Shown piece after piece: positions 1 to 64,000 of a stretch of DNA of 64,000 nt. This DNA is from Fistulifera solaris. Taxonomy: Eukaryota. A program made the translations under genes and the position numbers. The stretch spans positions 1,798,001-1,862,000 of the forward strand of contig AP026162.1 in NCBI GenBank assembly GCA_030295235.1, given 5' to 3'. The notes under the pieces are model-generated. The model was not told where the DNA came from, ran no database searches, and worked only from the letters and a program-made list of their open reading frames with translations. How positions within the stretch are numbered: the first letter of the stretch is position 1; the number at the start of each line of letters is the position of its first letter.

Positions 1-2
1 AT

Positions 3-1391
3 GTAGCCCAAGAAAAGCAACTGGAGATGCAACTACAGAAAGAAGTGGAGAAGAATCGATTACTCAAGAATGAGAAACTTTTGTACAGATCATTGACCAC
101 GTTTTGTCGCGGTGTTCCCATACGGTCGTCCCGGATGGCCTGGCGCTATTTGAATACAGAAGCGACTCAATGTGCCGCAATGTATGCTGCATCTGTCGCG
201 CTACGTAAGAGCATAGCAGTTGGTGAAAAGGCGGCTTCAAAAAGGGTCGCTCGTCAGGTCCAGCAAGAAAGACAGGATTTTGAAGCAGAACTAGGTCTCG
301 TGATGAAGATAATTGATCTTTCGCCACAAGGATCGAGTAGTAACGACGGAAAGAGAATCTTGGAATTAGCTCACGAACGCGCTGGAAAATGGGATCTAGC
401 TCTAGCCAAAGTACTTCTCGAAAAAGTTGGCTTCACTGACACGGGAATGCAGCTGCCAGAACTCTCTCGAGACCTTGAATCGATTCGCAAGTATGCCTGT
501 GGTTTACATGACAACTTGGATCGCTGCATTCGTTCCTTACACCAACTTCGCAAGGCATGCCTTGGTGGACGACAAGTCAACAAACAGAGAGGCCCTTTGG
601 AGACTGCCAGAAATGAGTTTTTCAGCGAGCTTGCCAACCTGTTCAGTGGAACTTTTGTCAATGTCGACAAGCGATATTCAGAGCAACGAAAACAAGTTCT
701 CAGCCAGGCTGGGATAGATACAAGCGACTCTTTTCAATGGAAAAGATTATGTCCGTCATCCCAGCAGAACGGAAGGGCAACATTCACACAGGGCAGTGCA
801 GCTGATCTTATTAATGCGTACTTCGTCGAACGTGATTCTAAAATTGGTTGGATTTTTGACCAGCTGGCCCAGCTCTTACAAGACTATTTTAAACAAGTGG
901 AGGTGATCGAGAACTTCGTCTATATGAATTATGTTGGAACTGAATTGGAGAGCTTTTTAAAGTCTAAACGGGCGGAGATGCTGTTCGCTTTTGAGAAGAA
1001 GACGGACGTAACAGCGGCAATCAATGTCGCCATGAAGAAGAGACTTCCTCATCTCGTATCCGAGTTACAAGTAAAGCTAGACGGATTCGGCCCTGACGTC
1101 TCGCAGACAAAATTGAAAGAGATGAAGGCATCTCATCTGGCGAGCAAAGAGATCAAAGCTGAATTGCACGAGCTTTCATTGAGGCGTTTCGTTCGTTCTC
1201 GAGAAGCGTCGACCGAGAAAGTTATTTCGTTAATTAAATTTCTTTCAAGAGAAGTTGAAAACACTTCGACTCAGGAACTAAAAGCGTTAGGGGAAGCAAT
1301 GGCAGTTCTCGAACGAAGTATTGACAAAGAAGATTTTGATACCGTCGTATATAAGCTTTCGAAGAAAAGCCTGAAGGCTGAGATGACATAA
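3..1391 (+). CDS. 3' part of an unknown helical protein, open to the window edge
   Basis: Frame is open from nt 3 to TAA at 1389-1391 (>454 aa); no recognisable motif. Confidence 0.7.
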   Translation, partial: VAQEKQLEMQLQKEVEKNRLLKNEKLLYRSLTTFCRGVPIRSSRMAWRYLNTEATQCAAMYAASVALRKSIAVGEKAASKRVARQVQQERQDFEAELGLVMKIIDLSPQGSSSNDGKRILELAHERAGKWDLALAKVLLEKVGFTDTGMQLPELSRDLESIRKYACGLHDNLDRCIRSLHQLRKACLGGRQVNKQRGPLETARNEFFSELANLFSGTFVNVDKRYSEQRKQVLSQAGIDTSDSFQWKRLCPSSQQNGRATFTQGSAADLINAYFVERDSKIGWIFDQLAQLLQDYFKQVEVIENFVYMNYVGTELESFLKSKRAEMLFAFEKKTDVTAAINVAMKKRLPHLVSELQVKLDGFGPDVSQTKLKEMKASHLASKEIKAELHELSLRRFVRSREASTEKVISLIKFLSREVENTSTQELKALGEAMAVLERSIDKEDFDTVVYKLSKKSLKAEMT

Positions 1392-1471
1392 AGCATTATA
1401 AAATCAAAGATCATTTGTGATTACTTAGTTTCAATAACATGTAAAGTGTGGTGATTATAGCAGTACATTAC

Positions 1472-3196
1472 TTAACGGGACAGTGGGGAGAAGCGCCTTA
1501 TTAGATCCACGACCCGAAGAGGTACATCTGCATCAGAACGGGCGCTTCCCTTGCTTCGCATAGACTCGTTATCTGAGCTGTACGGGTCTACATCCACGTG
1601 GGCAGGGGCCAAAGGGTCGTGATGATAGATTGAGTCCTCATCATGCACTGCTTCGCCAAGCCTGATCATGTGCTCGTACGACGACAAGTCTCCCAGCTGA
1701 TGTTCTAATGTATCTTCCCCAAATTCCATACTGTGCCCGCCTTCAGAAGCACAATCTTCCGTACCAGCTTTCGTCGATATTCCCCACATGGACTGAGTGT
1801 CGTCGCACATGTGAGTTTGGTGAATGTTGTTTCCGACTCCAGAAGATGAGTACATAGTAGCTCCCCCAATGTATGTCTCTCCGGCCACAGTAATGTGCTG
1901 TCCATCAAAGGTCAATTTGTCCAGATCAACATAGGAACTGCGCTTTCGGTAAAAAGCGACTCCAATTAGAAGTGCAATGAAAGCACCTGCACTTGCCGAT
2001 GCCCCGATCGCCACGTTGGATTTCCTAGCAACAGCATCATCACTTTTGGAATTGAATCATAAACATCCGAAGTCGTAGAAAAATATTGTCTTCTGGTAAC
2101 TGTTTCAACAAATCTAAGTATGTTCTTAGATTCTCCCCGGAGAAGGCGAGTGTCGTGAGAAGATCCATTTCTCCTGCAGTTGGTAATGGATCCGTACCAG
2201 CGACGAAGAAGGCTGTAGATTCGAAGCCAATCTGATAGGAAGACGGCGGCTCTGCCGGCTCAGAGGACGATTTCTTGGTATCTAATTCCTTCAATTCGTC
2301 AAGACGTTGTTTACTAAAACCATTCAAGTAAGTCCTTGTGACAGTGACTGCTGCCTGCACATCGGAGTCCGACGGAACGTCATCGCTTTCAAACACGTAG
2401 GCTAGAACGAAGTCGGAAAGTTGCAGCGTCTCGCCAGCGGGTGTTGGGGCAACTGGGTAGAATGAGATATGGCAAAAAAATAGTTTGGGGAACAAGAATA
2501 GAGACTTACCTGACGGGCTTGCAGTAGGATCCGATGCCGCCGGCGGCGTCGGTGTTACATTTGGAGAATTTGATGATGGACTTGACGGTGAGGGGACGTT
2601 TACCGGAGATTGACTCAAAGAGGAGTGCGGAGAGGAGACAGGAGATAAAGTCTCGCCACCTTTCCCTTTACCGCTGATGTGACTTTTAGAGGAGTGGTGA
2701 TGTGAAGCGGAAGGTGCGTGTGTGTGTCCTTTCCCTTTTCCACTAACGTGATTCATATGACCTTTGCCGTGTTTCTTCTTTTTGAAAGAGTGACTAGATT
2801 TCGACTTTTTCTTCGAAGACAACTTATCTTTCTTTGAGGATTTCAATGACTTGGAACTGCTACTTTTTCCTTTTCCTTTGCCGCTGTCCTTACTCGACTT
2901 GCCTTTCCCTTTTCCTGAAGGTGGTTCCGATTCCGATACTTGTTCAGCATCATGAGAACTGCTGTAGTAATCCGTCAATGTAATGTCTTCTACCTCGTTA
3001 TCATGGTCACTTTGATACGAGTCTCTACGAAAAGATTAAAATCATCCAAAGGTTCACGAGCGTCTTCCGAAGATTGCATTCGCCGTTGCCCGCGATTCGA
3101 AAAGGATAACGTCCGTGTGGCATCGCCGTCTCCACGTAGGCGCAGAGTCCCATGCGCAAAGATCGTAATCCATATCAGTATCCTCATGGTTGTCAT
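1472..3196 (-). CDS. Type I membrane protein: signal peptide, K/S/G/H-rich silaffin-like segment, S/P linker, extracellular domain, TM helix, cytosolic tail
   Basis: Joins ORFs 2990-3298, 2040-2978 and 1472-2014 via homopolymer frameshifts and a GT-AG intron at about 2454-2509; MRILIWITIFAHG signal, KSSK/GKGKG repeats, AFIALLIGVAFYRKR TM. Confidence 0.7.
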
Positions 3197-3636
3197 TGAA
3201 GAGTTTCTTTGCTTGCTGGCCACTAGAAATTGCAAAGGCGCAACGGGAGTCTTGTTGTGATGAAGATGTAAAAATTTTGAATTATCATGGATTGCCAAAA
3301 ATGTGAGCTCAACGCTCGCACGACAAAGATCATCGATGTCGTATCACTACACAAATCCGTAATATAAAACCACATCACTTTAGTACTGTGAGGTTACAAG
3401 TAGATCCAGTCGAGTCCCATAAAGGATCTAGATACACATCGTAAAATCGTTAATCGCTAAACCATAGCGAAATTTCGCTGGAAAAGAAGTTCGCGACCAT
3501 CAAGTAGCTAGTTCAGTATAGAAGAAACCAACCGATATTTCTATTTCACTTTATTCTCTCCATCACCATTTCGACGGGAACCTTTCCGTCGTTTGGAAGA
3601 TAAGGTCCGCACAGCTTATGATATCTGGCAACACGT

Positions 3637-4323
3637 TTAAGAGCCGAAATTTATATCAGCATCCTCGAATTTGAATGTTCCAGCGTATTTAGACATAAAA
3701 TATGTCAAGAACTCGTTTATTGTACCACGAATACGGGGATCAATTTCATTCAGTCGAGGCGTTTCATCCTTCAAAGCAAGTCTCATATGATGCATCCATC
3801 TTTCTGCTCCTGCTTTTGTCATGATTTCCTTCGCTCTTGTCATTTCATGGTGAACGTTCATTCGTTGCTCACCTCCACTGTACAATGGACCGCTTCCAAA
3901 GCAGTCAAGATACATCGTCGTTTGCATGAAAATGTGATACTTTTTGGACGCTAATGCCGTAAAAATGTCTCGAAACCACGGAGCTTCCGAGTCGTCAAAG
4001 ACGCGTTCGTAAAAGTTTGTAACGAAAGAGAATACTGGGTCTCGCCCCATCAAATCGTAGAGCTGCCAAAAGTACAAACGGTCTTCTGGGTTGCGAGATG
4101 CGTGCAAAGATAAGATAGATTCGTCCTCCTTGCACGATGGCTCCATCAATCCCTTTTTGATCTGTATATCAAGGAAGTCATTGCGTGCGAGCTCGGTCAT
4201 CATTCCAAGTTTGGGAGGTTTTACTTTTGCGGCTTGGTTGCCAGACATTAGACAAGAATGTGGCTTAGCCCCGGCGGTTGCCAAAAGTCTGTCTTGATCT
4301 GTGCATTCCGCTGCTACAACCAT
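3637..4323 (-). CDS. Truncated (2/2) globin, group II-like
   Basis: LYDLMG..VTNFYERVFDD, GSGPLYSG, proximal His in NVHH, AERWMHHMRLAL. Confidence 0.8.
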   Translation of the reverse strand: MVVAAECTDQDRLLATAGAKPHSCLMSGNQAAKVKPPKLGMMTELARNDFLDIQIKKGLMEPSCKEDESILSLHASRNPEDRLYFWQLYDLMGRDPVFSFVTNFYERVFDDSEAPWFRDIFTALASKKYHIFMQTTMYLDCFGSGPLYSGGEQRMNVHHEMTRAKEIMTKAGAERWMHHMRLALKDETPRLNEIDPRIRGTINEFLTYFMSKYAGTFKFEDADINFGS

Positions 4324-4865
4324 TTTGTAAATCTTCTCTATGCGTTTAATGAAGCCGATATCTGTTCTTCCTTCTTTTTATGTTGTTGTTTGCGATCAAT
4401 GTGAGATGTGAGCAAATGAAAGGTTCGACTTCGAATTCAAGGTTCGTGTTTGTGTTTGGTGTTAAGGTGATCGGTGATCCTTTCCCAGAGAACTATTCGG
4501 GTTCTTTGGGTGTAGATTTTGTACATTAATGTATCGCGTTGAAATGTCGATGACACAGAGTTGGGCCTATAAGTGTACAGATAAAATAATAGTAATGTTT
4601 CTTTCATTGTGTCATTTCCCCTTCTGTCTTTCCGGTTTTGCCATGAGAAGCATTCCGGATTTTGCACCGAACAACCGCAGCGATCGTCGCGTTTTGGCAA
4701 TTATTCATTGCGTCGTTGTCGACCTTTGTTTGATATCGAACAATCATTCTATCGCTATCACGACAACAAGTCTTCTAGCCGTAATCTAACAGACGCTGAC
4801 AGGATTTTGCTGCTTGCTCGCTTAATAAACTTTTCCAAGAACAAGTAACGAATTTCGACGAAACG

Positions 4866-6212
4866 ATGTCGACGCGCTTCTCCTTCCGCAATGACACGGG
4901 ACCGCCGTCTGGAAATACAGCAGCTATCAGCTTATGGCAGAAATTCAGCTTGCTGCAGCAATCTATCGAAGAATGTATCAAGGATCGTAAGGAAATAGAT
5001 GCGAAAATCGATGCGAGTCAAATGCGACAAAGCGACCTACGTGAAATGCGACGTGAAAGCCTGCAAGGAACTCGAGAAGCGGAGCGCAAGCTTAGTGAGA
5101 TCGAAGAGAAATTAGCGGCTCTTCAGAATCATTACGACGTCGAAATACAGCCTGTGTATGCTTCCTCCCTTTCGGAGAAAAGAAACTCGGATATCAAAAT
5201 GAAACAGTGGAAAGAGTACAAGGCATTAGCCCTGCAACTTTTCTTGGACAGATCCGCCAATTTTCGTTCAAAGTGTAAGCGTCTCCAAATGGAAACTGAA
5301 TCTTTGGGTCTTGTACATGCAAAATGCCAGGCATGGGTGTATGTTTTAAGCTTTGATCGGGGCGATGACGCGGATGGTGTTACCTTTGATGACTTCACCG
5401 AACACAATGATCGAATTATTTGTCCTACTGACAACGATGAGTCAACAAGAGACAACCCTTTACTCTGGGATATTCCGAGAAACGATTACGAACTTTTGGA
5501 TTCAGCCGAAAAGTACAAGCAGGAATTGGATGTTTACGAGGTCTTTTGCAAAGAGCTGGACGCGTTGAAAGAAAGAAAAATCTGAATGTATTCAGCACGA
5601 GCAAACTCTTACAGAGCGGGCCAGTCTAATGCAAAAACAGTTGGATCGTATCTTAAGTGACTGCAACGGTTTGGAGTCGCAGATTGAGGACCAGCGCACA
5701 TCGCGGTCGCATCGAGGTACGTGCCTCTTGTCGGACCAGCCGCAATTCGTCTCGAGCCGCCCTAACCTTTTATCAGAACAATCCATTGCCATCTCTGACC
5801 GTTTCATACAGCATCAACAACATCAAGTAGAATCATTGCATGAACCATCGGTAAAGCGACCGCGAACAAATCCTTACTGTCAAAGCAAAACGAACCGATC
5901 AAATCTCCTAGCTTCAAAGCGTCGCAAAGCTCTGCGTTCTGTCGTACTCGGGACGACAACCGTACTTCCCGTTTCTTCACCTTTACGGTCAGAAGTTACA
6001 ACAAAGGGTACGACTTTTCTCGTTTTCAGCATAGTCATGACGATACGGCGAATAATTGTGAGGTCCCATCTTTACGGAATGCGCATGATGCTGAAGATAC
6101 TCGAATTGAAGAGAAAGGCTCTGAACGTAGCAGCGCGCATTATCATGCAAGTGCTGCTATCGATGACGACGACGATGATGATCTTTTCTCTTTTGTTGGT
6201 CTACGCAAGTAG
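4866..6212 (+). CDS. Coiled-coil protein of unknown function, split by frameshifts
   Basis: ORFs 4866-5585 and 5629 onward are contiguous; the acidic end DDDDDLFSFVGLRK stops at TAG 6210-6212. Confidence 0.6.
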
Positions 6213-7573
6213 TTCTGTTCGCCTTACCAGTATCATTCTTTCAAGCTAGCACATAAAAAACGATTATCTATTTAAAGGTGCGGGATAGACCTAAACTAAG
6301 AAATTTTTAGTGCTCTAGATTTGGAATCTCCATGAACCGGAAACGTCAGTACCTGGTATGGTATTGTTTTCGAGACAAAAAAGTGTTTGTGTTGTGAACA
6401 TGACACATGACCACTTTGCTAAAGTACACCGAGATAGCGAGGAATTCGCGAGCGAACAACGATGACTTAACGCAATTTTTGTTCGTCGTACAGTAGACTA
6501 GTAGGTCGTATCTCGCACCCTGTCGCCAAGCCTGCTGCTAACTGCTAAGCATGTTACTCGTAGCAATCAGAAGCCAGAGAAGAGAAAAGCTGGACGACAA
6601 GCAAGAGATTGCTAGTCTAACGTCTAACCACTAAGGCAATGAAATGCATAGACAACAAAATAACTAGAGCGTCTGTCGTCTCTAGCTAGTGACACTCTTG
6701 ACTCCTTTTCAATCCTAACGCCTTTCGCTATAGCCTGGCTAAAGCTATAGGCTATAGGCGTTATGTTTTAATGGCTCGTCGTTCGTGGGTGAAAGTGAAG
6801 TCCTTCTCTGAATTTTGACTCTCTTTTCGGGCTTGCCATTTAGATCAAGGACTTAAGTTCGTGCTTCCAGATACACCTCTCTACGTTCTACGGTGGAGCT
6901 TCTAGCTAGAGAGCGAGTCTTTACCTTCTCCATAGCCACTCAGGACTCCGACCTCCGACTCCAACACTCGAAAAGGCCCAAATAATCGAGAGAAGAGAGA
7001 TTCTTCGTCATAATTGCCAGGTAATAAAGACTCACGAACACACAATACACGATGAACAATGCACAATGACCCTTTTCTAAGACCATGACTACAGTCTACA
7101 GTACAGTCAACTGGTAACTGGTACAATTCAATGAGTATTGCCCGCTCATCGTTCCATCGTTCCTCGCCACTCTCCACTCTCCACTCGCAACTCGCAACCG
7201 CCAACACCAATCACAATCACCGGTCGCCGCTCTTCTTTCAGCTTCAAACTAGCTTTCCCAGCGAAATTTCTTGAGAAATACATAGGCAAAGGCGCGTCGC
7301 ACGAAGCGCAAATGACTCGATACAAGATCATAATACAGGAACTGCAACATGATGATTAAGACGCTTGCTCCTCGGTAATTCTAGTCGTGCAATGAGCTAT
7401 GGCTGTGGTGGCTGGTGGCTGTGACTATGCCTGTGCAGGATACCGCCACATCTTTCTCATCATTTCTTTCGGAGTAGTTTCATAGTGAGCGCTTTACCGA
7501 CTGCCCACAAAATTCGCTTGAATAAAAAGACTCCTCACAAGATATTTCATTCGACTGAGGCCGGCCAAGAACT

Positions 7574-8206
7574 GTGAGAAATAGCATGCGTTCAATAGCC
7601 TATCAAGATGAGCGATCTGTTGGTTCATCCTTTACTGTTGACAAAGCCGTAAAGGAAAGTCTTTTGTCAACTAAATGTGATCCTTCGCAGCCACATCGTG
7701 TGAGATTCGTCGATACTGTTGCTGTAGCTGAATTTAAAAAGTATCCTATTTCGATGCATGAGCTTATATGGTACACACAAGATGATTACGATATGATAAA
7801 AGCTCGCAATTCATTCATTTTGTCCATGGTGAAACAAGGCACTTTCAAAGAAAGTGACAAACATTCATTCCGAGGCCTCGAATACAAGCTACGCGAAGGA
7901 TACAAGCAACGGAAATGGAACAAGATTACATCGATCCTAGCCGTTCTTGACGAACAAGAACAGCAGCTAAGCCAGAACACTCGCAACCCTGAAGCCATCG
8001 CAGACGTTTACAGGGATGCGGCTGAAAGTGCCAAAGAGTCTGCCCGGATCATAGGAGAAAGAGATTCGCTTATCGACCATTCGCCAACAGCCACGGCCAC
8101 TGTGTTTCAGAGGTGTAAGTCGACACCAGAAGATACTTCAATGCCAATAAGAAATGCCCAGAATGTTTCCGCATTCGATCGTATCCGTAACCGAAACGTT
8201 GCTTAA
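7574..8206 (+). CDS. Diatom-typical uncharacterised protein (VRF..WY...RGLE...AVLDEQ family)
   Basis: 210-aa ORF with RVRF, IWYTQDDY, FRGLE, AVLDEQ and PEAIADVY motifs. Confidence 0.75.
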   Translation: MRNSMRSIAYQDERSVGSSFTVDKAVKESLLSTKCDPSQPHRVRFVDTVAVAEFKKYPISMHELIWYTQDDYDMIKARNSFILSMVKQGTFKESDKHSFRGLEYKLREGYKQRKWNKITSILAVLDEQEQQLSQNTRNPEAIADVYRDAAESAKESARIIGERDSLIDHSPTATATVFQRCKSTPEDTSMPIRNAQNVSAFDRIRNRNVA

Positions 8207-8495
8207 AACACACTTGTGAGTCAATGCTTTGAACATGAACGGATCGCTTAGACTCGTATTAAATATAAATTTTTCTTTCGATTTTGAACGTTTACTTCAT
8301 CTTCATTGTATGCAAAATCCAAGTTTTTCTGTTGCAAATAATTTCAAACTAAACGAAGTCAAGGTGACTGAAACTCGCTTTTCGTCATCATTATTTGAGA
8401 AAAAATATGTCAATCAAAAGACGATGCGTATCAACCCTAAGTTTCACAAAATGAGTAACACTTTGACTCGAACAGAGGTTGCTTCTAGCCGAGCA

Positions 8496-9463
8496 CTATC
8501 GAACAACACTTTCCTTGATTCCCAGCTTTTCCAAGTCTACATCCCATAGTATTCGACGTTCTCCTTCAAAGTCCTGAGAAACGGCATATCTCGCGAGACA
8601 CTTATTGCTGTGTTGTACCACCCAATGACTTGCCACCACTTCGTCCGAACTGCAGTTGAAGGGACTACTTGCCTGACCAGCGTCTAATGTAAGCTCGGCC
8701 CAAAGAGATTTTGCCGATGAAGTGATGCAGAAGGAAAGCGGACACATAGGTGCAGTGAAAGTTACGGCAGTCATTACAGCAGGTTGGGTTGCTTCTTGGT
8801 TTCTTTTTTGTTTCGTCAGGCAGTTTGCCGTGTCAATGAGAGTGGCCACTGCGACGAAAGATGAGTGAAACATTTTTAAAAAAAGATCGGAAGACTTTCC
8901 TCTACAAAACGGAACTTACTCAATAATGATTGCCGCGCTCGTATTTGTATAGGCGTTGGAGATTGTGACTCTTCTTGCGCAAATGAAGTGATGCAATCTA
9001 AGCCGTCGAGAAGCAATGCGTAGGGCTGCTCGTGCCATCCTGCACCTTGTATCTTCCAGAGCTGCTGCTGTAAGTCACGAGGGTTCGCTATACGTCGTAT
9101 ATGTATCCGTTTGAGTGTTTGCTTGTCAAATGATCGCGTTTTATCTCCTGGTTGCTGCTGACATTGTAACGGGAACTCTTCTTGCGCCAGCGGAAGAAAG
9201 AGTACAACGGCGAGACAAGAACAAGGACGATCACCAACACACCGACAAGGAGCCCTCGCCGCAAGATCACAAGCTAGATCCATGAGCAGACTTGATCGCC
9301 CTGACTTGCTCGGTCCTTGAATGATCAAGTGACGGCAAGACAAATGATCTGTTAGCGTCGACAGCAATGAACCGGGGGGAGTAACGGTCCGTTCAAGGTG
9401 CTGGGTCTCCGCGTTTGGTTGCAACAGACTGTGCCCGACGAGAGTATTTTCGAAATCGACCAT
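8496..9463 (-). CDS. RecA-fold P-loop protein, SWSAP1-like
   Basis: HLIIQGPSKSGRSSLL (Walker A-like, R in place of K), LLLDGLD Walker B; intron 8849-8919 (GTAAGT..CAG) joins the two ORFs. Confidence 0.6.
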
Positions 9464-9617
9464 TTTACTTCTCTAATTGCTATGTAAATGGCGAAATTCA
9501 GCGCCCATGATGTATGAGCAAGGTTTATTTGGCGAAAAATGCAAATGCAAATGTGTAAAAGTTCGACGCATCGTCCACACGGGAAAATTTCGAAACGAAG
9601 CGCCAAGACGTAAAACC

Positions 9618-10772
9618 GTGGTTTTGTGTAAGCCAGAAAATCTGTTTGACTGGTCCAGAAATTCTGGACCTGTTGTTTCGAGGCAAAAACAGACAATTTT
9701 CGTGCACGTTCCAGATATTCTAAAATCAACGTTTTGGATATTTAAAAATTATGTGAACATTCCTGTTATTCGGGAACTAGTGTTTTGACAATTACAGCCA
9801 GTTTGAGCAAATTCCAGAAATTCTGGAATACGTGGTTTTCTGTCAGCCAGAGATTCTGTTTGTCTGGTCCAGAAATTCTGGACCGGTGTTTCGAGTCAAC
9901 AACAGACATTTTGTGCACGTTCCAGATAATCTGGAATCAATGCTTTGGATCACATTAAAAATTTTTGTGGACAGTCCTGTTATTCGGGAACTAGTGTTTT
10001 GACAATTACAGCCAGTTTGAGCAAATTCCAGAAATTCTGGAATTTGTAGTCTTGTGTCATCCAGAAATTCTGTTTGACTGGTCCAGAAATTCTGGACCTG
10101 TTGTTTCGAGTCAAAAAACAGACATTTCGTGCACGTTCCAGATATTCCGAAATCAATGTTTTGAATCATATAAAAGTTTTGTGGACATTCCTGTTATTCG
10201 GGAGCTAGACTAGTGTTTGACAATTACAGTCAGTTTGAGCAAATTCCAGAAAATGTGGAATCCGTAGTCTTGTGTCATCCAGAAATTCTGTTTGACTGGT
10301 CCAGAAATTCTGGACCTGTTGTTTCGAGTCAAAAAACAGACATTTCGTGCACGTTCCAGATATTCTAAAATCAATGTTTTGAATCATATAAAAGTTTTGT
10401 GGACATTCCTGTTATTCGGGAACTAGACTAGTGTTTGACAATTACAGTCAGTTTGAGCAAATTCCAGAAAATGTGGAATCCGTAGTCTTGTGTCATCCAG
10501 AAATTCTGTTTGACTGGTCCAGAAATTCTGGACCTGTTGTTTCGAGTCAAAAAACAGACATTTCGTGCACGTTCCAGATATTCTAAAATCAATGTTTTGA
10601 ATCATATAAAAGTTTTGTGGACATTCCTGTTATTCGGGAACTAGACTAGTGTTTGACAATTACAGTCAGTTTGAGCAAATTCCAGAAATTCTGGAATCCG
10701 CGGTTTGGTGTCAGCCAGAAATTCTGTTAGTCTGGTCCAGAAATTCTGGAACGGTTGTTTCGAGTCAAACAC
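9618..10772. repeat. Tandem array, 213-218 bp unit, about 5.3 copies, with GGTCCAGAAATTCTGGACC palindrome
   Basis: Unit starts at about 9618, 9831, 10045, 10263, 10481 and 10699; identical spurious ORFs are offset by 218 bp. Confidence 0.95.
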
Positions 10773-10795
10773 TGTTTTTGCTTAGCGTGTGTGCA

Positions 10796-11953
10796 CTAGG
10801 GTTGCCGATTCGAAGATGGGGGCGACGAATGAATGCGTTCCCGTATTTGCAGTTTTGTTCGAATTGGCGACGAATGAATGCGTTCCCGTATTATTTGCAG
10901 TTGTGCTTCCCCTGTATAGTCCGATGACGCCGCCGCACATTGAAAAATATCTTCCGGAACTGATTGTTGTGTATATACGTAGCCATTGCACTGATCAACT
11001 TTGGCCAGGGACCGCCCCACAAAGGTGGCATCCTGTTTATCCAACGGTATGAAACTCAATAATCCGAAATCCTCGACAACTTCTGCCCTGACTTCGTGCA
11101 ATTTGGTATATTGGCGATTCAGTTTGGATTGTTTCCGACGTTGACGCGCTGCTTGATAATCGGGAAATTCTTAGATGGCGTTTTGTCTCTCATCGTCTCC
11201 ACCGTTATCATAATCTTCTTCGTCTCCATTCTTGTGAATGTTCGTTTGATCGAGAAATGGAATCAATCGCTCCAAATCAAAACATTCTGTAAAAAACTCC
11301 CATGGCGTAGGTAAATCATTGCCTCGCAACAAATCCATTTCCGTCCATACGCCCACCGTAGGTAACTACATCCGCAACAGCGTCGTTGTCGCAACTCCCA
11401 AGTAATGCCGCCGACAGGAAGGACGACGCCTGATAAACATTACATTGCGAATCGATGAGTTGCACCAAAGTCAATCGTAAATTCAGCTGTTTCTGCAACC
11501 CGACAACAATTTTTGAACACACGTCGAATGCGTATACGATTCAACCTGTCCCGGAAAATCCAATAACAACTACAAAGGAGCATTCTTCGTTTTCGATTCG
11601 CTCTCTTGCCGTTAATGTTGTCGATTCCGTACACTATTCACAATATCTGTGACATGTTCCTCCATATATTCCATGCAACACATCAATCCACCGTTCGGTT
11701 CTAGTTCCATTTCGTCCATTACAACTGATAAATCTACCATGTCGTGTCGTACATGAAATACAAAGTACTGTTTCATACAAATCGCCCGGATCGTTCGCCG
11801 GATCCATGTTCATCGCCCACGCATTGCGTTGCAGCAGACGCAAATATTTTTGCATACCGTTGCCATACCATTGAAATACGTCGTTTTTCCCGCCCCAGAA
11901 GGACCCACCACGACTTGTCCGTAGAGTACAGCGTTCTTGGAAGAACCCGTCAT
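10796..11953 (-). pseudogene. GPN2: GPN-loop GTPase 2 pseudogene
   Basis: Reconstruction: MTGSSKNAVLYGQVVVGPSGAGKTTY..NGM..NMDPAND..LEPNGGL..LLDFPGQVE..LNLRLTLVQLIDS..EVVEDFGLLSFIPLD..KVDQCNGY. It has 4 in-frame stops, several frameshifts and GPN changed to EPN. Confidence 0.9.
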
Positions 11954-12083
11954 ATTCGGTTCATGCGTGTGCGCCTGATTGATGAAGCAAATGCTTAGAG
12001 CAGTCTCGATTTGCTGCGGAAAAGTGACTGCTGCGATAGATGCGCAAGATCCAGATCTCTAAGAGTTTGTTTAAAAAGCAAGC

Positions 12084-12611
12084 GTGAAGCCGGGGCATTT
12101 CTTCCATTGAATAACAAGATATAGGCTGCAGAGTTGCGCGATGAAGCAAAATGAAGCCTTTCGTCCGATGATTTTGCCTTACAAGTACAATCCCCTTGCA
12201 ACAAGTTACGGATTTCACTTAGCTAAAAGACATTCCTCAGATGGATTATATTTAGCTTTCGAAAACCATTTACGAACTATAGTCGATTGTGTAGGAGGAA
12301 AACCATAAAGGGATCTGTTTTTGCTCAGTTTATTAAGGTTATTTGATTTAAAAGTTGAATAACCTTAATGACTTAGAAGGAGACCGGGGTCGCTTTACGG
12401 TTTTGCGTCTACATAATCGATGATAATACGAAAATGGTTTTCGTAATCTAAATATAATCCATCTGATAAATGTCGCTTCTATTAAGTGAAATCCGTAACA
12501 TTTTGCAAGGGGATTGTAAGGCAAAATCGGACGAAAGGCTTCATTTTGCTCCATCGCGTAGCTCTGCAGCCAATATCTTGTTATTTCTTGTAGGAAATGA
12601 CCTGGCTCCAC
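12084..12611. mobile_element. Fold-back / long inverted-repeat element, ~530 bp, non-coding
   Basis: Arms are reverse complements about a centre near 12349, e.g. 12145-12169 vs 12526-12550 (25 bp perfect), 12205-12221 vs 12483-12499, 12237-12255 vs 12448-12466. Mobility is inferred; no TSD seen. Confidence 0.75.
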
Positions 12612-13797
12612 ATTAAATCAAGAAAATCATAATACTTAATCGAAAAAGATGATTAAATAAGACAATGTTTTGATGAAGGGACCGGGAGCCGGGAGAAGGA
12701 TCGGTTCGGCGGTTGATGTGATCATTATTGTTCATCCGCTGAATTCACGCTTTTGAAATGTTAACGCGACTCAAACAAACTGCTTGACGTTCTTCGGTCG
12801 ATCAGACGCTGCTCAAACGCGTTGCTTCATGAAACAAAGCCCGCAGAAAAGGCACGAATATACTTGCGCGATCGGCGATCGAACATGTACCTCATACAGC
12901 TAAAGACACGACTTTAAAGGGCGAACATTGAATACAGCACAATGCAACCAATACGCTAGTTGATTTGAGAAAGGCTGGGCATCACAGAACGAACTGTGTT
13001 CTACCAAAAATTCCATTGAACCTGTCCGACTTGACGGCGATTGGCTTCGCTTGATCGCGGTCGTCAGCTTTGCGGTACGTGCTACGAAGGGAGCTTCACG
13101 GCTTGTTAGCTGCGGAGGGATAGCCGAATGTAAAGAGCAGGTTTCGGGGAGAATTATCAGCAAAGCGTTTCTTAATCTGAACCCTGGCGTGATGTTGACC
13201 GATGCTTACTGGACTTCGTCTTGAGCGCCAAAGTAAATACATACCTCTGAGTATCAGGTTGTGTCCGTTGATGAGTAGATCGTTACCTGTCTCATTAACG
13301 CTTCCAATTTACCAAGGTATCGATTTTCTTCCCGAGATTACTTCGGCAAACGCTTGCGAGACAGAAAGATATGGTCTTCCAAAGTTTGCAGACACAGACT
13401 CCCTTTTCTGCTCGTTCTGTCTTTAACTTCATGCACTAGGCATTTTTCTCGCGTTAAAGTAGGCGATCGAGATTTGTCAACGGCACATCAATTGCTGAAT
13501 TCAGGTGCTGATCCTTTTTCGTCTTCGACCGCTGAGGCGGCGCTCGGAAAGAGGGTTTTGCTTCAGGTGCACCAAGAGGCAGTGGCATTTCGCGCTCGAC
13601 AAAACACAGCAATGATCCATGTAGATCTCCCAAATATTTTTATGTCGTGGCGGCGAGTGGGACGGCAGCTCCACGGGCAGCAACGCCTATTCCGGCTCTC
13701 GAAGTGGCCGTACAACAGGTGGATCAAGCTATGCCGACCACGGCTCCGACACCTACAAACTAGAAAACAAAGAGAGACTTTTCCAAGTTCGATTCAG

Positions 13798-14922
13798 CTA
13801 TGCCATATACTGATCGACATCAATGTATCGCATTATCATATCAGCTCCATGTTCGAAGACCGTAAAGGCGAGGGCTGATGGAAGGAAACCTCTGAAAACC
13901 ATTCGCAGCGATGGGCGTTTCGGCATTCGTCCAAGTGGAGAGTTGTTGTTTCGTGTATGGTTTCGCATTTTCCAATGTGACGCGTAATGGGTAAAAACGA
14001 CATGCGCTTGGCCAGCACAGCCTCCTGCAAGAAAGGTTGCAGACATTGGAACGATGGACAAATCGTAAACACCATTCGGCCGCTTTGTAACTAGACCGTA
14101 CTCGCCAAGTACGTGCATCCATGGTGCTGTTGGGTGAGAAGATAAAAAGCCAACTGCACCTTCCAGGAACGTTCGTCGGAAAACTTCATAGGATCCAAAC
14201 AAAGTAGAGTGGCTGGCTGCACTATGCAAAAGGCGTCGGTAGAAAAGATGAACGTTCACACCTTTCCGTAACGTGTCAGCAAAACTTTGACTTCTCATGT
14301 GATTCCACCAGTAGGCGTTAATTTCCCATACGTCCATGATAAGGGATTGCGCCATCCCCGCCAAAGCTCCGGCAATGAAATGTGCTACAATGGGAGAAGG
14401 GTTGATTGTTATTGTTTGACGAATCTTTTCGGCGCCTTCATAATCCCGAAAGGAATATCGCCGTTGGAGTAGCAAATCGCTTTTGCATTGTTCGGGTGTT
14501 TGTTTGCGAGGAAAAAACCAGTCCTGAAGGATTAAAAGATCGTAAATGCCAAAGGATGCAAAGCCTTCCAAGGAAAGCTTAACGTTCGCTAGAGCGGGAA
14601 GGCGACATGTTAAGAACCGATTGTCTTAGCCGCTCGTACCTAAGATTCGAGACGATATTTTGACCTTTTTGTCTGTACTTGTAGAGGTCCTCTCAACAGA
14701 CACAACGCTTTCCTCCGGACCATGCTTCGCAGCGAGTGACCCCAAGCTTAGAAAAGCGCGTTTGCGAATATACCCTCCCAGTGCTGCTGAAGATACACCA
14801 AGCTGCCGCAGCGTAGAAGCTGCCGATCGCGTTACACCTGCGAGAAGAGAATCATTACTTCGAGGCGTCTCGCTCTCGCCGGAAGGTTGTGTGGTGAGCT
14901 TATTTGTCTCCGCATCCTGCAT
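13798..14922 (-). CDS. Divergent mitochondrial carrier-like membrane protein
   Basis: HFIAGALAG, TLFGSYE, FLAGGCAG and RGFLPSALAFTVFE segments; two ORFs joined by an intron or frameshift near 14600. Confidence 0.55.
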
Positions 14923-15105
14923 TGCTTTCGGATGGAGGTAAGTTATTACGCCACTATTCTGGAAGGCGCATCGTGATTATTGGTAGTGTTAATACTCCGG
15001 TTATTATCAACGAAAAGTTTTGCGACGATGCTGGTCGATGCTTTGCGAAGTGCTGCGCAATGAACAAAATTTTTAGCCCTAACCCGTATTGTACATTTTA
15101 CCTTT

Positions 15106-15643
15106 GTGGATTGATAGAACCAACTGTTTGAAGGATAGTAAAAACATGAAGGTCAGGACGATTCGAAGACATTGCCGGCTGAAATCGTGTCGTGATTGCG
15201 TGAAATTCCAAAGTTAGAGCATAACTAACTTTCGATTTATTATTGTAATGAGACTATAATCAAACGAGAAAAAGACGAACAATGCGCGCTGCAGGCTGAA
15301 TGTACAAAAGGATTGATGGAGTCTCGTGACGAAAATCCAGTCGTGGACTGGTAGAACCAACTGTTTGGATGATAGTAAAAACATGAAGTTCAGGACTCGA
15401 AGACAATGCCGGCTGAAATCGCAATTGCGCGAAATTCCAAGCGTAGAACGTAACTAACTTTCGATTAATTAATGAGACTATAATCAAACGCGAAAAAAGA
15501 CGAATGCGCGCTGCAGGCTGAATGTACAGGTACAAAAGGACTAATGGAGTCTCACGGCTGAAATCCAGTCGTGGATTGGTAGAACCAACTGTTTGGATCA
15601 TAGTAAAAACATGAAGGTCAGGACTCGAAGACAATGCCGGCTG
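15106..15643. repeat. Tandem array, ~230-237 bp unit, about 2.3 copies (same family as 57252-57966)
   Basis: GTGGA..GTAGAACCAACTGTTTG recurs at about 15106, 15343 and 15572. Confidence 0.9.
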
Positions 15644-16132
15644 TTGTAGTTGTAGGACGATCAAAATCGACAAAGTTTGCGTTCCAAATACTATGTTCAA
15701 CCCACGCAAAGCAATCGACCGCTTTACTTTGTCTCGATTATCTGTTATCTGGCAACTGGTACAGTAACAAAGAGTCTTTACTATTGCAGGAGCTGAAAAA
15801 AGTCCTGATGCGAAATGGGCAAATCGTATTTTTTGGCTAAAGCCTTGATCTTTAATTCTTTTCGATGGATGGTATCACTCCTTATCGCGAACTGGTCAGT
15901 CACAGGTTACAGGAACCTTGCATCTGATAATTAGAGAATCTAATTTCAGCGCAAGCGTATAAAAAGCAGTTTGTGCGTCGTGCCATGGAAATGAAAAGCC
16001 TGACTAGATCAAAATCGCGCTGAATATCTTGTACATAGGTGAGGCGTTCTGAGGGCTATCAGTGTGATGCACCCAGTAAGCCCATTTCGACGGCGATTTG
16101 GCACACTCGTGCCTCCTTGGCTGATGCGGAAT

Positions 16133-16561
16133 CTATGACTCTGACTTTCTCTTCTTTGCCTCTTTTTTCTCCTTTTTCAATGACTTTCTTTTCTTCTTTT
16201 CCTCTTTCTTCAACTTTTTTATAGTGGACTTTTCTTCATTTGATTCATGACTTTCCGAAGCATATTCGGCTTCTGGCTTGATGCTGGGCTCCGGTCCGGG
16301 AATGATCTCCAGTGCATCGAGATCCAGCGGCTTCTCGCTCAATTTCGATAATCGACTTCTTTGTTTGTCTGTGGCAGCCATACTTTGAGCAAGACCCAGA
16401 AGATCTTCCCAGTACGATACTCGACAGTGTAAGTCTACTTTCGATCGCTCCTTTTCTAGAAAAACTGTGACGAGATCACAAACGGCGGAGGAAGAACGTA
16501 TCGCGCGCGACGATCTTGTAGCCAAGACTTTCGGAAACTCTTGATCGCTGTTACTCGGCAT
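16133..16561 (-). CDS. Small protein with lysine-rich C-terminus, probably nuclear
   Basis: 142-aa ATG-started ORF ending KKEEKKKRKSLKKEKKEAKKRKSES. Confidence 0.65.
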   Translation of the reverse strand: MPSNSDQEFPKVLATRSSRAIRSSSAVCDLVTVFLEKERSKVDLHCRVSYWEDLLGLAQSMAATDKQRSRLSKLSEKPLDLDALEIIPGPEPSIKPEAEYASESHESNEEKSTIKKLKKEEKKKRKSLKKEKKEAKKRKSES

Positions 16562-17162
16562 ATTTACTGCTACTTTGATTCAATTCTTTTGGCGAAAGAA
16601 CGAAAGAAATGGCGATGGATTTCAATAGCCATCGTGCTCGTTTGAAAATGGTCGATTGATGATTGGTTGTCGTTTCTCGTCCGTCCATCCATTTTTGCCG
16701 CTCATTTTCAGTCATGAGGTCTATCAGTCCTGTTACAGCGCGCCCCGTTGTTTGAGAGGATGGCCGGCTTGGCTCTCACATTCAACAGTACCGATCAAAG
16801 AGTACACGGGTGCTGTCGTCCCGCTTCTTTTCTCCTAAGTAAAAAATCGTCCTACTCTCCCGCCTTGAGTTACTATCTCTTATTAAGTAGACCAGTTTCA
16901 AATTTACCTAGTACATAATTCTACGCAACGGCAATAAGGGCGCGCAGAAATTGCGCCGGACTCGATGATGTCTCGTCCGACCCAGCTTTCCCTCGTTTTT
17001 TCTCACACTATGAAAAGCTATCGCGGCATAGCGCCTGGTGGATTTGAATGAATGAATAATAGGCTATTCGTATTATTCATTCGATAACTTCATTTGTCCC
17101 TCATCAAGTTCAATTGACATTTAAAAAAAGCAAGAAAGCTTCTTCTTTAGCGATTAAAGAAC

Positions 17163-19061
17163 ATGTCGGCAGCTGTCTCGAAAACTCCGGAACCCGCTCG
17201 TCGCAACGACAATTGCGAAAATGACGGACCTCGGTCGTCGGAACGAGTCAAGGATTTGTTCTCTCCTCGATCGGCTGCGGCACTAGCTTTGTCGAGCTTC
17301 TCCAAACAAGAGTCTGACTTTGCTGCAAGCCAAACGCAAGCGCCGCCGTCGTCCGGTCCTCCGTTTGCTCCAGCAATGCCGCACAACATATCCTTGGAGG
17401 CAGCCCAAGCGGCAATGCGCCAAGCCTCCACCGACCATGCGGACGTATTCTATGAACGAAAGTTCGATCCAATGCCGTCCATGGTTCCTCCGAGTGTTTT
17501 GAGAAGACCAGGATTGCATCCGTCGCCTCCCAATGGAGTTCGATTTCACTATCCACCCCATCATCATTATCCCCCAAATGCTCGTTTGCACCCCATGTCT
17601 ATTCCTAATTCTATGCCCTTGCGTGCATGGACTCCCCAGCATCGTCCCATGCCTCAGCAAGCTTCTTCGGGTCCCCATCAGGAAGGGGCGCCTTCGTTTC
17701 GGCAGCCAATGCTGCATTCGCATCTTCCGCCCTATGTTGGCCCGTGGGAGAGTCGGGTAAGTTATACAACTGTGATATTGATCTCCTGTATTGTCTCTCT
17801 TCAGACGTCTAAGTTCGTTCTTGTACATCTTTTCAGCCCCCGGTAGCAAGTAGCTATCAATCGCAGACCCAAGCGATGGAAAGCAAGGCGCGTCCGGCCA
17901 GTGAAGTGCAGAGCCTCGTCACTCCCACACCCAAAAAAAGCCCGCACCGCTGATACCAATTACAACCGGAAAAAGAAATCCTTGGGTCTTCTGGCGGAAA
18001 CCTTTCTCTCCCGGTTCCAGAACGCTACAAAAGGAACGGAAGTCTTCATTGACAAGCTGGCCAGCGAACTGCAGGTGGAACGCCGTCGTATCTATGATGT
18101 CGTCAACATCCTAGAGAGTCTCCGGATCGTTATCAAGAAGGGAAAGAACGCGTATCAATGGATGGGAACCGATCATCTCCCTTTCATGTTTGCCATCCTG
18201 CAACACGACGCCATCTACGACCACGCGGAAGATGCTTACGCATTTGGAGTCATTAATGCGAAACCATCCGATGAAGAAATTCATGCTGCCAAGGCCAACC
18301 ATGATAACAAGGAAAGCAAATCGCTTTCGAGACTGAGCCAGTTGTTCCTTCGTTGTTATCTAGTCGGACACTTGACGCTCAGTTTACCTCAAGCATCCGA
18401 TAAAATTCACGGTGAAGAGACTTCTGTGAATGACTTGGCGGCCCTAGGATCGAAGAATCGTGGAGAGGTGCCCACCGATCCCAAACTCTTTCAGCAGGCG
18501 GCGATGCGCGGCCTCAAGACAAAGATTCGCCGTCTGTATGACATTGCGAACGTTTTTATCTCCATGGGGCTTTTGTCGAAAGTGGATGAAAGGTCGGTGC
18601 CGTTGGACTCCCGACGCCCTCGTTTCAGTTGGGCGTATCATTTTAGCGCCAAGGAAATCGCCGCCGTCTACGAACAGATGCCAGAGAGCATGAAGAGAGA
18701 CCGTGATCCGTTCCACAGCAGCTCGCTTCCCTTGGTTCTTCTCCAGGCTCAAGAGAACAGGACTAACATGGAGTCGGTTCAGGTTAAGATCGAACCCAAC
18801 CTTCCGGATCAACTGCAAGCGGCTTCTCTCTCTCAACTCTCGAACTCCTCCGACGACGCAAAGTGCCTATTATTGAGCGCCGAAAGAGATATGTTCAGCA
18901 AGGAGATCAAACATGACCCCGAGTTGTTTTCGAACATCAACCTGACCGGGGGTGCCGTTGATTTGAGCAGTACCAAGCATGCGACGCCAACCGGAGGCGA
19001 CGATGACAACCTATTGCGCATTCGCTTCGGCTCGATTCCTAGCGAAATCGTTGAAGCCTGA
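17163..19061 (+). CDS. Atypical E2F (DEL / E2F7-8 type) with two DNA-binding domains
   Basis: RKKKSLGLL..RRRIYDVVNILES and KSLSRLSQ..KIRRLYDIANV; intron 17757-17836; one extra A in the A7 run near 17935. Confidence 0.9.
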
Positions 19062-19246
19062 AAGTGCTTCTGCTTCCGTTTCACATTTGTTCCAGTTTAA
19101 AAGGCAGCTAATGTGGAACGCTTTTCCAAGGAGAACTTCTTAGTAGAATGTGTCACATATCAATTAACTATTCAAATCACGAAAAGTCTATATAGTTATC
19201 GGAACTGCATGTGTTGCATGTCCTTAAAACGCACGTAGCATTTGAT

Positions 19247-20302
19247 CTAATCTATCTGAAATCGGTGATTGGATAGACGCATCCCTTCCGCTACAAATCC
19301 CAAACAAAACTGGATGCGACCCATGGCCTTTCTCGTTTCTTGTATTCGATGACTTGCTTCTTGTAATGCCTCTAATCGTTTTTGCTCATCAACAAAAGAG
19401 CTGTTGTGAAAGTTGGAGGCCACTTTTAGTCGCTGCCACAGTGTTGCTTCGATATGAAGTGCTTGTTCATAATAATCAAAGGCCAACGACCAATCACCCA
19501 AGCCATACTGTGCAATATAAGCTAAATCGTGGTAGGTCCTTGCCACATCGAGATTATTCCCGGACATGGCACGTCTGTAGAGCAGTTCGTGAGTGTGATA
19601 TTCGAGTGCTTTCGGATAATCTTTCAGTATGCGCGACAGACGTCCGCATGAGAAATAAATGGAAACAAACTCCGCCGGAGTGCATTCATTCATCGGCTGC
19701 TCTAGCACATGCTCGAACAATTCCAAGCTATCGCGAGCATCCCCTTTTCGAGCATAAACCTCTGCTTTTAGTGCATTCAGTTTCCAATAATAGGCGCTAG
19801 TTGCATCAACGACTGCAAGGCCTTCTTCGATCTCCTTGATTGCCTGATCTACGCGATTACAGGAGAGACAATTTAGCGCACGCGTGAACGGTTCCAGCAT
19901 TTCTGCAGTCTTTCCGGTTTGTGTTGCTATTCGAAATGAGTTGCGAAAAGAACTCGACTCATCTCGCTGTTCAAAGGTGGGTGCGCAGGGTTTTGATGAG
20001 AAAGTGTCCACGCTGGAAGTAAAGTTGTCATCGGCGTCTTGAACAACAATCTCCACTTCGGCAGGAATTACGTTGCTGACAGAGACGCGCTGAGAAAGTA
20101 GGGGCGATTTACATATGATATCTTGAGAAAACGTTGACTCGCTGTCTTCGACGCTCGTTACCGAAGGATTGCTGCTGGAAGGTCGCAAACGAGAAAGAAA
20201 GCTCCGGCGCGTCTTGCTTTCCCATCGCCGCGCCGAGTGTTGCTTGGTAAGTTCTGTAGCTCCGGGAAGTTCTGAATACTGCAACTGCGTTTCGCTGGTC
20301 AT
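19247..20302 (-). CDS. TPR-repeat protein
   Basis: YPKALEYH..VARTYHDLA..AFDYYEQALHI helical repeats. Confidence 0.75.
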   Translation of the reverse strand: MTSETQLQYSELPGATELTKQHSARRWESKTRRSFLSRLRPSSSNPSVTSVEDSESTFSQDIICKSPLLSQRVSVSNVIPAEVEIVVQDADDNFTSSVDTFSSKPCAPTFEQRDESSSFRNSFRIATQTGKTAEMLEPFTRALNCLSCNRVDQAIKEIEEGLAVVDATSAYYWKLNALKAEVYARKGDARDSLELFEHVLEQPMNECTPAEFVSIYFSCGRLSRILKDYPKALEYHTHELLYRRAMSGNNLDVARTYHDLAYIAQYGLGDWSLAFDYYEQALHIEATLWQRLKVASNFHNSSFVDEQKRLEALQEASHRIQETRKAMGRIQFCLGFVAEGMRLSNHRFQID

Positions 20303-20651
20303 GGTTTGTGCAACAAACGAGAATAATTGCTTTGCAAAAGTGAGCTTCGTCTTGTTCTCCACCTCTCTCAGTTCTCGGTTCACTTTTTTGCGACGTAAAA
20401 AGCGTTATTGAGCAAGGCGCGTGTACTTCAAATGCCAGTGTCATGATGCGGACAACCTTCATTAGATCCACGGGGACTGGCTGGCGCTCCCAACCGACAG
20501 AAGTCGTCGTTGATAGAGGAAAGTAGTCGAGCGCTTACGCGTGACTCATTGTTCGTGAGTCAAAATCGAAAGAATGCGATCGACCGCTAAACTCTAAAAC
20601 AGCTTTTGGCTAACAATAACAACATGATGACAAAACAAAAACGCAATACGA

Positions 20652-22247
20652 ATGTTAAGAAACATGCCTATGGCTCCCCCAGTACTTTCAGACTGTCGTA
20701 AAAAGTTCATAAATGTGCTCCCCGAACAGCAGCTTGGCGAAGAGCATTCGTCTCTGGAATCCTTCCGCAAAGCGGTCGAGATCGTTCCGCGGAAACGAAA
20801 GGAGTTTTCGCTGATTGTTGTCACCAATGGAAATCGTATACTTCTTGGATTGAAACACCGTGGTTTCGGAAAAGGCATGTACAATTCATTCGGTGGAAAA
20901 CTTGAGCAGGGTGAAGATTCTGTGGTAGCAGCTTGTCGCGAGCTTCACGAAGAGACAGGAATATGCGTAACTATGAAGCATATGACGGAATCGAAAATTG
21001 GCATTCTTCATTTCACTTTCGACGATGACCCGACCGAAATGTGTGTCCACCTGTTTCGTGTGAATATATATTGCAACGATCATGTCACGGTTGAAACCGC
21101 ATCATCATCAGAGCAGATCGTTGTCGATCCTCTCACTATTCGAGGTTGCGATGAAATTACTCCGGAGTGGATTGAGAACTTCTTTCACATACCTCTTCAT
21201 AATATGTTTGCTGATGACTCCATATGGCTAACGTACTTGTTGGCGTCCGAAAAGAAAGTTTGCTTGGACGGCTGGTTTCATTTTTAGAAGGCGGCCAAGA
21301 AGTCAATACAATTCGTCACCATTTTGTCGACATCAAAACCGACACAAATTCTGAATCGCCACAAAGTCAAACGATGACGCTGGAAAAGCGTCTTTTCATA
21401 GACTACACAGCAAGAACATTGTTTCTCCCTCGCCGAAAGAATTCAACGAGGCTTGGGCATTCGCGAATGTTGTGAAGAAATCGTTGCCCTGCAAAGACCT
21501 AGATTGTGTCATCGATGTTGCGGGTGGGCATGGTGCCCTTGCAGCAATATTGTTGATTACCACAGCAGCCACTCGCGCTGTTGTGGTAGATCCTACGCAA
21601 GTGGGGCGAGACAGCGTCAGGAGGGCTTGGGCCGATTTTTTTCCTGAAAAGGAACTACGCTATCGACACGAATGCTTACGCAGTGGACTCCCTGCGGAAC
21701 TTGAATCGGCGCTTAAAACAACGTCGTGCGACCGTATTCTGGTTGTAGCATGTCACGCTTGTCAACACCTGTCTGATGAAACGGTGAAACTCTCTTGCAA
21801 GTTTGGAGTTCACGCGTGATGCCATGTTGTCAGAAGGATCTCTCAACGGGTTCGTCGTGGAAAGCTTTTAGCAAAAATGTATCTATTCCGATTGAGAAAA
21901 CGATGGATATTCTTTTAGCTGGAAAAGCAATGTCATGGAATACAGGACAAGAAGCCGGGGTGAGGTACGATGTTCGAATCAAGGTTATCGACAGTAGAAT
22001 CACTCCTCAGAATCGAGTAATTGTATGTCGGTCGTCTCTAAATGATGGTGAGGTATCGAGCACCGAAAGCTCTCATAGAAAACTACAGGAAGCGTATAGA
22101 AGGGCTCACAAAACTCAGAATTCATTCTATGACATATCCATGCTTGTTAGGATGCTCCCGTCATCTCAATTCGTTGTGGGTTTTATCTTGGGTGCTTTTA
22201 CCAGTGCTTTGTTACTTCGCAGTCGAGAAAAGATGTGTGCAAATTGA
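20652..22247 (+). CDS. MTH1/NUDT1-like Nudix hydrolase fused to a class I SAM methyltransferase domain, with a C-terminal hydrophobic helix
   Basis: KHRGFGKG..GGKLEQGE..AACRELHEETG Nudix box; KEFNEAW, VIDVAGGHG, VACHACQHLSD, MPCC; frameshifts near 21283, 21395 and 21815. Confidence 0.75.
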
Positions 22248-22718
22248 TATTGTAGCTACCCATTGTCCACGATACTTGGCTATTTTTCTCTTAAACTTTT
22301 GTTGATATGGCTTTCTCACTCTAGACTACTTGAACCTACGAAACTAAATTTTCAGCTTCCTTACCCTTACCAGGTACGTAGCGATCGATCCAAGACTAAC
22401 AACACGTCATAGCGGCACTCCATCATAGAGGACGGGCAGCTGGAAGTTCTCTCTGAGCTATACTGCGGTTCGTGTTTGACGCAACCGGCACCCATCAAAT
22501 GACTGCAATTGCACTGTAGAGCAATTCTTCACTGTTCTTCGTGGAAATTGCACCAAAAATTTATTGATTGCCATCAATCGGTGCCAACCAAACAAAGGTA
22601 CAAATTATAAAAACAGGATTTATTTGTAAACAATTATCACAATCAAACATTGTTCTGTTCCTCTGAAGCTACATTTTGACTGCAACAGCTGTCGATACTC
22701 GAAGACGCCCCGGAAAAC

Positions 22719-23720
22719 ATGCAAAAAACGAGTGAACCGAAAAACGGGGTATCCATCTATCAGATCGCTTTTCGATCGACAATATACAATCGCCATGAGG
22801 CTCGAAGGGCACGAACGCTTGCTATGAAGGATGATCGACGTAATCCGTTAATACGCGTCATGTCGGGGCTTCCAATTTTGAATTTGATCGTTCCTCCTTT
22901 TGAGCCGCAGCATCTTGTTGCGTCAATCGAATCTGTCGGTAGCGCCTTTGCGAAGGCCGACAAAAACATATTTTCAGTATATACGGCAAAGAAACCGACA
23001 TCTTTTTCGGATGCGCCGTCGTCACTTTCCGTTGCGATGGCAGCCGCTTGTGGCGGAATCGTAGCTGAGGTTTGTTTGGGCAAGAAATCGGCTTTAGCCT
23101 CGCCCTTCGCTTCCCAACATCCGCATATACCCTCTCGGCATGTGGTTCCTGTCTTTCAATACGAAGGTGCTGCTGTCTTGAAGTCGATTCGTAGTAAGAC
23201 CATATTTCCTGTCAACAGCAGTGGGGCCGGTGGTATTCCACTAACCGGCCTGGCACGATCAGGAGCTTTTGCATTTTTCCTGTTCGGATCCAAGGCGACA
23301 TTAGAAAAGATTCTCTTCGACAAGGTCGAAGTAAACCGTCCTTTGGCTGGTGTAGCAGCCTCCGCTTCAGCAGGTATACTACAGGCTTTTTCGAAAGGTG
23401 TGACGGGACACTATGTTACGTTTTCTCGAGAGGTCGCTGCCGTTACCGTGTATTTCTCTGTCTACGAAGGATTCAAGCATCTACTTAATAAGAAGGAGAC
23501 ACGCGACAGGCCTTCCATGTTAGCATGCGCGATCTCTGGAGCCGCCGCTGGTGTATCTTCGGTGTATGTGCGAGGAAATTCGTACCTCGTGGCGAAACGA
23601 GCAATGCCTTTTGCCTCGATATCGGCCCATCGAATAAGTTTGGCAGCCTTACGAGCAGCTCCTTATCACGCGCTTCTGTTTGTTGGGTTTGAAACAGCTT
23701 CATCCCTTTTAACTCATTAG
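22719..23720 (+). CDS. Divergent mitochondrial carrier family protein
   Basis: REVAAVTVYFSVYE, ISGAAAG and LRAAPYHALLFVGFE resemble MCF helices. Confidence 0.65.
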   Translation: MQKTSEPKNGVSIYQIAFRSTIYNRHEARRARTLAMKDDRRNPLIRVMSGLPILNLIVPPFEPQHLVASIESVGSAFAKADKNIFSVYTAKKPTSFSDAPSSLSVAMAAACGGIVAEVCLGKKSALASPFASQHPHIPSRHVVPVFQYEGAAVLKSIRSKTIFPVNSSGAGGIPLTGLARSGAFAFFLFGSKATLEKILFDKVEVNRPLAGVAASASAGILQAFSKGVTGHYVTFSREVAAVTVYFSVYEGFKHLLNKKETRDRPSMLACAISGAAAGVSSVYVRGNSYLVAKRAMPFASISAHRISLAALRAAPYHALLFVGFETASSLLTH

Positions 23721-23958
23721 CAAAATCAACTTACCCTTCAAATGGGGCTTTATCCACCTAATTTTTTCTGAAATTGATTGTTTTGGCTGTAGCTCAATAA
23801 TATAGACGGCTCAATAATATAGACGCCCTCTAAGCGCTCTATTATCTGAAATTGTGTGTATAGCGGTAATATTAGATCTCTGTTCTAAATCTTATTCAAG
23901 ATCTCATGAATTGTGACTCGTTCCTAGCGGTAAAGTCAAGCAAACCTTTCATCTTGAA

Positions 23959-25511
23959 TTAAATTCCTCCTATTTGCATTCTACCATCGCTATCGAATCC
24001 TGGCATGAACATGTCGTCGGCATCGGGATTTGACCAAGGTGCGACTTCACCATTTCGCTCAGCTTCTATTTCCATTCTTTCGAGATCAAAGATAGAAGTT
24101 GTTTGATCCTTCCATACTCGATCTTGGTATTCGCGTACAGACATTCCTTGACCATAAATGCGTGTTGCAACAACCTCGGCTTCACTCGCTAGTTTCTTGA
24201 TACGAGAAGCCAAGTCCCCGCGATTTTCGTCGTCAGAACCAAGATTGCCAAAGTTCAAGAGCACAGCCTTGCATGCATTAATGAAATCTGGAGGTGGTAC
24301 ATCGGGAACAGGTTTTTCTTGATCAGGAGCTTCACCGTCCACTGCTTTTTGAGCATTTTCGGCTGTTCCTGGGACCAACAGAACGGTTTTGGGAGTGAAT
24401 GCGTCCTCTAGAATTTGTTCACGCGCAGCCGCATCGTCTGTTCGCAACAGTTTTCGAATCAAACGAATTTCTTTCGAGCTCAACTGCTTGTCTTTTTCGT
24501 CGGCAGCCCGCAGTCGGAGTCGTTTCATTAACTCAGCTGGACCGTTAGCACCAGCGATTCTCGCCTGATTTTCATTCGCCTCGAGCAAGAGTAAAAGGCC
24601 TCGTCGACCTCTCCCTCGCGAACCTTTTTTATAAGTGCACCTTCCATACGAGCTGGTTCTCCGAGTGATAAAACAGACTTTAAAAGCTCGGCAGCTCTAG
24701 CCATTCGTTTTTGTTGTTCCACAGCCAGTGCCGCCAAAAGTTCTGCGGCATCATTTTCTCCATTGCTGGCACGCTCGTTCAAGACTTTGACGAATTGTGC
24801 GTCAAACTGATCGTAGAAGTTGTACACAACAGAGGCATACGACTCTCCTCCTTTATAAGGTGGCATGACTTTTTTGAGCAAACTTTCGTAACTGAGACGG
24901 ATTTCCGGAGTCAACTCGGCATCGTAAAAACTGTTCTTTTTGTTCGTCTTTTGTTCGCTCGTCACTCCCATCTCTCCTTTCTCAATAGCCGCCGCCTTTT
25001 TCAAAATATCGGAAGCTGACAATTGCCGACCAGCATCAGCGTCGGCTTCGGCAGCTTCGATACGCTTCTTCTCGGCCTCTTCGGCTTCCTTGGCTGCACG
25101 TTCTTCAGCAAGTTTGCTCACTTCCATCTTGGTTTTAATGTCAATAATCATTTCATACAAGTCCTTGAGTGCCAGGCGCTCTTCGGGGTCATTCGATCGT
25201 TCAACTTTTTGATCGAGAAAGTTGACAAACTCGTCCGAACCAGCGAGTTCGATCTTGTTGATAATATCGACGCGGGGGTCGTTGGTGGAAAACACGAGAT
25301 CCGCCAGAAACATTTCGTAAGCATCGTTCATATTCACGTTTGTGCCCTCATTATCGGATCCCAAAAGATTGTAAGAGTCTGAGTTAATTTCATCCAGAAT
25401 GCCGTAGAGGGGACGGCATCCTTGGGAGACTTGACGGAATGGATTGACGGTAAAGGATGACACCTCGTAAGAACATGACAGCAAGGTAACGGCAGCTGCA
25501 GAAAACTTCAT
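23959..25511 (-). CDS. Plastid-targeted helical protein, possibly At4g37920-like
   Basis: MKFSAAAVTLL..VSS-FTV bipartite presequence; two ORFs joined by a frameshift near 24593; EIRLIRKLL...EDAFTP recalls the plant family. Confidence 0.7.
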
Positions 25512-25984
25512 TGTTCGGTTCAAATTGCTTCTCAATATACGAAAAGACTGTTCTCGATGTAAGAGTTGGTCGAAAACACGTAGTTTACGTTCTAGCTTGC
25601 CTTTTATTGTTGGTTTGAGGCAGTTTCTTGCAACAAACCATCAACAGAAATCAGAAAATGGACGGCTTCAGTGTTGTCTCGCACGTGCGTCACTGAACTA
25701 TCGTTTGGAGAGAAGCCTACGACGCGACGTCGGACATGGTATCTGATCTGGGTTTTTAGATACGGAGTAGTTACTACGCTCGCTACGACATCTGGAGTAC
25801 CGATCATGTTTTACAGTAGTCTAAAGAGTAGATTACTTTTTTCATTCTCGTTATTTTCTGCCACCATGACAAATAAACTCGCTGATGTGTTCTTTGCAAG
25901 AAAGGATGAATGAAAACGAGGATGCGGAGTGTTGTGTTTCACTGTTTTATCATTGTTGCATCAAACACACTATTGTAGTAGCTG

Positions 25985-26791
25985 ATGACACGGCAATTGC
26001 TTAACATTTTGCTTTTGCTAAGGACTTTTCTGGTGTCCAAAGCCTTCCTCCCTGCTTTTTCCAGAAGAACCGAGACCAAGTCCATTTGCTATTCTCAGTC
26101 ACCCAGTGAAAAGTTGGTTCAAGATGCTAAGGCTATGCTAGAAAAGGCTCGTCTTCTTCGAGAAGGTTTACCCGAAGACAAAGTTGTTTCTCCTTCGAAG
26201 ACGCCGTCGCCGTGGAATGTTCCCGATGGTCCCCAGGCGGCCACAGGATATCGCCTCTACATAGATATTGGTCGTGAACCTGGTACGTGGATGGATCCAC
26301 GATGGGGTGTCAGTGGAAAACGAATCGAGTTGACACTGGATGTGAACTTTATGATTGACGAAACAGCGGATTCGGAGACGGTGCAAGGCATGGTGAAAGA
26401 TAATTTGGGCGGAACGAGTTTGCCGGTCATGATGTTACGAACAGCGGAAAGCGCCCGATTAAGGGGTGGATTCGATAAAATGAAATGCAACAACGGCGGC
26501 TATCGAATTGATGTATCGAGCAATCCTCAAAAGTCAAACACACTTCGGTTATTCGTCCGAGCGGAGGGCACTCTGCAAGGTGACTTTGGCGATATTTACA
26601 TTCCTCAAGGAAATCTATACTTCTCGCTACCTGCATTCGGTGACGATGCTTCTCAGTTGTCGAGAAAAGAGGGGATTGTGACAGTACGACAAATGGGTTG
26701 GAACACAGGATGGCGTAGAGAAGAAAGTCGAATTGTGGGGGTCTTTCGCGCTCTTCCGATCAATGATGCGCGACGGTTGGATAAGTTCTAA
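25985..26791 (+). CDS. Plastid-targeted protein of unknown function
   Basis: Signal peptide then SKA-FLP; IGREPGTWMDPRWG motif; intact 268 aa. Confidence 0.75.
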   Translation: MTRQLLNILLLLRTFLVSKAFLPAFSRRTETKSICYSQSPSEKLVQDAKAMLEKARLLREGLPEDKVVSPSKTPSPWNVPDGPQAATGYRLYIDIGREPGTWMDPRWGVSGKRIELTLDVNFMIDETADSETVQGMVKDNLGGTSLPVMMLRTAESARLRGGFDKMKCNNGGYRIDVSSNPQKSNTLRLFVRAEGTLQGDFGDIYIPQGNLYFSLPAFGDDASQLSRKEGIVTVRQMGWNTGWRREESRIVGVFRALPINDARRLDKF

Positions 26792-27066
26792 ACTGTCGCC
26801 ATCCGTGTGCAACTATTTGACTTAAAAACAAGGAGTCGTAATAACTAATAATGTATTTGCTATAGAGAAAATTATCCGGGGCTTCATTTGTCGAAATAGG
26901 GTGTAGTGTGGGTACGCCGTAGATCCCCTTGCATTTGTTTATTGTAGCGTGCAGTTTTCTCACTGTATCTGCGAAAGAAAGCAGAAGATTGATGATGTAT
27001 TCGGATCGCTCCGGTTCCCCCATTAGGGATGCATATGAGTCATGTTCAGTTCTGTAGGTGATTGAG

Positions 27067-28562
27067 TTAAGCTTTCAGGGGGTTGGCTACTCCGTATTGT
27101 TTGAGCAAGGTCACTTTCTTCTCGCGGCAAACCGGCGATAAGAAGGAGACCAAGGGATTACCGCATAAGTTCTTGAAGTCATCCACAGCCTTCGCTTTTT
27201 CCGTCGCAGCTTTGGCAGCTTCGGCGGCGTTAGCCGCAGCTCTACGGGCTTCTTCCTTCTTTGCCTCTTCCTTAGCTCTCTTCTCCTTGGCGATCCTCTG
27301 AGCTTCTTCGGCCGCTAACTTAGCAGCAAGCTTTTCTGCAGCCTCGCGCGCGGCATCTGCTGCAGCTTTCTTTTCTTTCGCATAACGCGCGGCTTCCTCG
27401 GCTGCCACCTTAGCCGCAAGCTTTTCTGCTGAAGTCATTTCATTGACCGAGGGACCAAGCGTAGAAAGACGAACTCGATAAATGACATCGCCTACAGTTT
27501 TCCATTGCCACCATCCAATCGCAATCAATCCGGCAAAAACAACAGCAATCGCGGCCATTCGAATGCGCTTCTGTCGCTTCCTCAAGCGACGAAGCGTACT
27601 GCGACGTTGATTTCCAAAAGCAGGTAACGGATCCGGCGCAAAACTAAATTCTTCTTTTCTTTTCGGAGAATTGATTCCAGTGCTGTAATCTTTCATAGAT
27701 GAGTAGTCTGTATCAAACTTGCTAGGTGAAGCGAGCTTCTCCCACTTGATTCCATCCTTATCGGTAGTCTTTCGTGGGGGCGTCATCTTCTTGGAATAGT
27801 CAACGATAGGAACGTAATCATCATCGATTTCGCGAGTGTAGGATACTTTCTCCCACGTTACATCACCGCCCTCAATTTTGGATTTCGAACTGTAAATATC
27901 GATTCCATTGCTTGATTCAGCCGGATTGTCGCCGGTGAGATGAGAGATAGGGACAGTTGTTTTTGAATCTCCGCAAATGGAATCAGGCGACGCGGGCGAT
28001 GGCGTCAACGAACGAGGTGACGACGCGCTGGTATCGGGTGTATCCTTGATAAGCGCGGCGACCTTACGAGTAGATACAGGCGACGACACTTGAATAGCCT
28101 CCAGTGCTCGAGCCATTTCTTGTGAAGCTTGAACGATAGCATCTACATCATCAGATGTTCTCCTCGTACTGGAAAGATCACTGAGATCGGCACTATTCGA
28201 TGAGATGTTGGCCTCGATTTCGACTTCAGGGATATCAGCAGAGAAGATTTCGTTTTCTTCGATAACTTTTTCCTTGACACTGTAAACGTTGTTGCTGCTG
28301 AAACTTTCGGCCTCTTGAACATGATGCGTATCGAAGATGTTGGTAACTTCCATGGAGCTGCACACCGAGTCCTTGTCTTTAATTTGAATAGTTTCGGGGA
28401 ACCCGCTGGAAAATGAAGCTCCTGAGATGCTCTTGCTAGAAATTGTCCGCATTTCGTTTGCAGACGCTCCGCTTGTGCTAACATTTGCTCGAGTTCATCA
28501 TCTTGCGGATCCAAGTCGAGGGCATCGGGCTTGATGGATCGTTGTTCTGTCGCGCTGCTCAT
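27067..28562 (-). CDS. Single-pass membrane protein with Ala/Glu/Lys-rich coiled coil
   Basis: MSSATEQ start, frameshift near 28455, TM MAAIAVVFAGLIAIGWW, AEKLAAK repeats. Confidence 0.7.
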
Positions 28563-29230
28563 CTTGCAATATGCCTCTATCTTATTGTCTCTTTCGAAGA
28601 ATGAATGAATGATCAATGCCGGCAAACTTATAAAATGATAACAACAATAATGACCAGACAGTCGACACCAAAATCTGCCATTGCCCCCATCCGCATTATT
28701 TTCAAAATTGAAGCGGCGTGACGGCAGAATGCGTCTGTTTGCGCATTCTCCGTCTTTGCACTGGAACCGGTACTAAAATCGTTAACAATCCGTAAACGGT
28801 TTAAGGCTTCTCGAAAAAACGTGCGTGACAACGGCTATAGAAATTTCTATAGTTGTGGGGAACCATATGCTAAAGTGTACGCCGACGCCCTCCACCGTTG
28901 CCTGTTTTAAACTTAGACATATGCAACCTATCGATAAGATAGTGAAAATATTTATATACAGACCTGTATAAAGAGGCACATTTTCTTGGACTTCCTTTTC
29001 AAATTTTTGGTTTAACAATTCTGGAGTACGGAGCGACACGAGCACGAAATGACTATAGTTGCAAAGTGACAGTCAACTTTCCCACGATTGGATTCAGTCA
29101 TGAGGCTCTCAATGCATTATTACGCTGGAAAAATTACGGCTTGAATTTCGACCCTTTCTCTCATTCAAGCAAATAATAATGATCATTTTTTGCATTCAAT
29201 AACGAGCAAACCATTTTTATTGTCTGATCC

Positions 29231-29632
29231 ATGTCACTGCCGATAGAGAAGCCGAGCGTGAAGGCCACGTACTGGATCAACGGCGAGCAAACTGAACAAA
29301 GAACTTGGGATGCATCCAACACGTCTCACGCCGTCGTGGGTTTGCTGCCGGAACAAGATGCAGCGGAAAGGGTACGATAACAAAGCGCTGGGTTTTGTAT
29401 GCGCTTTTCACCGTTTTTTCTCATGAAAACCGATTTAGCCAGAGCCGGGTGAATTTCGCTACAGCGGACGGCACGACGGCGGTGTGTTGCCACCCCCAAA
29501 GATGGAGGACCGATGGCGTTAATGATAGGATGTGTACAAGAAGCAAAGAATGCGAATGATGAATACTTGACGAGTGTAATAGACAAGGAAAAAGACGAAA
29601 TTCCGCATAAAAAGTCAAAGCACGATTCCTGA
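29231..29632 (+). CDS. Small spliced gene (~110 aa), Gon7-like candidate
   Basis: Exon 1 29231-29371 (47 codons), intron 29372-29438 (GTACG..TTTAG), exon 2 with one homopolymer indel near 29497, TGA 29630-29632. Confidence 0.6.
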
Positions 29633-30019
29633 TTGATTGAACGAGTTCTCTATCGATTAAATCGGCTTCGGGATTTGAAGCGTTCATTATTGTACCAAAT
29701 GGGATGGCGACTTACGGTAATCTTGTTGGCTTTTTTAAAAAAGCGAATGAGAGAAAAGGTTTTCTTCCGGCAAACAAAAAGTTGCTTCTCGAAAAGCTAC
29801 CTAGCGATTCTACCCTATCCTTGCAAGTTTCATTCACCGGTCAAGATAACCATTTAATGTTCAGCATGTACCTAATGTATTTGTTTCAAAATTAACTTGT
29901 CATTAATAGCAAAGAGGAAGATTGTTATCTCTGCCGGTAGTCACGGGATGCGAATTATCACGAGAACGATGCGTGTAACTTCTTACAACACCAGATTATC
30001 TGTGCCTCATCTCTCATGA

Positions 30020-30550
30020 GGGACGTCAAAAGAACACACACCCCACATTTTCTGGACGTTGAAACATAGCACTCCCAGATTTCTGGGAATTGGTACGTGA
30101 TAAAACCACACGTCCACATTATTTTCTGGGCCCACCGCATTTCCTGATTTTCTGGCTACTTGAGAACACCATACGTGGGTAAGGGAAAACACCACGCCCC
30201 CACATTTTCTGGGACCGTGAAAAACAGACATACCAGATTTTCTGGGATTGGAAACACCAGTCAACCACATTTTCTGGGGACGTGAAACATCTCACTCCCA
30301 GATTTTCTGGGGACGTGAAATCACCACACCCCCACATTTTCTGGGTACGTGATAACATCGATCTTACAGATATTCTGGATAAGTGATAACACCACTCGCC
30401 CACATTTTCTGAAAACGTGAAAAACCACTCTTCCAGATTTTCTGGGGATGGGAAACACCAGTCCCCCATATTTTCTGGGGACGTGGTGTATCGCACTCCC
30501 AGAATTTCTGGGGACGTGAAACACCACACTCCCACATTTTCTGGGAACGC
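30020..30550. repeat. Minisatellite, ~33 bp unit (CCCA(C/G)ATTTTCTGGGGACGTGAAACACCACA), about 15 copies
   Basis: TTCTG core recurs about every 33 bp; CCCAC and CCCAG variants often alternate. Confidence 0.9.
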
Positions 30551-30743
30551 GAATACACTGCATCACACACCAAGAAGGATGAGCCCGCGTGTATTCGCCA
30601 CGTACGAACGGACGAGCGACGCACCTTTCTTTTCCTATCCTTTTGCAATGAAAAGATCGAGCGATGCGAGGGAGATCAAAAGGGCAAAGAAGAAGTCAAA
30701 CAACAAAGAACACAACTTTCCTTCAACTCAGCATCATGCAACG

Positions 30744-33700
30744 ATGATTCCACGCTCTCTTCATGTGTTCCCAGTGTCTGTTTTCTTCATAATACTTCGA
30801 TGGTCCTCAACAACCGTACAAAGCCTTCTGTTTCAGTCCAGTCAGCGATACCCTTCCACTTGTCGACGCCTTCATACTTCCACTATTGTGCTATGCAGCA
30901 ACAACTCGGACCTGTTAGAAACGAGAGAGGATGTTCCTGAAAATTTTCTGCTGGATGTCGAAGAGGATCTCAATTATTTCCCACGAAATTCTGCTTGGTT
31001 AGAGGAGGCAACCTTGTCGTTGCTGGATGAAGATCTCTATCCCATCGGAGAGCTTTCGGAGGAAGATGTTGTGACTATCGCCACTCTCATGGCGGCTTGG
31101 TCGAAACGAAACTCGGTGGATGCTGCCATCACCGTCGAACGATTACTAAAGCGCGTTGTGGATGACATGCAAGAGGGGAACTCGGTCGCACAAGTAACGA
31201 CGCGATTCTACGTATATGTAAGTCTGCAATTGAGTGAACGAGTACTTCTTTGCAGCAATCGAACGGACACTTCTAACACATTATATTGCTTATTACTTTT
31301 GTAGGCGATCGATGCATGGTCACGCTCTGGTGCAGAGGGTTCGGCACAAAGAGCTCAACAAATACACGATGCCATGATACAAACTTACCATGCAACCGAC
31401 AATTCACTCATAGCACCTTCCACGGTTAGTTACAACAGTGTCATGAATGCATGGAGTAAATCAAGCGAGCCCACGGCTGCCGAAAAAGCGGACGATTTGT
31501 TGATGGAGCTCGTAGACTCGTATCGAAACGGCAACAACGAATTAAAACCCGATGCTATCAGTTTCTCGACCGTTTTACATGCTTACGCCAAATCACAACA
31601 TCGGGAACGAGTCGCTAGAAGCGAAGCTATTTTTGAAATGATAGACACGTTGGAAATGCCGCCGAATCCGTATACGTACTCCGCACTGCAAAACATGTAT
31701 GCCCGAGCGGGAACGGAGGACGCTCCACAGAAAGCATTCGAGATTCTCGATCGGATGAATGAGCTATATCAAGCGGGCAATCTAAGTATGAAACCTTCTA
31801 CAATAAATTACAATGAGGTTTTAAATTCATTATCCCGGACCCCCAGTCGAAAATCAGCAGAAATGGCGGATCGATTGTTGATGAAGATGGAACTCCCGGT
31901 GCAACAAGGCGGATACGATGTTGAACCCGACCGTTTGTCGTACGCCGTTGCAATTCTTGCTTGTGCCAGATGTCCGGATGAATCTTTTGCCGCACAGGCT
32001 GCGGAAGCCAATTTGAAAAAGTTAGAAGCTCGCGCGAGACGAGAGGACCAGCGACGGCGTGAAATTTCGAGTGCTGCGCCTCCCGCCGTAACCCTGGATA
32101 TTGAATCGTTCAACGTTGTTTTGACGGCAATTTCAAAATCTCGAGAACCAGATGCACCTGAGCGAGCTCTGGATATAATTCAGCGAATGGAACGGTATGC
32201 AGCAGACGGTAATGATTCGCTTCGACCTAATAGCAGAAGTTGGAACGCTGTATTGAACGCGTTTGCGCGAGCCACAAAACGGAAAGATAGGAATTTCGCT
32301 GTCGAATCCCAGCGTATTTTAGAGAGATTGCTTTTTCAAAGTAAGGAGGGGCAAAGCTCTATCGTACCCAACGCGTACACGTTCGCTGCTGTTCTCAATG
32401 CTCAGCAGCGATCTGGTGATCCTGATGCCGCAGAACGTGCCGATTGTATTGTTCGGCAAATGGAAGAGTTATACGAATCAAGTGATCTTGATGCACCTCC
32501 TGATGTTTTCCATTATACCATACTTCTTAGTGCATGGGCTAGGTCGGGATCACCTCGTGCTGCTGACCGATGTTTGCAAATTCTGACTCACATGTACGAG
32601 CGTTCTAACGCGGGGTTCGATAATGTGAAGCCGAATGTCCGAACGTACAATGCGGTTCTTGATTGTTTGTCGAAGTCACACAAAGAGGATATTGCCGAGC
32701 AGTTGCTGTATCACATGCTGGATCTATTTCGAAGGGGAGACCACGCCTCGAAGCCCGACGCATTTTCCTTTAACTGTGTTATTCAAGCATTCGCGAAGTC
32801 CGACGCGCGAGGCAGTGGAAGAAGAGCAGAAGCTGTACTTGATCGTTTTCTCGAATTTCAAGAAGAAAAATCCTTCAGTGGGACCAGACACGCGAGCGTT
32901 TAAATATATAATGTCTCACTACAGTCGAAGCTCTAACATGGACGCACCCTACCGCGCTGAATATGTGCTGAACCGGATGATTGCACTCTACAAATCTGGA
33001 CATAGACATTTGGAGCCATCATTGTCGATGTTCACGACAGTAATGGATAGCTACTCGTATGCCAACCATCCGGATGCTGGAAACAACGCCGAACGTCTTC
33101 TTCGACTGATTCGAGAGTTGGAAAGAGGTTATGGTTGTTCCCATTTGATGGCTCATACAGCGGTGATGAACAGTGTTCTCATGGCTTATGCTACATCGGC
33201 CGCAAAGGATGAACAAGCTAGTTTTCGTGCAGAAAAGCTGTTATTAGACATGGAAAGAAGTTACGCCGCGGGGGACGCGTCACTCCAACCTGATACTAAA
33301 AGCTATGGATTAGTTTTGTCGGCGTGGTCCAAATCTTGCAGTTCACACAAAGCTCGAAGAGCACTCCAGCTCCTTAGACGTATGGAACAAGCTCAAAGAG
33401 AAGGAAACGATCGGGTTAGTGTAGATGAGCATGCATACTCTCTGGTAATCAACACTTGCGCATTTTGCAATGATGCAATTGACGTCGAAATTGAAGCATT
33501 TAAAATTGCCGAAACGATTTTTGACGAGATGCTGTCCTCCTCAGATAACAGCCCATCTAGTCTTACATACGGCTGGTTCATTCAGGCATGTGGGCGGCTA
33601 CGTGTATCGAAAGATGAGAGTGCAAAGGCAATTGAAAAAGCTTTCAAACGATGCTGTGATGATGGCCTCTTGAACGACTTCGTATTCCATAGATTGAAAG

Positions 33701-33828
33701 GCGCTGCATCGGATGAGGTTTTCTTGTCGCTCTTAAGTGGGACGGCTCTCAGTGGTCTAAAAGACGGAAGAAAACAAAAAGTAGGGATTCAACGGCTACC
33801 CTTTGAATGGCGAAGAAACTGTAAATGA
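30744..33828 (+). CDS. Pentatricopeptide repeat (PPR) protein, organelle-targeted
   Basis: Many PxxxSYNxVxxAW-type repeats; intron 31218-31304; frameshift near 32870. Confidence 0.9.
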
Positions 33829-33938
33829 TGTCACAGAGGCGCTGTCATGGGTAATGGAGATTTGGTGCAAATTTTATGAGATCGTCCTTTCTTCTATGGT
33901 TCCGATATCATATGTTCGGAACTTTTTATTGATCTGGT

Positions 33939-36900
33939 CTACAAGCCCATATCATTCCACGATGACAAGAGGAGGTAATTCAAAAGTTTTTGCACGGCGA
34001 AGACCAGGCGACTTCTTGTGCTCGTATCATGTTTCTCTTCGCATTCCATAACCTCTACGGCAATCGTATTATCAGAATGCGCTGCAAGAATTAGAAATAC
34101 ATCTTCGCTCCGACAGTAAAACATTTTTCGTGCAGGCCCTAGAGACCATGAAGGAGAAAATGCAGGCTCTCTCTCCAAGCGACAGCAATAATGTGTCCAC
34201 TCGCCAAGAACGTTTCTGTTGCAAATCATTTTGATTTTTCCAAATCTGAATTTGATTTAAGAATCTCTGAAACGGGTTTCACGACACAGAAGCTAATGAG
34301 CTCTTCAATTTCACTTATTATTGGCGCTCCAGCTTTCGACTTCCCCGATAATTTTGTCCATAAATTGTCTCGATACAGAAGTCTCGCAGCCATCCGCAGC
34401 TCTCGATATGCGAGACCCGCAGCTTCCACTGCTATATTGTCAATTATCGGTATTGCAATTTTCGAACCGGGTCGAAACATGAATTCGTGAAGATTTCGGC
34501 CCTGAGTACGGCACAAAATGATTAGGCCAAGGCTTTCCGTCGATGAGGGATCGTGAATTATTGAGCAAAGAGAAATTGTTCCGTTCACAAGGATTTCTTT
34601 TTTAAAACACAGACCGTATTCTCCGCATCGCAAAATATTTATGTTGTTGCAGGTCGAGGAAAGCCACTTGAAAAGTGTAGAGGCGTCGTATTTGGACAGT
34701 GCCGGATCGCAAAAAGATGCCAGGATTATCTTGGTGGAAAAAGCCCGAAAGCTTGATCTTAGTACCAGTCTCTGATCAGCTAATGCACGGTGAAAAATCA
34801 GGTCTTGTAGCAACTTCAAAGCGTCCTCGCAGTCAATGGGTCCGTCCACTGATTTCAATGCTCTCTCGGCAACCGAAGCTGCGTGATCAAAAAGAGCCTT
34901 ATCTAGTCGGAGCATTTTTTTGGAGTGCAATAATAAGATATCCATCCCAGTTGCATCTTTTTCTCGCATTGCGTTAGAAAAATATCTTCTTCGTTTTGAT
35001 TGTCCTCGACGGCCTCTCTCCTTTTGACGACGAGGCAATAAAAGGAGAAAAGATTCGGCCGAAAGCACGTAACTTGTAGAACTAGAAGACAGGACCGAAA
35101 CTTTCGTGACACAAATGCACTGGGCAGAACTCACAGATCTTGATTTGGAGGAAATAATTGTTCTCTCTGACGAGTGACCATTATTTTGGAGCTGCATAAT
35201 CATTAATCCATCAATCAAGGATGTTGTCACCTGGGCAAATGAATCAACAAACGAGGGCCTCAGTGTAGAAGGAATTGGGAGCAATTCTGAGACATGTGCC
35301 ACGCCACAGCTATTTTCTTGTAATAAAGACCACGCGCTAGCCATTGACACGTCCTTTTTTGGTGATAAATGCCAAACAGCTGAATTCGCTACTTTGGTCA
35401 TTTTAGCCTGTTCAGTGTGTGTTCGAGTCTGTCCAGAGTTGGCTAGGCTACTATAATGCTGTTGGATACTAGCTTCCTGCGGATCGACGTATATTGCCCG
35501 AGTCGTTTGTATGGCTGCATTCGAAGTACCGCCTTTGAGTCGTGCAACCTGACCTTTTCGCGTCTGTGTAGGCTGTTTCTGGGCACTTGTCGTGTTTCCA
35601 GAAGGTGTGCCTTTAAATAAATTCGAGCTAGCTCTAGCTCTTGAAGCGGCTACTGCGTGCAACGCCGACCCCTCAACAGACTTCCCAATCAATTTTGGCT
35701 TTCTTATGCTCGTCGGGCGGCTTATCCGACGTCGTGGTGCCGATTGCGATTCTTCTATGAGCACATCTGGAGCACCTGATTGACTCGACGAGTTTATTTT
35801 GAATTTTTCCTCTCTATTGTTGATCTTTAAAGCTTTTTCTGGCTGCTTGGCTGGCTCTTTTGTGCTTCTAGGTGCTAATATTTTGAGTGAATTCCGCTGC
35901 AGCGTGTCTACCGAAGCCCTTGCGACGTTGCTCATCTGGTTCTCTTTAGAAGTTACGCGAGCTGCTATTTTCTCAAACAAACTTGTAGACCAGTTATAAG
36001 CGAGTAGAGAACGCTTATTGCGTTTCACGACTAGCACGAAAGCCAGCGATCTTGAAAGAATAATGGGTTGCTCTCTTTCATTCGTTCAAGAGCAGCAACA
36101 ACAAGGTCCGACTTCGCACCTTTATCATTTATGGCTACCTGTTCAAAAAGCTTGGGTGGACCATCACTCTGACGAGAAAGACAAAAGATAATGTATTCAG
36201 GACAGTCTACGGGTTCGTCTTCCTTTGGGCGAATATTTGATAGATTCACAATTTCTGGGGGTTCATTCCGTGATAACCGTATTGTACACAGTTCAAAAAC
36301 CAGATCCTGACCCTGTGGTGCTTCTTTTGACTCCAGTCGCATCTGGTCTAAAATGATTCCATTGGTTATCTCAAAAGCAAATTTGGCGACACTCGATGCT
36401 CTTAGATCTGCTGCATCGTATTGGATCTTGAGCACCGCAGGATGCGGTAAATTGTACGACGACTCAAGCACACTAGTGATGGCAGGTAATCCAGGGCAAA
36501 GACATTCAATCGCCTCATCTCTTGAAAAATCGCCCGAGACTTTGACGTTTGGTGTTTTTTCCATGTCTCCACTTCGCTTTTTTCTAAGTAGATTCTCCAT
36601 GGTCCAAGCTGCAAGACCTTGGTTCAAAGTCAACTTGAGCCAATCATGAAGAACATCCCTTTTCAACACGGTGTCATAGATTTTTATTTGTACGAAAAAC
36701 TTCGATTCCATTCCAATTTTGTCTTCATCTCTAGAGAGATCTAGTAAGTCAATCAATCTAATGTCCATTACGTCCACGGTCAATTTATTGTCCAATGCAG
36801 CCGTCTCGCCGATAGAGGGCAGCAAAGAAACCTTTTTCCTTGCTCATTGACGAGAGACACCTCTATCAAGCCCACACCCGTTCCTGTCATTCTTGAAAAT

Positions 36901-39900
36901 TCAGCGCCCTTTTTAGTAAGGGTACTTAGACCCTGAAACTCTGGGTCGAGCTTAGATGAATTGTTATTGTAGTAGAACATCATGTTAGGGACGTCTTCCC
37001 CACGCAAGAAGTGTCGTCGTTCCCATCTAAGCCCTCAAAAACACGGAATCGGGTGCTAGTAACTGTTGGAAGAAAGTAGATCCGCAAATATTTTGCTTGA
37101 AATACAATAGAACCATTCCAGGATCGACAGCAAGCTTCGGAAAAGCGTACTTCTTGACCTTCGGCGACGACAATCGTAATGTATCGTCCCCGTCATCAAG
37201 TCGGCTCCATATTTCCTCATATTTCAAAACGAAGTTGATGTCGGCCTGTTTCCAAAGATATCGTGGATTTTTCGTGAGAACATTTGAAAGCATTTCCACT
37301 GCTATACCATAAAGCTTTTTTTTGAAGTAGATCGCGCAACTGCTTAGTGATGGAAGGTCCAGGTTGATCAATACCGTAAACTAGAAATTCTATTTCTCCG
37401 TCGGGTTCAATGCCTCCCCACGAGCGGATAGCATCATGTAAAATATTGAACCTTGTTCGTCTTTGTATACAAATACTCTCATACGGTTCGAGACTGCAAA
37501 TATATGAAGAACAGTTGCTTCTAACGTCCTCGCGACCTGCAATGGATTCGTAGCACAACGATGGAAGAGCTCAAAGGTTGTCCTAAACAATATAGGACAG
37601 TGAAAAACGCCAGTATCGAACATGGCTTTTTCTTTCACCACGAGACTACTCTCGCTAGTAGTCACAGAATCCGGTGGAATAAGGAGACTGCTAGCACTTT
37701 TGGAAGCATGTAAACGTTCCAGGAGCAAGATTTGGTTCGTGCGGTGAGCGCACTGCGATGCAAGGTCTTGCATTTTTGAACAATCCTCGAACTCTCTTCT
37801 TCACCGTCAGGATGGTAAACCTCGATGACAATCAAGCCGCGGGATCGTCGTATAGTAAGAAAACAAAAGAATGGAAGTGATGTTGACTCTGAGTGATTCA
37901 GAACAACAAAGCTGTAGCCATCGTCAAAAGCCTTCAAAGCCACTTGCTTGTTGACTGCGAATTGATCTGATAAAGTTTGGAAGGCCCCTTCAAAAGCCAG
38001 GTCATCTCTCGCTGGCGAGGATGCTGGAACCATTGAGTCTAATTTTGAGACGTAAAAGTACAAGTCAACAGTCGACGCTACCGAATGGCGAGCTTGTCGA
38101 AGGCAAAGCCGGGCAAATTTAAGATCGGTGTCTATAATTGCAGTGCCTTGCCTGCGGAGTCTTCCGAGATGCTGCTCCGCTTAATTGCCGATCAGAATGT
38201 ATTAGAAAATGAGCTGAGACGCAAAGAATAATTTTTACCACTTACCAACGTGGGCATTCAACAGCAAGGCGAGATCGGATGCCGCCGACACATGTGACTG
38301 AGGAAGCTCTCTTGCTTGACGCTTGTTCGCTTTCTCTGGGTCTTCCGTGTAAAGGGAAAGCATAGCGGCAATACTCGCGCTTCGCTCAATAGATTTCAGG
38401 TCCTGAACGGATGCCGGCTCTTGATCTACCACAATTTTTACAAAAACAGGAACGGGTCGCACACTGTAGTATCCACTCTCGCCAGTGGAACTCGAAGTTA
38501 CGCTTATGTCAGACGAGCTATCCAGCCCGTCTACCATGGATTGATAAGCAACATCTTCTTCCTCGATATTTTTCACAACGTTACGGTCGTCGTCGTCATC
38601 GTGGTCGAATGGTTCAATTGACGTTGGGTCACCGTCTTCGTCCTGACTCGCAAGTACGCTTCTGAGAGGACTGGGATGATAAACAAAGCATAGTTGGTCG
38701 CCAGGGACAGGTTCTAAAGCAGACGAAAGAACCTCGAACAGCTTTGAATCGGCGCCTCCTCCTTCTTCCAGTATTTCAACCCTTACTACTTCAACAAAGC
38801 TCAGCTCGTTGAGAACTTGATTGAAATCGCTAGGTGCAAAACAGAACGTTTCATTGCGTAATGTGCTATCCAGGGCGGCGAAATACGCGGAACTCGCGTA
38901 GTTTTGTCTGTGGCCACGATCCAGAGAATCGGTAAAATCAGTGACGCACATATGCTCCGTGATGTGATCGTCTTCGATACCATCCTCAACGACATCGTCG
39001 CGTCGACTGTAAAGCTGAAAAGAGGTAATAAGTTAGGTCATTTCATTTTAGATACAAAGGGTCGCCGGTATGGCTGCACTTACGTCTCCAACGCCAATGG
39101 TGAAAAATGCCATGTTTATGTGCGTTGTAGTTACGTCAGCCACAGTTGTTGTGACTTGCTCGTGCGGCAAATGGACTATACTAAGAGTATTTTTGTCGTA
39201 TTCAACCAAAAACCAATCACCTGATCCATGACCATGCATCGCAAAGCTGGGATCAATTTCTAGCTTCGCGACTCTCGGAGCGAAAACTTGAGACAATAGC
39301 ATTTGTTCCGTTAACCTCCTAAGATGCTCGTTAGCTGTTGTGTCCGTATCATGGAAAAATCGCATTCGTAGGAAAGAGTGCGATGCGTACCCAAGTAGTC
39401 TTTCTACAAATGCTGTTTGAAGTGGTGAAGTATCACCGGCTTCCCTACTTTCGCTTGACAACTGCAGCAATGCCCTTCGACTTTGCAAAGCAAGAGCGCA
39501 CTCTTGATCCCTTTTCCCCAGAGTTTGAACTAATCGGTAAAATTCAGAGAGAGGCGAGGGACTGAACAGAGAAGCCCTGGAAAATTGACCGCTTTCGCTT
39601 TCAATGTGGAAGTCAACAACAACTTTGTCGGCAAGTATAGAGAGCTGGTATTGAACAAGAGTTCCCGGCTCATTCCTTGCGTCTGACTTGTGAACAATTT
39701 TGGCAAGAAGCGCATGCTTTTCGCACGAATCCAATAAAAGGAAGTTACCTATTTCTGTCCTTCGCTTAATGAGCAGAGGAAGAAGCTCAGGGTCAGTTAC
39801 AAGGTCCCAAGTAGAGTGGTCGCAATATTTCTCTACCATCAACTCGCTAGGAGTTCTCTGATCCGTTCCAAAGTGATGATTTTTCGTGCTAACTAGAAAC

Positions 39901-42171
39901 TTCCCCATTTGTATTCTGAGAACACGCACATGACTAAGTTTTCCCAAGAGCTTCTTCAACGAAAACACGCAGGAGAGCCGATCACTGGTCCCGCATCCAC
40001 CTATTGTGTTGACTGTGACAGTCCAGATTCTTCCAGCGTTAGGAGACCGGGCGATTTTCACCACACAGTACGCTGGAAGAGAATGTTCCTCTGATATTGT
40101 CTGTTTGACGAAGCATTCTCGCTTCTTAATACACTGCGAAGACCATCCTTCGAGTGCTTCTATCAGTTGCTCGGATCCGTCGTCCTGATCTCGAAAATCA
40201 CTCAAGAAATCGTGCTCCCCAGCATCGTATGGCATATTTCCGACACATACACAATCGAACTCATCCAGGCGAAAATGGCGTCTTTCTTGCAACGCGCTAA
40301 GAGTCCCGAGCCGTTTCACAAATGGACTATCGGGTGACTTCAGCTGATCACCCCACCGGATCGGTGTTAGCGATGACTGCAGCGTATCTTCTTTCCTCAT
40401 CCATCGCAAGAGCTTGCAAATGCTGTCGGATACTTGCTGGTCGTTGCTTTTGGAAGAACCGAAATTCCCGTGAACAAAATCTCTCTTGACCAGTTGGATC
40501 AGCGACGGATTCCCCAACAGCTCAATTTTCACGTGCGCAAAGCCGATCATGTTGTTCATTCCTACCAGGGACTTGTAAGATATTTCGTAATACAAGATGA
40601 CACCGGCATCCAATCCGAGAGTAAATTGGATCGAGACCTTCCCCGGATCCATAGTGCTTTGACCACACTGTTTGACACGGTACCCTTCTCGGACTCTCAT
40701 CATGATAAGACCTTTGATAGGAACCGGGTTAATAATATAACTCGAGAGCATTGTCCTTATGTGAGTGTTCGTTTGACTCGATTTGTTGAATTCACCACCA
40801 AAGACCCGTCCCTCGAGCACCGACAAAGTTTTGAGATCCGAGTTGTGCGTTTTGTCACGAATCGGGGGAGGGACACCCAGCATCGCATGCGGACGGGGAG
40901 TGAGATGTGACAAGCCAAATATTGTGTACCACTGGACCGCATTGGACTGTAATGTATGCTGCGGAGACGAAAAGAAATGATCCGCATAAAATGGCGATTC
41001 GGAACCGACATTTCCCAAAAATGTGCGAGCACCCTCCTCCAAAAGGTTCGCATTCCAAAAAGCACCCCCACTTGCTCGGCAAACCGATTGAAGAGCTTCT
41101 CTATCATCCGATAGATGCAGCGGATACGTGCCGCCCCTTGGATCGGCCGTAAGCAGTGTAAAGATGGATAAATCGGTAGTATCTCCCGTACTAGGAGCCG
41201 CCGACCCCGATAAATCCAAGACAGAAATCGGCATATCCGAACGATCCTTCTCCCACAACAAGTCCCAGGTGCTATCACAGCCGATGGCCGACCCATCCGT
41301 CGCAATGACGACCGCCGGTCGCGCGGACGATGAAAGATTCTCCAAACAAACATCGGCCGCATCGAGGATATCCTTCAATGAAGAAGATTGAAAGGGCATG
41401 GACCAAGCATCGTACGTATTTCTTCCTTGCACATTGTTGCGATACACCAACCGCTCTGCAATGGCCGATTCAATTTCGTGGAGTGCCCAATCTTTGATTT
41501 TTTTGCGACAACAGTTCGGCAGAAGCTCGATCGGTGACACGAAAGTCTCGGACGAGCAAATGAATATCGGGTTCGTTTTGCGACGGAAAGACGGCAATGA
41601 CACTGACCGCGATTTCCGGTATCCAGGTCGTTCCTGTGATGGGCTGTATTAAGGCCGTAAAATACAATCGCGTCATTTCCGCCAGTCGATCGAGGGGACA
41701 CACACTGTTGGCGGTACTGCTTCCGCAAGTATTCGTCAAAGTGGCTTTGGCATCCAAACAAAATGCGACCCGGGTCAATTCGTACGCAAAATACACGCGC
41801 GATGCCGGAATGAGTCGCAATGGCAGTATCGGTGGTTCATGACAAAAGAATTGTTGTTGTTGCAATACGGTCTGGGCCATGGCATGAAATCGGAGCAACG
41901 ATCGTTGGAGGGCCTTTGTTTCTTTGCGCGACAATCCCGTCGTCGGCACACATTCCAAGACCTTCACCACGCCACACACCGATTCGCGGGTACGCCCTTC
42001 TTGTTGTGTCAGATGATGATCTTCCGAAGTACCCGTAACCACATCGAAATGATAACAAACGCGTTCGGCGAGACCGTATTTGATCCAGTCACTCAAAAGT
42101 ATAACGACATGCAATGCCGGACTGCGAACTGCTACGAGTAATGGGAGCTTTCCGTCATTGACTTTAGTCAT
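33939..42171 (-). CDS. SZT2: SZT2-like (KICSTOR scaffold) giant protein
   Basis: Chain of same-strand ORFs over 8.2 kb; LIPASRVYF..RVAFCLDA and LIMMRVREGYRV recall SZT2 N-terminal motifs; introns near 39015-39085 and 38180-38245; several frameshifts. Confidence 0.65.
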
Positions 42172-42281
42172 GCTGATTTGCGTTAGTATTTTAGTGTAGG
42201 AGTGACATATTTATATGGGAAACAACAATAATAGGAGAAACATTGAGCGAACGTCGTCAAAAAATCTTCGAGGAGCGCGGT

Positions 42282-43750
42282 GATGATCGCAAACACCGAT
42301 TATTCCAGAATTTCTGGAAATACAAGACCAGAAATTCTGTACCAGGTATGATCGCAAACACTGATGGTCCAGAATTTCTGGACCAACCGAAACAGAAATT
42401 CTGTATGATCGCAAACACTGATGGTCCAGAATTTCTGGACCAACAACCACAGAATTTCTGTATGATTGCAAACACTGATGGTTCAGAATTTCTGGACCAA
42501 CCGAGACAGAAATTCTGGATGATCGCAAACACTGATGGTCCAGAATTTCTGGACCGACGACCACAGAATTTCTGTATGATTGCAAGCAACGATGGTCCAG
42601 AATATCTGGACCAACGACCACAGAATCCTGTATGATTGCAAACACTGATGGTCCAGAATTTCTGGACCAACCGAGACAGAAACTCTGGATGATCGCAAAC
42701 ACTCATGGTCCAGAATTTCTGGACCAACCGAAACAGAAATTCTGTATGATCGCAAAACACTGATGGTCCAGAATTTCTGGACCGACAACCACGGAATTTC
42801 TGTATGATCGCAAACACTGATGGTCCAGAATTTCTGGACCGACGACATCAGAAATTCTGTATGATCGCAAACAACGATGGTTCCGAATTTCTGGACCAAC
42901 GACCACAGAATTTCTGTATGATCGCAAGCAACGATGGTCCAGAATTTCTGGACCAACCGATAAAGAAAATCTGTATGATCGCAAACACCGTTCTGGACCA
43001 CAGGATTTCTGTATGATAGCAAACACTAATGGTTCAGAATTTCTGGACCAACCGAAAAATAAAATCTGTATGATCGCAATCACTGATGGTCCACAATTTC
43101 TGGACCAAACGAAACAGAAATTCTGTATGATCGCAAACAACAATGGTCCAGAATTTCTGGAACAACCGAAACAGAAATTCTGTATGATCGCAAACAACGA
43201 TGGTCCAGAGTTTCTGGACCAACGACCACAGAAATTCTGTATGATCGCAAACAACGATGGTCCAGAATTTCTGGACCAACTGAAACAGAAATTCTGTATG
43301 ATCGCAAACACTGAGATGGTCCAGAATTTCTGGACCAACTCGAAACAGAAATTCTGTATGATCGCAAACACCGTTCTGGACCACAGGATTTCTGTATGAT
43401 CGCAAACACTAAAAAATGGTCCAGAAAATCTGGACCAACGACCACAAAAATTCTGTATGATCGAAAACACTAATGGCCCAGAATTTCTGGACCAACCGAT
43501 AAAGAAAATCTGTATGATCGCAATCACTGATGGTCCAGAATTTCTGGACCAAACGAAAAATAAAATCTGTATGATCGCAAACAACGATGGTCCAGAATTT
43601 CTGGACCAAACGAAACAGAAATTCTGTATGATCGCAATCACTGATGGTCCAGAATTTCTGGACCAACCTAAACAGAAATTCTGTATGATCGCAAACACTG
43701 AGATGGTCCAGAATTTCTGGACCGACGACCACAGTCCAGAATTTCTGGAT
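42282..43750. repeat. Minisatellite, 57 bp unit, about 26 copies, two palindromic cores per unit
   Basis: Consensus GTATGATCGCAAACACTGATGGTCCAGAATTTCTGGACCAACCGAAACAGAAATTCT. Confidence 0.97.
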
Positions 43751-43980
43751 GCTCTTTCAAAAAAGTTCTGACAGGCGGAAATGACGAGAAGATACCCGTA
43801 CAAGTACGAACAACGCGATCATTATTTTTATCACCCACTTCACGTCCAGAATTCTTTGGATGATGACTTGAAGCTGTCATTTTCTGCAATCAACACTCCT
43901 CTAAAATAATTTCATTATCATCCTTGTTGATTGTGTTCTGAACCTGAAGTATTTCCGTTTCGATTTACGAAGAACCATCA

Positions 43981-45140
43981 ATGATATCCTCCACATTCCG
44001 CACGGTCGCTCGCGGCTCGACCACCACGCGCCGCAGCATTTGTTCTTCGCATTTGACCATCGAACGAACCACCGACACGACACGCTTCGAACAACGACCC
44101 CCGAAAGAACATCTCCAATTCGGTACAACCTTATCCGATCACATGCTCATGATTGAATGGCACCAACAACAATGGAGTGCGCCTCGCATTGTGCCCTACC
44201 AAAATTTACAACTTAGTCCAGCGGCGAGTTCATTGCAATACGGATTACAGTGTTTTGAAGGAATGAAGGCGTACAAATCACTCACGGATGATTCCTTACG
44301 TATGTTTCGTCCCGACAAGAACATGCAACGACTTGCAAATTCGATGGATCGATTGCAAATGCCCGGGGCGGATTTTGATCACGACGAATTGTTGCGATGC
44401 ATTGCCGAATTAATCAAAATCGATGCGCCATGGATACCGTACGGAGAAGGATATTCGCTCTATTTGCGACCGACCGTCATTGCGACCACGAAAGCGTTGG
44501 GATTGGCGGCACCCGATTCGATTTTGTTGTACGTCATCACCAGTCCGGTTGGGCCCTATTACAAGACGGGATTTCAACCCATTCGACTCATGACGAGTAC
44601 GGATTATGTACGGGCCTGGCCGGGGGGAACGGGAAATGCCAAAGTCGGAGGCAACTATGCTCCGACCATGAAACCACAATTCTTGGCGGCCGAGCATGGG
44701 TGTTCGCAGATTCTCTGGCTTTTTGGGGAGAACGAAGAAATCACCGAGGTGGGAGCCATGAATGTCTTCTTCTATCTCATCAATGATGATACACAGCGAC
44801 TTGAACTGGTCACGGCGCCATTGACACGAGGAGATATTTTGCCGGGAGTCACACGAGATTCCATTTTGCATTTGGCGCGATCGTGGGGTGATTTTGACGT
44901 TTCAGAGCGATATGTTACCATGGCGGAAATCGAAAAGGCAGCCAAAGACGGCCGCCTTATCGAAGCTTTTGGCGCCGGTACGGCGGCGGTTGTAACACCA
45001 TCTCGAGCATTCGACACAAGGGCAAAGATATCGATATCTCGACCGAAACGGGAGAACTCACGCGAAGGATTTGGAACGAAATTACTGGAATCCAGTACGG
45101 TAAAATAGCCGGTCCACCGGGGTGGAGCGTCAAACTTTAA
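43981..45140 (+). CDS. BCAT: Branched-chain amino acid aminotransferase, probably mitochondrial
   Basis: LQYGLQCFEGMKAY, YLRP, RAWPGGTGNAKVGGNY, EVGAMN, ILPGVTR, FGAGTAA; a frameshift near 45000 restores IQYG..GWSVKL with stop at 45138-45140. Confidence 0.95.
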
Positions 45141-46360
45141 AGGGACTGATTTCAGTTGTGACATTGCATGGAAGATTAGATTAAAGTAGACAGTGATTGT
45201 GAATCGAAAAACGACATATTAAGAATTATTGGAGAACAAATTGTCATCAATTTCTCGAAAAAACCCGTCGATGTTTCATACCTTGAAAGCTACACTACCT
45301 TATACGGAGTGACAAAATTGCAGTCGCTGTTTGCGGGCTTGCATTGTACGCCACGACTTACTTGTTGAAGCGTTTGCGGATTGTCCTCTTCCCTTTTTAT
45401 TTGACGGAAATTGATACACTCCCGAACTCCCGAGTCAGATAAATACCTAACCTTTCGTAGCCCAATATTGGTGGCCAATGTTAACGTTAGCAGCGCAAGC
45501 GTATCACAAGAATTCATTAATAGAGAGTGGCTTTTTCGGTGCTTCTCTTCCTAAGCAGAGGAAGCGAGATATTTTCCCAGTTGCGCCGTTGCGCCCTCGT
45601 GTCTTTTCCATCGCAAACATGCACAAAAGTCTAATTTCGCCCCCCTTTTCACCTGGTCAATTGGATACTATTTTCCAAATGATTCCTGCTTTAAAAATCC
45701 GCGCAATTTTACAGCCAAAATTGAGCCAACGTCGTGCTGCTGGCAAGATCGTGCACTGCGGCGACAAAAGCCACTGAGCAAATCCATCCTCTTACGAAGC
45801 AATAGAATCCGTCTGAGACACAAGCTCACGCGCTTCCTTCATCTACGCCTTCTTACTCGCATAGAGACTACGGAATGCAGGAAAAATCGAGAAGGATATT
45901 GGATGGTTGCTTCGAGATAGGTCGCTCAATGGCACGAAAGTAAATGAGTGTAAAAAGCCAAGGGCCAAAAAATCCTGTGCTATGGCCTTGCATTTTTGGC
46001 CAAAAAGCACGTTTTCGAAACACTATGCACTTAAAGTACAGAAATAACAGGTCTACGCATCAATAGTAGAAGACACTTCGTAACGGTACTCGAGTGTCGG
46101 TGGATGTCGTAGCGTGGCTGAGAAATGTCGCAGAGGATGCACGGACAGACTACACCCTCTTTCAAACTCGTGACTCACAGTTTGGAAAGAAGCACAGTGA
46201 CATAGAATGTAGCCTCACGTTCACGGGACACGAGATTTTCATTGCAGATTATTGCACGTCATCGGCGCTTTTGCTTTGTAGTCTAGAGAGTGTTTAGTTT
46301 ATTATTTATTTATGACAACGAGCAACAAGATCCAAGAACTGAGTTATCTAAACTGCAAAG

Positions 46361-47209
46361 ATGAAGTCTGTGTTGGTTGTAGTCTCTTCTTGTTCACTTG
46401 CGTCGCTCTCCGCTTTTCATTCCCCACAGGCGTACCATCGACGCCAAGCCACGGTTCTTCATCTCGAAAGCACGAACCGACGCACATTTTTACGAGAGGC
46501 GGCCCTCGTTGCTGTCACTTCTTCCACATTTACAACCCCTATCGTTGCGAACGCCGAAGAAGAAGACTTAACAACCAAATTGTTCAATGAGGATGGGTCA
46601 CTGAAAGATGAGTCCATTCAAATCGAAGCAAAATTTCGAAAAGTAGAGCTCATGTGGGATGGATCCAATCAGTTGGCAATCGCCGTCGACGGAGAGAACA
46701 CAGCAAATACTTCGAAAGGATCGTCCTTACGTCTGAGCTACGAACTTCCAGAAAAATGGAACACCGATTCCAAGAAGTATATCGACAAAGCCGAAGGTGT
46801 TCAAGTATGTGATCGGATCACAATTTACAGATCGGAAGGAACAGCAACCCCAAAAGTGCTAGAAAAAGCTTCCGTTAAAGGCATCGGAGAGTCTCTTAAA
46901 GTGACCGAAGACTTGAAAGGGATCTATAAGGCTGATCTTATCGGTGGGCGCACTAGAGCGAAAGGCGATCAGAAGTATTATGATTTTGATATGGCGGTTG
47001 CTCCCTCCTCATGTTCCAATTCCAAGGAAGATCTCGGTTTAGGGTTTTGCCCCTACGATTCTATCTATTTATTATCATCAACAGTATTCGACAACTCTCT
47101 CTATGTCTTTGCATTAGAGTGCGACAAGGCCGAGTGGAAAGTGGCAAACAGTGACCTTCGGAGGGTGCGATCGAGTTTCTCTGTCGAACGCATGGTCGAG
47201 TCCATCTAG
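46361..47209 (+). CDS. PsbP-domain thylakoid lumen protein
   Basis: LSA-F plastid presequence, NRRTFL twin-arginine signal, ANA cleavage site, YELPEKW..YYDFD..RSSF. Confidence 0.8.
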   Translation: MKSVLVVVSSCSLASLSAFHSPQAYHRRQATVLHLESTNRRTFLREAALVAVTSSTFTTPIVANAEEEDLTTKLFNEDGSLKDESIQIEAKFRKVELMWDGSNQLAIAVDGENTANTSKGSSLRLSYELPEKWNTDSKKYIDKAEGVQVCDRITIYRSEGTATPKVLEKASVKGIGESLKVTEDLKGIYKADLIGGRTRAKGDQKYYDFDMAVAPSSCSNSKEDLGLGFCPYDSIYLLSSTVFDNSLYVFALECDKAEWKVANSDLRRVRSSFSVERMVESI

Positions 47210-47347
47210 ATATTTGTCACAGAACAGCAAGAGATAGAAACGTAAAAGCTTGCTAATGGAATAAACTTCGCATTCCTAATTTATGTCACTTTTGTTTGAA
47301 AAAGCGAGAAAACAAACATTTTATAACTACTTTGCCCATTCAGGTTG

Positions 47348-48674
47348 TCACAAAAACTGACACTCCATTTTGTGCCGACCGGATCTCCAATCATACACTT
47401 GGCACAGCTTTGAACAATATTTAGCACGACTACAACGACTGCACATCTTCATCCTAGACACTTTCACTCCAGAATGAGTGTGAGCCTCATGTGGTGCGAC
47501 ACCGCTATCAGTCGAAGCGTTCGTCTGTCTACCCGATGTACTCTGATTTGCGTACGAAGGACTGTGATGACGATGTATATGCGGGTGTGCTGCCACACCA
47601 TTTGCAGGTACGGTGGCCTTAAAAGCCCATCGACCACAAAGAGGGTTCCAGCAGTGACTGGTGCTGAGATTTCGCAAGTCGGGAGAACGAATGTAATGAC
47701 GAGATAGCAGTCTGTTTAGGCACAAGTGATCCAAATGACGACGAAGTTCGTCAGCAGTTGGTTCACCAAATTTTTCTTTCATTTCACGAGCAGGAAGGAG
47801 CTCATGTAAAGCAGGAAGGTAGCCGGCGTTCGCCGCCATCCTCATGTACTTTAACGCATCGTCAAAGCGTGAATCGCGGAGGACAAGTCCGAGTGCGTAG
47901 GATGCTCTGGCATATCCTTGCGCAGAAGCCACTTCTAGCATACTAATTCCATTCTTGGCATCGCGTTGACAGTAGGATTGAATAATCCCAAGCCTGAAAC
48001 GAAAGAAGAGATTTTGAGAAAGTTGCTCGACAGAAGCCCACGTGTATGATATTCTGCATTCAAACTTACATATAAAGAGCTTCCAAGTTCCCCGCAACAG
48101 CAAATGGCAATAACTTATGTACAGCCGTGTCAGGTGTATCATCTTCAAGGATAATTCCGTGTAAACCCGTCACAGGGTCACCTCCCACTCGAATTCCAAT
48201 CCTCATCGCATTTGAATTCGAAATTTCACGAAACTGTTTCGAAGTGCATTGAAGATTGTGTCGATCTCCAGCAGAGTTCAGAAACGAAAGACAATGCGCT
48301 ATAACATCCTCGGGCATGCTCGTCAGAGACAGCTTTTTCTCGGGCGTCACCGAGCCTCTCTCCACGTCGACTTTGGGAGGAGTCAACAAAATCCCATTGA
48401 GTCCACGAAAACGCTTGACGGGCCGAACATCGTCATCTTCCTCCAGAAACGACGGAACAGCAATATCTAATTCTCTACGAGAAATTAAACACGGTGTTTT
48501 AATGCTGCTGTTTTCACAAACCTCGATAGGAGTTTCGCAATCCCGAGTCCTCTTGCGTCGGCTCTCCTCGTCCGCGGTTACTTCCATCGGCACCGCGTGC
48601 TCCTTGACAACAGGAGGAGGACGATTGTTCCCAAAGAGACCTCTGGGAAATATGGAGAGGATATGATCCATCAT
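47348..48674 (-). CDS. F-box, Sel1-like and MYND zinc-finger protein
   Basis: LTSMPEDVIAHCLSFL; GNLEALYM-LG across an intron near 47993-48069; CSRCSRAKYCSKLCQVYDW..HKMEC. Confidence 0.85.
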
Positions 48675-49424
48675 GTTGACTATCGCCTCGCCCTTGGCAT
48701 TCTGGGCCCCGGCTTTATGCGGTTGTTTTCCTGTCCAGCAAAATTCAGTCGACTGCTGTCCACGCTGACCGCAAACGAAAGGGGGGAGGAGGAGGAGGGA
48801 GACCGCGAGAGGGGCGTGCGGCGTTCGAAATCTGACATGCATTTGTACAGAAATGTATCGGTCTGATGGCATTTCGGACTATATCAATTTATGTATAATA
48901 AAGCCCAGTACTACAGTGAAAACTAGAGTAAGGATCGAGAGAGACTTAGTAAGTAGTCACTTTTTCGACAGGTCATTCCTTATTTAGCAAAATCAGAAAT
49001 CGAATTCTCAACCCGGCATTCAACGGCTGAAAAATATTTCGCTAGGAGCTAAGTATTTTATCCGCCTATTCTAAATACTTGTATGAGTGTCCGTGAAATA
49101 GTTTAGTGTCGATATGGCCTATATGTACACAATCTGTTATACACCAAGCGGAACAGGCCAATCTCCAGCCTTGTAATTTTTACTATGGCCCAAACTGTCT
49201 ATTACGTTTCCCACGACTAGATTCTAGTCATTCACGAACGGGCGTTTTCCCGCTTTTCCAAAAATAGTTCGCCTTAGCCTAGACTAGAAAGAACATTTTT
49301 TATTTGATGCTGTTCCAATGTTCGAATTGTTGGTAAAAGTTTACTGTAAGGATTTCGAATAGTTATATGACGACTACTCCTGAACAACGAGGAACATTCA
49401 CAAGCGACTGGCGGTTCAAGCGTC

Positions 49425-50563
49425 TCAGTCGACGCGGTAACGCTGCTCTTCCTTAGCATATTGAGTGAAACCTACAGCATCCTTCGTCTCAGCGAAGGAG
49501 AGGATCAAATCATCAGTTGGAAGCCCGTCCCTTATACGTTCCAGAGACGTTTGCATCGCTTTGATGGACGCTGAAAGCAGAGTCAAAGGATAAGCAGCAA
49601 CTGTGTAACCCATCTGTTTCAACCTTTGTGGGGGTAATATAGGCGTCGCACCCATTTCAAGCATATTGGCAAGTTTTGGACCGGGAACTCTGCGACAGTA
49701 TTCTTCCATTTGTTCTACCGACTCTGGAGCTTCCAGAAACGTCATATCACATCCTGCTTCACGAAACGCCAAACAGCGCTCGATTGCCGCTTCAAAGCCA
49801 TCCGTTTTCAGTGCATCCGTGCGAGCAAGTATCACAGGACCCGAGCCTTTCCCAAATTGTTGTTCGTATTCATCTCTCGCGTCACAAGCTGCTCGCACTC
49901 GTTGAACAGCTTCATCAAACGAAACGACAGATTTCCCCGCAACGTGGCCACATCGCTTCGGAGCTACCTGATCTTCAATCATAATACCGGCCATTCCGGC
50001 TCTAGCGTATCCGAAAACCGTTCTTTTGACATTCATAGCATTTCCGTATCCTGTAAGATGGATAAAAACGATTGTGATAATGAAGCGAGAAACTTTACGA
50101 GCTACACATGGCACCGTTCCAACGAACCTGTGTCACCATCAGCAATACAAGGAATGGGTTCCGTCCCTTGCTCTAGTGCTACCGAAGACAAACCTTCGGC
50201 GACCGAAAAGCAAGCCGACTGCATTTCCCCGTACGACACAAGCTGCGTATCCGGGTAGCCATTGGCGCCCGAGACACCGAACCCCGTCATAAACGTCGCC
50301 TCAAAACCAGCCCGAGCCACCAAACGCGCCGTGAGTCCATCATAACAGCATGGAAGAAGAATCGGTTTGTCGGATTGTCGTACACCCTCCATCTCTGCCT
50401 GTAATAGATTCCGCAGTCGCTGCGGTGGAGGGCAAGCCATGGCGGGCGTGTGCGACGAAGCACCGACCCAAGAAAGGTTCCCTGTAGTCAGCGAAACGGT
50501 CAGAAAAGCTATGGAAAAGAAAGACACATGTACATAGTCATGTTTTGCGTGAAATGAATTCAT
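49425..50563 (-). CDS. Isocitrate lyase / PEP mutase superfamily enzyme (2,3-dimethylmalate or methylisocitrate lyase-like)
   Basis: CYDGLTARL, IADGDTG-YGN across an intron, IEDQVAPKRCGH, ARTDA, FLEA. Confidence 0.9.
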
Positions 50564-50898
50564 GGCTTTAGATTTGAATGACGACCTGTCCTCGCATCAT
50601 TGTGTCAAAAAATCTTTTCTTTTTTTTTGCGATGGAATGCATCTAAACATTGTCGTAGCGGTTTCAATCACTTTTCAATATATATAAAACGGTATTAGAA
50701 TTCAAGCACATTCCCATAAGATAAAATGTCAACGGATCGGTCGATTTTCGCGAGTTTATTGTGAGGTTGTGAGGTGCGCATTACGCTGCAATACGCAAGA
50801 GTGTGATAGCAATAAGCGTCGGCAGTAAGTCAACTAATCAGCTTCTCGCTCATCATTATTTCGGTAAACAGCTTCATTCGATCAACAACAACCGAGAA

Positions 50899-52548
50899 AT
50901 GATACCTTCTTTGTCTTTAGAGACAGCCGAGCTCGCGGAAGACTTATCCTCGTTCAAATCGTTGACCGATTTTCAAAAGGAAATTTACTCGCTCTACCAA
51001 TCGAAACAATGGAAGAGCGCCGAGATTCTGGCCCGTTTCGATCTGTCTCATTGTATCTCAAATGGAAAAAGTCAACATTTTTCGCTGGCGATTCTCGCCG
51101 AGTGTGCTTGGGAACAACATCAATACGTGCATGCGAAGCAATTCTATCAGAGACTCTACGCGTACGACGAGAACCAGTACCGATGGAAAGAAGCACAGTG
51201 TTTGCACAAACTCGGATGTCCCGTGGAAGCCGCCGGTGTGTTAGAACAAATACCACACAACTGTCGGACACTGTCCATGAATATGATGTTGGGGGATTTG
51301 TATGAGGCGAACACGAGACATTCCTCGGCGACGGCGGCCTATTTGCACGCCTTGCGACAAAATCCCTTTGCTTTGGAAGCCGCGGAACGTCTCGCGAAAC
51401 TGGGAGCCGATCGGAATGTCATTTTAGACGCCATGAACGAAGGAGCGCGGAGCAAAGGAATCGGTCCATCTGCTGAACTGGAAAACGTGCAAGAGCTGGT
51501 TTCGGCATTGGTCGCCAAACACAAGTTTCAGACCGCTACGGCGTTGCAACAGCTCACCAAATTGGGACAGATATATCCGGATAACATTTATTTGCTGTTG
51601 AAGCTGGCGAATGTGCATCTGTGTATGAGCGATCCTCGGAGTGCCGAAATGACATTTGAGCGTATTCGATCGCAAGAAATAACTCAAATAGATAGCATGG
51701 ATCAATATGCGCACATTCTCGGACGAGAACACCGAATTGATGATCTGAATGCCTTGGCGGAATCGCTTCTTGCTGTTGACGACAAACGACCGGAAGCTTG
51801 GGCCACTCTTGCTATTTACTACGAAGCACTGGAAGATCATGGCAAAGCAACAACTTTTCTAGAAAAAGCGATTGCTCTCGACCAGAGACACGCCTTTTCG
51901 TTTCGGTTACGCGGGGCTATGCTCATGACAGATGGACGTCCCGAACACGCATCTGTGGCCTTCTTTCGATCCAACATTATTGAAGCGGACATTGCAAACT
52001 ATGAAGGGCTTGTCGATGCGTATATAGCAGCCGGAAAGTTCAAAGAAGCAATTGCATCAGCGAAAGAGGCTATCTCGTTGGCGCCTCGTGATCCTCGTGC
52101 CATTACTTTAGTTGGCTTGGCGCTCGCACACGGTTCCACGGATCGACAAGGTGGACCGAACGGACAGGGGCTCGATAAGGCCAAACGGACATTACGAAAA
52201 GCACTTTCGTTTAATCCCAGCTCTCTGCGTCCGCTCTTTGCTCTCATTGATCTGTATATCCGGGAAGGTGAAATTGATTCGGCAATCGAGGTATTGCAAC
52301 AAGGTCTGGAAGGGTCCAGTTGTGTTCAGAACGACATGTACGGACTCGATCATATTTCAAATCGTCTAGGAGAGGTGTACGCCCTCGGAGAGCGCTACTT
52401 GGATGCCATTACATGTTTTCATAAAGCCTTGGGAATCAATCCAGAGCTACATGAAGCACAAAGGAATCTTGACAGAGTGGAGAAACTAATACGTGGACAT
52501 GAACCTGAATCGCTGGACGATCTTTCCGTCGAATCTCCCCACCTCTAG
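50899..52548 (+). CDS. APC7: Anaphase-promoting complex subunit 7
   Basis: TPR array with ALRQNPFALEA, MDQYAHIL, RPEAW, YEGLVDAY. Confidence 0.8.
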   Translation: MIPSLSLETAELAEDLSSFKSLTDFQKEIYSLYQSKQWKSAEILARFDLSHCISNGKSQHFSLAILAECAWEQHQYVHAKQFYQRLYAYDENQYRWKEAQCLHKLGCPVEAAGVLEQIPHNCRTLSMNMMLGDLYEANTRHSSATAAYLHALRQNPFALEAAERLAKLGADRNVILDAMNEGARSKGIGPSAELENVQELVSALVAKHKFQTATALQQLTKLGQIYPDNIYLLLKLANVHLCMSDPRSAEMTFERIRSQEITQIDSMDQYAHILGREHRIDDLNALAESLLAVDDKRPEAWATLAIYYEALEDHGKATTFLEKAIALDQRHAFSFRLRGAMLMTDGRPEHASVAFFRSNIIEADIANYEGLVDAYIAAGKFKEAIASAKEAISLAPRDPRAITLVGLALAHGSTDRQGGPNGQGLDKAKRTLRKALSFNPSSLRPLFALIDLYIREGEIDSAIEVLQQGLEGSSCVQNDMYGLDHISNRLGEVYALGERYLDAITCFHKALGINPELHEAQRNLDRVEKLIRGHEPESLDDLSVESPHL

Positions 52549-52636
52549 CTATAATCATAAGCAACTTTTAAAAGAGCGTAAAGCTGTCATCTGTGTTTTT
52601 CTAAAATTACAATAATTGATTATGCGAATTCGCAAA

Positions 52637-54338
52637 TTATCTGCGAGCGCGACCGTTTCGTCGTTTGCGACTATTGTTCTCCTCCTGCTCCAACATGAAC
52701 ATGGCGCTGAGCTCCTTGAGCGTAGCTTGCTTTCCCTCAATGCTTTCTGTCTTTCTCAAGTGAGCCATAGGTCCATGAAGTAGTTTGTTTACAATACCCC
52801 GCGAAAGGCGCTCCACAGCCTCGAGCTCTTTGTCGCTCAAGTTGGCACTCGAAAGTCTACGTGTGCACTTCTTCAACTCCTCTTGTCGGAATTCGTTCGC
52901 GCGCTCCTGTAGCTGATAAATGGTAGGGATGGTCGATAGGGCCTCGCGCCAGGCAATAAAAGACTCGGCTTCTTCCTGCAAAAGTTTTTCGGCCTCGAGG
53001 ATTTCTCGTTGACGCATGGCAGTGTTTCTTGCCACAACCGCCTTGAGGTCATCCACATTGTAAGCTTTTACGTTGGGGATCTGGAACAACACGAAATAGT
53101 TAGAAATGAAACGCAGCAATCATTCAAATAGTACTTGTACGTCAAGTTTTCTTACCTCGTTGCAGTTCTCATTCACATTACGGGGGACCGAGATATCCAC
53201 CAACATGAGGGGCCGTCCCCCAACCAGTCCGTTGACATCCAACTTTTGCTCGTCAATCACGTAATCAACACAGGATGTAGCGGTGTAAACAATGTCGGAT
53301 CGTCCGACAACGTCCCACAAGTCATCCATTAGTTTGATTTCAATGTCAATATCAGGAAATTGTTCCTGAAGCTCCTTGGGTCGATCCAGGGATCGATTGA
53401 CAATGGTAATCTTCTCCAAGCCACGGGAAGCCAAGTGTGTAATCAACAATCGCGTCATTTTCCCGGCACCCACTGCCGCCAGTCGACACTCCGAAAAGGG
53501 CAGTTTCAAATCCTTCATCGACAACATTTCACTGAGTTCGACGGCCGCCGAGGAGATACTCACCGAGCCTTTGGAAATGGCCGTTTCCGAACGCACACGC
53601 TTCCCCGCCGCCACCGCGTTATTCAAAAGACGCGAAAGTACTTTTCCACCACATCCATCTTCTTCAATGGAATGCAAATGGCACTGTCGGACTTGCGACA
53701 AAATTTGTCCCTCCCCAACAATCAAGGAATCCAAGCCCCCGCGACGCGCATAATGTGCCACACGGCGTCATCGCCCGACAACATGAACAAGTTGCGACGG
53801 AGCGCACTGACGGGAATACCGGATCGTTCCGACAAATACTGCGTGACATGGGCCATGGCGGCGCGTGCGTCGGTCGCGGCATAGTATACTTCGAATCGAT
53901 TGCACGTACTGAGGACGGCGGCCTCATTGACCTTGCCGTTGGCACAAATTTCGTTCGACGCCGCATTCCATTCGGCTTCGGGAATGGCGAGTTTTTCGCG
54001 GACTTCGACTTCGGCGTGGTGAATCGAGAGTCCGACGACGTGCACTTGCAATCCTTTGGTGGCGGCTTCGAGTCGTTCCTGTGCATGACGACAAGAAAGT
54101 GTCAGAACAACAGAGAGACGAGTCGATTTCTCGACTTTTTTCCAGCACAATTGACACGTACCTCACGTGTCTTCTTTTTCGTCTCCCCATTAATCATTTC
54201 TCCGGTCGCAATCATGGATAGTTGTGGTGAAGGCGATATTACGGTCGAAGAAAGAGCCGCCGAAGGAAGGGGTGCTACAAAGGCGCTCACTGGCGCCATA
54301 GCAAGAAGGCTTAGAAGTACGCTCGTAACGAACTTCAT
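52637..54338 (-). CDS. hemA: Glutamyl-tRNA reductase, plastid-targeted
   Basis: VSA-FVAP presequence; LSTCNRFEVY, GLDSLIVGEGQILSQV, GAGKM, DISVPRNV, NKLLHGP; introns near 54080-54160 and 53081-53155. Confidence 0.97.
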
Positions 54339-54799
54339 TCTCTTGACTATTTTTGCAAATTGAATATGAAACTCGAATTAAATGATGATAGAATCAATCG
54401 AACCAACACACACTCTTTGAAAGAATGTCGTCGATTTATTCCGGTGACCATGTTGCACCGCTGCCAGCGAAAAAAGTGCTCGAGAACGCATTGCGACAAA
54501 CGATGGGTTTTACGTAGAATGCCGTTGGAATGGTACGTCGTTCGTTCAGATGTTACTTCAACTTGGCGGAATGGATTTCACTTCAAGAGCCTGTAATGTA
54601 TTATAGATCGAGGTACCTGCTAAGTACTTCCTACGGACGAGAACAGACGACGAGGAAGGAGGACGAAAAAAAATGAATAACGCGAGAGTGATGTGTTCGC
54701 AACGAAAAAAGGTCAGCGGCATCGTTCCTAATACTGTAAAAATCCAAATAGATAGACTCATTCTTGTATGAATTAACCAACAAGCAACACTATTCACTC

Positions 54800-55731
54800 A
54801 TGGGCTCGTCAGCTTCAACGCCACAAAAGAACGAAGCCACACCGGCGGCACCGACGGAAGAAGTCTATCCGACTCCGACGGGCCACGAATACGACACCAT
54901 CGACAAACTAGCGTCCGAATTACCCCACATTATTGATGATGAAAGTCGACAACAAGTAGAAGACTACAAACAAGCTTGTGATGATGGAAAGGGACCCATG
55001 GTAGCGTGTTTTTCGACCGCCGAATATCTCAGTCTCTTTGAACGAAAACACAAAGAAGCGGCCGATCTGTACCGCAATGTCTGTTTCCGACCCAAAGAAG
55101 ACAAGAGTCCCAACCGAATGCTCGTCGACGGCACTATGGCGTATCCACCTGGTTGTTATAATTTAGGGAAAATGCTCATGACCGGCAAGGGGTCGTGCAG
55201 TACGATCGCGACGAGGCGTACCGGTTGCTCGATCGGGCGTGTCGGGGGGAACACGGAGGTGCGTGCTATTTGCAAGCCCAGATCCTGTGTTCGCGACCCG
55301 GATCCCTTGGCAAGAACATTCCGCACGACCCACACAAGGCCATGGAACTCTATCAAAAGACGTGCGATCAAGGTGATTCGATTAGTTGTTATACTTTGGC
55401 CACCATGTTATTGCGCGGGGACCGTGTGTCGAAATCAGCCAACAATGTGTCACCCCAAGAGGCACGGGGCGAAGCGCCTCTGGTGAAACGCGAAAATGAA
55501 GAAGATCGGCGTCGTGTTCCCGAACAAGATCCGTACGTGATTCCGCGGAATCCGAAACGCGCCGAGAAATTACTGGAGCATGCTTGCAATACAGGTTCGC
55601 ACATTACTTCCTGTCACAATCTAGCGGTCATGTACACACACGGAGACGATGGGGTGGATCCAGATCCCGAAAAAGCGGAGCAATACAAGAAAATGACGTT
55701 GGCCAAGATCAATATGTTTGGCGGGTTTTGA
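54800..55731 (+). CDS. Sel1-repeat protein, COA7-like
   Basis: Cys-paired Sel1 repeats (GCYNLG, ACYL, SCYTLA, SCHNLAVMY); frameshift near 55193. Confidence 0.75.
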
Positions 55732-56050
55732 TAAGCGAGGTCAAGCGTGTCGACCGCGAACTTGTAGAAAGCACTTTAAAGTGATAAACTAGAGCACAAA
55801 TAATCATGTTAGTTGATCTAGTTCCTAGTTCATCAGGAGAACATCGCCTTGTCGTTTTGAATGCCGCATAGAAGCTCATAACCTCATGTTCGTAGCCAAG
55901 TGTTGGACAGAAGGTCAGATGCCGAAGAAAAAACTTGCATTCCAACACCAACACAAAAGAAAAAACACAACTGAGCAACGACAACATCAATTATTGTGGA
56001 GTAGACTTGGAAACACCTTTTTTCAACATACTACAAGGCTACCGTGAACA

Positions 56051-57025
56051 ATGGTTGTTTTTACGTGCGATGGTTGTGGTGACATTTTGAAGAAAAATCA
56101 GGTGGACAATCACGCCAACCGATGTCGTCGATGCGATTCGGTCAGTTGTGTTGATTGTGCTGTTTCATTCTACGGAGGTAGGTTTTATTGCTAGTAGATG
56201 CGTTCGTTTTTCCAAGTGATGGAGACTTTGTTCGAGCTCGAATGGCATCTTTGCCGTGGGAGTTTCAAAATGTTTTAATTAAACTCTGATGGACAACCAG
56301 GCGGGTGGCGTTTGACTGATTACTTGAAAGATTTTTCTCAGGTCATTAATTTCTCTTTTGATTAGACGATTATCGAAAGCATACATCATGCTTAACAGAA
56401 GTCGAGCGGTACGAGAAAAGGACGCCTTCGTCCAAGCCAGCGAAAACCAATCCTCAGGATCAGTGGATGGAACTGATACGTGATTCGATTGCGACAGCAC
56501 CGGGGCATTTGAAGCATTACTTGGAAACCATGGCGGGCTTGGATAATGTTCCTCGCAAAGAAAAGCAATTTCGTAACTTTACCACAAACTCGCTGAATTT
56601 GAGTAAGAATAAGGGAGCAGAGAATATTGTTTCGGGAATTTGGAGCCATTTGAAAGGATTACGAGAGAAACAATTAGCCGAACGAGCTGAAGCACAGGCT
56701 AAGGTAAAGAAGGGCGAAGATTTAGTCGACACAAAAAGTGTTGAAGACGACCCGATAGAAGAGAAAGTGACATCGGACGATGGTAAAAGCAGCAAGGGGA
56801 AACTGGATGCGAAAACGGTCAAGAAAGCAATGAAAAAAGTGTTGAAGAAATCGAAAGATAGATCGATGACTGAAAAACGTCTTCGAAAAAGCCGTACAAG
56901 AGCACCTCGGGCTATCGAAAGATTCGAAATCAGATATCAAAGCACTTGTTAAGACCACTGTGGCTAGCTCGAAGGATGCTGTTTTTGAGGTGAACGGGAA
57001 AACCATCTCGTTGAAAGTAGATTGA
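56051..57025 (+). CDS. LYAR: LYAR-type C2HC zinc-finger nucleolar protein
   Basis: Exon 1 MVVFTCDGCGDILKKNQVDNHANRC..SCVDCAVSFYG, intron 56178-56365, exon 2 DDYRKHTSCLTEVERYE..NVPRKEKQFRNF. Confidence 0.92.
56211..56293 (+). ncRNA. Intronic box C/D snoRNA, predicted LSU rRNA 2'-O-methylation guide
   Basis: TCCA/TGGA terminal stem, box C GTGATGG 56216-56222, box D CTGA 56286-56289; guide TGTTTTAATTAAAC is complementary to conserved LSU GUUUAAUUAAAACA. Confidence 0.85.
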
Positions 57026-57251
57026 GTGGAGATAGATAACGGAATATCATGTAGATTATTGTAGTTTTCATAAGGGATACGGTGACAATCTGGTTCATTG
57101 TCTCTGAGAACCGACACTTTGGGTCCATGCCATAGTGCTAGCAATCATTGCAACAACAACTAATGGAGCTCAAGAGAAGTGGACGAACGAGCGAATGTAG
57201 GTAACATTGTCACTCGATTAAGAATACTAGCCGCCTGCGGGGAGCTTTTTA

Positions 57252-57966
57252 CGCGCTGCAGGCTGCATGTACAAACGGATTGCAAGGAGGTAGTCTCACG
57301 ACTGAAATCCAGTCGTGGATTCGTACAACCAACTGTTTGGATCATAGTAAAACGATGAAGGCCAGGATTCGAAGACAATGCCGGCTGAAATCGCAATTGC
57401 GCGAAATTCCAAGGTGAGAGCACAATTAGTTTTGGATCTATTGCTGTTATGAGACTATAATCAAACGCGAAAAAAGACAAAAAATTCGCGCTGCAGGCTG
57501 CATGTACAAAAGGATTGATGCAGTCACATGACTGAAATTCAGTCGTGGATTCGTACAACCAACTGTTTGGATCATAGTAAAAACATGAAGGTCAGGGCTC
57601 GAAGACATTGCCGGCTGAAATCGCAACTGTGCGAAATTCCAAGGTGAGAGCACAATTAGTTTTGGATCTATTGTTGTAATGAGACTATAATCAAACGCGA
57701 AAAAAGACAAAAAAATTCGAGCTGCATGCTGCACGTACAAAAGGATTGATGCAGTCACAAGACAGAAATCCAGTCGTGGATTCGTACAACCAACTGTTTG
57801 CATGATAGTAAAACATGATGGTCAGGACTCGAAGACATTGCCGGCTGAAATCGCAATTGCGCGAAATTCCAAGGTGAGCTCATAATTAGCTTTGGATCTC
57901 TTATTGTGGGGACTAATGAGACTATTAGCAAACGCGAAAAAGACAAAAAAATCGCGGCAGGCTGCA
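57252..57966. repeat. Tandem array, ~231-236 bp unit, 3 copies (same family as 15106-15643)
   Basis: CGCGCTGCAGGCTGCA variants at about 57252, 57487, 57718 and 57954. Confidence 0.93.
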
Positions 57967-58213
57967 GGTCTTTTCTAAAATTTGGGAGTCGTCGTCCCTT
58001 TATTTTGAGGCAGACGGAAATGCTGATTTACCAGTTTACTGTGTTTTTTGCTGTGTGCTCATGACCCAATAATTTTTTTCCGTGGTTATGCGGTTGCGAT
58101 GTGATGCCGCGGTGCGGGGCGGCCCATAAAATCTTTTTGACAATGAATGCAAAACTGGAGATTGCCTCTCATTTTTCCTTTTCAACGAGAAATCAGCACA
58201 GCAAAATGACAAG

Positions 58214-59753
58214 ATGACTTCAGGAAAGGATCAGACTATTTTGCTGGAAAATAGCCGCTCCGTCGCATTCCGAGACTTACCCCCATCCCCAAAGGCGCGG
58301 ACGATGGGAATTATGGTACCATTCTCTTGATGTATCAATACGTCGAACCATCTTGGGGCAAAAAGGAACACAAAAAAGCTCTAAAGAAAATCATTGAATT
58401 AGGCCAGAAGCTGAATATCACGGGACGGGGTCGTGTAGCCCCGGAAGGAGTTAATTTTACATTGAGTGGAATGCCGAAGGATGTCCGCGCGTTCTGCACA
58501 GCTCTGCGAGAGTGGAATCCCTTATTCAATGAGACAGATTTCAAGTTAACTGACTGGTTACCCAAAGACAAGCTTTTTAAAAGTCTATCGATACGCAAAA
58601 CGGAAGAACTTGTCGCATACGGATTAGCGGGAGACGACAAGGCCCCTTCGCTTAAAAAATTTGCCGGCACCCATCTCGAAGCAGACGAATATCACAAGGC
58701 CATGACCGACAAGGATACAGTCATTGTAGATGTTCGGAATGCTTACGAATCAGCGATAGGAAGTTTTCGGCCACCCGAGGGTGGAGCGGAACTGATTGAC
58801 CCCAAAATGAGAAACTCGATCGAATTTCCCAAGTGGCTCAATGACCCAGCCACTCAAGAGAAACTCAATGGCAAGAAAGTCTTGATGTATTGCACCGGAG
58901 GGATTCGGTGTGAACGTGCGACCGCTTTACTGAATCAAATGTCAGCGGTCAATCCCAATCTCAAACCGAAAGAGTGTACCACATGCGTGGAGGGATTGAT
59001 CGATACGTGAAAACGTTTCCCGATGGTGGATTTTGGAAAGGCAAAAACTATTTGTTTGACAGAAGAATGGAACAGATTCCTGGGACAAAGAATCCGACGG
59101 ATGTGGAAGAGGAAGTTGATTCGAAATGTTGTTTGTGTCGACAGAAATGGGCCTCGTATCGTGGCAAGTTCAAGTGCTCGCAGTCTTTGTGTGGGGTTCC
59201 GGTCATTGTGTGCCCCAGTTGTGATGATCGAGCGTTGCGCGAACCGGAGCGCCTGACTTGCGAATTGTGTAAGGAAGGCTACAGGGTTCCAGAGGTTGAA
59301 CCGGATCTGGTTTCGTTGAAACGAAAAGCGGAATGTCTTGCAGAAGGTTTGACTGGAAATGACGCTGACGCTAAGACGAACAGCAGTCCTAGAAAGCGGA
59401 AAACAGAAGAAGTGTCAGAAAAAGGTTCAAGAAAATGCCATCCGGGCCGCTTGTTTCTTTCTAGGTTACCGTTGACCGTAACCAAGGCGAAAATCGAAGA
59501 GTCCCTAGAACTTGTCGCAAAAGTGAAACTTGTGCACTGGCTCACAGATCGTAACTCGGGTGCTTTTTACGGATCATGTCTAGTACAGCTTGAAACAACA
59601 GAAAATCAAGCCGAAGTTCTAAAAATGGCTGCGGAGATCGGAATAAAAATTGACAAGAAGAAGGTCAAAGTTTCTCCTGTGTGGATTCGAGAAGGAGATC
59701 AGTGGCCACCGATGGACTACGTTGATCGTCAATATCCACCTGTTGGACTTTGA
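58214..59753 (+). CDS. TSTD2/TrhO-like rhodanese protein with C-terminal RRM-like domain
   Basis: GRGRVAPEGVN, DVRNAYES.IG, MYCTGGIRCE, GGIDRY, WKGKNYLFDRR, Cys cluster, LFLSRLP..FYGSCLV; frameshifts near 58290 and 58972. Confidence 0.88.
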
Positions 59754-59804
59754 CAAGACCTATGGTGAGTATCGACTTGTCATTTGATACTTGTCTTATC
59801 GATT

Positions 59805-59948
59805 AGAATGATGATACTTGAGCTCCAGCTCACACTCCATTAAGCCGGAGGTGGCTGTGATTGACGAGGCGCTTGTGGGATGGTCGGAGTCAAATACTGT
59901 CCACACTTGCTATATTATTGCCTTTGACGACCAGCTCAATATCTGACT
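59805..59948 (+). ncRNA. Candidate structured box C/D RNA in a 3'-UTR intron
   Basis: Box C ATGATGA 59808-59814, box D CTGA 59943-59946, inner stem TTGAGCT/AGCTCAA, two hairpins; inside GTGAGT (59765) to TTTACAG (60016). Confidence 0.6.
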
Positions 59949-60244
59949 TTACCATTATCATCACGCAATGCGTTTTCCTCACATCGATATCTCACCTTGC
60001 AATTTTCGATTTACAGCTTGTATGCATAAAAGCGAACCTCGGCATTCGACGTTTCTTGTTGAGAAGCAAAGATTATCCAAAGGCACACCATGTAAAGCAC
60101 TCTAGAGTTATAATAAGAAATTTTTGTGTAAGGCTCGATACTGTGGGCTTCCCAACAGTTGATCAGACGCTTTATAGCAGTTTCGAAAGGTCAACGATTA
60201 ATATTTTACTTATTCTGTTCTCAAACAACGTGACAAGAGTATCG

Positions 60245-60832
60245 CTAGTCATCTTCATCGGAGCTGTATCCTGTTAATAAACCTCCAAGTCCAACGTTCT
60301 CGTCTTTTGATTCTTCTTCGACTTGCTTCGAGCTGTCGTTGTCTGTTTGCCCATTTTCTGATATATCTTGCTTTCGCTTCTTGACAATGATCTTTGGTTT
60401 CAAATTACTAGACTGTATTTCCCTTTTCTTTGCAATCACAGTCGCTCGATTCGAAGGAAATTGTTTTGTCGGTTCTATATCGTCGGACAAGGTATTACTG
60501 GCACGATCCGCTTGGGCCGCTTTGAAAGCCGCAATTTCTTCGTTAGCCTCTCGCTGTCGCTCTGTTTCTTCCAGAAGCTTTTGCTTACGGAGAGCCTCCA
60601 AATGCGCACAATCTTCTGCATCCAAAGCCAGTGTCCCTCTCATCATAGCTATTTGTTGTTCGGCTCGTTCGGCTTCCTCTTGTTCCTTGTTAGCGCGCAG
60701 CTGCTCGAAGAGTGGCTTGTGCGATTCTTTGTAGGAGGACGTACCCACATCGGAACCCTCGACCGGTGTTTCATCGTAAGTTCCGTCATCTCGAGACGTC
60801 TGAACAGTTTTAGATACAAAAGAGAGGCTCAT
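60245..60832 (-). CDS. FAM192A / PSME3IP1 (Nip30) family protein
   Basis: FVS.., KPLFEQLRANKEQ..ALDAED..L, C-terminal LLTGYSSDEDD. Confidence 0.8.
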   Translation of the reverse strand: MSLSFVSKTVQTSRDDGTYDETPVEGSDVGTSSYKESHKPLFEQLRANKEQEEAERAEQQIAMMRGTLALDAEDCAHLEALRKQKLLEETERQREANEEIAAFKAAQADRASNTLSDDIEPTKQFPSNRATVIAKKREIQSSNLKPKIIVKKRKQDISENGQTDNDSSKQVEEESKDENVGLGGLLTGYSSDEDD

Positions 60833-60954
60833 TCTTTGCTAAAATGAGGTAGCACAAGTTACACCTCGTATTTACAACCAATAACAACTCTTACTTGTTA
60901 TATCCTCATCATCGCATCTATCGTCGTTGTATCGTCAACCGAGTCACGAAGGCA

Positions 60955-61424
60955 TAGCCGTGTTGATAGCCGTCGTAGGAAATTTATCTCTGCAGGGGGA
61001 CCCGGATAATTAACAATTCGCCATCAGCCATCATCCAATTCTTATGTTTACAGCTCACAGATATCACCATTTATCTTGCGCAATGTATCGTATTCGTATC
61101 GGGAAGCAATAAGCGCCATCGAGTTGAAAACAAAACGTTCATGGAACGATCGGTGCAACGCTTCGAATGTCTACGTAATTTCACGTAGCTCTCGTAGGGA
61201 AATTTATCGACAAAGGGGCAACCCGGATATTGCGTAATTCCGATCACACCATTAATCGCGTCTTTTGGACGCCAATGTCAACGATACCTTGTCCATCATC
61301 GCTAATGCATGTCATTAAGTAATAATCAACTTTGATTTATCGCTGAAACATGAAATAGTAAAAAGATAAAACGCTTCCAGTGTCTACGCTAATTTCACGT
61401 AGCCGTCGTAGGAAATTTATCTCT
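60955..61424. repeat. Degenerate tandem repeat, ~215-219 bp unit, just over 2 copies
   Basis: AGC..TCGTAGG(G)AAATTTATC at 60968, 61187 and 61401; ACGCTTC..TGTCTACG.TAATTTCACGT occurs twice. Confidence 0.75.
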
Positions 61425-61670
61425 TTACTTAGCTGGTAATTTCGATCATGGATCTTCAGGTGCCCCGACAATGTTTTTAATGTGTGTCTCTAAGATATGA
61501 TTTAGAGCCAGTAACAGGCATTATCAGCCTAGTTGCTTGAAAACGGAGGAAGGCGAGACACACACAGAGACATAAAGATCATAACATTATCTCGTGACTA
61601 AATACAAGTCATGGGTAGTTGATAGCACAATGATTTTAGAGCCCAAAATTTTATTAAAAACATTATTGTT

Positions 61671-62378
61671 TTATCCTCTGAACACTTGGCACAGATATAG
61701 ACTGCCGTCGGCGCCTTTGGAAGTCGCCATGCCCATGTGGGTAAATCGTCTGTCCAGTATGTTGTTGCGATTTGCTGTATTTTGCAGCATTTTGGCATGA
61801 ATGCTATGAATATCAGCTCCTTTCGCAACGTTTTCTCCTAGTCGCCGACAGGGTCGGTGGAATTGTTCTTGAATAGTGGACGGCGATGAATGAAAGACAT
61901 CTGCTTCAGCTGCCATCCTTTCAGCGTGTTGGCGGGCAATCTCATCGAGCTCGGTCAACCGGTGCAAGGGAGCAATAAGCTTCGCACTGCGAGCTTTATT
62001 CACCATGATGTGATTCGACGCAAAATACGATGTGCTGGGGAGATGCCTGGATCGAGCCAGGATTCGACCTAGTTCTTCGGCAGCATCAGTAATACTTCGC
62101 GGATCTTCCGGATCTGAAACTAGTAAAGGAACATTCCTATTGTGGTCATGGGAGTCGGAAGGCCTCCAATTTGATGGCGAGTAAATTCCAATTGAACTTT
62201 GCGATGAGGATAATGATTCGTAGCATGTAGTTGCAATTGACTTTGTGCTTACGAAAACCCCGCCCAAGATGTCTTTTGGCTTTACAAGCAGGACTTTATC
62301 CTGTTGTTGTGCTCTCTTATTTCTTCGACTTATTCTTTGTCGAAGAGAAGGGAAAATGGCCATTTGATATCGTTTCAT
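61671..62378 (-). CDS. CAP/SCP domain protein
   Basis: VNKAR..LDEIARQHAERMA..GENVAKG..NILDRRFTHMGMA..YLCQVFRG. Confidence 0.85.
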   Translation of the reverse strand: MKRYQMAIFPSLRQRISRRNKRAQQQDKVLLVKPKDILGGVFVSTKSIATTCYESLSSSQSSIGIYSPSNWRPSDSHDHNRNVPLLVSDPEDPRSITDAAEELGRILARSRHLPSTSYFASNHIMVNKARSAKLIAPLHRLTELDEIARQHAERMAAEADVFHSSPSTIQEQFHRPCRRLGENVAKGADIHSIHAKMLQNTANRNNILDRRFTHMGMATSKGADGSLYLCQVFRG

Positions 62379-62791
62379 TCGTTGTTGGAGTGAAGTTGGA
62401 TTTTGTGACCATGAGAGCGATGATCGCCAATTTGCTTGTTGTTCGAGGAGGTTCCGAGTGGACGAACTTCCGAGAAAAATGGACATGCACGAATCAGAAG
62501 TGACTGGATGAAATAGTACAAAGATCACTGCTGGTGCGACACAACGCTTTCAACGCTCGCCATCTTTTACATTTTTCAGCGCAAATAACGTGCGCCGACG
62601 TTGTTTGCCGTGTTATTTCCCTTGATTGTTTGTAGATGGATGATGGAGGATGAATGATGAGATAGATCATCCGATAGTAATTTGGAGGCGAGCCAACAAA
62701 CGACGAAAGTTGTCTGTGTATTCCTAGCAAACGATACGAAAGCCGGATCAGCAATAGAGTGTGACAGCGGCGATCGCCTCGTCTAGAGTCT

Positions 62792-63271
62792 ATGCGAGTT
62801 TCTCATTTCACAAGATATATTCTCGCATTCCTTATGTCGACTTACTCAGAACTTGATCTATTTTGGGAAGAGGCTGCTCGAACTGTTGCGACAGGAGATT
62901 TTAGCGCTTATTCGGCTCTATATCACCCCGATGCTGTAGTAGTAGATACTGTCACCGCACCAAATGGAACTAAACCAATCGCTGAAGCTTTGCGTCAGTG
63001 GAAAGCTAGCTTTGATGAGACCGCCTCAAGCACTCGCGAAACGACTCTCGCATTCCGATTTTCAAGACGACTGCACAACTCTGAAACAGCACATGAGTCA
63101 GGAATTTTTCAATATACTTCCAGTAGCAACACGGAACCTGTAAAGACAATTTATGTGAAGTTTGAGGCTCTCATGGTAAAGAAGGATACAAAATGGATGT
63201 GGCTGATGGAATACCAGCGGGAACTAACAAGCAAAGATGAATGGGATTCACTTCCGGGTTTTCGGAACTAG
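62792..63271 (+). CDS. NTF2/SnoaL-like (DUF4440-like) protein
   Basis: ELD.FW..RTV..GDF..Y..YHPDAV, FRFSRR, AHESGIF.Y, FEAL.VKK, MEYQ; intronless. Confidence 0.75.
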   Translation: MRVSHFTRYILAFLMSTYSELDLFWEEAARTVATGDFSAYSALYHPDAVVVDTVTAPNGTKPIAEALRQWKASFDETASSTRETTLAFRFSRRLHNSETAHESGIFQYTSSSNTEPVKTIYVKFEALMVKKDTKWMWLMEYQRELTSKDEWDSLPGFRN

Positions 63272-63479
63272 CTTGCTTTTTCAAGTTCAGTATTGCATGA
63301 GCTTTCTACGCTTTACTGGACAAAACACAGGACTCTATTTACAGACTTTGTTTATCAAATATTTACGGGGAGTACAATCGAATTACACCGTTAAATAGAG
63401 AAATAATGTTCAATGACAAAGAATACATGTTTCATTTTCAAGGTGATACAGTCTAATCAAAACTCAGTCATGAAGCATC

Positions 63480-64000
63480 TTAGAGCTCAATGGTCCTTTC
63501 TTCCTCGGCACCAGATGTGGAAAACGCATGTTGCCATGCAAACATCGGGTTCATCATAAATGACTGCATACCAAGCTGCTGACCCGCTGTGGTTGTGGCA
63601 GCTTGTTGCATCGCCATTGCTGTCATTGCGTCGGTGTAAGCTTGTTGAGCGTTCGCTCCGACAGGAGTCGCCGCCAGCTGGCTCATGTTCAAACCAGGGA
63701 TAGCATGACTAATACCTTGCATGGCAGCTTCCATCGCCGCAGTTGCCGCTTGTTGAAAACTTGCCATTGCTTGCATTGTCGCACCAGTTTGCACATCGGG
63801 GATAGCTGAATCAACATTTCCAATTTTCGACCCAGTCCCTTTCATCGTCTGGGCGACTTCTCTCGCAGCTGCTGCAGAAAAACCCTGGCTTGCATAGAGA
63901 GGCTTGAGTAGCAACGGCTTCAGCCTCGACTTGTTCCATCGAGTCTTTCATGCCGTTACTAGCTATCGGGTCATGCACGTGAGCACTGGGTTTCTGTTCT
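63480..64000 (-). CDS. 3' end of a Gln/Ala/Met-rich protein, truncated by the window edge
   Basis: Low-complexity ORF ending at TAA 63480-63482; the rest lies outside the window. Confidence 0.55.

What the first reader, a model, noticed from the sequence alone, without database searches (positions are those of the whole stretch)
59765..60016. Structured ~140-nt box C/D RNA in an intron of the TSTD2/TrhO-like 3' UTR
Seen: a GTGAGT donor 12 nt after the stop codon, a CTCAC branch-like site and a TTTACAG acceptor at 60016. Inside are a perfect box C (ATGATGA) and box D (CTGA), closed by an inner stem TTGAGCT/AGCTCAA. Between them lie a hairpin CAGCtCACaCTCC/GGAGGTGGCTG, a C'-like TGATTGA and a second arm GTGGGATGGT/ACTGTCCAC. 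Box D ends 70 nt from the 3' splice site, close to the 76 nt of the LYAR snoRNA. Known: intronic C/D snoRNAs prefer about this spacing, and long C/D RNAs with a base-paired D-proximal region (U13/snR4/snR45, scaRNAs, SNORD97) do non-canonical jobs. Inference: a non-canonical guide RNA kept by a UTR intron of an RNA-modification-type gene. Only short rRNA complements were noticed (CCAGCTCAC vs LSU GUGAGCUGG; TTATTGCCT vs SSU AGGCAAUAA), so the target is unknown.
Basis: partly seen in the sequence, partly recalled or inferred. Interest (0 to 1): 0.72.

Follow-up and report, generated by a model that had tools for sequence, protein, structure and literature searches.

The report
Two-loop snoRNA gripping 18S helix 31
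An intron of a diatom RNA-modifying-enzyme gene carries a conserved small nucleolar RNA that lacks the usual methylation guides and instead has two hairpin loops that together match one continuous stretch of the small ribosomal RNA next to the tRNA-binding site, a design I did not find described.

Summary
The 252-nt 3' UTR intron exists; one RNA-run contig shows the joined form of the genome's second copy. It carries a 139-nt box C/D RNA with no Rfam match. Copies sit in introns of the same host gene in 20 of 38 related loci, from pennate- and centric-like diatoms and one chrysophyte-like locus. Stems covary (20 of 29 pairs). The best-conserved parts are two apical loops, complementary to one continuous 16-nt stretch of 18S rRNA (yeast 1177-1192, helix 30/31, covering m1acp3-Psi1191). 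That 16-mer occurs in the genome only in rDNA. Most likely job: a non-methylating clamp that holds this region open early in 40S assembly (0.5). Bolder reading: it guides its own host, a TrhO-fold hydroxylase with an RRM and no known eukaryotic substrate, to a uridine there (0.22). No stable RNA, binding or modification has been shown.

The parts
58214..59753 (+). Host coding sequence: TrhO/TSTD2-type protein (UPF0176_N, rhodanese with CTGGIRC, Cys-rich Rhodanese_C, C-terminal RRM). The window copy is one base short in two homopolymer runs (near 58279-84 and 58969-71), probably assembly errors; the second copy is an intact 512-aa frame.
   Evidence: (table 4)
59765..60016 (+). 252-nt GT..AG intron in the 3' UTR, starting 12 bases after the stop codon
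   Evidence: joined form of the second copy in run X3
59804..59806 (+). 5' strand of the 3-bp terminal stem (pairs with 59947-59949), followed by a 3-nt bulge into box C: kink-turn geometry
   Evidence: 85.5% of 69 cells paired; all 3 pairs change on both sides
59808..59814 (+). Box C
59820..59824 (+). Inner stem P1, 5' strand (pairs with 59933-59937; 7 bp in the window copy). It ties up the region where a D guide would lie.
   Evidence: 93.8% paired
59826..59857 (+). Hairpin P2: strands variable in sequence (column identity 0.55-0.59), pairing kept
   Evidence: (6 of 7 pairs change on both sides)
59839..59847 (+). Loop 1 (ATTAAGCC plus closing G): antisense to own 18S 1158-1166 (yeast 1177-1185)
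   Evidence: TTAAGCCG in 21 of 23; predicted unpaired
59864..59867 (+). Degenerate D' box (ACGA; ATGA, GTGA, ATAA, TTAA, TTGA in others)
59868..59872 (+). Stem P3, 5' strand (GGC pairs with 59920-22; GC with 59909-10)
   Evidence: GGC/GCC helix 100% paired, 3 of 3 pairs change on both sides
59873..59908 (+). Hairpin P4 between D' and C'
59885..59895 (+). Loop 2 (CGGAGTCAAAT): 59887-95 antisense to own 18S 1165-1173 (yeast 1184-1192, including Psi1191). Also complementary to positions 26-33 of nuclear tRNA-Thr(UGU).
   Evidence: (GAGTCAAA in 22 of 23; the other has a G.U-compatible change)
59911..59919 (+). One-sided bulge with invariant ATA (59912-14); role unexplained
59924..59930 (+). Degenerate C' box (TTGACGA; GA invariant), 3-nt bulge after P3
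59943..59946 (+). Box D, ending 70 nt before the 3' splice site
   Evidence: CTGA in 20 of 23
59991..59995 (+). Likely branch site (CTCAC; CTCAT in the second copy)
   Evidence: inference

Best explanation
An intron-encoded, non-methylating box C/D RNA of diatoms and probably other ochrophytes. Splicing of the host pre-mRNA releases the intron (shown for the second copy); the RNA is trimmed to about 140 nt and binds the C/D core proteins through a terminal and an internal kink-turn (inferred from geometry and covariation). Both ordinary guide positions are unusable. Two hairpins instead present two short antisense loops that pair side by side with 18S rRNA 1158-1173 (yeast 1177-1192): the 5' strand of helix 30, the linker, and helix 31 through Psi1191 (complementarity and conservation shown; pairing inferred, about 0.85). 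Because the two duplexes abut and leave no looped-out segment, and because loop 2 covers the first three bases of the Nep1/Emg1 site, the most likely job is a folding chaperone or timer: it holds the helix 30/31 strand open in the early pre-ribosome and is released before helix 31 folds and Emg1 binds (inferred).
For: Joined exons in an RNA-run contig. 26 model hits in 20 of 38 related loci, all in introns of the same host; none in rDNA or in four chance viral matches. Covariation in all stems. Loops are the best-conserved parts (0.97 and 1.0 against 0.54-0.71 for hairpin strands) and are predicted unpaired. Across own 18S, 5.8S, 28S, spacers, U2 and U6, the only 8-mers whose complement is shared by at least 17 of 23 copies are the four at 18S 1158-1173. 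The idea was noted, before the related loci were fetched. Shuffled loops reach 16 nt of adjacent cover in 27 of 200,000 trials. The 16-mer occurs in the 51.7-Mb genome only at the 13 rDNA places, allowing 1 mismatch; control 0. The one loop-2 variant keeps pairing as G.U. No conserved D or D' guide. snR4/snR45 loop out 9-11 nt around their target (PMC5464676, passages); this RNA loops out none. Emg1 binds helix 31 in the 90S particle (PMC5354517, passages) at C/U-Psi-CAAC (PMC3064781, passages).
Against: No small-RNA, cross-linking or modification data. On the window sequence alone the two-part match is not significant: 302 of 3000 shuffles reach the same cover. Copies were first picked with a loop-2 word, so the 100% figure for loop 2 is partly built in; loop 1 was not used for picking. 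The 23 rows include near-identical pairs, so they stand for roughly 13-14 lineages. The target is invariant, so no compensatory change between RNA and rRNA can be seen, and two loop-1 variants (L019, L024) each put in a mismatch. Invariant C59885, G59886 and the ATA bulge are not explained by rRNA pairing. Four genomic loci (L041/L044, L043, L045) keep the host and lack the RNA in the fetched flanks. A lineage-limited chaperone is less usual than a lineage-limited modification guide (my own knowledge). The chaperone role itself is inferred only from geometry.
Confidence: 0.5

Rival explanations
1. Guide and enzyme from one transcript: the RNA brings the host-encoded TrhO-fold hydroxylase to the clamp, which presents a uridine at the junction of the two duplexes (own U1166 = yeast U1185, or a neighbour) for 5-hydroxylation or a related base change, as snR4/snR45 bring Kre33.
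For: Host keeps the CTGGIRC loop (invariant C227-C233 in 49 sequences) whose C, T, G and R are essential in E. coli TrhO; eukaryotic homologues are widespread and their substrate is unknown (PMC6599085, PMC10135228, passages). Top fold match is TrhO bound to tRNA, plus an added RRM. The RNA is in this host only: 2 pattern matches in the genome, none at the other TrhO-like loci scanned. It has been copied into a second intron or in tandem within the host in 6 loci (L028/29, L034, L037, L038/39). If C.U and G.A close loop 2, which would explain its otherwise unexplained invariant bases, U1185 is left unpaired; the loop-1 base facing U1185 varies.
Against: The search was anchored on the host, so co-occurrence is partly built in. 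snoRNAs commonly stay in, and duplicate within, a host without serving it (own knowledge). Three lineages keep the host without a nearby RNA. No looped-out segment in the maximal pairing. I found no report of hydroxyuridine in eukaryotic rRNA or of a modification at U1185/U1242/A1184. Bacterial TrhO works alone on folded tRNA.
Confidence: 0.22
2. An unusual 2'-O-methylation guide: loop 1 serves as a displaced D' guide and loop 2 as the 'extra base-pairing' element between D' and C', giving a methyl group near A1183/A1184.
For: Both kink-turns are kept, so fibrillarin is probably present. Extra-pairing loops between D' and C' that bind next to the target are known and raise methylation up to five-fold (PMC3116282, passages); loop 2 lies exactly there.
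Against: Loop 1 is about 17-20 nt from D', at the tip of a covarying hairpin; the D+5 rule cannot apply, and the 14 nt before D' share no target across 23 copies.
Confidence: 0.12
3. The (or a second) target is tRNA-Thr(UGU): loop 2 pairs with tRNA 26-33 and faces wobble U34, delivering the host hydroxylase to a TrhO-type substrate.
For: Both nuclear tRNA-Thr(UGU) genes carry ATTTGACT directly before the anticodon (duplex -9.0 kcal/mol). Thr4 is among E. coli TrhO's substrates (PMC10135228, passage). snoRNA-guided tRNA wobble modification has precedent in SNORD97 (PMC7038934, passage).
Against: Found after the fact, 1 of 32 tRNA genes tested, most of them organellar. Loop 1 has no site on this tRNA (best 3 bp). 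The 18S site explains both loops and pairs better (-11.2). Conservation of this tRNA stem in other diatoms could not be tested.
Confidence: 0.08
4. Not a free RNA, or the rRNA match is incidental: a conserved pre-mRNA element or an orphan snoRNA whose loops bind proteins.
For: No stable RNA shown; single-sequence match not significant; some invariant bases unexplained.
Against: Two kink-turn motifs with covarying stems, box D typically 70-110 nt from the acceptor, presence in both coding and UTR introns, and two conserved loops that match one unique 16-mer.
Confidence: 0.06

Closest known systems
snR4, snR45 (yeast) and SNORD13/U13: box C/D RNAs that guide Kre33/NAT10 cytidine acetylation (PMC5464676, PMC9670809, PMC7038934; passages read)
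   Same: Box C/D scaffold, stems directly inside the boxes, no methylation guide, two short antisense elements for one region of 18S rRNA, one of them in a loop.
   Different: Their first guide is at the 5' end, before box C, and they loop out 9-11 nt holding a CCG-type cytidine in helix 34 or 45; SNORD13 is transcribed on its own. Here both elements are apical loops inside the RNA, the duplexes abut, the site is helix 30/31, and the RNA is intronic. No Rfam match.
Box C/D RNAs with 'extra base-pairing' (snR70, snR87/U16 and others; PMC3116282, passages read)
   Same: A conserved loop between D' and C' pairs with rRNA next to a second pairing site; degenerate C'/D' boxes.
   Different: In those the second site is a normal guide next to D or D'. 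Here it is a hairpin loop far from D', and no normal guide exists.
Chaperone-type box C/D RNAs: U3, U14, U22, U8 (PMC7038934, passage) and snR190 (title of Jaafar et al. 2021 seen in the reference list of PMC10068337; details recalled)
   Same: C/D scaffold used to pair with pre-rRNA without (or besides) methylating it.
   Different: Different targets and folds; none known to me binds helix 30/31 or uses two apical loops on one continuous strand.
H/ACA guide snR35 for Psi1191 (PMC10068337, passage) and the guides for Psi1181 and Psi1187 (recalled)
   Same: Same stretch of 18S rRNA.
   Different: Different RNA class; they leave the target uridine unpaired, whereas loop 2 pairs across U1191. They would compete for the strand.
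Bacterial TrhO (YceA) and human TSTD2, for the host protein (PMC6599085, PMC10135228; passages read)
   Same: UPF0176_N plus rhodanese fold, CTGGIRC loop; best fold match is the TrhO-tRNA complex 9j5o.
   Different: The host adds a Cys-rich segment and an RRM, is one of about eight TrhO-like pairs in this genome, and scores just under the TrhO cut-off (166.5 against 170 bits).

Membership tests
Box C/D snoRNA (class) | Boxes C and D at the ends, with terminal stem and kink-turn geometry | tested here: met
Box C/D snoRNA (class) | Internal C'/D' motif | tested here: met
Box C/D snoRNA (class) | Lies in a spliced intron at a workable distance from the 3' splice site | tested here: met
   Joined form of the second copy in one contig; 70 nt here, 71-109 nt in 14 of 15 copies where a script called an acceptor, one at 45. 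The window allele's own junction was not seen.
Box C/D snoRNA (class) | Accumulates as a stable RNA bound to fibrillarin, Nop56, Nop58, Snu13 | not testable with these tools
   Only contigs of runs were available
Canonical 2'-O-methylation guide | Conserved 10-21-nt antisense element directly before D or D' | tested here: not met
   Best targets scatter across 23 copies. Control: the LYAR intron RNA in the same window has a 14-nt perfect guide 1 nt before CTGA.
SNORD13/snR45/snR4 acetylation guides | Two antisense elements for one 18S region | tested here: met
SNORD13/snR45/snR4 acetylation guides | First guide at the 5' end before box C; target helix 45 or 34 | tested here: not met
   No conserved complement to those helices in the aligned region; sequence further upstream of box C is variable
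SNORD13/snR45/snR4 acetylation guides | 9-11-nt looped-out segment with a CCG-type cytidine | tested here: not met
   The two duplexes overlap by 2 nt; the junction reads AAUU
SNORD13/snR45/snR4 acetylation guides | Rfam family match | tested here: not met
   No hit over the RNA in the window or in six related loci
SNORD97/SCARNA97 tRNA guides | D-adjacent antisense element to the elongator tRNA-Met anticodon loop | tested here: not met
   No conserved D or D' guide. The nuclear tRNA set was mostly not retrieved, so other tRNA targets are only partly tested.
C/D scaRNAs and U6 guides | Conserved antisense element to a spliceosomal snRNA | tested here: inconclusive
   None of 7 nt or more for U2 or U6 (one shared 6-mer with U6); U1, U4, U5 not fetched
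'Extra base-pairing' C/D guides | Conserved rRNA-complementary loop between D' and C' | tested here: met
   Loop 2
'Extra base-pairing' C/D guides | A normal D or D' guide that the loop extends | tested here: not met
TrhO-type hydroxylase (host) | UPF0176_N plus rhodanese fold with CXGGXR loop | tested here: met
TrhO-type hydroxylase (host) | NCBIfam TrhO equivalog cut-off | tested here: not met
   166.5 bits against 170
TrhO-type hydroxylase (host) | O2-dependent uridine hydroxylation | not testable with these tools
   needs biochemistry

The most novel reading that the evidence does not exclude
An RNA-guided RNA hydroxylase whose enzyme and guide come from one pre-mRNA: the box C/D RNA clamps 18S helix 30/31 with two kissing loops (and perhaps tRNA-Thr(UGU) with one of them) and presents a uridine to its host's TrhO-fold, RRM-bearing protein. 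This would add a third chemistry to box C/D RNAs after ribose methylation and cytidine acetylation, and give the first substrate for a eukaryotic TrhO/TSTD2-type enzyme.
Probability: 0.22. Interest if true: 0.93.

Novelty: new variant of a known kind. Interest (0 to 1): 0.76.

Why it matters
Non-methylating box C/D RNAs with a defined target are few, and each has revealed a new job (processing, chaperoning, acetylation). This one has a fold and a target I did not find described: two hairpin tips reading one continuous strand at the P-site helix that carries m1acp3-Psi1191. It names exact bases to mutate and an exact rRNA fragment to analyse. It also ties that RNA to a eukaryotic TrhO/TSTD2-type gene, a family whose substrate is an open question, and so makes that question directly testable in a transformable diatom.

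Tried and rejected
Rfam: no match over the RNA at gathering or E-value thresholds. Canonical D and D' guides: no shared target. Whole-RNA shuffle test of the two-part match: not significant (302 of 3000). No listed sequencing run is on record as RNA; runs X2 and X3 have no cover over 59761-60174 while X1 does, which is not used as evidence. Two-loop pattern in prokaryotic genomes: 0 matches. In viral contigs: 4 matches, with no boxes or stems and no model hit; treated as chance. Other TrhO-like loci of the genome: no model hit, no Rfam snoRNA in 8 of the fetched stretches, no convincing C/D RNA by a crude intron pattern. Search for an snR35-like H/ACA pocket: 88 matches against 39 in the control, too noisy; the one pair followed up lies in coding sequence, so whether such a guide exists is open. 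tRNA search returned mostly organellar genes; a T-loop pattern did not help; the tRNA-Thr motif in viral contigs (27 matches, none called as such a tRNA) says nothing about diatoms. Fold of the host from one sequence failed (pLDDT 38); the alignment-based model was used (89.3). No longer fused form of the RRM part was found (weak). The paralogue comparison used only the N-terminal frame of the C39 gene, so it only suggests that L041/L043/L045 are true orthologues. The contigs behind L041, L043, L045, L024 and L046 are not held, so the RNA could not be sought elsewhere on them. Earlier scan notes held nothing like this sequence.

Full report
Observation. The genome holds one other copy, on contig C2, in a fully syntenic locus. 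There the RNA is 93% identical, the intron flanks 84% and 77%, and the next exon 62%. The host protein is 90% identical to a Fistulifera solaris protein, so this is a pennate diatom with two genome copies.

Splicing. Four runs were laid as contigs. Run X3 has a contig that follows the C2 copy to the position matching 59757 and continues with letters that are the last 7 bases of the C2 exon joined to the first bases after the C2 acceptor (compare). The same run joins the LYAR intron at GT..AG, and run X2 has a poly(A) end, so these behave as RNA, although the tool marks their kind as a guess. This is one contig, for the second copy; the window allele's junction was not seen. Contigs cannot show the small RNA itself.

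Relatives. A search with the host's C-terminal alignment gave 38 loci from metagenome contigs. The RNA is present in 20 of 38, as 26 model hits, two of them cut by contig ends. Of these 26, 21 were in the model's own alignment. All lie in introns of the host: after the stop codon, in an intron at codon ~141 in centric-like loci, or both; L038 and L039 carry two in tandem after the stop. By nearest named protein the loci are pennate-like and Cyclotella-like diatoms, and one (L046) is 88% identical to a chrysophyte protein. Of the 18 loci without a hit, five end before or within 75 nt of the stop (L012, L018, L022, L033, L049); eight look like spliced transcripts or short contigs, which is my inference (L013, L015, L016, L020, L021, L023, L026, L030); L040 covers only the 3' part of the gene whose first intron holds the RNA in L031; and four are genomic, keep the host and lack the RNA in the fetched flanks (L041/L044, L043, L045; three of them rechecked with filters off). 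Those four sit on long branches near Seminavis and Nitzschia proteins.

Structure. In an alignment of 23 copies not fitted to any structure (left out were L029 and L048 as near-duplicates and the two cut copies), RNAalifold finds an inner stem P1, hairpin P2, and a second arm P3/P4. 91.7% of 661 cells pair; 20 of 29 pairs change on both sides; 0 of 500 shuffles reach this, and slid controls give 32-52%. A 3-bp terminal stem also covaries. Both ends have kink-turn geometry: stem, 3-nt bulge, GA. The internal motif is D' ACGA (59864-67) with C' TTGACGA (59924-30) around the GGC/GCC stem. The 23 rows include near-identical pairs (tree), so they represent roughly 13-14 lineages.

Target. From the two genome copies I noted that the two hairpin loops looked complementary to adjacent parts of 18S rRNA (note), and confirmed it on the genome's own rDNA: loop 1 with 1158-1166, loop 2 with 1165-1173. 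Own U1172 lies in C-U-CAAC, the Nep1 site of helix 31 (PMC3064781, passages), and so equals yeast U1191 (PMC8351944, PMC10068337, passages); the stretch is yeast 1177-1192. The related loci then showed the loops to be the best-conserved parts: 0.97 and 1.0 column identity against 0.54-0.71 for the hairpin strands, and predicted unpaired in nearly all copies. Over own 18S, 5.8S, 28S, spacers, U2 and U6, the only 8-mers whose complement is shared by at least 17 of 23 copies are four overlapping words at 18S 1158-1173. The 16-mer is found in the genome only at 13 rDNA places with up to one mismatch, control 0. Shuffling just the two loops gives 16 nt or more of adjacent cover in 27 of 200,000 trials. 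Against this: the same test on the whole window RNA is not significant (302 of 3000), so the case rests on conservation; copies were first picked by a loop-2 word, which inflates loop 2's score, though the model found no copy with other loops; and two loop-1 variants each add a mismatch, while the one loop-2 variant keeps a G.U pair. The 14 nt before D and before D' share no target, whereas the LYAR-intron RNA in the same window has a 14-nt perfect guide.

Host. Pfam gives UPF0176_N, Rhodanese and Rhodanese_C; NCBIfam's TrhO model scores 166.5 against a cut-off of 170. An alignment-based model (pLDDT 89.3) matches the TrhO-tRNA complex 9j5o best and RRM domains next. CTGGIRC is invariant in 49 sequences. 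In E. coli TrhO, C200, T201, G203 and R205 of this loop are essential, and the authors note that eukaryotic homologues suggest an unknown modification (PMC6599085, passages); human TSTD2 is uncharacterised (PMC10135228, passages). The genome has 15 UPF0176_N matches, about eight pairs; the two-loop pattern matches only the host's two copies (control 2). The window copy of the host is one base short in two homopolymer runs; run contigs carry the extra base at both (all of X1's depth at 58968, half at 58279), and other fetched genes show similar breaks, so these are probably assembly errors.

Mechanism. Shown: intron, splicing of the second copy, conserved fold, conserved complementarity, lack of normal guides. 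Inferred: release and trimming, core-protein binding, pairing in the cell, and the job. The two duplexes abut with a 2-nt overlap. Known modification guides of this type loop out 9-11 nt (PMC5464676, passages), so I rank a chaperone or timing role first (0.5): loop 2 covers the first three bases of the Emg1 site, and Emg1 holds helix 31 in the 90S particle (PMC5354517, passages), so the RNA must act earlier. The bolder reading (0.22) is that it guides its own host: if the invariant C59885 and G59886 close loop 2 with U and A, each loop pairs over 7 nt and yeast U1185 is left unpaired between them. An odd methylation guide of the extra-pairing type (PMC3116282, passages) gets 0.12. A late, after-the-fact observation is that loop 2 also matches positions 26-33 of both nuclear tRNA-Thr(UGU) genes and faces U34, a TrhO substrate class; loop 1 has no site there, and only 32 mostly organellar tRNA genes were tested (0.08).

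Comparison and novelty. It works most like snR4/snR45/SNORD13 (two short antisense elements on a C/D scaffold; PMC5464676, PMC9670809, PMC7038934, passages) but fails their defining features: guide position, target helix, looped-out cytidine. It is not a canonical guide or a SNORD97-type RNA. Ten literature searches listed no box C/D RNA for 18S helix 30/31, no snoRNA in a TSTD2/TrhO gene (0 papers) and no modification at U1185/U1242/A1184 (0 papers); for most hits I saw only the listing and abstract start. The Phaeodactylum small-RNA paper mentions snoRNAs only in passing (PMC4247016, passages). I read no supplements; snoRNA catalogues of algae or plants, and subscription papers outside the library, could hold this RNA. 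Roles of Psi1181 and Psi1187 guides and details of snR190 are recalled, not from calls. Verdict: a real, new family of atypical box C/D RNA with a probable target and an open job; new variant of a known kind; interest 0.76.

Noticed in passing
window 56178-56365 (+): The LYAR intron is spliced in run X3 and holds an ordinary box C/D RNA: a 14-nt perfect guide (56271-56284) one base before CTGA matches own 28S 2040-2053. No Rfam hit at gathering score.
   Followed up: partly
window 58279-58284 and 58969-58971: Two single-base gaps break the host frame in the window copy; probably homopolymer errors of the assembly.
   Followed up: partly
G000 C1, C2, C3/C4, C7/C8, C21/C22, C34/C35, C38/C39 (L054-L078): About eight pairs of TrhO-like genes, all examined keeping C[TS]GG[IV]RC: a large expansion for an enzyme with no known eukaryotic substrate. 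The C38/C39 pair aligns over residues 26-499 of the host, so it may also carry the RRM.
   Followed up: partly
G000:C3:2087836-2089312 and C4:2024426-2025905 (L072, L073): One TrhO-like pair lies about 1.2 kb from the U6 snRNA gene, on the opposite strand.
   Followed up: no
L131:1501-1572 (G000:C24) and L142: Nuclear tRNA-Thr(UGU) shares the 8-mer AUUUGACU with 18S helix 31, placed directly before its wobble U.
   Followed up: partly
window about 57200-57960 and 60960-61430: Two families of degenerate tandem repeats (unit about 235 bp in the first) with very high depth in DNA-like run X1.
   Followed up: no
G000 C15, C16, C45, C46: rDNA units appear scattered as 13 separate places inside four contigs, on both strands, not as one tandem array.
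   Followed up: no
alignment A1, C-terminal columns: Several database proteins end in RYV, TYS or SFR after the last conserved residues, as expected from reading into an unannotated intron at the end of the gene.
   Followed up: no
L028, L034, L037: The two copies in different introns of one gene are nearly identical to each other and group by locus in the tree, which suggests recent copying or gene conversion.
   Followed up: no
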